From Candidatus Methanomethylicia archaeon (GTDB lineage Archaea > Thermoproteota > Methanomethylicia > Nezhaarchaeales > B40-G2): a DNA stretch of 23,779 nucleotides. Positions within the stretch are counted from its first letter, which is position 1. Every line of letters starts with the position of its first letter. The notes under the pieces were generated by a model. The model had not been told where the DNA came from. It worked only from the letters and a program-made list of their open reading frames with translations, and ran no database searches. The translations under genes and the position numbers were made by a program. Positions 1 through 23,779 of the stretch are shown here, in pieces. The stretch covers positions 1-23,779 of the forward strand of contig JAPDJI010000033.1 of the NCBI GenBank assembly GCA_029259155.1, written 5' to 3'.

Positions 1-306
1 CTTCCTCATTCCAGGTTCAAGCTGCCCTAGGACTAGTTCCACGGAAAGTATGAAGAGCACTATACCAGCCGCGATCTTAAAGTCAGCCACCGACACGTTA
101 ATAGCATCGAAGAGCAAGCGACCCAGCAACATAAAGGCTAACAACACAACACCAGCCACTAGAACCGACTGTTTAGCTACTCTGCGACGTTCAGCGGAAG
201 TCATCCTAAAGGTGAAAGCCTGGAAGGCCGGTACGTTTCCGATGGCATCAAATACCACGAAGAGCATGATGAAAGCCTGCACGAAGCCAGCATAGTTCAA
301 GTACAT
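1..306 (-). CDS. marC: MarC family inner-membrane protein (N-terminal part; runs off the window start)
   Basis: Not in the ORF track. Manual translation from ATG at 306 gives MYLNYAGFVQAFIMLFVVFDAIGNVPAFQAFTFRMTSAERRRVAKQSVLVAGVVLLAFMLLGRLLFDAINVSVADFKIAAGIVLFILSVELVLG..., with no stop before base 1. It matches the MarC pattern (F-x-x-D-x-IGNVP, ERRR, F-K/R-IA-x-G-I-x-LF). Confidence 0.88.
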   Translation of the reverse strand, partial: MYLNYAGFVQAFIMLFVVFDAIGNVPAFQAFTFRMTSAERRRVAKQSVLVAGVVLLAFMLLGRLLFDAINVSVADFKIAAGIVLFILSVELVLGQLEPGMRK

Positions 307-375
307 CCTCTAGCTCCTAGCTTCACGCTTAGCTTTAAGCTTGGAGGCGGTAAGCTGATATCCCCCAACTGTCAG

Positions 376-384
376 TTTTTATAT
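376..384 (+). promoter_or_regulatory. TATA-box candidate (TTTTTATAT) upstream of the micro-ORF / yjbQ operon
   Basis: AT-rich TTTATAT element in otherwise GC-rich intergenic DNA. The standard ~25 nt spacing puts the TSS near 405-410, just before the SD at 417. Confidence 0.5.
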
Positions 385-433
385 CGGCTGAGGGCTGGGC
401 GGACCCTGTGATGTCTAGGAGGTGAAGCGATCG

Positions 434-475
434 GTGAGCGAAACCTTCTTTCCCGCCCGTTTAAGGGAGAAGTAA
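434..475 (+). CDS. Putative 13-aa micro-peptide / leader peptide MSETFFPARLREK
   Basis: Perfect SD AGGAGGTGA (417-425) lies 8 nt before GTG (434). TAA at 473-475, followed directly by two T6 tracts. Confidence 0.45.
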   Translation: MSETFFPARLREK

Positions 476-477
476 GC

Positions 478-495
478 TTTTTTGAAGCCTTTTTT
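478..495 (+). terminator. Tandem oligo-T terminator-like signal after the micro-ORF
   Basis: TTTTTTGAAGCCTTTTTT directly after the stop codon; archaeal terminators are U-tracts. The second tract could instead be part of a yjbQ promoter (TTTTTATG). Confidence 0.4.
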
Positions 496-520
496 ATGAA
501 CTGAGAGGAGGCGTCTTGAG

Positions 521-931
521 TTGAAGGTAGTTTTTAAGGAGCTTAGAGTCTCCACCAGCAACCTAATAGAGCTGGTTGACATAACGAGGCAGGTGGAAGA
601 GGCAGTTAGAGAAAGCGGCGTCGTTAACGGCCTATGCTTAGTTTATGCTCCTCACGCTACCGCCGCAATAGTTGCCAACGAACACGAGGCAGGGTTAATG
701 AGAGACATATTAAATAAACTTCAACAAGAGTATCCTAGAGGAGCCGGATGGCTTCATGACAGGATAGATGATAACGCCAACGCTCATTTAGCTTCAGCTT
801 TCATAGGGTCCTCAAGAACCTTCCCCGTCATGGATCGGAGGCTTGTTAGAGGAACCTGGCAAAACATCTTCCTAGTAGAGATGGATGGGCCCAGAAGTAG
901 GAGAATAGTCGTGGAGGTTCTAGGAGAGTGA
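521..931 (+). CDS. yjbQ: YjbQ/UPF0047 family protein (secondary thiamine-phosphate synthase family)
   Basis: Motifs DIT, PHATAAI-x-x-NE, DDNANAHL, GTWQ-x-IFLVEMDGPRSR. SD GAGGAGG upstream of TTG. Confidence 0.93.
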   Translation: MKVVFKELRVSTSNLIELVDITRQVEEAVRESGVVNGLCLVYAPHATAAIVANEHEAGLMRDILNKLQQEYPRGAGWLHDRIDDNANAHLASAFIGSSRTFPVMDRRLVRGTWQNIFLVEMDGPRSRRIVVEVLGE

Positions 932-1365
932 ACATGGACAAGGTTAAGCTTGTTAAGAAGGGGGAGGCGAAGCTTCAGAACTTAGTTGAAGCTGTTAAAA
1001 GCAGTGAAGGTTTCAGTGAGTGTGGTGCCATAGTTGCCTTTAACGGGGTTGTAAGGGGGGTAGGCCACGACGGATCTAAGGTGCTGAAGCTCTGTTATGA
1101 AGCTTACGAGGAAGCTGCTCTACAGAGCCTCAAAGCCATTAGGCAGAAGATACTGACAGGTAACCCAGAGGTTAAAGAGCTGGTAATATACCATGTCATC
1201 GATGAGCTGGAAAGCGGCGAGGACACAGTCTTCATAGTAGCAGCAGGAATGCATAGGAAGGAGACGTTTAAGGCTGTACTAGAGGCGCTAGAGATGGTTA
1301 AGACTGAGGCAGCTATATGGAAGAAGGAAGTTACAGTAAAAGGAGAAGCCTGGATAACTAGCTAG
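928..1365 (+). CDS. moaE: Molybdopterin synthase catalytic subunit MoaE
   Basis: GAIVAFNGVVR, L-x-YEAYEEAA, IYH-x-x-x-x-L-x-x-GE, HRKE-x-F, K-x-x-x-x-IWKKE. GTGA overlap with yjbQ; start may be ATG at 934. Confidence 0.92.
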   Translation: MNMDKVKLVKKGEAKLQNLVEAVKSSEGFSECGAIVAFNGVVRGVGHDGSKVLKLCYEAYEEAALQSLKAIRQKILTGNPEVKELVIYHVIDELESGEDTVFIVAAGMHRKETFKAVLEALEMVKTEAAIWKKEVTVKGEAWITS

Positions 1366-1418
1366 AGGCTCTAGGTTATTTTAAAGAGGAGGCTAAGAAA
1401 TAGGTCGGGAGAAGGCTC

Positions 1419-2630
1419 TTGTTAAACGTGGAGAAGATTAGGGAAGATTTTCCTATTCTTGAGACAGGCGTCATCTACCTCGATAGCACCGCTACCAGCC
1501 TAACACCCAAACAGGTATTGAGCGAGATGGAGAAGTACTACTTGGAGTATAGGGCTAATGTAGGTAGAGGTATTTACGAGCTGGCCGAGAGAGCTACCTC
1601 AGCCTATGAAGCAGCTAGGAAGCGGATTGCTTCGTTTATAAATGCGATTAAGGGGGAAGTGGTAATGGTGAAGAACACCACTGAAGCGATAAACCTCGTA
1701 GCTCATTCCTTGAAGTGGAGGAAAGGAGATAAAATCGTCACTACCCTGCTTGAACATCACTCAAACTATCTTCCCTGGCTACGCTGTGCTGAGCGTTATG
1801 GAGTAAAGGTAGAAGCTATCAAGCCTACCCCCCAAGGGATAATAGAGGTAGATGACCTCGAAAAAACAGTCGACGACTCCACTAAGCTAGTCGCGATGAC
1901 TCACGTCTCCAACGTGCTAGGTTCCATAACGCCTGTAGAGGAGGCGGCACGGATAGCTCATGAGCACGGAGCACTGCTCTTAATAGATGGAGCGCAATCC
2001 GTCCCCCATATTAAGGTGGACGTGGCTAAGCTTGGATGCGATTTCCTAGCTTTCTCGGGGCATAAAATGTGTGGGCCGACAGGGTCAGGAGCTCTCTACA
2101 TAAGCAGAGAAGCCTGGGAGGAGTTAGACCCTGTCTTTGTGGGAGGAGGTACCGTGGAGAGCGTAGAGGAGGGAAGGTTCACTTTGCTTAAAGGACCAGC
2201 AAGGTTTGAAGCAGGCACCCCTGGAATAGCTGAGGCGATAGGCTTGAAGAGAGCTGTGGAGTACTTGGACGCATTGAACATGGATCACGTGGTGAGGCAC
2301 GAAAGGAGGCTAGGGGAGAGAATGTATGAAGGTCTATGCAGCATGGAGGGCGTTGAGGTTTATGGGCCTGAGCCTAAGTATAAGCTCGGCATCACCTCCT
2401 TCAACGTGGAAGGGTTAGACCCTCATGAGGTTGCCTTAATCCTAGACGCATCAGCCAAGATAGCTGTGAGGTCAGGAATGCACTGTGCTCAGCCTCTGAT
2501 TAAGCAAGTATTGAAGCAGCCAAAGGGAACCGTTAGAGCCTCGCTTTACATCTATAACACCAAGGAAGAAGTGGAGAAGTTTCTCTCAGCCATGGAAGAA
2601 CTTACTCGCTCAGCGCTTAAGCGTAAATAA
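1419..2630 (+). CDS. sufS: Cysteine desulfurase, group II (SufS/CsdA-like), PLP-dependent
   Basis: IREDFPIL, IYLDSTAT, EHHSN, DGAQS, SGHKM (PLP lysine), RFEAGTP, RSGMHCAQP (group II catalytic Cys motif), RASLYIYNT. Confidence 0.93.
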   Translation: MLNVEKIREDFPILETGVIYLDSTATSLTPKQVLSEMEKYYLEYRANVGRGIYELAERATSAYEAARKRIASFINAIKGEVVMVKNTTEAINLVAHSLKWRKGDKIVTTLLEHHSNYLPWLRCAERYGVKVEAIKPTPQGIIEVDDLEKTVDDSTKLVAMTHVSNVLGSITPVEEAARIAHEHGALLLIDGAQSVPHIKVDVAKLGCDFLAFSGHKMCGPTGSGALYISREAWEELDPVFVGGGTVESVEEGRFTLLKGPARFEAGTPGIAEAIGLKRAVEYLDALNMDHVVRHERRLGERMYEGLCSMEGVEVYGPEPKYKLGITSFNVEGLDPHEVALILDASAKIAVRSGMHCAQPLIKQVLKQPKGTVRASLYIYNTKEEVEKFLSAMEELTRSALKRK

Positions 2631-2642
2631 CGGTGCTAGTTT

Positions 2643-3434
2643 TTGACCGAGCTTAAATTAACCCTTATACAGTTCGCGAGGAGGTCTTCCCCCTCCGAAA
2701 ACCTTGAACGCATGTTAAGCCTGCTACGTTCATCTTCAAACACTCATTTAATCGTGCTTCCCGAGAACTGGTACTATACCGGCATACTCCCTATTGATGA
2801 GTATCGAAAGCTAACGGATAGACTTAGCGAGTTCGTAGAAGAGGAGGGGTCTACGCTCGTTATAGGTGCGCACTATGTGAGTGATGGAGAAACCGCTGTA
2901 AGTAGAGGCGCCGTAATATCAACGGGCAACGTTTGGATCGAATACGAGAAACACCATCCTTCCTCAGCGGTAGGTGAACGAAGCTTCCTAAGGCCTGGAG
3001 ACAAGATTGCCTTAACCACCGTGAAAGGTGTGAAAGTGGGGGTCGTGGTGTGCGTGGACTTAATGTACCCTGAAGTCGTTAGAGGGCTCGCATTAAGGGG
3101 AGCTGAGCTCGTAGTTAACCCAGCTAGTATACCTGTGGATAGGGTGAAACTATGGAGACATATAGGCGCTGCGAGAGCTGCCGAGAACACTTTATTCTTA
3201 GCTTCAGTGAACAACACGTCAACGATGTACCCTGATAGCAGGCCTGTAATGGGAGGAAGCTTCGTGGCTTCACCGGAGGGCTCAATAATACTTGATGCAG
3301 GGGAAGAGGAGGGTGCATATACTGTGACCTTGGATACAACGTGGATAGACACCGTGAGACGTAGGTGGAGCTTCCTGCTGGACGTAAAGTGCCGAAGACA
3401 AGAGTTTCTACGTAGATATTACTTGTTTAACTGA
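2643..3434 (+). CDS. Carbon-nitrogen hydrolase (nitrilase/amidase superfamily)
   Basis: Glu-Lys-Cys triad in LPEN, YEKHH and VCVDLMYPE; also ARAAEN and GGS-x-x-x-x-P-x-G. Confidence 0.9.
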   Translation: MTELKLTLIQFARRSSPSENLERMLSLLRSSSNTHLIVLPENWYYTGILPIDEYRKLTDRLSEFVEEEGSTLVIGAHYVSDGETAVSRGAVISTGNVWIEYEKHHPSSAVGERSFLRPGDKIALTTVKGVKVGVVVCVDLMYPEVVRGLALRGAELVVNPASIPVDRVKLWRHIGAARAAENTLFLASVNNTSTMYPDSRPVMGGSFVASPEGSIILDAGEEEGAYTVTLDTTWIDTVRRRWSFLLDVKCRRQEFLRRYYLFN

Positions 3435-3917
3435 GCGAAGAAGGACCTCTAGGCCTTCACCTCAGTTGCACATTATCTGGATCAAGCTGTTCTAAGCCCT
3501 GCTCTGTCTCAGTGGGCTTGTAATACCAGCTCTCTGGAGCCGGGAACATGGACAGCAACATCATTTAAAGTAGAGAGACAGGGCGGAATACCGTCTCAGT
3601 AGGGGTGAGCCACATGGACGATGTAGACAGGATGTGGACAGAACTTGAGACGTTTACATTAAACTAGCGCAGCACCAAGTCAGAGAGGCTTAGAGAGCTT
3701 GACCTGTAAGTTAAGGGTTACTAGCTTCAAGGTCTCTTGCACCAAAATCCATGCGTCAAAGTTGAAAAACAGTTTTAGCAGCCTTGATTGAGCCCTAAGA
3801 GCCAAGGTGTAGACGTATATATCTGGTCGAGGGAGGATAGCAGTTAAAGAAGTGGTAGACGTGATTATGATGAAACACTTAGCTAAAAACATATTCCTAT
3901 GTTGGAGGAAATCCTAG

Positions 3918-5483
3918 TTGATGCTGTGGAGCCATGACAGAGTACCTCGCACTATGTCTACTCAGCACCCAGACAACGCCAGAGCCCCCTACTGGTGTAG
4001 AAGGGAAGTGATACAGGGAGAGGACGAAGTGTATGAGGCATTCTTTGCCTTCAGCGAGCTTAAGTGCAACGAGGTGATGTGGGATTCTGAAGGCAAAGAT
4101 GTGGATACCCACGTAGTCAGGAAACTTTTGTCCTCACAGCCTGATTTCTTTAGGGAACACGTTCTTGGACAAGATCTTTTCCTAACCTATAGGGTTCCCA
4201 ATCCTAAGATAGAGGCCGCTGAGCGAAAGACTGTGGCTGAGACACTGTTAAACGTGGCTGTAGGATACGATGTAGCCTCAACTTTCTACGGGAAGGAGGT
4301 AGCACCTATCTTCGAGGTTATACTACCCTTCACCACTAGTTGGGAGGAAGTAGTTGGGTTACACCAATATTACAAGGCGTTGGTAAGCCACGTTGAGATT
4401 GCCAAGACTAAGTTGGCGGAGTGGATGGGTTGGTTTAACCCTAGAGAGGTTAACGTTATCCCCCTCATAGAGGATAAGGAAAGCCTACTTTCAGTCGATT
4501 CAATAGTGGCTCCGTACGTTAAGAAGATAGGTAGCAGAAGGATAAGGGTCTTCATAGCTAGGTCCGACCCAGCCTTAAACTACGGGTTAGCTTGCGCCGT
4601 GGTCCTAGCGAAGATAGCTCTCTCAAAGATGAAAAAGCTTGAAGTGGAAGAAGGAATAGAGATATACCCAATCATAGGGGTAGGCTCACTACCTTTCAGA
4701 GGGCATCTATCCCCGCGCAATCTTCAAGGCTTCATGAACGAGTATAGAGGAGTATACACGGTTACAGTACAATCAGCGCTAAAATACGACTACGCACTGG
4801 AAGAAACGCAGAGAACGGTGGATGAGCTCAACCGTAAGCTCCCTAACGGTGAAGCGGTAGAGCTCGAGGTAGAGGAAAACCTACTTCAAACGCTTGAGAA
4901 GCTTAAGTCAGCTTATGAAGAAGAGGTGGAGCGTCTAGCCCCACTGATCAATGCTGTGGCTTTATACGTACCTCCCAGAAGAGCTAGGAGACTTCATATA
5001 GGCCTCTTCGGCTATAGCAGAGGAGTTAGAGGAGTTAGACTTCCTAGAGCCATTCCGTTTACCTGCGCCCTCTACTCGCTCGGGATCCCTCCGGAGTTTA
5101 TAGGATTGAGAGCTTTAACCGATTTAAACGAAGCTGAATGGAGGACGTTAAGGCAAGGATACTTGAACATGATTAACGATCTACGCGAAGCTGCAGGATA
5201 CGTATCCTATAGAAACCTCGACCTGTTACAAGAGGAAGCAGGCAGGCTTGCCAAGAAAGTCTCGATGAGTGAAGAAAACCTGAAGAAGATTTTCGAGCTA
5301 TTTTTGGACAGCTTGAAAGTAGTCGAGGAAAACCTGAACGTTAAACTGGGTCCTAAAACTTACTCCGAAAAACGACATGAAAACACCGTCAACAACTTCC
5401 TACTGGCCTTCCTTGAAGGAGACAGCGAAGCTGCTAGAAGATATCTGCTTGAGGCAGCTATCATCAGGAGAAGCTTAGGCTAA
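3918..5483 (+). CDS. ppcA: Archaeal-type phosphoenolpyruvate carboxylase
   Basis: PRTMSTQHPDN, MWDSEGK, FIARSDPALNYG, GSLPFRGHL, TVQSA, RARRLHIGLFGYSR, LPRAI, C-terminal R-x-SLG. About 520 aa; SD GGAGG at 3904. Confidence 0.97.
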   Translation: MMLWSHDRVPRTMSTQHPDNARAPYWCRREVIQGEDEVYEAFFAFSELKCNEVMWDSEGKDVDTHVVRKLLSSQPDFFREHVLGQDLFLTYRVPNPKIEAAERKTVAETLLNVAVGYDVASTFYGKEVAPIFEVILPFTTSWEEVVGLHQYYKALVSHVEIAKTKLAEWMGWFNPREVNVIPLIEDKESLLSVDSIVAPYVKKIGSRRIRVFIARSDPALNYGLACAVVLAKIALSKMKKLEVEEGIEIYPIIGVGSLPFRGHLSPRNLQGFMNEYRGVYTVTVQSALKYDYALEETQRTVDELNRKLPNGEAVELEVEENLLQTLEKLKSAYEEEVERLAPLINAVALYVPPRRARRLHIGLFGYSRGVRGVRLPRAIPFTCALYSLGIPPEFIGLRALTDLNEAEWRTLRQGYLNMINDLREAAGYVSYRNLDLLQEEAGRLAKKVSMSEENLKKIFELFLDSLKVVEENLNVKLGPKTYSEKRHENTVNNFLLAFLEGDSEAARRYLLEAAIIRRSLG

Positions 5484-5755
5484 CGTGGAAAAACAATACG
5501 ATGCCGTAAGGACTTTTAACGGAGGCAACTTCTGTGTGTAATTCATGGTATAGAGGGCGTCCTCTAAAAACTCGAGAACGAGATAAAGATGACTTGAAAA
5601 CCCGTCTTTAAGGGTTTAGGCTCATAGGGAAGTGTAAGCACTTTAAGCTATGGTCTAGGAGATAGGAGATAAGCTGGTCTTCTGAGTGAGTGGATATCTT
5701 AAGGTAGAGGGTTTGTTCGCATCAAAGCGAGGCTCAAGAAATAAAGGACGAGAGA

Positions 5756-6553
5756 TTACCTTCCCTTCCACTCAGGCTTGCGCTTCTCTAGGAAGGCCTT
5801 AACACCTTCATTAAAGTCTTCGCTCGTACTACACAGCGTGAAGGCCTCTGTCTCGTAGGCCAGCCCAGACAGAAGCAAGGACTCCTGTGAGCGGTTGATA
5901 GCTGCCTTAACCATTTTAAGGGCTACGGGGCTCTTTGACTTTAACTTGTTGACCAGCTCTATGACGGTTTCCTTAAGTTTGTCGAAGGGCACGGTCTTGT
6001 TTACTATGCCTAATCTCTCTGCTTCCTTCGCGTCTATTAGGTCACCGGTCATAGCTAGCTCCATGGCCTTCTTGATACCTACATGTCTGGGAAGCAGCTG
6101 AGTTCCTCCTCCTCCAGGTATGGCGGCTATGTTTACCTCGGGTTGTCCAAACCTCGCATTCTCGGAGGCAATAGCTAAGTCACAGGTCATGGTAAGCTCG
6201 CAGCCTGCTCCAAGAGCATAACCGTTAACCATAGCTATGACCGGCTTACCCATGCCCCTAATCCTATTGAGTACGCGTTCACGGTAGCTGATGGTAAACT
6301 CCCGTCGCTTGATTGGAGGGAGCACTACAAACTGGTTGATGTCTATGCCTGCGCAGAATGCCTTCTCCCCCTCTCCAGTTATCACCAGGACCTTGATGTC
6401 CTCATCCTTCTCCGCGTCCTCTAACGCCGAGGCAAGCTCGTTGATAGCCTCAACGTTCAGCGTGTTGAGCACCTTGGGCCTGTTGATGGTTATCCAAGCT
6501 ACGCCGTCTTCTTTAACGTAGTTTATCTGACTGTAGCTGGACATGGAGGTCAC
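5756..6553 (-). CDS. Enoyl-CoA hydratase/isomerase (crotonase) family protein
   Basis: ITINRP, AFCAGIDI, KPVIAMVNGYALGAGCEL, FGQPE (both catalytic Glu present), PGGGGTQ, EG-x-x-AFLEKRKP. Start may be ATG at 6544. Confidence 0.95.
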   Translation of the reverse strand: MTSMSSYSQINYVKEDGVAWITINRPKVLNTLNVEAINELASALEDAEKDEDIKVLVITGEGEKAFCAGIDINQFVVLPPIKRREFTISYRERVLNRIRGMGKPVIAMVNGYALGAGCELTMTCDLAIASENARFGQPEVNIAAIPGGGGTQLLPRHVGIKKAMELAMTGDLIDAKEAERLGIVNKTVPFDKLKETVIELVNKLKSKSPVALKMVKAAINRSQESLLLSGLAYETEAFTLCSTSEDFNEGVKAFLEKRKPEWKGR

Positions 6554-6597
6554 TGAGCTACTCTATAATGGCTAGCGTTTTAAGTGTTCATGAAGAG

Positions 6598-7035
6598 CTA
6601 GGTTACTTTACGCAATAATTTCCTAACTTCGTTCATAAACCATTCTCTAGCTTCCTCTCCTTTACGTAGGTGAGCCAAGTCTTCCTCCAAGTTGCTCGGC
6701 TTAACCAAAACTATCCAGCCTTTTCCGTACGGGTCTTCGTTAATCAAGGAGGGCCTCCTCAAAACCTCCTCATTAACCTCAACCACCACTCCGGTAATAG
6801 GAGCGTTCACGAAGCCCACCCATTTACGTGATTCAAGGCTTACCAAAGGCTTCCCTCTCAATACGTGAGCGCCAGGCCTCAGAGGGTTGACATAGATGAT
6901 GCGCCCCGCTGCCCTCTGAGCCACGTCATCAACACCGATCCTCGCTAGATCACCCTCCACCTTAAGCCAAGCATGGGTGTCTTCATAGTAAAGGTCTTCT
7001 CGAAACTCGGCTTCGAGCTCCAACGCCCATTTCAC
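6598..7035 (-). CDS. Glycine-cleavage H-like lipoyl-carrier protein (paralog 1)
   Basis: DLYY-x-x-x-HAW, ARIGVDD, LESRKWVG (lipoyl Lys codon at 6825-6823), AP-x-x-G-x-V-x-x-VN, INEDPYGKGW. Likely true start is TTG at 7023, 8 nt after SD AGGTGA. Confidence 0.92.
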   Translation of the reverse strand: MKWALELEAEFREDLYYEDTHAWLKVEGDLARIGVDDVAQRAAGRIIYVNPLRPGAHVLRGKPLVSLESRKWVGFVNAPITGVVVEVNEEVLRRPSLINEDPYGKGWIVLVKPSNLEEDLAHLRKGEEAREWFMNEVRKLLRKVT

Positions 7036-8021
7036 CTATTCACGTCGATATACACCTGTGAACAACAAGTTGGAAGAAAGACATAGCTAAGATTAAAGGC
7101 TTTAGCCTTCTCCAAGGCCCTCTCTGAAGGGAAAGCTATGGCATTGACGCCTGCCTCAATGGCTAGTTTGTCGGTTTCATTCCTATGATCACCCTTAGGC
7201 CTAGCACAGCCTAGTGCTAGAGGTACATTAGGCATCATTAACCTTGCAGCTGCTAGCACTCTTACCACACTACTCGGGGAGGGGGGAGAAACGTTTTCCA
7301 TTGGTGTGCCCGGTAGAGGGATGAGGGCTATCACGACCACCGCTGAAGGGTTGTGTTCGGCGATTATCTTTAACGCTCTTAGTTCACCTCTCAGCTCACC
7401 GTAATGCAGTCCTACAAGCACATGGGGGATCATGGGTACCTTGTAGCGTTCAAGCAGCGTCAACGATTCTTCATAGTCCTTCACAGAAGCTTTGAGGTGG
7501 TAGACTTGTTTGATAGTCTCCTCGTCACCTATGATGTCTAGGAGAGCTCCGTCCACCCCTGCTTCAGCTAGCCCTTTGGCTACTTCTTCACTCACTAGGC
7601 CTGTATGGACAACCACTGTCAATCCGAGCTGCTTCTTGATCTTAGCTATAGTTTCAAGAAAGCGTTCGAGAGGCACTCTCCCGTTACTGAGGCATCCTCC
7701 ACTAACCAACACGCCGCGGCCGCCTTTCTCCTTCACTTTCTTACAAGCCTCAAATAAAGCGTCAGGAGTAATGGTGGGAATCATGGACGTTAAGAGCGAG
7801 GCGTCACAGTGTTCACATCGTAGAGCACAGAAATCCCCGGTTACCGAGAAAGATGGAAAAGGACAGCCAACGTTACGGTAATTGCTGATCTCATAGTAGA
7901 TGAAACTCGGAGTATACAGCAGTAGTTTCTTACCGAAGTTAGCCCAGCTAATCCTCCTCGAAGTAGCTAAGACCTCCTCCAAGCTGGTTTCGGCTGGGTC
8001 AAGAGCCTCTTCAGGCTTCAA
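7032..8021 (-). CDS. lipS1: Radical SAM protein, LipS1-type (Thermococcus-type lipoyl synthase subunit)
   Basis: CxxxCxxC (CALRCEHC) plus LGCARP and C-terminal TCCS, matching the GC(M/A)R and CC motifs described for LipS1. Flanked by two lipoyl-carrier genes. Confidence 0.82.
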   Translation of the reverse strand: MKPEEALDPAETSLEEVLATSRRISWANFGKKLLLYTPSFIYYEISNYRNVGCPFPSFSVTGDFCALRCEHCDASLLTSMIPTITPDALFEACKKVKEKGGRGVLVSGGCLSNGRVPLERFLETIAKIKKQLGLTVVVHTGLVSEEVAKGLAEAGVDGALLDIIGDEETIKQVYHLKASVKDYEESLTLLERYKVPMIPHVLVGLHYGELRGELRALKIIAEHNPSAVVVIALIPLPGTPMENVSPPSPSSVVRVLAAARLMMPNVPLALGCARPKGDHRNETDKLAIEAGVNAIAFPSERALEKAKAFNLSYVFLPTCCSQVYIDVNR

Positions 8022-8047
8022 GGTAGATGTCGAGCTAACTAACTAGA

Positions 8048-8063
8048 TGAAAAGCTATATATT
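8048..8063. promoter_or_regulatory. Divergent promoter region (BRE/TATA-like GAAAAGCTATATATTC) between lipS1 and carrier paralog 2
   Basis: Purine-rich run followed by TATATAT in the short divergent gap; could serve either strand. Confidence 0.45.
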
Positions 8064-8098
8064 CTACACGTCGGCTAATGGGTGCCGGGTGTAAGACC

Positions 8099-8542
8099 AT
8101 GGTAAAGGTAGACAAGTACGAGCTCCCTGACGACTTCTACTACTGGGGACGGAACCCTGACGGAAGCATTAGGGGGCGGACATGGGCAAAGCTTGAGCCA
8201 GACGGAAGGGTTAGAGTAGGCTTAACCGATAGAGGCCAAGACATGGCGGGCAAAATACTCTTCATTAGGCTTAGGCCTAAAGGTTCAGCGGTAGAGCAGG
8301 GTAAGCCTATAGGTACCATCGAGACAGCCAAGTGGACAGGTCCAATAGAGTCCCCGGTTAGCGGCACCATAGATGAGGTGAACGAGGAAATAAAGAGAAA
8401 GCCTGGACTGGTTAATGAGGACCCCTATGGGAAGGGTTGGATGGTAGTCATTAAGCCCTCTAAGCTAGATGAAGACCTTAAGTCCCTACTTCACGGAGAA
8501 GCTGCCGTAAAGTGGCTTGAAGAGGACTTAGCTAAGAAATAA
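8099..8542 (+). CDS. Glycine-cleavage H-like lipoyl-carrier protein (paralog 2)
   Basis: LPDDFYY, VRVGLTD, IETAKWTG (lipoyl Lys codon 8330-8332), SPVSG-x-I-x-EVN, VNEDPYGKGW. The ORF track starts at 8078; ATG 8099 fits family length better. Confidence 0.93.
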   Translation: MVKVDKYELPDDFYYWGRNPDGSIRGRTWAKLEPDGRVRVGLTDRGQDMAGKILFIRLRPKGSAVEQGKPIGTIETAKWTGPIESPVSGTIDEVNEEIKRKPGLVNEDPYGKGWMVVIKPSKLDEDLKSLLHGEAAVKWLEEDLAKK

Positions 8543-8562
8543 AAAAAGCTCAGCCTTTTTTT
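8541..8562. terminator. Bidirectional oligo-T terminator between convergent genes
   Basis: A7 (8541-8547), GCTCAGCC, T7 (8556-8562): one U-tract for each strand. Confidence 0.65.
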
Positions 8563-9289
8563 AAAGAGCCATGTTTACTATCTCCATTAAGTCATACAGC
8601 TTGATGGGCAGGTCCTCCCTGGCAATTATGTAGTAGAAGTTCATGTAACACGATGGGCAAGCCGACACTAAGGCTTCAGCTCCTGTTGGCAACACGTCGT
8701 TGCGTAGCCTAACCAGGCCGAGTTCCTGGGCCACGTCAGGATTAATGCCAAAGAGCCCTCCGCCTGCCCCACAGCATCTGGCAAGGTTTCTTGAGCTAGC
8801 CATTTCAACTAGCTCGAGCCCAGGTATAGCTTTCAGCACGTTCCTGGGGGCATCGTAGACGTTAGAGAGCCTACCCAGCTCGCATGGGTCATGGTAGGTC
8901 ACTTTCATCTTAAGCTCCTTGAACTTGACCTTTCCCTGCTTCAGAAGCTCTTCAATAAACTGGGAGGTATGTAGCACCTTGAAGCTTGGTTTAAGTTCCA
9001 GGTCCTCGAAGCCTTTAGTGAAGGCCCTATAACAGCCTGAACAGCCTGTCACCAATACGTCGGGCTTCTTCGAGTCGAGGACGCTAAGAACCCTCTTGGC
9101 GTTCTCCTTAGCCTCCTTCATCTGCCCAGTCAGTAATAGTAGGTCGCCGCAGCAGCCTTCTTGGTCGCCCAGCAGTATAGGGTTAACACCTATCTTTCTC
9201 AGCGCTTCCACCGAAGCCTTGGCAATGTCCGGGAACCTGAAGCTCGTTACGCAGCCTACCCAGTATAAGACGCGTTCCTCCGTCATCAC
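8561..9289 (-). CDS. Two-CCG-domain Fe-S protein (HdrB/HdrD/GlcF C-terminal type)
   Basis: Domain 1: YWVGC...EGCCG...TGCSGC. Domain 2: YHDPC...RCCGAGGG...SACPSC. All 10 Cys present. Start overlaps the upstream stop; SD GGAGGTG. Confidence 0.92.
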   Translation of the reverse strand: MMTEERVLYWVGCVTSFRFPDIAKASVEALRKIGVNPILLGDQEGCCGDLLLLTGQMKEAKENAKRVLSVLDSKKPDVLVTGCSGCYRAFTKGFEDLELKPSFKVLHTSQFIEELLKQGKVKFKELKMKVTYHDPCELGRLSNVYDAPRNVLKAIPGLELVEMASSRNLARCCGAGGGLFGINPDVAQELGLVRLRNDVLPTGAEALVSACPSCYMNFYYIIAREDLPIKLYDLMEIVNMAL

Positions 9290-11136
9290 TACGCACCTCC
9301 AAGCTCCTTTGCCAGCTCACCTCTAGGGGCGTTCTCTAGGCCGTAGATGTTGCCGTACTTCAGGATGTTCTCACCTAGTGCCTTGTGAACTGGGTTGATG
9401 TAACCTTTCTCCGCCAAGTCCCTCCTCATATGCTCTATTATATCCACAATCTTAATGCCGGGAGGACAGACTTGCATGCAGTGGCCGCACACCGTGCATA
9501 GGTCATAGGCCTGCCTCAGCGACTCAGAAGCCTCGACCTTATTTGTCAAGAAGTAGTAGGATAGGATCACCCTACCTCTGGCCCCCCTAGATTCAACGGT
9601 GAAGTAACTGAAGGTTGGGCATACAGCTCTGCAGAAGCCGCAGCGGAAACACCTTATAGATTCGTAAGCCCTCTTCAAGGCCTGGAACTCGCCCTTGAGC
9701 CTTGAGAGATAGGCGTAGAAGAAGTTGTCTGGGTCGTCCCGGGTCTCCACGTCCAAGCCCATCTTACCTGGGTTGAGGATGCCGTTAGGGTCTAGCGCCT
9801 TCTTTAGAGACCTCATGAGGTCTAGGCCTCGTCCAAGGGCCTCTCTAGCGAAAGGTATCTTAGATATGCCTATTCCATGCTCAGCCGAGAGAGCACCTCT
9901 ACGTTTAAGGACAACATCAAATATCTCCCTCTCCATCTTAAGCATCTTATTCCACTCTTCAGGGTTCGTCGGATCGATGATCATGGTCGGGTGGAGGTTT
10001 CCGTCGGCTGCGTGTCCGAAGGTGGGGCTTATTATCCCGTATTTCGCCGCTATGCTCTGAAAGTCCTTGATAGCGCCCTCGATCTCGGAGATCGGGACAC
10101 AGGGATCCTCAGCGAGGGGTATAAGGACGTAGCCCTCCTTTATCTTCGCCAACGACGGGACCAACGCCTTCCTAGCCGTCCAGAGCTTGAGGGATTCCTT
10201 AGGGTCGTCCGTCCAGTTAAAGTCCTTCGCCCCCATCTTCTTAGCTACCTCTTCAACCCTCCTCAGCTCGTCCTTAACGCTTCCCTCAGTCCCGTCCAGC
10301 TCCATAACTATGAAGCCTTCGCGGCTAGGCAAGCCAAGCTTAAAGACGTCGTTGACGACGTCGAGACATAGCTTGTCGAGCAGCTCCATGGCTGCTGGCC
10401 TCACCCCGGATAGTAAAATCTCGGTCACCGCCTTTCCAGCTTGGCTGAGCTGGTCAAAGAACATGGTTATCGTCATTCTATATCGAGGTATAGGAGCTAG
10501 CTTCAACAAGACCTCGGTAACTACGCCTAGCGTTCCTTCCGACCCTATGAAGAGCTGGGTCAAGTCATAGCCGGTAGACTGCTTTATCACCGGCCACCCA
10601 GTCCTCAACACCTCTCCGTTCGCTAACACCACCTCGAGGCCTAACACCCAGTTCCTCGTAGTGCCATATTTAGCTGCACGAACCCCGCTAGCGTTAGTAT
10701 TCACCATGCCTCCTATAGTACAGGCGGGGGAACTAGCAGGGTCAGGCGGGAAGAAGAAGCCGTACTTAGCTAATTCGGCATTAAGCCTGTCAAGGACGAT
10801 GCCGGGCTCCACGATAGCTACCAGATCATTTGGTCTAACTTCCTTAACTTTATTCATTCGTGTGAAGTCTATGATTATGCCTCCTCTCCTTGGCAGTATA
10901 GCGCCTATGACGCTGGTGCCCGCGCCTCTAGGGACGATTGGTATTTTGTTCTCGTTTGCATACTTCACTATCTCCACTACGTCATCCGTCGACTTAGGGA
11001 AAACTACCACGTCGGGTGTGTAGGTGAACGGGGACATGTCGCTTGAATAACAAAGCAGTGAGACCCTGTCGCTGATCACCCTGTCCTCTCCGACTATACC
11101 TTGGAGGTGTTCAGCCATCGAGGACAATTCATACAC
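9289..11136 (-). CDS. glcD: FAD-linked 2-hydroxyacid dehydrogenase (GlcD/D-lactate dehydrogenase family) fused to a C-terminal 2x[4Fe-4S] domain
   Basis: PRGAGTS, FFPPDPAS, TIGG-x-x-x-TNASG, KYG-x-TR, GYDL-x-x-LFIGSEGTLG, GHAADGNLH, SAEHGIG, LDP-x-x-ILNPGK; then CFRCGFCRAVCP and CTVCGHCMQVCP. Confidence 0.92.
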   Translation of the reverse strand: MYELSSMAEHLQGIVGEDRVISDRVSLLCYSSDMSPFTYTPDVVVFPKSTDDVVEIVKYANENKIPIVPRGAGTSVIGAILPRRGGIIIDFTRMNKVKEVRPNDLVAIVEPGIVLDRLNAELAKYGFFFPPDPASSPACTIGGMVNTNASGVRAAKYGTTRNWVLGLEVVLANGEVLRTGWPVIKQSTGYDLTQLFIGSEGTLGVVTEVLLKLAPIPRYRMTITMFFDQLSQAGKAVTEILLSGVRPAAMELLDKLCLDVVNDVFKLGLPSREGFIVMELDGTEGSVKDELRRVEEVAKKMGAKDFNWTDDPKESLKLWTARKALVPSLAKIKEGYVLIPLAEDPCVPISEIEGAIKDFQSIAAKYGIISPTFGHAADGNLHPTMIIDPTNPEEWNKMLKMEREIFDVVLKRRGALSAEHGIGISKIPFAREALGRGLDLMRSLKKALDPNGILNPGKMGLDVETRDDPDNFFYAYLSRLKGEFQALKRAYESIRCFRCGFCRAVCPTFSYFTVESRGARGRVILSYYFLTNKVEASESLRQAYDLCTVCGHCMQVCPPGIKIVDIIEHMRRDLAEKGYINPVHKALGENILKYGNIYGLENAPRGELAKELGGA

Positions 11137-11159
11137 CTGTCCCTCCTAGATTAAGTTCT

Positions 11160-11171
11160 TCATATATAAGA
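11160..11171 (-). promoter_or_regulatory. TATA-box candidate for the glcD-CCG operon
   Basis: Minus-strand CTTATATATG about 25-30 nt upstream of the GTG at 11136; SD AGGAGGG lies between them. Confidence 0.5.
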
Positions 11172-11211
11172 CTTCAATAGAAAATTAAAGAACCTGTAGA
11201 AAAGCGGAGAA

Positions 11212-11592
11212 TCAGTTTTTCTTCATACGTTCTCTCAAAAGCTCGCTTAAACCCTTGCGCTCCCCTTTCTTTTCATAGTATATCTTGGTGGGCATCCTAA
11301 CTCTCAACCCTAAGCTGAGGAAAATGCCGTAAAGTTCTTCACCTGTGATAGAGCCCACTATCTTGCCCTGCTTGATTAACCTCGCCAGCTCACGTACTAT
11401 CAGCTTAGTGACTTCTGGAAACTGCGCCTCAGCTGCTTCAAGCACCTCGATACCTCTACCAGCTAGGTGTTTGACCACTATGGATCTGGGGTCCTCCTCT
11501 ACGTCCTTTTTCTCCTTCTCAGTCACCATTTTACGTTGAAGCTCTAGCAGCTTCCTCATCTTCAACAGTTCCAGCTCATCGTCACTGGACGT
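11212..11592 (-). CDS. PDCD5-like double-stranded DNA-binding protein
   Basis: SSDDELELLKMRKLLELQRK N-terminal helix, followed by helical domain L-x-x-L-x-K-x-G-K-I-x-x-x-I-T-x-E-E-L. The ORF-track extension to 11715 looks non-coding. SD GAGGTGG lies 6 nt before an in-frame ACG at 11592. Confidence 0.8.
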   Translation of the reverse strand, partial: TSSDDELELLKMRKLLELQRKMVTEKEKKDVEEDPRSIVVKHLAGRGIEVLEAAEAQFPEVTKLIVRELARLIKQGKIVGSITGEELYGIFLSLGLRVRMPTKIYYEKKGERKGLSELLRERMKKN

Positions 11593-11713
11593 CGCGCACC
11601 ACCTCGATATAGAGTAAATGGTATAGTTATAACTCTCACGGTGTTCACTTGACCCAAAGGGTTTTTTAGTAGGCACAGTTTCCAAAACCAACGTTGAAGG
11701 CAGGAGAAATACC

Positions 11714-13237
11714 ATGGTGAAGAGGGAGGATTACGTAGACTTAGTATTTAGGGATGTGAAGGTAGACGAACACAACGCACCTCGCTTTTACCTAGATGGT
11801 GAGGAAGTGAATATTTGGGATGAGCCTTACATATATTATCACTCTAGGTCGCCCGCAGACTATGTACGTGAACATATAGTTCACTGCGAGGAAAAGGGCG
11901 TAGACCCCTTCCCAAGCGTCATTGGAAAACATAGGGAGAAGGAGCTTGTCAAGACCGCCCTCATGTCGGGGTCGGCCATCCTCTTCAAGGGGTTCAAGGG
12001 CTACGGTAAGACCACCTTCTCTAAGGCTATAGCTCAACTCTTACCTAGTAAGCTTCTAACCATCAAGGGATGTAAGATAAACGATGACCCCACCCATCCA
12101 ATATGCTTCTCCTGTAAACGTAAATTGACCGAGGAAGATAAGGTGGAGCTTACATGGGTTCCTAGAGTCTGGGTCCGTATCCCCGGAGACCCTATGATGA
12201 CTACGAGGCAGCTGATAGGAGGCATATCCATACAGAAGATTAGAGAGGGCTACGACCTAGATCATCCTGAGGTCTTCATACCTGGAAGGGCGCTGAAGGC
12301 AAACCGCGGTGTAGGATACTTTGACGAGCTGGGAGCTATACCTTCACAGCTACAGACCCTCCTACATGAACTCATAGAGGAAGGGCAGGTAACCACTACT
12401 GAAGGTGAGATCGTCCCGTTAAAGGTAGATTCGCTAGTGATAGCAGCCACTAACCCAGCCAACTATAGGGGCACCAACCCCATTAAGGAACCTCTCCTCG
12501 ATAGAATGGAAGTCATCGAGATAGGGCCACCTGAAACCTTGGAGGAAGAGGTCGAGATAGGTGTAAAGAACATGTTCATAGTCAGGGAAAAAGGCGAAAA
12601 CCCCTACATACCGCCTTGGCATGCACGTGTCCTAGCAAGGATCGTCAGGATAGCTAGGGATAAGGATAGATACGATATAGCCAGAAGGATAACCAGCGAG
12701 CCTTCATGTAGAGCCACCATTAAGCTTTTCGATCACGTTAGGTCCTCTGCCCTTAGAGACGGTAGAAGAGCGCCTCTCCTCAAGGATTATGGCCCATCTT
12801 ATGACCATGTAAAGCTAGCCCTTCTTGGAAGAATGGAAGTTAGCTACGAGGTAAAGGATAGGAAGGAGGAGATGATAGAGAGGCTCGTAGAGGAAGCTTT
12901 GAATATCTCTTTAAGAGAGCTCTATAACGCGATTCCTCAGGAAAACTTCGACGAGTTCCTAAAGGCGCTTAAAGCGTCAGCTATAAGCAATTACCGTATA
13001 CCAATATCTTTAGACTTCGTAGAGAAGCTCAAAGCTGAAAAGGCCATAAGAGAAGTGGTGTGCAAGCTTTTACCTGAAGCGTCTGAGAATGACGAATACT
13101 TCCTCTCAGCCGTTGAAATGGTATTAGAGGCCCTTTCAAGGTGCACTAACCTAATTAAAAGGGAGGGAGAAAGCTACTTGTTTAAGGATCTAGGAGTTGG
13201 AGGGGTTGAAGCCGGAGTGCAAACTATGCGAGGCTAA
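11714..13237 (+). CDS. AAA+ ATPase, ChlI/BchI-MoxR-like
   Basis: Walker A GFKGYGKT; ChlI-like GC-x-x-N-x-x-P-x-x-P-x-C-x-x-C insert; PG-x-x-x-KANRG; Walker B GYFDEL; ATNP; PLLDR arginine finger. SD AGGAG. Confidence 0.88.
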   Translation: MVKREDYVDLVFRDVKVDEHNAPRFYLDGEEVNIWDEPYIYYHSRSPADYVREHIVHCEEKGVDPFPSVIGKHREKELVKTALMSGSAILFKGFKGYGKTTFSKAIAQLLPSKLLTIKGCKINDDPTHPICFSCKRKLTEEDKVELTWVPRVWVRIPGDPMMTTRQLIGGISIQKIREGYDLDHPEVFIPGRALKANRGVGYFDELGAIPSQLQTLLHELIEEGQVTTTEGEIVPLKVDSLVIAATNPANYRGTNPIKEPLLDRMEVIEIGPPETLEEEVEIGVKNMFIVREKGENPYIPPWHARVLARIVRIARDKDRYDIARRITSEPSCRATIKLFDHVRSSALRDGRRAPLLKDYGPSYDHVKLALLGRMEVSYEVKDRKEEMIERLVEEALNISLRELYNAIPQENFDEFLKALKASAISNYRIPISLDFVEKLKAEKAIREVVCKLLPEASENDEYFLSAVEMVLEALSRCTNLIKREGESYLFKDLGVGGVEAGVQTMRG

Positions 13238-14471
13238 TAAGACCCTTTCCCAACTAATGGGGAGGGAAAACCTAGAGTCCCTACTCTATAGTCTCCTTAA
13301 CCCAGGCTACGCCCAGCTAAAGGATAGGATGAATAGGCCTAAGTTTAACTTGAGAAGCCTGCTCGAGAGGTTCCTCGACGAGAACAACCTTGACGACTTC
13401 GTGTTCAAGCAAGGTCTCTACATGAAGCAGTATCCTAGGGTTATCTGTAGCTGGGCTTATGACGAAAATTTCCGCAGAGCCAAGGAGAGAGCCTGGAGAG
13501 AACTGCTAGAGAAACTAGAAAAAGGAGAGATAAAGCCTTCAGACATACCCCTCCAACAACTCATAGAATACTTCCATGAAGAGCTCTTAGCTGCCTTAGA
13601 GGAGGAAGGCTACGTTAAACGAGAACGTGTGTCGCGTAGCTTTAGCCACTTTATGCACGTGCTACTCTTCACCGCTCGCGGAGAAGAGCTAATAGCTGAA
13701 AAGGTACTTGAAGAGGCGTTCAAGGACATGAGAGCGGCGAGTATCGGCCCACACGAATCTGACGAGACGGGGATCGGAATAACTCCTAGCTCAGTGCTCA
13801 TGGACTACGACGAGTATAAGCACACCTTCGACATGTTGGATATACCTGAGACCATGATAAACGCTGCCATAAAGCACCCTGAAGATCTAGACTTAACTGA
13901 AGATGTACTGAAAGCAAGGGTGCCCCTCCATAAGTCTAGGGCTTCTAATGTGATCTTAATTGACAAGTCTGGATCGATGTCCATGGGCTGTAGGATAGTG
14001 GGAGCGGTTGAGGCAGCACTAGGTTTACGGAGGTTGCTTGAAGCAGAGTATAAGGACGATAGGTTATGGGTAGTGGCCTACGACCATAACCTATACCCGC
14101 TTGAGCCTGGAGAGGTAGCTAATATATGGCCTTACGGCTGGACCGATATAGGCCAAGCCTTAGACTACGCCAGGCAGCTCCTATCCAGGGAGGAAGGAAG
14201 CAAGAACATCTTCCTGATAACCGACGGCCAGCCCACCACTACCTCTCATCCAGGCCAAACACCGCTTCAAAGCGCCTTGAGAGCATCAAACATGTTAAGG
14301 GAAGAGGGCATCAAACTAAACATAATAATGCTGGATAATAGGAGCCCCAGCCTTAGAAGCCTATGTGAAAAGATGGCTGAGCTGGCTGGAGACGCTAACA
14401 TAGCGTTTGTCGACAACCCCCTCAACCTTAAGTCATTCATAATAAAGAACTACAAGGAAATCAAGCGCTGA
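13197..14471 (+). CDS. von Willebrand factor A (VWA) domain protein, partner of the AAA+ ATPase
   Basis: MIDAS motif LIDKSGSM, WTDI-x-x-AL, FLITDGQP; DI-x-x-T-x-x-NA pre-VWA motif. Overlaps the ATPase 3' end. Confidence 0.88.
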   Translation: MEGLKPECKLCEANKTLSQLMGRENLESLLYSLLNPGYAQLKDRMNRPKFNLRSLLERFLDENNLDDFVFKQGLYMKQYPRVICSWAYDENFRRAKERAWRELLEKLEKGEIKPSDIPLQQLIEYFHEELLAALEEEGYVKRERVSRSFSHFMHVLLFTARGEELIAEKVLEEAFKDMRAASIGPHESDETGIGITPSSVLMDYDEYKHTFDMLDIPETMINAAIKHPEDLDLTEDVLKARVPLHKSRASNVILIDKSGSMSMGCRIVGAVEAALGLRRLLEAEYKDDRLWVVAYDHNLYPLEPGEVANIWPYGWTDIGQALDYARQLLSREEGSKNIFLITDGQPTTTSHPGQTPLQSALRASNMLREEGIKLNIIMLDNRSPSLRSLCEKMAELAGDANIAFVDNPLNLKSFIIKNYKEIKR

Positions 14472-16362
14472 AGGGGACGGCTTTCAAGGCTTCCTTTGCA
14501 ATGTACGCCGCGACGGGGCACACCTCATTACATATCCCACAGCCTGTACACCTTTCAGGGTCAACCCTAATGGTACCGTTAAGTTCAACGCAGCCAACTG
14601 GGCATTGGACCACGCACGAGCCACAACGGTTACAATACAAAGTTCTAGCCACTAGCTTAACGAGGTTTCGTAAAGCTTTCTCAGCCTCTTCCCTAGATTG
14701 CGCCTTAACCGTTAGCTTCCCCTTCACGCTTAATGTCGCACTCCAACCCTCCCCCTTAATCAAGAGGGCGTTCATCACCTTTCTTGCTCGAGCACCTCCT
14801 AATGTAGAGGCTAAGGCCTCCAGCGAGGACGTGTCAGGTGGAGGATGGAGCATAACTTCTAGGAGAGGTTCTTGGAGACAAAGAGAGCTCCTTTCAGTTA
14901 ATGATACCGTTAAGCCCACGCGTGAAACCTTCACTGAAGACCCCACCAGCTCTCTAACCCCAAGCCTCTCCGCCAACTTCTTCTGATCTCCAGGTAGTTG
15001 CCTCCACCTCCAGAAACCGTAGTTAACCCAAGCTTCAGGTAAACCTTTATCTCTAGCCCAGCGTGTCAGCCAGTCCTCCCATGTCTTCCATAGTTCAGGG
15101 TGAAGCTCCTCTACCAACTTAAACTCCGCTAGCTCGCATGATGGACACAGCCAGCAGCCAACCCTATCGAAGCCAGCTCTATAAAGTGGGTTAGCGTTCA
15201 CCTTCTCCTTCATTAAGTAGAGCCATACCTGAAGCGAAGACCAATCATTAATAGGTGAAGCTGTCAAAGAGCCTTTTATCCACCAGCTCTTCGACAAGGA
15301 GGGGGCCCTAGCTCTATTGAAGGATTCATACCTACGTTGTCCTAGAAAAGTCAAGGTACCTTTAAGGTAGGTCTGCTTAAGGAGCCTAGTTATCGGTATG
15401 AGCTTACAAACCTTACAGCACCAGCGATAGTCTCTTGAGGGAGGGCCGAAGGACTCTAGAGACTCCCAGAAAGCTTCGCCAGCCTCAGCTTTAAGCAGGT
15501 CTAAGTCAAAAGCTTCCGCTACTTCTTCCACGTGTTTAACGGTCTCAGGCATCTCCAGCCCTGTATCGTTGAAAAGCATAGGTAAGTCTCCAAGCTCTTT
15601 AAGACATAGTAGGAGGCAGGCTAGGCTATCCTTACCTCCGGAGAAGGAGATTATCTTAGGTCCCAAGTACTCCCTACTAACGCCTTTAAGGAAGGCGCGC
15701 GACCTAGCCTCAGCCTTCTCAAGAGCTCTTCGATTAGCCTCTAAAGCCTTGCTCCACGAGGCCGTAGCTTTCTTAACATGTGGTTTCTGTGGGCGCCAGA
15801 CCTTAACCACCTTTAAGCCCTCGCTCAACCACACTGCTAACCCAATAGGTAGCCCCCCGCTGGAGACAAGGTAAACATAGTGTCCTTCTTGGTTAGGCAG
15901 TTCCCCTTGCTTAACATCACTTCTCGAAAGCTTCCTCCACTGCTCCACCTTAACCTTCTCAAGCCGAGCCCAGTAACCTTCACCCTCGCTCCAAAGCCTA
16001 GCCGCCCCCTCAGCTGACAACTTAAATCTCCACTTTGAAAGCTCAGGGTTAAAGTACAGGGTTCCTATAGGCCAACCATCAACTATTACTTCGTCAGCCT
16101 GATCTACGTAAGCAACCTTATTCATCAACACCAGCTTACCCTGAGGTAAAAGCACTTGAGCCGCTCTTTCCCCTTCCTCTTCAGCTACAACCGTCCTGAT
16201 TATCCTTAAGTCCCTCTTGAAGCTTGGCCTAACGTCCTTTGGAGGCGAGGCGTGGAAACTCGTACCTTGTTCTCCGCATAGCCCACATTTAGGTTCTAGA
16301 AGCGGGACGTTGCAGTATCCACACCAGTATAGCTGAGCAGCTATTCTCCAAGGTCCTTTCAT
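14461..16362 (-). CDS. Phosphoadenosine-phosphosulfate-reductase-family multidomain protein (Zn ribbon, PUA-like region, PP-loop, C-terminal 2x[4Fe-4S])
   Basis: N-terminal WCGYCNVPL...CGLCG; SFSGGKDS; DTGLE; RWCCKVCK; GQRRYES-x-x-R; RVGCWLCP; C-terminal CNRCGSCVVQCP and CTGCGICNEVCP. Confidence 0.88.
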   Translation of the reverse strand: MKGPWRIAAQLYWCGYCNVPLLEPKCGLCGEQGTSFHASPPKDVRPSFKRDLRIIRTVVAEEEGERAAQVLLPQGKLVLMNKVAYVDQADEVIVDGWPIGTLYFNPELSKWRFKLSAEGAARLWSEGEGYWARLEKVKVEQWRKLSRSDVKQGELPNQEGHYVYLVSSGGLPIGLAVWLSEGLKVVKVWRPQKPHVKKATASWSKALEANRRALEKAEARSRAFLKGVSREYLGPKIISFSGGKDSLACLLLCLKELGDLPMLFNDTGLEMPETVKHVEEVAEAFDLDLLKAEAGEAFWESLESFGPPSRDYRWCCKVCKLIPITRLLKQTYLKGTLTFLGQRRYESFNRARAPSLSKSWWIKGSLTASPINDWSSLQVWLYLMKEKVNANPLYRAGFDRVGCWLCPSCELAEFKLVEELHPELWKTWEDWLTRWARDKGLPEAWVNYGFWRWRQLPGDQKKLAERLGVRELVGSSVKVSRVGLTVSLTERSSLCLQEPLLEVMLHPPPDTSSLEALASTLGGARARKVMNALLIKGEGWSATLSVKGKLTVKAQSREEAEKALRNLVKLVARTLYCNRCGSCVVQCPVGCVELNGTIRVDPERCTGCGICNEVCPVAAYIAKEALKAVPFSA

Positions 16363-16387
16363 TTAGCCACCCTAACACTACTCCGTA

Positions 16388-16948
16388 CTAGCCGCGCAAA
16401 GAGGACAGCTTTTCATTGAGCCTAACGACAAGCTCCGCTAAGTCCTTTAACCGCTGCTCCGCTTGGCTCTTTTCATGGTTTAATTCCTCCATTCTCCTAA
16501 GTAGCTCCTCACGTTCAGCTTCTAACCTTTCTATCTTCTTCACGTGTTCAAGGTGCATTTCCCTAAGCTCTTGTATTTCAAGCTCCTCCCTCTCATCCTC
16601 TTCTCTAAGCTTCTCTAAGACTTCTTTCAACCGCCTCCTCTCTTCGCTGAGCCTAGCTATTTCTTCATTTAATCGTCCAAGCCTCTCCTTGAGGTGCAAG
16701 TTTTCATCATTAAGCTCCTCCAGCCTCTTCTGTTGAAGAGTACTTAAAGTCTCTATTTCAATAAGCCTACTTCGAAGCTCCTCGCCGCTCTTATCTAGCT
16801 CGTCTTTAATAGAGTTTACCAGGTCGAAGTCCAAGCTTATCTGACGTAGACGGCGGTTAAAGATATCGCTTAAAATAAAGAAGCTAGCCGCCAACCCACC
16901 TAGGAAGCCGGCCACTATTAAGCCAACATCTATAAGTTCTATGGCCAT
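16388..16948 (-). CDS. Membrane-anchored coiled-coil protein of unknown function
   Basis: N-terminal hydrophobic helix (LIDVGLIVAGFLGGLAASFFIL) followed by ~150 aa of E/R/L/K heptad-type sequence. Confidence 0.8.
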   Translation of the reverse strand: MAIELIDVGLIVAGFLGGLAASFFILSDIFNRRLRQISLDFDLVNSIKDELDKSGEELRSRLIEIETLSTLQQKRLEELNDENLHLKERLGRLNEEIARLSEERRRLKEVLEKLREEDEREELEIQELREMHLEHVKKIERLEAEREELLRRMEELNHEKSQAEQRLKDLAELVVRLNEKLSSLRG

Positions 16949-17014
16949 CTTCCCTTTAAGTCCTCCAGCTCAGGGAGCTTTCCTAACAACTGAGAAGTAG
17001 AGTGACTTAAAAGC

Positions 17015-18766
17015 TTATTGAGAAAACCATTTCTTTAAAAGTTCCTTGTATACTTCATCGCTCAACCTAAGCAAGCCTTCCTCTTCCTCCAAAACTCCTT
17101 TATCAACTAAGCCTTCAACCGCTTTAAGCATGCCTTTTTCCTTAACCTCCTCGAGCTTTAAAGGACTCCAGCCCTTCTCCTCCATGAATTTAAGAACCTC
17201 TACTTCCCTTGGAGACAACTTAGGCTTATATAGCCAGTAATCCACGACCCCTACGCTACGCTTAAACACCCTGTCATACCTGCTATGAAGCCTCTCTAGA
17301 GAAGCTGCAACGCTTGAAAGCTGCTTAATCTCTAGGCTAGGGGTATCAAAGACCTCAGCTGCCACTTCCTCTGTAGTAGCCCAGCGTCCTAGCGTAGAGA
17401 GGGCCTTAAGCGTAGGTACCTCAAGGCCGCTAAGTGAAGGTTTAATGCCCTCCTTCAAATGTCTAACGATGTATACTGTGAAGCCAAGTACTAGGACCGC
17501 TAAACCGGCAATCACCTCCTCCAGAGGGGTGTTTAACATGATCCAGCATCCTAGCCCAGCAGCCACTACCGGTATGATAGGTATCTCAACTCCTCTCACC
17601 TTGATGTTTAAGGGCACCTTAAAGCGGCGCTCCACGTGCCCCATTTTAAAACGCAATACGACAACCGCTAAACAAGTAGCGGTGTAGCTTAACAGGATGG
17701 TAAAGCTAGAGAATATTATGAGCTGGTTTATCGTGAACAGGTTTGAAGCCACTATGGCCGCTAAGCCCTGCACGATGATAGACACATGAGGAGTTCGGTG
17801 CTTTTCGTGTATCCTTGAGAACACCTCGGGCATGAAGCCGTCCCTAGACATAGCGAAGGCCAACCTAGTGATGCCAAGATACGTCCCCGTCTCCGAAGCA
17901 ACCATAGAGTCGAGGGCGGCAATCGTCATTAACACCGCGGCTACGGGGCCAAGAACTAAGAGGGCAGCATCAGCAATAGGTGTTTCTGACCCAGCTATGG
18001 CTGATGCACCCACGGAGCCCACGAGGGCAAGGTTAGTGGCTACGTAAATGGAGGTTATTATGGCCATTGATATCACGATGCCTAATGGTATATTACGTTC
18101 AGGATCCTTGAACTCCTCCGCCGGCATGGTTACGAGCTCAAAGCCCATGTAGGCCCAGAACACCCTCACCGTAGCTAGCCCAAGCCTATCCCATCCATGT
18201 GGAGCGAACGGCTCGAAGCGCCCCCAGTCAAAGAGGCTTAGTGACATCAGCACAAAGCCGAAGAGTATGGTCTTCTCGAACATTGACATGATGTCCTCCA
18301 TGTACCTAGTAGCCCTAATACCCCAGTAGAGCACTGCCATGATCGTTAATATGAAAAGCGTCCTAATCACGACAAGGCCTACAAAACTCAGGTCGGGGAA
18401 AAGGAACAGTACATACTGAGCTATAGCTGAAGGAAAAGTCGCTAGTGCCGCCCACTCTGCTGCCCAGTAAGCCCAACTTAAGATACATGCCACAGGCATG
18501 CCGAAGGCCACGGATTCGTAGAGATAAGGCCCTCCCGCCCTCGGGAACATGGAGCTGCACTCAGCCATGGACACCGCCATCATCATAGCCACGGCACCAG
18601 CTAGTATCCAAGCTACCAATGATGCCGGCCCAAGTTCAGACATGGCAAAGCTAGTAGCGATGTAGATGTCCGCGCCGAAGATGGTACCAGTACATAGTAA
18701 GATAGCGTCGACTAACCCAAGCTCTCTCTTAAGCCCTATCTCTTTCCTTCGCTTGGCCAGCCTCAA
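17015..18766 (-). CDS. APC-family amino acid permease with a ~140-aa soluble C-terminal extension
   Basis: LKRELGL, GTIFGADI, AE-x-x-S-x-FP-x-AGG-x-Y, WAYMGFE, AEE-x-KDPERNIP, RLAFAMSRDG-x-x-P, TPHVS. About 12 hydrophobic segments, then a charged tail. Confidence 0.92.
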   Translation of the reverse strand: MRLAKRRKEIGLKRELGLVDAILLCTGTIFGADIYIATSFAMSELGPASLVAWILAGAVAMMMAVSMAECSSMFPRAGGPYLYESVAFGMPVACILSWAYWAAEWAALATFPSAIAQYVLFLFPDLSFVGLVVIRTLFILTIMAVLYWGIRATRYMEDIMSMFEKTILFGFVLMSLSLFDWGRFEPFAPHGWDRLGLATVRVFWAYMGFELVTMPAEEFKDPERNIPLGIVISMAIITSIYVATNLALVGSVGASAIAGSETPIADAALLVLGPVAAVLMTIAALDSMVASETGTYLGITRLAFAMSRDGFMPEVFSRIHEKHRTPHVSIIVQGLAAIVASNLFTINQLIIFSSFTILLSYTATCLAVVVLRFKMGHVERRFKVPLNIKVRGVEIPIIPVVAAGLGCWIMLNTPLEEVIAGLAVLVLGFTVYIVRHLKEGIKPSLSGLEVPTLKALSTLGRWATTEEVAAEVFDTPSLEIKQLSSVAASLERLHSRYDRVFKRSVGVVDYWLYKPKLSPREVEVLKFMEEKGWSPLKLEEVKEKGMLKAVEGLVDKGVLEEEEGLLRLSDEVYKELLKKWFSQ

Positions 18767-18835
18767 CCTTCCAGCCTTCTTGGGGCTGCTCCAACACCGG
18801 GAAGTATTTATAGGTTCAGAGTTGAGTCGTCATGG

Positions 18836-19177
18836 ATGGCCAGCACGACAATATATGCAGCGGTAGTCTTCCTTGGTTTACTGGTCGTGGGCCTCGCCAT
18901 TCAGACCTTCACCATGAAGGGTGAGAGAAACGAAGCTTTAAACATCGCGCTCAACAACCCAGAGGTTCAAGACGCTTTAAAGAGCAAGGTAGATCCTATC
19001 GTGGGTAGAGGTGCCCCAGTCCCAGTAGTGGTTTACCTCGATCCAGCTTCTCCGCCCCAAACAAGGGTCTATGTAGTGGACTGGCTAAACCCTGACACTT
19101 TATTTCTAACATCGTTGGTTAAGGTCAAGGTAAGGGTGGAAGGTGAGAACTATAGCGTGGTGGAGGTGAGGGCTTAA
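18836..19177 (+). CDS. Small hypothetical protein with N-terminal transmembrane/signal helix
   Basis: 113-aa ORF with hydrophobic N-terminus, then EALNIALNNPEVQDAL and a beta-rich C-terminus. Fills the gap between two minus-strand genes; TTTATA at 18807-18812 fits a leaderless transcript. Confidence 0.72.
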   Translation: MASTTIYAAVVFLGLLVVGLAIQTFTMKGERNEALNIALNNPEVQDALKSKVDPIVGRGAPVPVVVYLDPASPPQTRVYVVDWLNPDTLFLTSLVKVKVRVEGENYSVVEVRA

Positions 19178-20151
19178 CGTAGCTCACCGCTCCTTTTATA
19201 GGTTGATAGGAAGCTCTTCAACCAGAGGATGGGCACGATGGTAGAGCCTAAAAGTAGTAGCAACAACCAATGGGTTTGAATGGATTCGGCCAACGTCGGG
19301 ATACCGAAGATCGTAGCTACGGTGTTTGGGAAGCCTATAACCGTGGCTATTATCGTCAACCATAACATGGCCACCGTAAGCTCCTTAACCGAGATGTTAA
19401 GCCTCGTGGATAGGGTGGTGGCAAATATGTTTATGATGTCTGATACCATTACGCGGTACATCTCAACCAGATCTATCTGTCGCTCAGCCTCTTCAACTAC
19501 CTGGTTAAGCTTCGTGTCGAGCTCGTTGTCTATGAAGGGTGGCGAGACGTGTCTAAGCGAATGTACGGCATCTTTAAGCTGCCATAAACCTTTACTTAAC
19601 GTAAGTAATCTACGCTTCCTCAGCAACACCTTTCTCAATACCTCTTGTCTACCTTGGCTCTCCACCACTTCATCCTCAAGTCTAGATAGCTCTCCCTCTA
19701 CGCGCTCGATAATGTCTCCGAAGTCATTCAGCAACCTATCAGCTAGCTGATAAACCGCATAGGCCATATTGCGTTTCGTATGAGGCGAAGGTATTTCCAT
19801 CTCCTCTTCCGATTCATGTACATCAAGAGGGTGCATGGATAGAAGGAAGTTATCATTAAAGATCAGCGAAAACCCTCGGTGGATAAGTATCCTAGCCTCC
19901 GTGACCGCTGGAAGCTTGAGTAAACACCACGTCCCATTGAAGACACAGCTAGGCCCCTTGCCATCAACTGCACCGGAAAGTAGGTTAATGGGAAGCCCTA
20001 TCTTTGACAGCTCACTCATTTTAGTGGAAGCTTCCTCGAATGTTAAGTCGAGCCAGCAGCGTTCAGCTCTCTTGGCTAAAGGTAAGGCTTCATCCAGCGA
20101 CTTCAGCTCAGCTGTTTTGGAGGAGCCCTCAGTAATCAAGAGCACCTTCAA
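19174..20151 (-). CDS. CorA/ZntB-family divalent cation transporter (atypical signature)
   Basis: WLDL N-domain motif, L-x-D-x-x-x-x-x-F...E-x-E-L-x-x-LED stalk helices, S-x-RLN, LTIIATVI-x-x-P-x-T-x-x-x-IFG, two C-terminal TM helices. GMN is replaced by GIP. Confidence 0.85.
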   Translation of the reverse strand: MKVLLITEGSSKTAELKSLDEALPLAKRAERCWLDLTFEEASTKMSELSKIGLPINLLSGAVDGKGPSCVFNGTWCLLKLPAVTEARILIHRGFSLIFNDNFLLSMHPLDVHESEEEMEIPSPHTKRNMAYAVYQLADRLLNDFGDIIERVEGELSRLEDEVVESQGRQEVLRKVLLRKRRLLTLSKGLWQLKDAVHSLRHVSPPFIDNELDTKLNQVVEEAERQIDLVEMYRVMVSDIINIFATTLSTRLNISVKELTVAMLWLTIIATVIGFPNTVATIFGIPTLAESIQTHWLLLLLLGSTIVPILWLKSFLSTYKRSGELR

Positions 20152-20280
20152 GCTTAACCACGCTCAGACCACATAAACGATAACTACAAAACTCTTCTCT
20201 GGAGCGAGAACTTAAAAGCCTTCAAGGAATACTGGTACCATCACACAGGCATTTTTGTGCGCCTTACTCCATAGGTTCAC

Positions 20281-20295
20281 GAAAGCTTCATATAC
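20281..20295 (+). promoter_or_regulatory. BRE/TATA candidate for the thiolase operon
   Basis: GAAAGCTTCATATAC about 50 nt upstream of the strong SD GGAGGTG (20341-20347). Confidence 0.35.
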
Positions 20296-20352
20296 TGCTA
20301 GTTAACACCCCCTTCCTACTGAATAAGGTCTTTAACTAATGGAGGTGTCTCT

Positions 20353-21546
20353 TTGCCAGGTGTCAGAGATAAGGTAGCCATCATAGGGATGGGATGTACC
20401 AAGTTCGACGAACATTGGGATAAGGACGTCAAGGACCTTATCGTGGAGGCGTGTTATGAGGCTTTTGAAGACGCTGGCATTGAGCCCAAGGACATTCAAG
20501 CCGCTTGGTGGTCCACGGTTGTAAGCGGCTTCCTAGGTCGAAGCTTAGCTTATCCATTAAAGCTGGATTATATACCTATCACTAGGATCGAGAACCGCTG
20601 TGCTAGTGGCCACGATGCGTTCATCAACGCATGCTACGCAGTAGCCTGCGGAGCCTTTGACCTAGTCTTGGTATGTGGCGCCGAGAAGTGCAAGGATGTG
20701 GGCATAGCTATCCCAGCGGTCATAGACCCAGCCGAGCCGTATTCAAGCCGAGTAGATACCCGTTTCCCGCCCCCTGCAGCCTTCGCTCAGCTAGCTATAA
20801 GGTACTTCCACCATTACGGCATACCAATAGAGGAGGGAAGGAAAATCTTAGCCAAGATCGCCGTGAAGAACCACTATAATGGCTCCCTCAATCCGAAAGC
20901 CCAGTTTCAACGCCGGATAACCGTGGAGGACGTTCTCAAGGCGCCTATCGTAGCGTACCCCTTGGGGCTCTATGACTGCTGCGGTATAACCGATGGTGCT
21001 GCTGCAGCCATAATCACTCGGGCTGACTTAGCCAAGAACTATCGAGATGACTATGTGCTAGTGAAGGGGGCAGGGATGAGCGTAGGGATGTATCAGGGAG
21101 AAATCCAAGACGACTGGAGCTTAACCTACATCGAGGAGAACGTTAGAGCATCTAGAATGGCATATAAGGAAGCAGGAATAGAAAACCCACGCAAACAGCT
21201 AGACTTAGCCATAGTCCATGACTGTTTCACCATCACGGAGCTCGTGATATATGAGGACTTCGGCTTTAGCCCGAGAGGCAAGGCGCCTGAAGACGTGGAA
21301 GCTGGAACCTTCGAGCTTAAAGGAGAGCTTCCCGTCAACACTGATGGAGGGTTGAAGTGCTTCGGGCACCCCATAGGGGCCAGTGGGCTAAGGATGATAT
21401 ATGAGGCCTACAAACAGCTTCAAGGTAAGGCCGGCCAACGCCAAGTTGAGATACGTAACCAGCTAGCCTTAACTCATACCTTAGGCGGCACTCCAGTGGA
21501 CTCGAATACTGCAGCTATAGCCATAGTGGGGCTAAGAGGTGCCTAG
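20353..21546 (+). CDS. Thiolase / acetyl-CoA acetyltransferase, SCP2-type
   Basis: VAIIGMG-x-TKF, ENRCASG (nucleophile Cys), KNH-x-NG-x-x-NPKAQ, DGAAA, VHDCF, NTDGGL-x-x-x-GHPIGASG. Confidence 0.94.
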   Translation: MPGVRDKVAIIGMGCTKFDEHWDKDVKDLIVEACYEAFEDAGIEPKDIQAAWWSTVVSGFLGRSLAYPLKLDYIPITRIENRCASGHDAFINACYAVACGAFDLVLVCGAEKCKDVGIAIPAVIDPAEPYSSRVDTRFPPPAAFAQLAIRYFHHYGIPIEEGRKILAKIAVKNHYNGSLNPKAQFQRRITVEDVLKAPIVAYPLGLYDCCGITDGAAAAIITRADLAKNYRDDYVLVKGAGMSVGMYQGEIQDDWSLTYIEENVRASRMAYKEAGIENPRKQLDLAIVHDCFTITELVIYEDFGFSPRGKAPEDVEAGTFELKGELPVNTDGGLKCFGHPIGASGLRMIYEAYKQLQGKAGQRQVEIRNQLALTHTLGGTPVDSNTAAIAIVGLRGA

Positions 21547-21548
21547 AG

Positions 21549-22952
21549 ATGGTAGGAATAACCGCTTACGGGGCCTACGTGCCCCGCTGGAGGCTAAATA
21601 GAGGATTACTTCGTAAAGGATTACCTGGAGAAAAGGCGGTAGCCGGCCCTGATGAAGACAGCTTAACCATGGGTGTGGCAGCAGCCCTCGACTGTATATC
21701 TGGAGTAGACCGAAATAGCATAGATGCCGTATTCTTCGCCTCCACGACCTCGCCTTTTAAGGAAAAGGGGGTAGCAGCAACCATAGCCACAGTCCTCGAT
21801 CTTCGCAGGGACGTGATGACCGTCGACCTCGCTACTTCCCTAAGAGCTGGAACCAGCGCCCTTAAGCTAGCAACCGACTTGGTAAAGGCAGGCTCAGCTA
21901 AACAAGTACTGGTAGTAGCCTCTGACTGTCGGCTCGGTCCACCAGGTTCACCCTTCGAGCAGACATTCGGTGATGGCGCTGCTGCCTTCCTCGTAGGCTC
22001 AGAAAAGGTCGTCGCCGAGCTCGATGAAAACTTCTTTGTCGCAGACGAGATATACGATGTTTGGAGGAGGGACGTTGACCTCTACGTGCAGACTTGGGAA
22101 GAGCGCTTCGTATATACTAGGGGCTACTTACCAGTCATCAAAGAAGCTGTGGGTGGTCTATTCAAGAAGGCAGGCGTAGAACCAAAAGACATAGCGAAGG
22201 CAGCTTTCTATGCCCCCGACCCTAGGAGAGTTATGGAATTAGCAAAGAGTGTAGGCTTAAACCCTCAAGCTCAACTTCAAGACCCTCTAATCGAGGCTGT
22301 GGGCTGCACTGGTACTGCCCATCCATTAATGCTACTCGCTGCAGCGCTTGAGGAAGCAAGCCCAGGCGCTAAATTATTGATGGCTAGCTACGGTAATGGA
22401 AGCGACGCGTTCTTGTTCACGGTAAAGGAAGGAGTCGAGGAACTCAGGGGGACGAGGAGAGGAGTTAAAGGACACTTGGAGCGCAAGAAACCTCTACCAG
22501 ATTACACCACATATCTGCGCTGGAAAGGGCTCGTAACCATGCCTGAGCGCAGAGTACCAATGGCCGTGTCCTACCCGAGCGCTGTCGCCATGTGGAGGGA
22601 GCGGAACCGCATATATCCGTTCCATGGTGTAAAGTGTAAGAACTGTGGAACAGTCCAGTATCCGCCTCAGCGAGTCTGTATTAAGTGTAAGGCAAAGGAC
22701 AACTTCGAGGAGGTCAGGCTATACGATAAGAAGGGCACACTGTTCTCCTTCTCGTTCGACTTCCTAAGAGGAATACCTATAGGCATCGTCAACCTAGAGG
22801 GCGGAGGCAGAGTCTTCCTAGAGCTCGCCGACGTGGACGTCAGAGAGCTAAAAGTAGGCATGGAGATGGAGTTCACCTTCAGGAAGCTTGACCTATGGCG
22901 CAGCGACGGCATCTACGGCTACTTCTGGAAGGCCACTCCTGTCACTGCTTAA
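21549..22952 (+). CDS. HMG-CoA-synthase-like domain fused to a DUF35 Zn-ribbon/OB-fold domain (thiolase accessory)
   Basis: GITAYGAYVPRWRL, DEDSLTMG, GDGAAA, SYG-x-GSDA (HMGS fold); C-terminal KCKNCG...PPQRVCIKC and L-x-VGM-x-x-x-x-TFRK, YFWKA (DUF35). Confidence 0.9.
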   Translation: MVGITAYGAYVPRWRLNRGLLRKGLPGEKAVAGPDEDSLTMGVAAALDCISGVDRNSIDAVFFASTTSPFKEKGVAATIATVLDLRRDVMTVDLATSLRAGTSALKLATDLVKAGSAKQVLVVASDCRLGPPGSPFEQTFGDGAAAFLVGSEKVVAELDENFFVADEIYDVWRRDVDLYVQTWEERFVYTRGYLPVIKEAVGGLFKKAGVEPKDIAKAAFYAPDPRRVMELAKSVGLNPQAQLQDPLIEAVGCTGTAHPLMLLAAALEEASPGAKLLMASYGNGSDAFLFTVKEGVEELRGTRRGVKGHLERKKPLPDYTTYLRWKGLVTMPERRVPMAVSYPSAVAMWRERNRIYPFHGVKCKNCGTVQYPPQRVCIKCKAKDNFEEVRLYDKKGTLFSFSFDFLRGIPIGIVNLEGGGRVFLELADVDVRELKVGMEMEFTFRKLDLWRSDGIYGYFWKATPVTA

Positions 22953-22960
22953 CCTTAAAC

Positions 22961-22975
22961 CCCCCTGTTTTTGTT
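22961..22975 (+). terminator. Pyrimidine/T-rich terminator candidate after the thiolase operon
   Basis: CCCCCTGTTTTTGTT shortly after the TAA at 22952. Confidence 0.45.
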
Positions 22976-23268
22976 GAAATAGACCTCAAGCTCGATAACC
23001 TCATACTTACGCTTGGAGAATTCTACCGCTATTGGCATTAAGGAAAGTTCTTCTCCTATAGGTATTCGGTAAGCTTTAGCATAGTTAGCGTATCACGCGA
23101 CCGCCATGATCATCATAACCAATAAGGAGAAGAGGTCATAGTTGAGGTCTCTTCAACAGCAATTATTTACATGGCCCCACATTTGTCAGCCTGCTAAGGC
23201 TTTCCTTCATCGTTAATGATTAATTCAACACTTCACCTCTCAGTGAGTCATCTTAGAGAAAACCCTCT

Positions 23269-23779
23269 TCACTGTCCTGCGGCTCTTATTATGACCTCGG
23301 CTCCGTAGGGATTCACCAGCACCCCAGCATTACTCATCCTACTCTTCAATCTCCTTAAAGCATCTTCGATAGACGGTGCATACCTAAACCCTAAAGCTTC
23401 TACCTCACGTTCATCCATACTGTCCGTCACCACGACCAATTCTTTTCCTTCTAGGTCCATCCTCAACTTAAGATATATGAGGCCGAAGACATAGTCGGGA
23501 AGCAGCCCTTCCTCTACTACCTTACGCAGCTCGCCTAAGGTAAGTTCATGTAGGCGGTAACGCTTAATTACGTCGGCTTTCTCTATAGGCATGCCTTCAT
23601 AACAGGGCGATGCCAGGATTACCGCTCCACCTTTCCTTACAGCATGGCAGACTGAGAACACGCCTTTCCAGGCCTGGTAGAAGTTTATGTCTGCTGGATA
23701 GCTCGTAGTGATAGCTACGTCGACAGGCTTCGTTAAGTTGTACATATAATGCCTTGTATGTTCTGCAGCTCCTTTTCTA
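23269..23779 (-). CDS. larA: LarA-family nickel-pincer racemase/epimerase, C-terminal part (5' end outside the window)
   Basis: DVAITTSYPADINFYQAWKG...VRKGG-x-VILASPCYEG...V-x-x-x-PYG matches the LarA C-domain. The frame stays open upstream of the ATG at 23745 to the window edge (RKGAAEHTRHY), so that ATG is internal. Confidence 0.85.
   Translation of the reverse strand, partial: RKGAAEHTRHYMYNLTKPVDVAITTSYPADINFYQAWKGVFSVCHAVRKGGAVILASPCYEGMPIEKADVIKRYRLHELTLGELRKVVEEGLLPDYVFGLIYLKLRMDLEGKELVVVTDSMDEREVEALGFRYAPSIEDALRRLKSRMSNAGVLVNPYGAEVIIRAAGQ

Follow-up and report, generated by a model that had tools for sequence, protein, structure and literature searches.

In earlier proposals, lipoyl carriers act with Hdr-type proteins. 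Specifically, one proposal has sHdr reducing the lipoamide that LbpA carries (Cao 2018), and GcvH has been put forward as the disulfide carrier of HdrB in Culexarchaeia (Kohtz 2022). The assembly route associated with sHdr comprises LipS1, LipS2 and LplAB, and sHdr-LbpA systems are reportedly always accompanied by sulfur transferases such as DsrE or TusA (Tanabe 2024). A 2026 preprint describes HdGcvH_1 as a probable donor to OsmC and points to further OsmC/lipoyl precedents (Nyvltova 2016; Cussiol 2010). We found no published report in the literature of a link between GlcD and lipoyl carriers. Here we describe such a link in a 23,779-nt stretch of archaeal DNA (hereafter the window), in which two GcvH-fold carriers lie next to the genes of a GlcD-type FAD enzyme and a CCG iron-sulfur protein. 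Because these carriers are orphans in their own genome and distantly related archaea show the same pairing, they probably shuttle electrons for this class of enzymes.

ORF calls combined with Pfam and NCBIfam matches identified five genes between positions 6598 and 11136 (Table 1), every one of them where the original prediction had placed it. The reading frames of carrier a and LipS1 overlap by 4 nt, and those of the CCG and GlcD-type genes by 1 nt. Carrier b probably starts at the ATG at 8099 (MVKVDKYE...), since its orthologues start at MVKV. The divergent region upstream of LipS1 and carrier b contains an A/T-rich TATA-like element (aaaagctatatatt), a candidate archaeal promoter; a scan for bacterial-type promoters, in this archaeal host, returned no match there. 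The convergent stop codons of carrier b and the CCG gene are indeed separated by the predicted 18 bp, and this spacer (A5-GCTCAGC-T7) gives a T-tract on either strand; it looks like the 3' end of both transcription units and may act as a terminator. The convergent arrangement puts carrier b and the CCG/GlcD genes in different transcription units, which counts against our preferred reading. Among the 22 window ORFs scanned with Pfam, none matched GcvT, GcvP, E2 or an HdrA-type protein, in agreement with the earlier statement that gcvT, gcvP and E2 are missing from the window, and no OsmC or peroxiredoxin gene was found in the window by Pfam.

Table 1 Features of the carrier-LipS1-CCG-GlcD locus (positions in the window)
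Feature	Position	Strand	Size and evidence
Carrier a, LbpA-type lipoyl carrier	6598..7035	-	145 aa; GCV_H
LipS1-type radical SAM lipoyl synthase subunit	7032..8021	-	329 aa; NF053742
Divergent intergenic region, LipS1 / carrier b	8022..8077	.	direct reading of sequence
Carrier b, LbpA-type lipoyl carrier	8078..8542	+	154-aa ORF; GCV_H
Spacer between convergent stop codons	8543..8560	.	18 nt; direct reading of sequence
CCG-only iron-sulfur protein	8561..9289	-	242 aa; Pfam CCG, two stretches
GlcD-type FAD 2-hydroxyacid dehydrogenase fused to 2x[4Fe-4S] ferredoxin domain	9289..11136	-	615 aa

The two carriers, predicted to be H-protein-like with intact lipoyl lysines, proved to be so: both match Pfam GCV_H (E 3e-33 for carrier a and 1.2e-36 for carrier b), and both retain the lysine, within the motifs ESRKW and ETAKW, respectively, at a column where 76 of the 77 GcvH-like rows in the alignment have K. 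Carrier a contains no Cys and has a pI of 6.0. LipS1 scored 242.9 bits against NCBIfam NF053742 (cut-off 230), matches Pfam Radical_SAM and BATS, and has its CxxxCxxC motif (CALRCEHC) at residue 65; LipS2 (327.8 bits), LplA and LplB are encoded away from it, on contig C4.

The remaining two genes were likewise as anticipated, namely an FAD 2-hydroxyacid dehydrogenase with 2x[4Fe-4S] and a partner with two CCG domains. The GlcD-type enzyme combines the Pfam domains FAD_binding_4, FAD-oxidase_C and Fer4_8 and carries CxxCxxCxxxC motifs at residues 496 and 547; it scored 441.9 bits against TIGR00387 glcD, below the cut-off of 567.9, and matched glycolate oxidase (9qgz, E 1.2e-90), LctD (7qh2_C, 3.2e-78) and D-lactate dehydrogenase (8jdc, 1.4e-75) in the PDB. 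The CCG protein has two complete Pfam CCG domains (E 3.5e-32) and exactly 10 Cys (13, 46, 47, 83, 86, 136, 172, 173, 211 and 214), all at CCG positions; C13 shows at least 90% conservation across 32 homologues, and the other nine do not vary among them. Among NCBIfam profiles the protein comes closest to the C-terminal half of TfrB (E 4e-44, under that profile's cut-off), and its PDB sequence matches are 9ojn_A (E 1.6e-21) followed by HdrB chains. As 9ojn_A is named only 'Iron-sulfur-binding reductase', sequence similarity does not by itself point to a disulfide as substrate of the CCG protein, which counts against our preferred reading.

A phylogeny of the carriers together with GcvH and LbpA, proposed with the original prediction as a check, placed carriers a and b in the LbpA-type clade with branch support of 100/98. 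This clade is marked by Lys-Trp at the lipoyl site (KW), all 16 KW rows falling on one side of the branch, and takes in bacterial carriers encoded in type I-like and type II-like sHdr clusters. The sister group of carrier a consists of bacterial carriers from sHdr contexts (97/89), while carrier b is sister to a carrier of the relative G007 that adjoins HdrA and DsrEFH (99/92; gene order DsrE-HdrA-carrier-DsrE-DsrE-DsrH). Judged by this tree, the window carriers are LbpA-type and not GcvH-type. The canonical GcvH genes in the tree fall on the opposite side of the branch, and where both genes were searched the top-scoring canonical GcvH of the class adjoin GcvT (G031, G037, G023, G029 and G015, and further G018, G021, G025, G027 and G044).

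The carriers are also true orphans, given that no T or P protein, E2 or further lipoyl domain was found in their own genome (94% complete). As the original prediction would have it, searches of this assembly gave no match to GCV_T, GDC-P, 2-oxoacid_dh E2, DsrC or MCR_alpha, and none to DsrE or TusA, while the full LplA/LplB/LipS1/LipS2 set is present. The only lipoyl/biotinyl domains found are those of three GcvH-fold proteins, carrier b being the sole match to the Biotin_lipoyl profile. No true dihydrolipoyl dehydrogenase was found in this genome: its sole TIGR01350 match, the gene beside the third carrier, is a CoADR/Nox-family enzyme (138.7 bits; cut-off 408.8), and we rejected its identity as lpd. 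GcvT occurs in 0 of 4 genomes of the same family (f1) and 0 of 6 of family f3 vs. 31 of 45 in the class, meaning that its loss is lineage-wide. The genome encodes 13 CCG proteins, yet our searches for known disulfide substrates turned up none of them. With these 13 genes among ~1,450 ORFs of 100 aa or more, a given gene would have a CCG gene as direct neighbour with a chance of ~0.018; both carrier loci of the genome adjoin one, for which the chance is ~3e-4 (an approximate figure, with gene order taken as random), making chance adjacency within this genome unlikely. The third carrier is GcvH-type and linked to a hydrogenase/HdrB operon (contig C4), not to GlcD.

The neighbourhood check gave a mixed result. 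Within f1 the whole region is syntenic, from a dsDNA-binding gene through PEP carboxylase, so that conservation there carries no weight, and the closest orthologous pair outside f1 (G004:C26; GlcD 839 bits, CCG 63% identical) lacks a carrier in the 2 kb that remain before its contig ends, which counts against our preferred reading. The linkage nevertheless recurs in distant families in varied arrangements. In the fetched loci, which were selected on profile score, are interdependent and come in several cases from a single genus, raw counts that ignore kinship show a CCG ORF within 3 kb of 22 of 39 KW carrier genes and both CCG and GlcD-FAD ORFs near 14 (20 and 13 of 37 without two loci picked via CCG hits), vs. 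18 and 4 of 97 non-KW GcvH-like genes. Phylum-wide, 5 of 16 archaeal families have a KW carrier within 3 kb of GlcD and CCG genes (f1, f2, f23, f31 and f45), and 10 of 16 have one that close to any CCG gene. Carrier, GlcD and HdrD share one strand in G151 and G130, as do EtfBA-HdrA-HdrD-carrier and a GlcD/Fer4/CCG fusion in G004; LipS1-HdrD-GlcD-HdrB-HdrC diverges from a carrier in G269; a carrier overlaps a CCG-only gene in G302; and in one further family (G062) a carrier-LutA-LutB operon has gaps of 6 and 3 nt. Two GlcD subtypes are involved, and on the CCG-protein tree the label 'near a KW carrier' has to change 8 times, so this linkage was gained at least twice.

On this basis we lean, if only cautiously, towards a role of the lipoyl carriers as dithiol/disulfide partner to the CCG module. 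LipS1 with LipS2 and LplA/LplB would build lipoamide on the two carriers, which would serve not glycine cleavage but HdrB/HdrD-like CCG active sites, as a protein-bound co-substrate. At the window locus the CCG protein would be the terminal subunit of the GlcD-type enzyme, and electrons would pass between a 2-hydroxyacid/2-oxoacid couple, D-lactate/pyruvate being the likeliest, and the lipoyl group via FAD, two [4Fe-4S] clusters and the CCG clusters. The carrier may link onward to lipoyl-reactive enzymes, candidates being the OsmC-type peroxidase and the CoADR/Nox-family NAD(P)H disulfide reductase of contig C4, an HdrB-containing membrane [NiFe]-hydrogenase and HdrA/Etf modules. The orphan LbpA-type carriers and the recurrent GlcD/CCG link favour the predicted coupling between the GlcD-type enzyme and the lipoyl group, but not its direction from lactate: with standard potentials of about -190 mV for lactate/pyruvate and about -290 mV for lipoamide, the transfer is uphill by about 100 mV. 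Lactate oxidation would have to be pulled by an exergonic sink, for example peroxide reduction; flow in the other direction, in which a dihydrolipoyl carrier reduces pyruvate, would be downhill, and the module may run that way.

Cases of such gene proximity can be explained in other ways. It is unlikely, though far from negligible, that the neighbours exchange no electrons directly, the GlcD-Fer4/CCG enzyme being a self-contained D-lactate/glycolate dehydrogenase with a quinone, ferredoxin or unknown thiol as acceptor, and the carriers and LipS1 serving the HdrB-hydrogenase or HdrABC/Etf. The separate 3' ends of the convergent genes, the carrier-free G004:C26 pair and the third carrier's linkage all fit this explanation. 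So do the 17 of 39 KW carriers with no CCG gene within 3 kb, some of them in housekeeping contexts (L160, L171), and the GlcD pairs with HdrD/GlcF-like proteins that are widespread without carriers, e.g., in family f5, where P0004-like proteins occur in 23 of 24 genomes and all 9 carriers in the tree are non-KW. It accounts poorly for the same-strand operons and fusion contexts in four other families, for an association that spans two GlcD subtypes plus LutAB, and for the polyphyly of carrier-linked CCG proteins; neither DsrC nor MCR_alpha, searched for as the alternative disulfide substrate, turned up in the genome. Alternatively, the carriers may be mainly antioxidant, as in the OsmC, H-protein and L-protein system of Trichomonas, with dihydrolipoyl carriers feeding an OsmC/Ohr-type hydroperoxide reductase and GlcD/CCG at most one of several reductants. 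We consider this improbable as the main role, and it is compatible with, not exclusive of, the partnership with the CCG module. Of 20 phylum loci, 6 from two families (L163, L164, L165, L167, L168 and L170) have OsmC immediately next to a KW carrier, an AhpC/TSA gene lies ~120 nt or less from the carrier in L171, the order LipS2-OsmC-LplA is found in this genome, G001 and G003, the OsmC precedents cited above are published, and a strongly exergonic peroxide sink would lift the thermodynamic objection. However, the window has neither OsmC nor peroxiredoxin, the genome's OsmC gene is grouped with LipS2/LplA next to the third, GcvH-type carrier and not next to the two KW carriers, and the repeated CCG linkage would be left unexplained.

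Sulfur oxidation of the sHdr kind, in which the lipoyl arms would handle sulfane sulfur or electrons from it as they do in sulfur oxidisers, is very improbable. The LbpA-type clade membership, carrier a's sister relationship, the LipS1/LipS2/LplAB route, the G007 gene cluster and the HdrB/HdrC/HdrA-like genes of the genome all point that way, but the reportedly constant companions DsrE and TusA were not found in this genome, no cluster of the shdrC1B1AHC2B2 type was seen among its 13 CCG loci, and the carriers lack the two conserved Cys of LbpA. That the carriers are ordinary glycine cleavage H proteins, whose T, P and L partners escaped assembly in a 94% complete genome, is hardly credible. 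Their GCV_H fold, intact lysines and PRK01202 scores (121.7 and 117.0 bits vs. the subfamily cut-off of 117) would agree with it; both fall below the TIGR00527 gcvH equivalog cut-off (91.7 and 93.0 vs. 115.85 bits), however, and the 100/98 branch, the lineage-wide loss of GcvT and the missing GcvP match argue against it.

The preferred partnership between carriers and CCG module can finally be set beside the known systems. Bacterial carriers from sHdr clusters have the published N- and C-terminal Cys of LbpA, both of which are missing from the two window carriers, and the CCG protein next to them is similar to HdrB or to HdrD in its C-terminal half.

We annotated the window, which makes up contig C21 of its assembly from end to end, by combining its ORF list with scans against Pfam and NCBIfam, and the five-gene anatomy of the original prediction matched all three exactly (see table). 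The genes for carrier a and LipS1 overlap by 4 nt, and LipS1 and carrier b (carriers a and b being GcvH-fold lipoyl carriers) diverge across a 56-nt spacer that contains a TATA-like A/T box. The CCG gene (named for its Hdr-type cysteine-rich Fe-S domains) converges on carrier b, with the stops 18 nt apart, and overlaps by 1 nt with the GlcD-type gene upstream of it. Because T-tracts occur on both strands of the sequence separating the convergent stops, we treat carrier b and CCG/GlcD as separate transcription units. Scans for bacterial-type signals were uninformative, with 1 promoter-like site (5.1 expected) and 4 terminator-like sites (5.3 expected). In hydrothermal vent and sediment metagenomes, six DNA runs shared at least half of the words of window positions 5700-11800, with no RNA run among the matches.

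Features of the window, with coordinates, strand and supporting detail
Feature	Coordinates	Strand	Detail
Carrier a	6598-7035	-	145 aa; GCV_H
LipS1	7032-8021	-	242.9 bits vs. cut-off 230 (NF053742); CxxxCxxC at residue 65
Carrier b	8078-8542	+	GCV_H; true start probably ATG at 8099 (orthologues start at MVKV)
CCG protein	8561-9289	-	242 aa; two CCG domains (Pfam, two stretches)
GlcD-type FAD enzyme	9289-11136	-	615 aa; two CxxCxxCxxxC ferredoxin motifs
AAA-ATPase / VWA-domain gene pair	11714-14471	+	
PAPS-reductase-domain protein	14461-16362	-	633 aa; C-terminal 2x[4Fe-4S] ferredoxin domain
LarA_C C-terminal domain	23269-23745	-	nickel-dependent lactate/2-hydroxyacid racemase; cut by contig end

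Within the GlcD-type enzyme, Pfam recognised FAD_binding_4 (E = 1.5e-47) and FAD-oxidase_C (E = 5.1e-61), and the nearest solved relatives of its FAD domain (PDB, by sequence) were glycolate oxidase, LctD (a subunit of an electron-confurcating lactate dehydrogenase) and D-lactate dehydrogenases. Since it scored 441.9 bits against the glycolate oxidase GlcD equivalog TIGR00387 and did not reach the cut-off of 567.9, we left the substrate as a generic 2-hydroxyacid; NCBIfam matches of the window enzymes to GlcD, GlcF and LdhH were all under cut-off. The ten Cys of the CCG protein correspond one-to-one to those of two CCG domains, at conserved positions. This protein stayed below the HdrB equivalog cut-off (TIGR03288; 57.6 vs. 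345.15 bits), and its best NCBIfam model was the C-terminal half of TfrB (150.9 bits vs. a cut-off of 385).

Both window carriers match GCV_H (PF01597; E = 3e-33 for carrier a and 1.2e-36 for carrier b) and align with a K at the lipoyl column. Their scores against the gcvH equivalog TIGR00527 (91.7 and 93.0 bits) are below its cut-off of 115.85, which a third carrier, on contig C4 of the same genome, passes with 124.9 bits. The lipoyl site of the window carriers reads E-S/T-x-K-W, compared with ESVKA in canonical H proteins. In a maximum-likelihood tree built from 77 rows of the GcvH fold, a branch with 100/98 support separates the 16 rows with Lys-Trp at this site (KW carriers) from all others, and the window carriers group on the KW side with Hdr-context LbpAs; the alignment behind the tree includes the KW position among its columns, and the reference LbpAs were recognised by gene context and a Cys hallmark rather than by experiment. 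KW carriers are also less acidic (pI 5.4-9.0 vs. 4.5-5.0 for GcvH-type carriers), in agreement with a charge difference in the available text of a 2026 preprint. Considering the sub-cut-off gcvH scores, the KW motif, the tree position and the pI, we assign the window carriers to the LbpA type on sequence grounds.

Three bacterial loci supply the sister group (97/89) of carrier a's group: one from Burkholderiales with Fer4_8 and CCG genes upstream of the carrier, one from Alphaproteobacteria, and one from Anaerolineae with CCG, EtfB, EtfA, a Fer4_8/CCG protein, two carriers and LplA. In the alignment these bacterial rows have an N-terminal Cys and a glycine-flanked C-terminal Cys, which the available text of Cao et al. 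2018 (PMC6067878) gives as the LbpA hallmark while tolerating its absence in ‘some archaeal LbpAs’. The Cys pair is missing from the archaeal KW rows of the alignment, and Cys is absent altogether from carrier a and from carrier b read from the ATG at 8099. Across species genomes, carrier b had one 91% relative and 79 other loci at no more than 50% identity; 29 of these 79 were placed in the tree as a control (5 KW, the rest canonical), and CCG-type matches lay within 6 kb of the carrier only in L067, L069 and L075. At L067 (a Bathyarchaeia record; 8566-16926), CoADR/Lpd-like and GcvH genes converge on HdrB-HdrC, with MvhG-MvhA-HdrA/MvhD adjoining, so that carrier-Hdr linkage occurs outside the window's class too. 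A sequence search of the PDB found no LbpA entry, and all 13 carrier b matches were named H protein. The closest public relatives among the search matches bear the labels ‘uncultured Nitrososphaerota archaeon’ and ‘Candidatus Nezhaarchaeota archaeon’. Small GcvH-fold proteins with Met in place of the lipoyl Lys were seen in four loci of genus g43, family f23 (L163, L165, L167 and L170; e.g., L163:13109-13579), where these ‘MR’ genes lie directly upstream of GlcD-HdrD; GcvH-like/HdrD-like pairs and an HdrE-like membrane subunit also occur near them.

The original prediction had described the carriers as orphans within the window, and profile searches of the contigs of the whole assembly (1.55 Mb, 47 contigs, 94% complete) extended this: besides three GCV_H genes, with carrier b the sole Biotin_lipoyl match, there was no match to GCV_T, GDC-P or E2 acyltransferase, neither DsrC nor McrA was found, DsrE and TusA gave 0 matches each, and no shdr-type cluster (shdrC1B1AHC2B2) was seen at the 13 CCG loci. 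An apparent ‘Lpd’ beside the third carrier, the genome's single match to the dihydrolipoyl dehydrogenase model, was rejected (138.7 bits vs. a cut-off of 408.8) and is a CoADR/Nox-family enzyme (TIGR03385, 389.7 bits). Absences in a 94% assembly are not proof, yet the pattern is lineage-wide. Specifically, among 45 genomes of the class with at least 85% completeness, GCV_H was found in all 45, GCV_T in 31 (0/4 in the window's family, f1, and 0/6 in f3) and McrA in 26 (0 in f1, f2, f4, f6, f7 and f8); GcvT was not found in any of the three other f1 genomes. The full lipoate set is kept nonetheless, with LipS1 in the window and LipS2, LplA and LplB on contig C4. As this set is complete and no other lipoyl targets were found, lipoate appears, from gene content, to be made only for the three small carriers. 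A second LipS2-like radical SAM gene (contig C1:33318-34265; L005/L010) scored 238.6 bits, under the cut-off of 270. In relative G003, the LipS1 gene between both carriers (L043:2831-3784) has stop codons in all three frames, with no intact LipS1 elsewhere in that genome at E<=1e-30; the gene is a pseudogene, or else the contig is misassembled here.

The original prediction allowed that the GlcD/CCG genes might adjoin the carriers by chance, and neighbourhood conservation bears on this from both sides. The whole stretch (dsDNA-binding gene, GlcD, CCG, carrier b, LipS1, carrier a and enoyl-CoA hydratase, followed by PEP carboxylase where the contig continues, i.e., in the window's genome and in relative G001) is syntenic in 4/4 f1 genomes, and such synteny inside one family cannot decide whether the link is real. 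The nearest CCG orthologue outside f1 (63% identity; contig C26 of G004) is preceded by its GlcD, and the 2 kb of contig left beside the pair contain no carrier. Among 20 LipS1 loci from 19 relatives, a carrier lay beside LipS1 in two, both from f1, and LplA in 16; the LipS1-carrier linkage is family-specific and no general rule. The LipS1 loci without a carrier and the carrier-less pair of G004 count against the link between GlcD and the carriers. In G001, a 214-aa thioredoxin-fold protein and a 315-aa thioredoxin-reductase-like flavoprotein (L012:7826-9423), i.e., another thiol/disulfide pair, are inserted in the gap between carrier b and LipS1.

On the other side, the link between GlcD, CCG and KW carriers recurs in distant relatives. 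We searched a profile built from the 16 KW carriers against 401 genomes of the phylum and annotated the 20 best-scoring loci outside the class. Carrier, GlcD and HdrD lie in that order on a single strand, about 50 nt apart, in G151 and G130 (family f31), LipS1-HdrD-GlcD-HdrB-HdrC diverges from the carrier in G269 (f45), and OsmC-carrier converges with HdrD-GlcD in four genomes of one genus of f23. The carrier gene overlaps a CCG-only gene in G302 (f48), and in G062 (f11) it precedes a CCG-only LutA-like gene and a LutB-like gene with LUD and Fer4_8 domains (gaps of 6 and 3 nt). Inside the class, a single strand of G004 (f2) encodes EtfB-EtfA-HdrA-HdrD-carrier and then a GlcD-Fer4-CCG fusion of 903 aa. 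OsmC adjoins KW carriers in 6/20 of the phylum loci.

In an alignment-based tally of every fetched locus 5 kb or longer, with GlcD queries restricted to the FAD domain, 22 of 39 KW carrier genes had a CCG ORF within 3 kb and 14 had both a CCG and a GlcD-FAD ORF (20 and 13 of 37 when two loci chosen via CCG matches were left out), compared with 18 and 4 of 97 non-KW GcvH-like genes, with loci picked by score and kin not independent of one another. The other 17 of 39 KW carriers had no CCG neighbour within 3 kb in the fetched loci. By family, GlcD with CCG was found within 3 kb of a KW carrier in 5/16 archaeal families and any CCG in 10/16. The carrier-linked enzymes fall into two GlcD subtypes, and mapping ‘near a KW carrier’ onto a tree of 34 CCG proteins takes 8 changes, so the association did not descend as a single block. 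In f5, a methanogenic family, P0004-like HdrD proteins are present, and every f5 carrier examined was non-KW. A further context was seen in G007, which also has McrA: one strand of L048 (6907-11361) encodes DsrE, HdrA/MvhD (780 aa), a KW carrier, DsrE, DsrE and DsrH, resembling an sHdr-like sulfur-relay context in a methanogen-related lineage.

Within the window's own genome we found 24 CCG-domain matches in 13 proteins, and every carrier locus abuts a CCG gene. The CCG neighbourhoods include EtfBA with HdrD-like and HdrA/MvhD proteins, two HdrB-HdrC pairs with HdrA-like genes, one HdrA/HdrD/HdrE-like set, LutA-LutB on contig C12 and, at the start of contig C14 (C14:1-2274; L033), a second GlcD-like gene followed by a 385-aa Fer4_8/CCG HdrD-like gene, a locus truncated by the contig end. 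The third, GcvH-type carrier heads a minus-strand series on contig C4 (about 700-14500 of L009, C4:22000-41999), which continues with a CoADR-like disulfide reductase, polyferredoxin, antiporter subunits, an HdrB-like protein (TIGR03288, 292 bits) and a [NiFe]-hydrogenase large subunit with both Cys pairs (RVCGICSDAH and DPCIACTDR). This series is a membrane [NiFe]-hydrogenase / complex-I-like operon with an embedded HdrB-like CCG subunit, and the carrier-hydrogenase-HdrB arrangement also occurs in families f4, f7 and f8. Divergent from it are HdrD-like, LipS2, OsmC, LplA and LplB genes, and HypF is adjacent.

The best-supported reading of these gene contexts is that the lipoyl carriers would act as the dithiol/disulfide partner of CCG sites. 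In the window locus, a 2-hydroxyacid/2-oxoacid couple would exchange electrons with the carriers by way of FAD, the two [4Fe-4S] clusters and the CCG protein. The LarA-type racemase fragment, 12 kb from the GlcD gene, and the LutAB genes suggest that the organism may handle lactate. The direction of electron flow is uncertain. The standard potentials are about -190 mV for lactate/pyruvate, about -290 mV for lipoamide and about -140 mV for CoM-S-S-CoB, so the direction originally predicted, from lactate to the lipoyl disulfide, is uphill, and lactate oxidation would therefore need a pulling sink. One candidate would be OsmC-type peroxide reduction; an alternative, hinted at by the G004 operon, would be confurcation with Etf/HdrA. 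The reverse reaction, in which the dihydrolipoyl carrier would reduce a 2-oxoacid, is downhill on the same potentials. Lipoyl-dependent Ohr/OsmC systems are cited in print. For the carriers as partners of CCG sites more broadly, it is possible, though we consider it rather unlikely, that the ‘heterodisulfide’ lacking in archaea without Mcr and DsrC is supplied by LbpA- and GcvH-type lipoyl proteins, a small pool of which would be the common dithiol/disulfide currency of CCG enzymes and would join GlcD-/LutAB-type lactate oxidation, Etf/HdrA bifurcating modules, ion-translocating HdrB-[NiFe]-hydrogenase, CoADR-like NAD(P)H reductase and OsmC peroxidase in one redox network.

Many anaerobic archaea and bacteria have numerous Hdr-like/CCG proteins and neither CoM-S-S-CoB nor DsrC. 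Two old questions are touched here, namely what Hdr-like/CCG sites turn over and what accepts electrons from the CCG subunits of lactate/glycolate dehydrogenases; the lipoyl currency, if real, would name the physiological acceptor of LutA/GlcF-type CCG subunits. The window's genome is a clean test case, with its 13 CCG proteins, complete lipoate assembly and three carriers as the only lipoyl targets found. Were the carriers the substrate, lipoic acid would serve anaerobic energy metabolism as a diffusible, protein-borne redox shuttle, a role that would go beyond 2-oxoacid/glycine complexes and sulfur oxidation. Three of the underlying ideas are already in print: LbpA with sHdr (Cao 2018), GcvH with an HdrB-hydrogenase (Kohtz 2022) and CoM-S-S-CoB as the substrate of HdrD-GlcD (Hua 2019). 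In open-access full text and bioRxiv (main texts), we found neither a paper joining lipoate-binding protein, HdrD and lactate nor the LbpA-GlcD link; among the matches listed from open-access full text and bioRxiv, Kohtz 2022 was the only relevant paper on GcvH and HdrB.

The window shares three features with the sHdr-LbpA system of sulfur oxidisers, as given in the available text of Cao et al. 2018 (eLife, PMC6067878): LbpA-type carriers on the GcvH fold, their genetic tie to CCG (non-cubane cluster) enzymes, and maturation by an LplA-type ligase with LipS1/LipS2, for which the same genes are present here and lipoylation is predicted. In the sHdr model of that text, electrons of the CCG enzyme reduce lipoamide. 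By contrast, DsrE, TusA and the shdrC1B1AHC2B2 cluster were not found in the window's genome, the window carriers lack the two conserved Cys, and their CCG neighbour is a GlcD-type FAD dehydrogenase, which is in none of the three cluster groups in the available text of that study, where ‘lactate’ and ‘glycolate’ both occur 0 times. The organism belongs to an Mcr-less family of a class including methanogens, with matches in hydrothermal vent and sediment metagenomes.

The HdrD-GlcD complex proposed for Verstraetearchaeota and related archaea (Hua et al. 2019, PMC6783470; available text) has the same pairing of GlcD with an Fe-S/CCG protein and the same hydroxyacid-to-disulfide logic. There, the disulfide is CoM-S-S-CoB in Mcr-bearing organisms, whereas the search of the window's genome found no McrA and the candidate disulfide is a lipoyl protein; in the window enzyme, the ferredoxin domain is also fused to GlcD, with the CCG half as a separate protein. 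For Culexarchaeia without CoM/CoB, the available text of Kohtz et al. 2022 (PMC9723716) suggests GcvH as carrier of an unknown disulfide for HdrB, and the contig C4 cluster matches their Ehe [NiFe]-hydrogenase/HdrBC + GcvH cluster. The Ehe-type carrier is a GcvH-type paralogue (clade 98/93), whereas the window carriers are predicted to be LbpA-type and lie beside GlcD/CCG with no hydrogenase. In Trichomonas vaginalis, OsmC and an incomplete glycine decarboxylase complex (H and L proteins) reportedly detoxify peroxide (Nyvltova 2016, as cited in a 2026 preprint). That system likewise has an orphan H-type lipoyl protein as redox shuttle without glycine cleavage, and OsmC is also found beside carriers or lipoate-assembly genes in the window's genome and its relatives; it differs in that here no true L protein was found in the genome, no OsmC lies in the window, and the recurrent partner is a CCG enzyme.

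Finally, GlcDEF and LutABC/LldEFG share with the window enzymes an FAD or LUD catalytic subunit combined with Fer4 and CCG modules. GlcDEF is glycolate oxidase and LutABC/LldEFG are lactate oxidation complexes, LutAB lactate oxidation being unrelated to GlcD apart from the Fer4/CCG module. Compared with both, the window has no GlcE, its domains are split differently, and a lipoyl carrier is adjacent, as it is in G062, where the carrier lies directly upstream of LutA-LutB.
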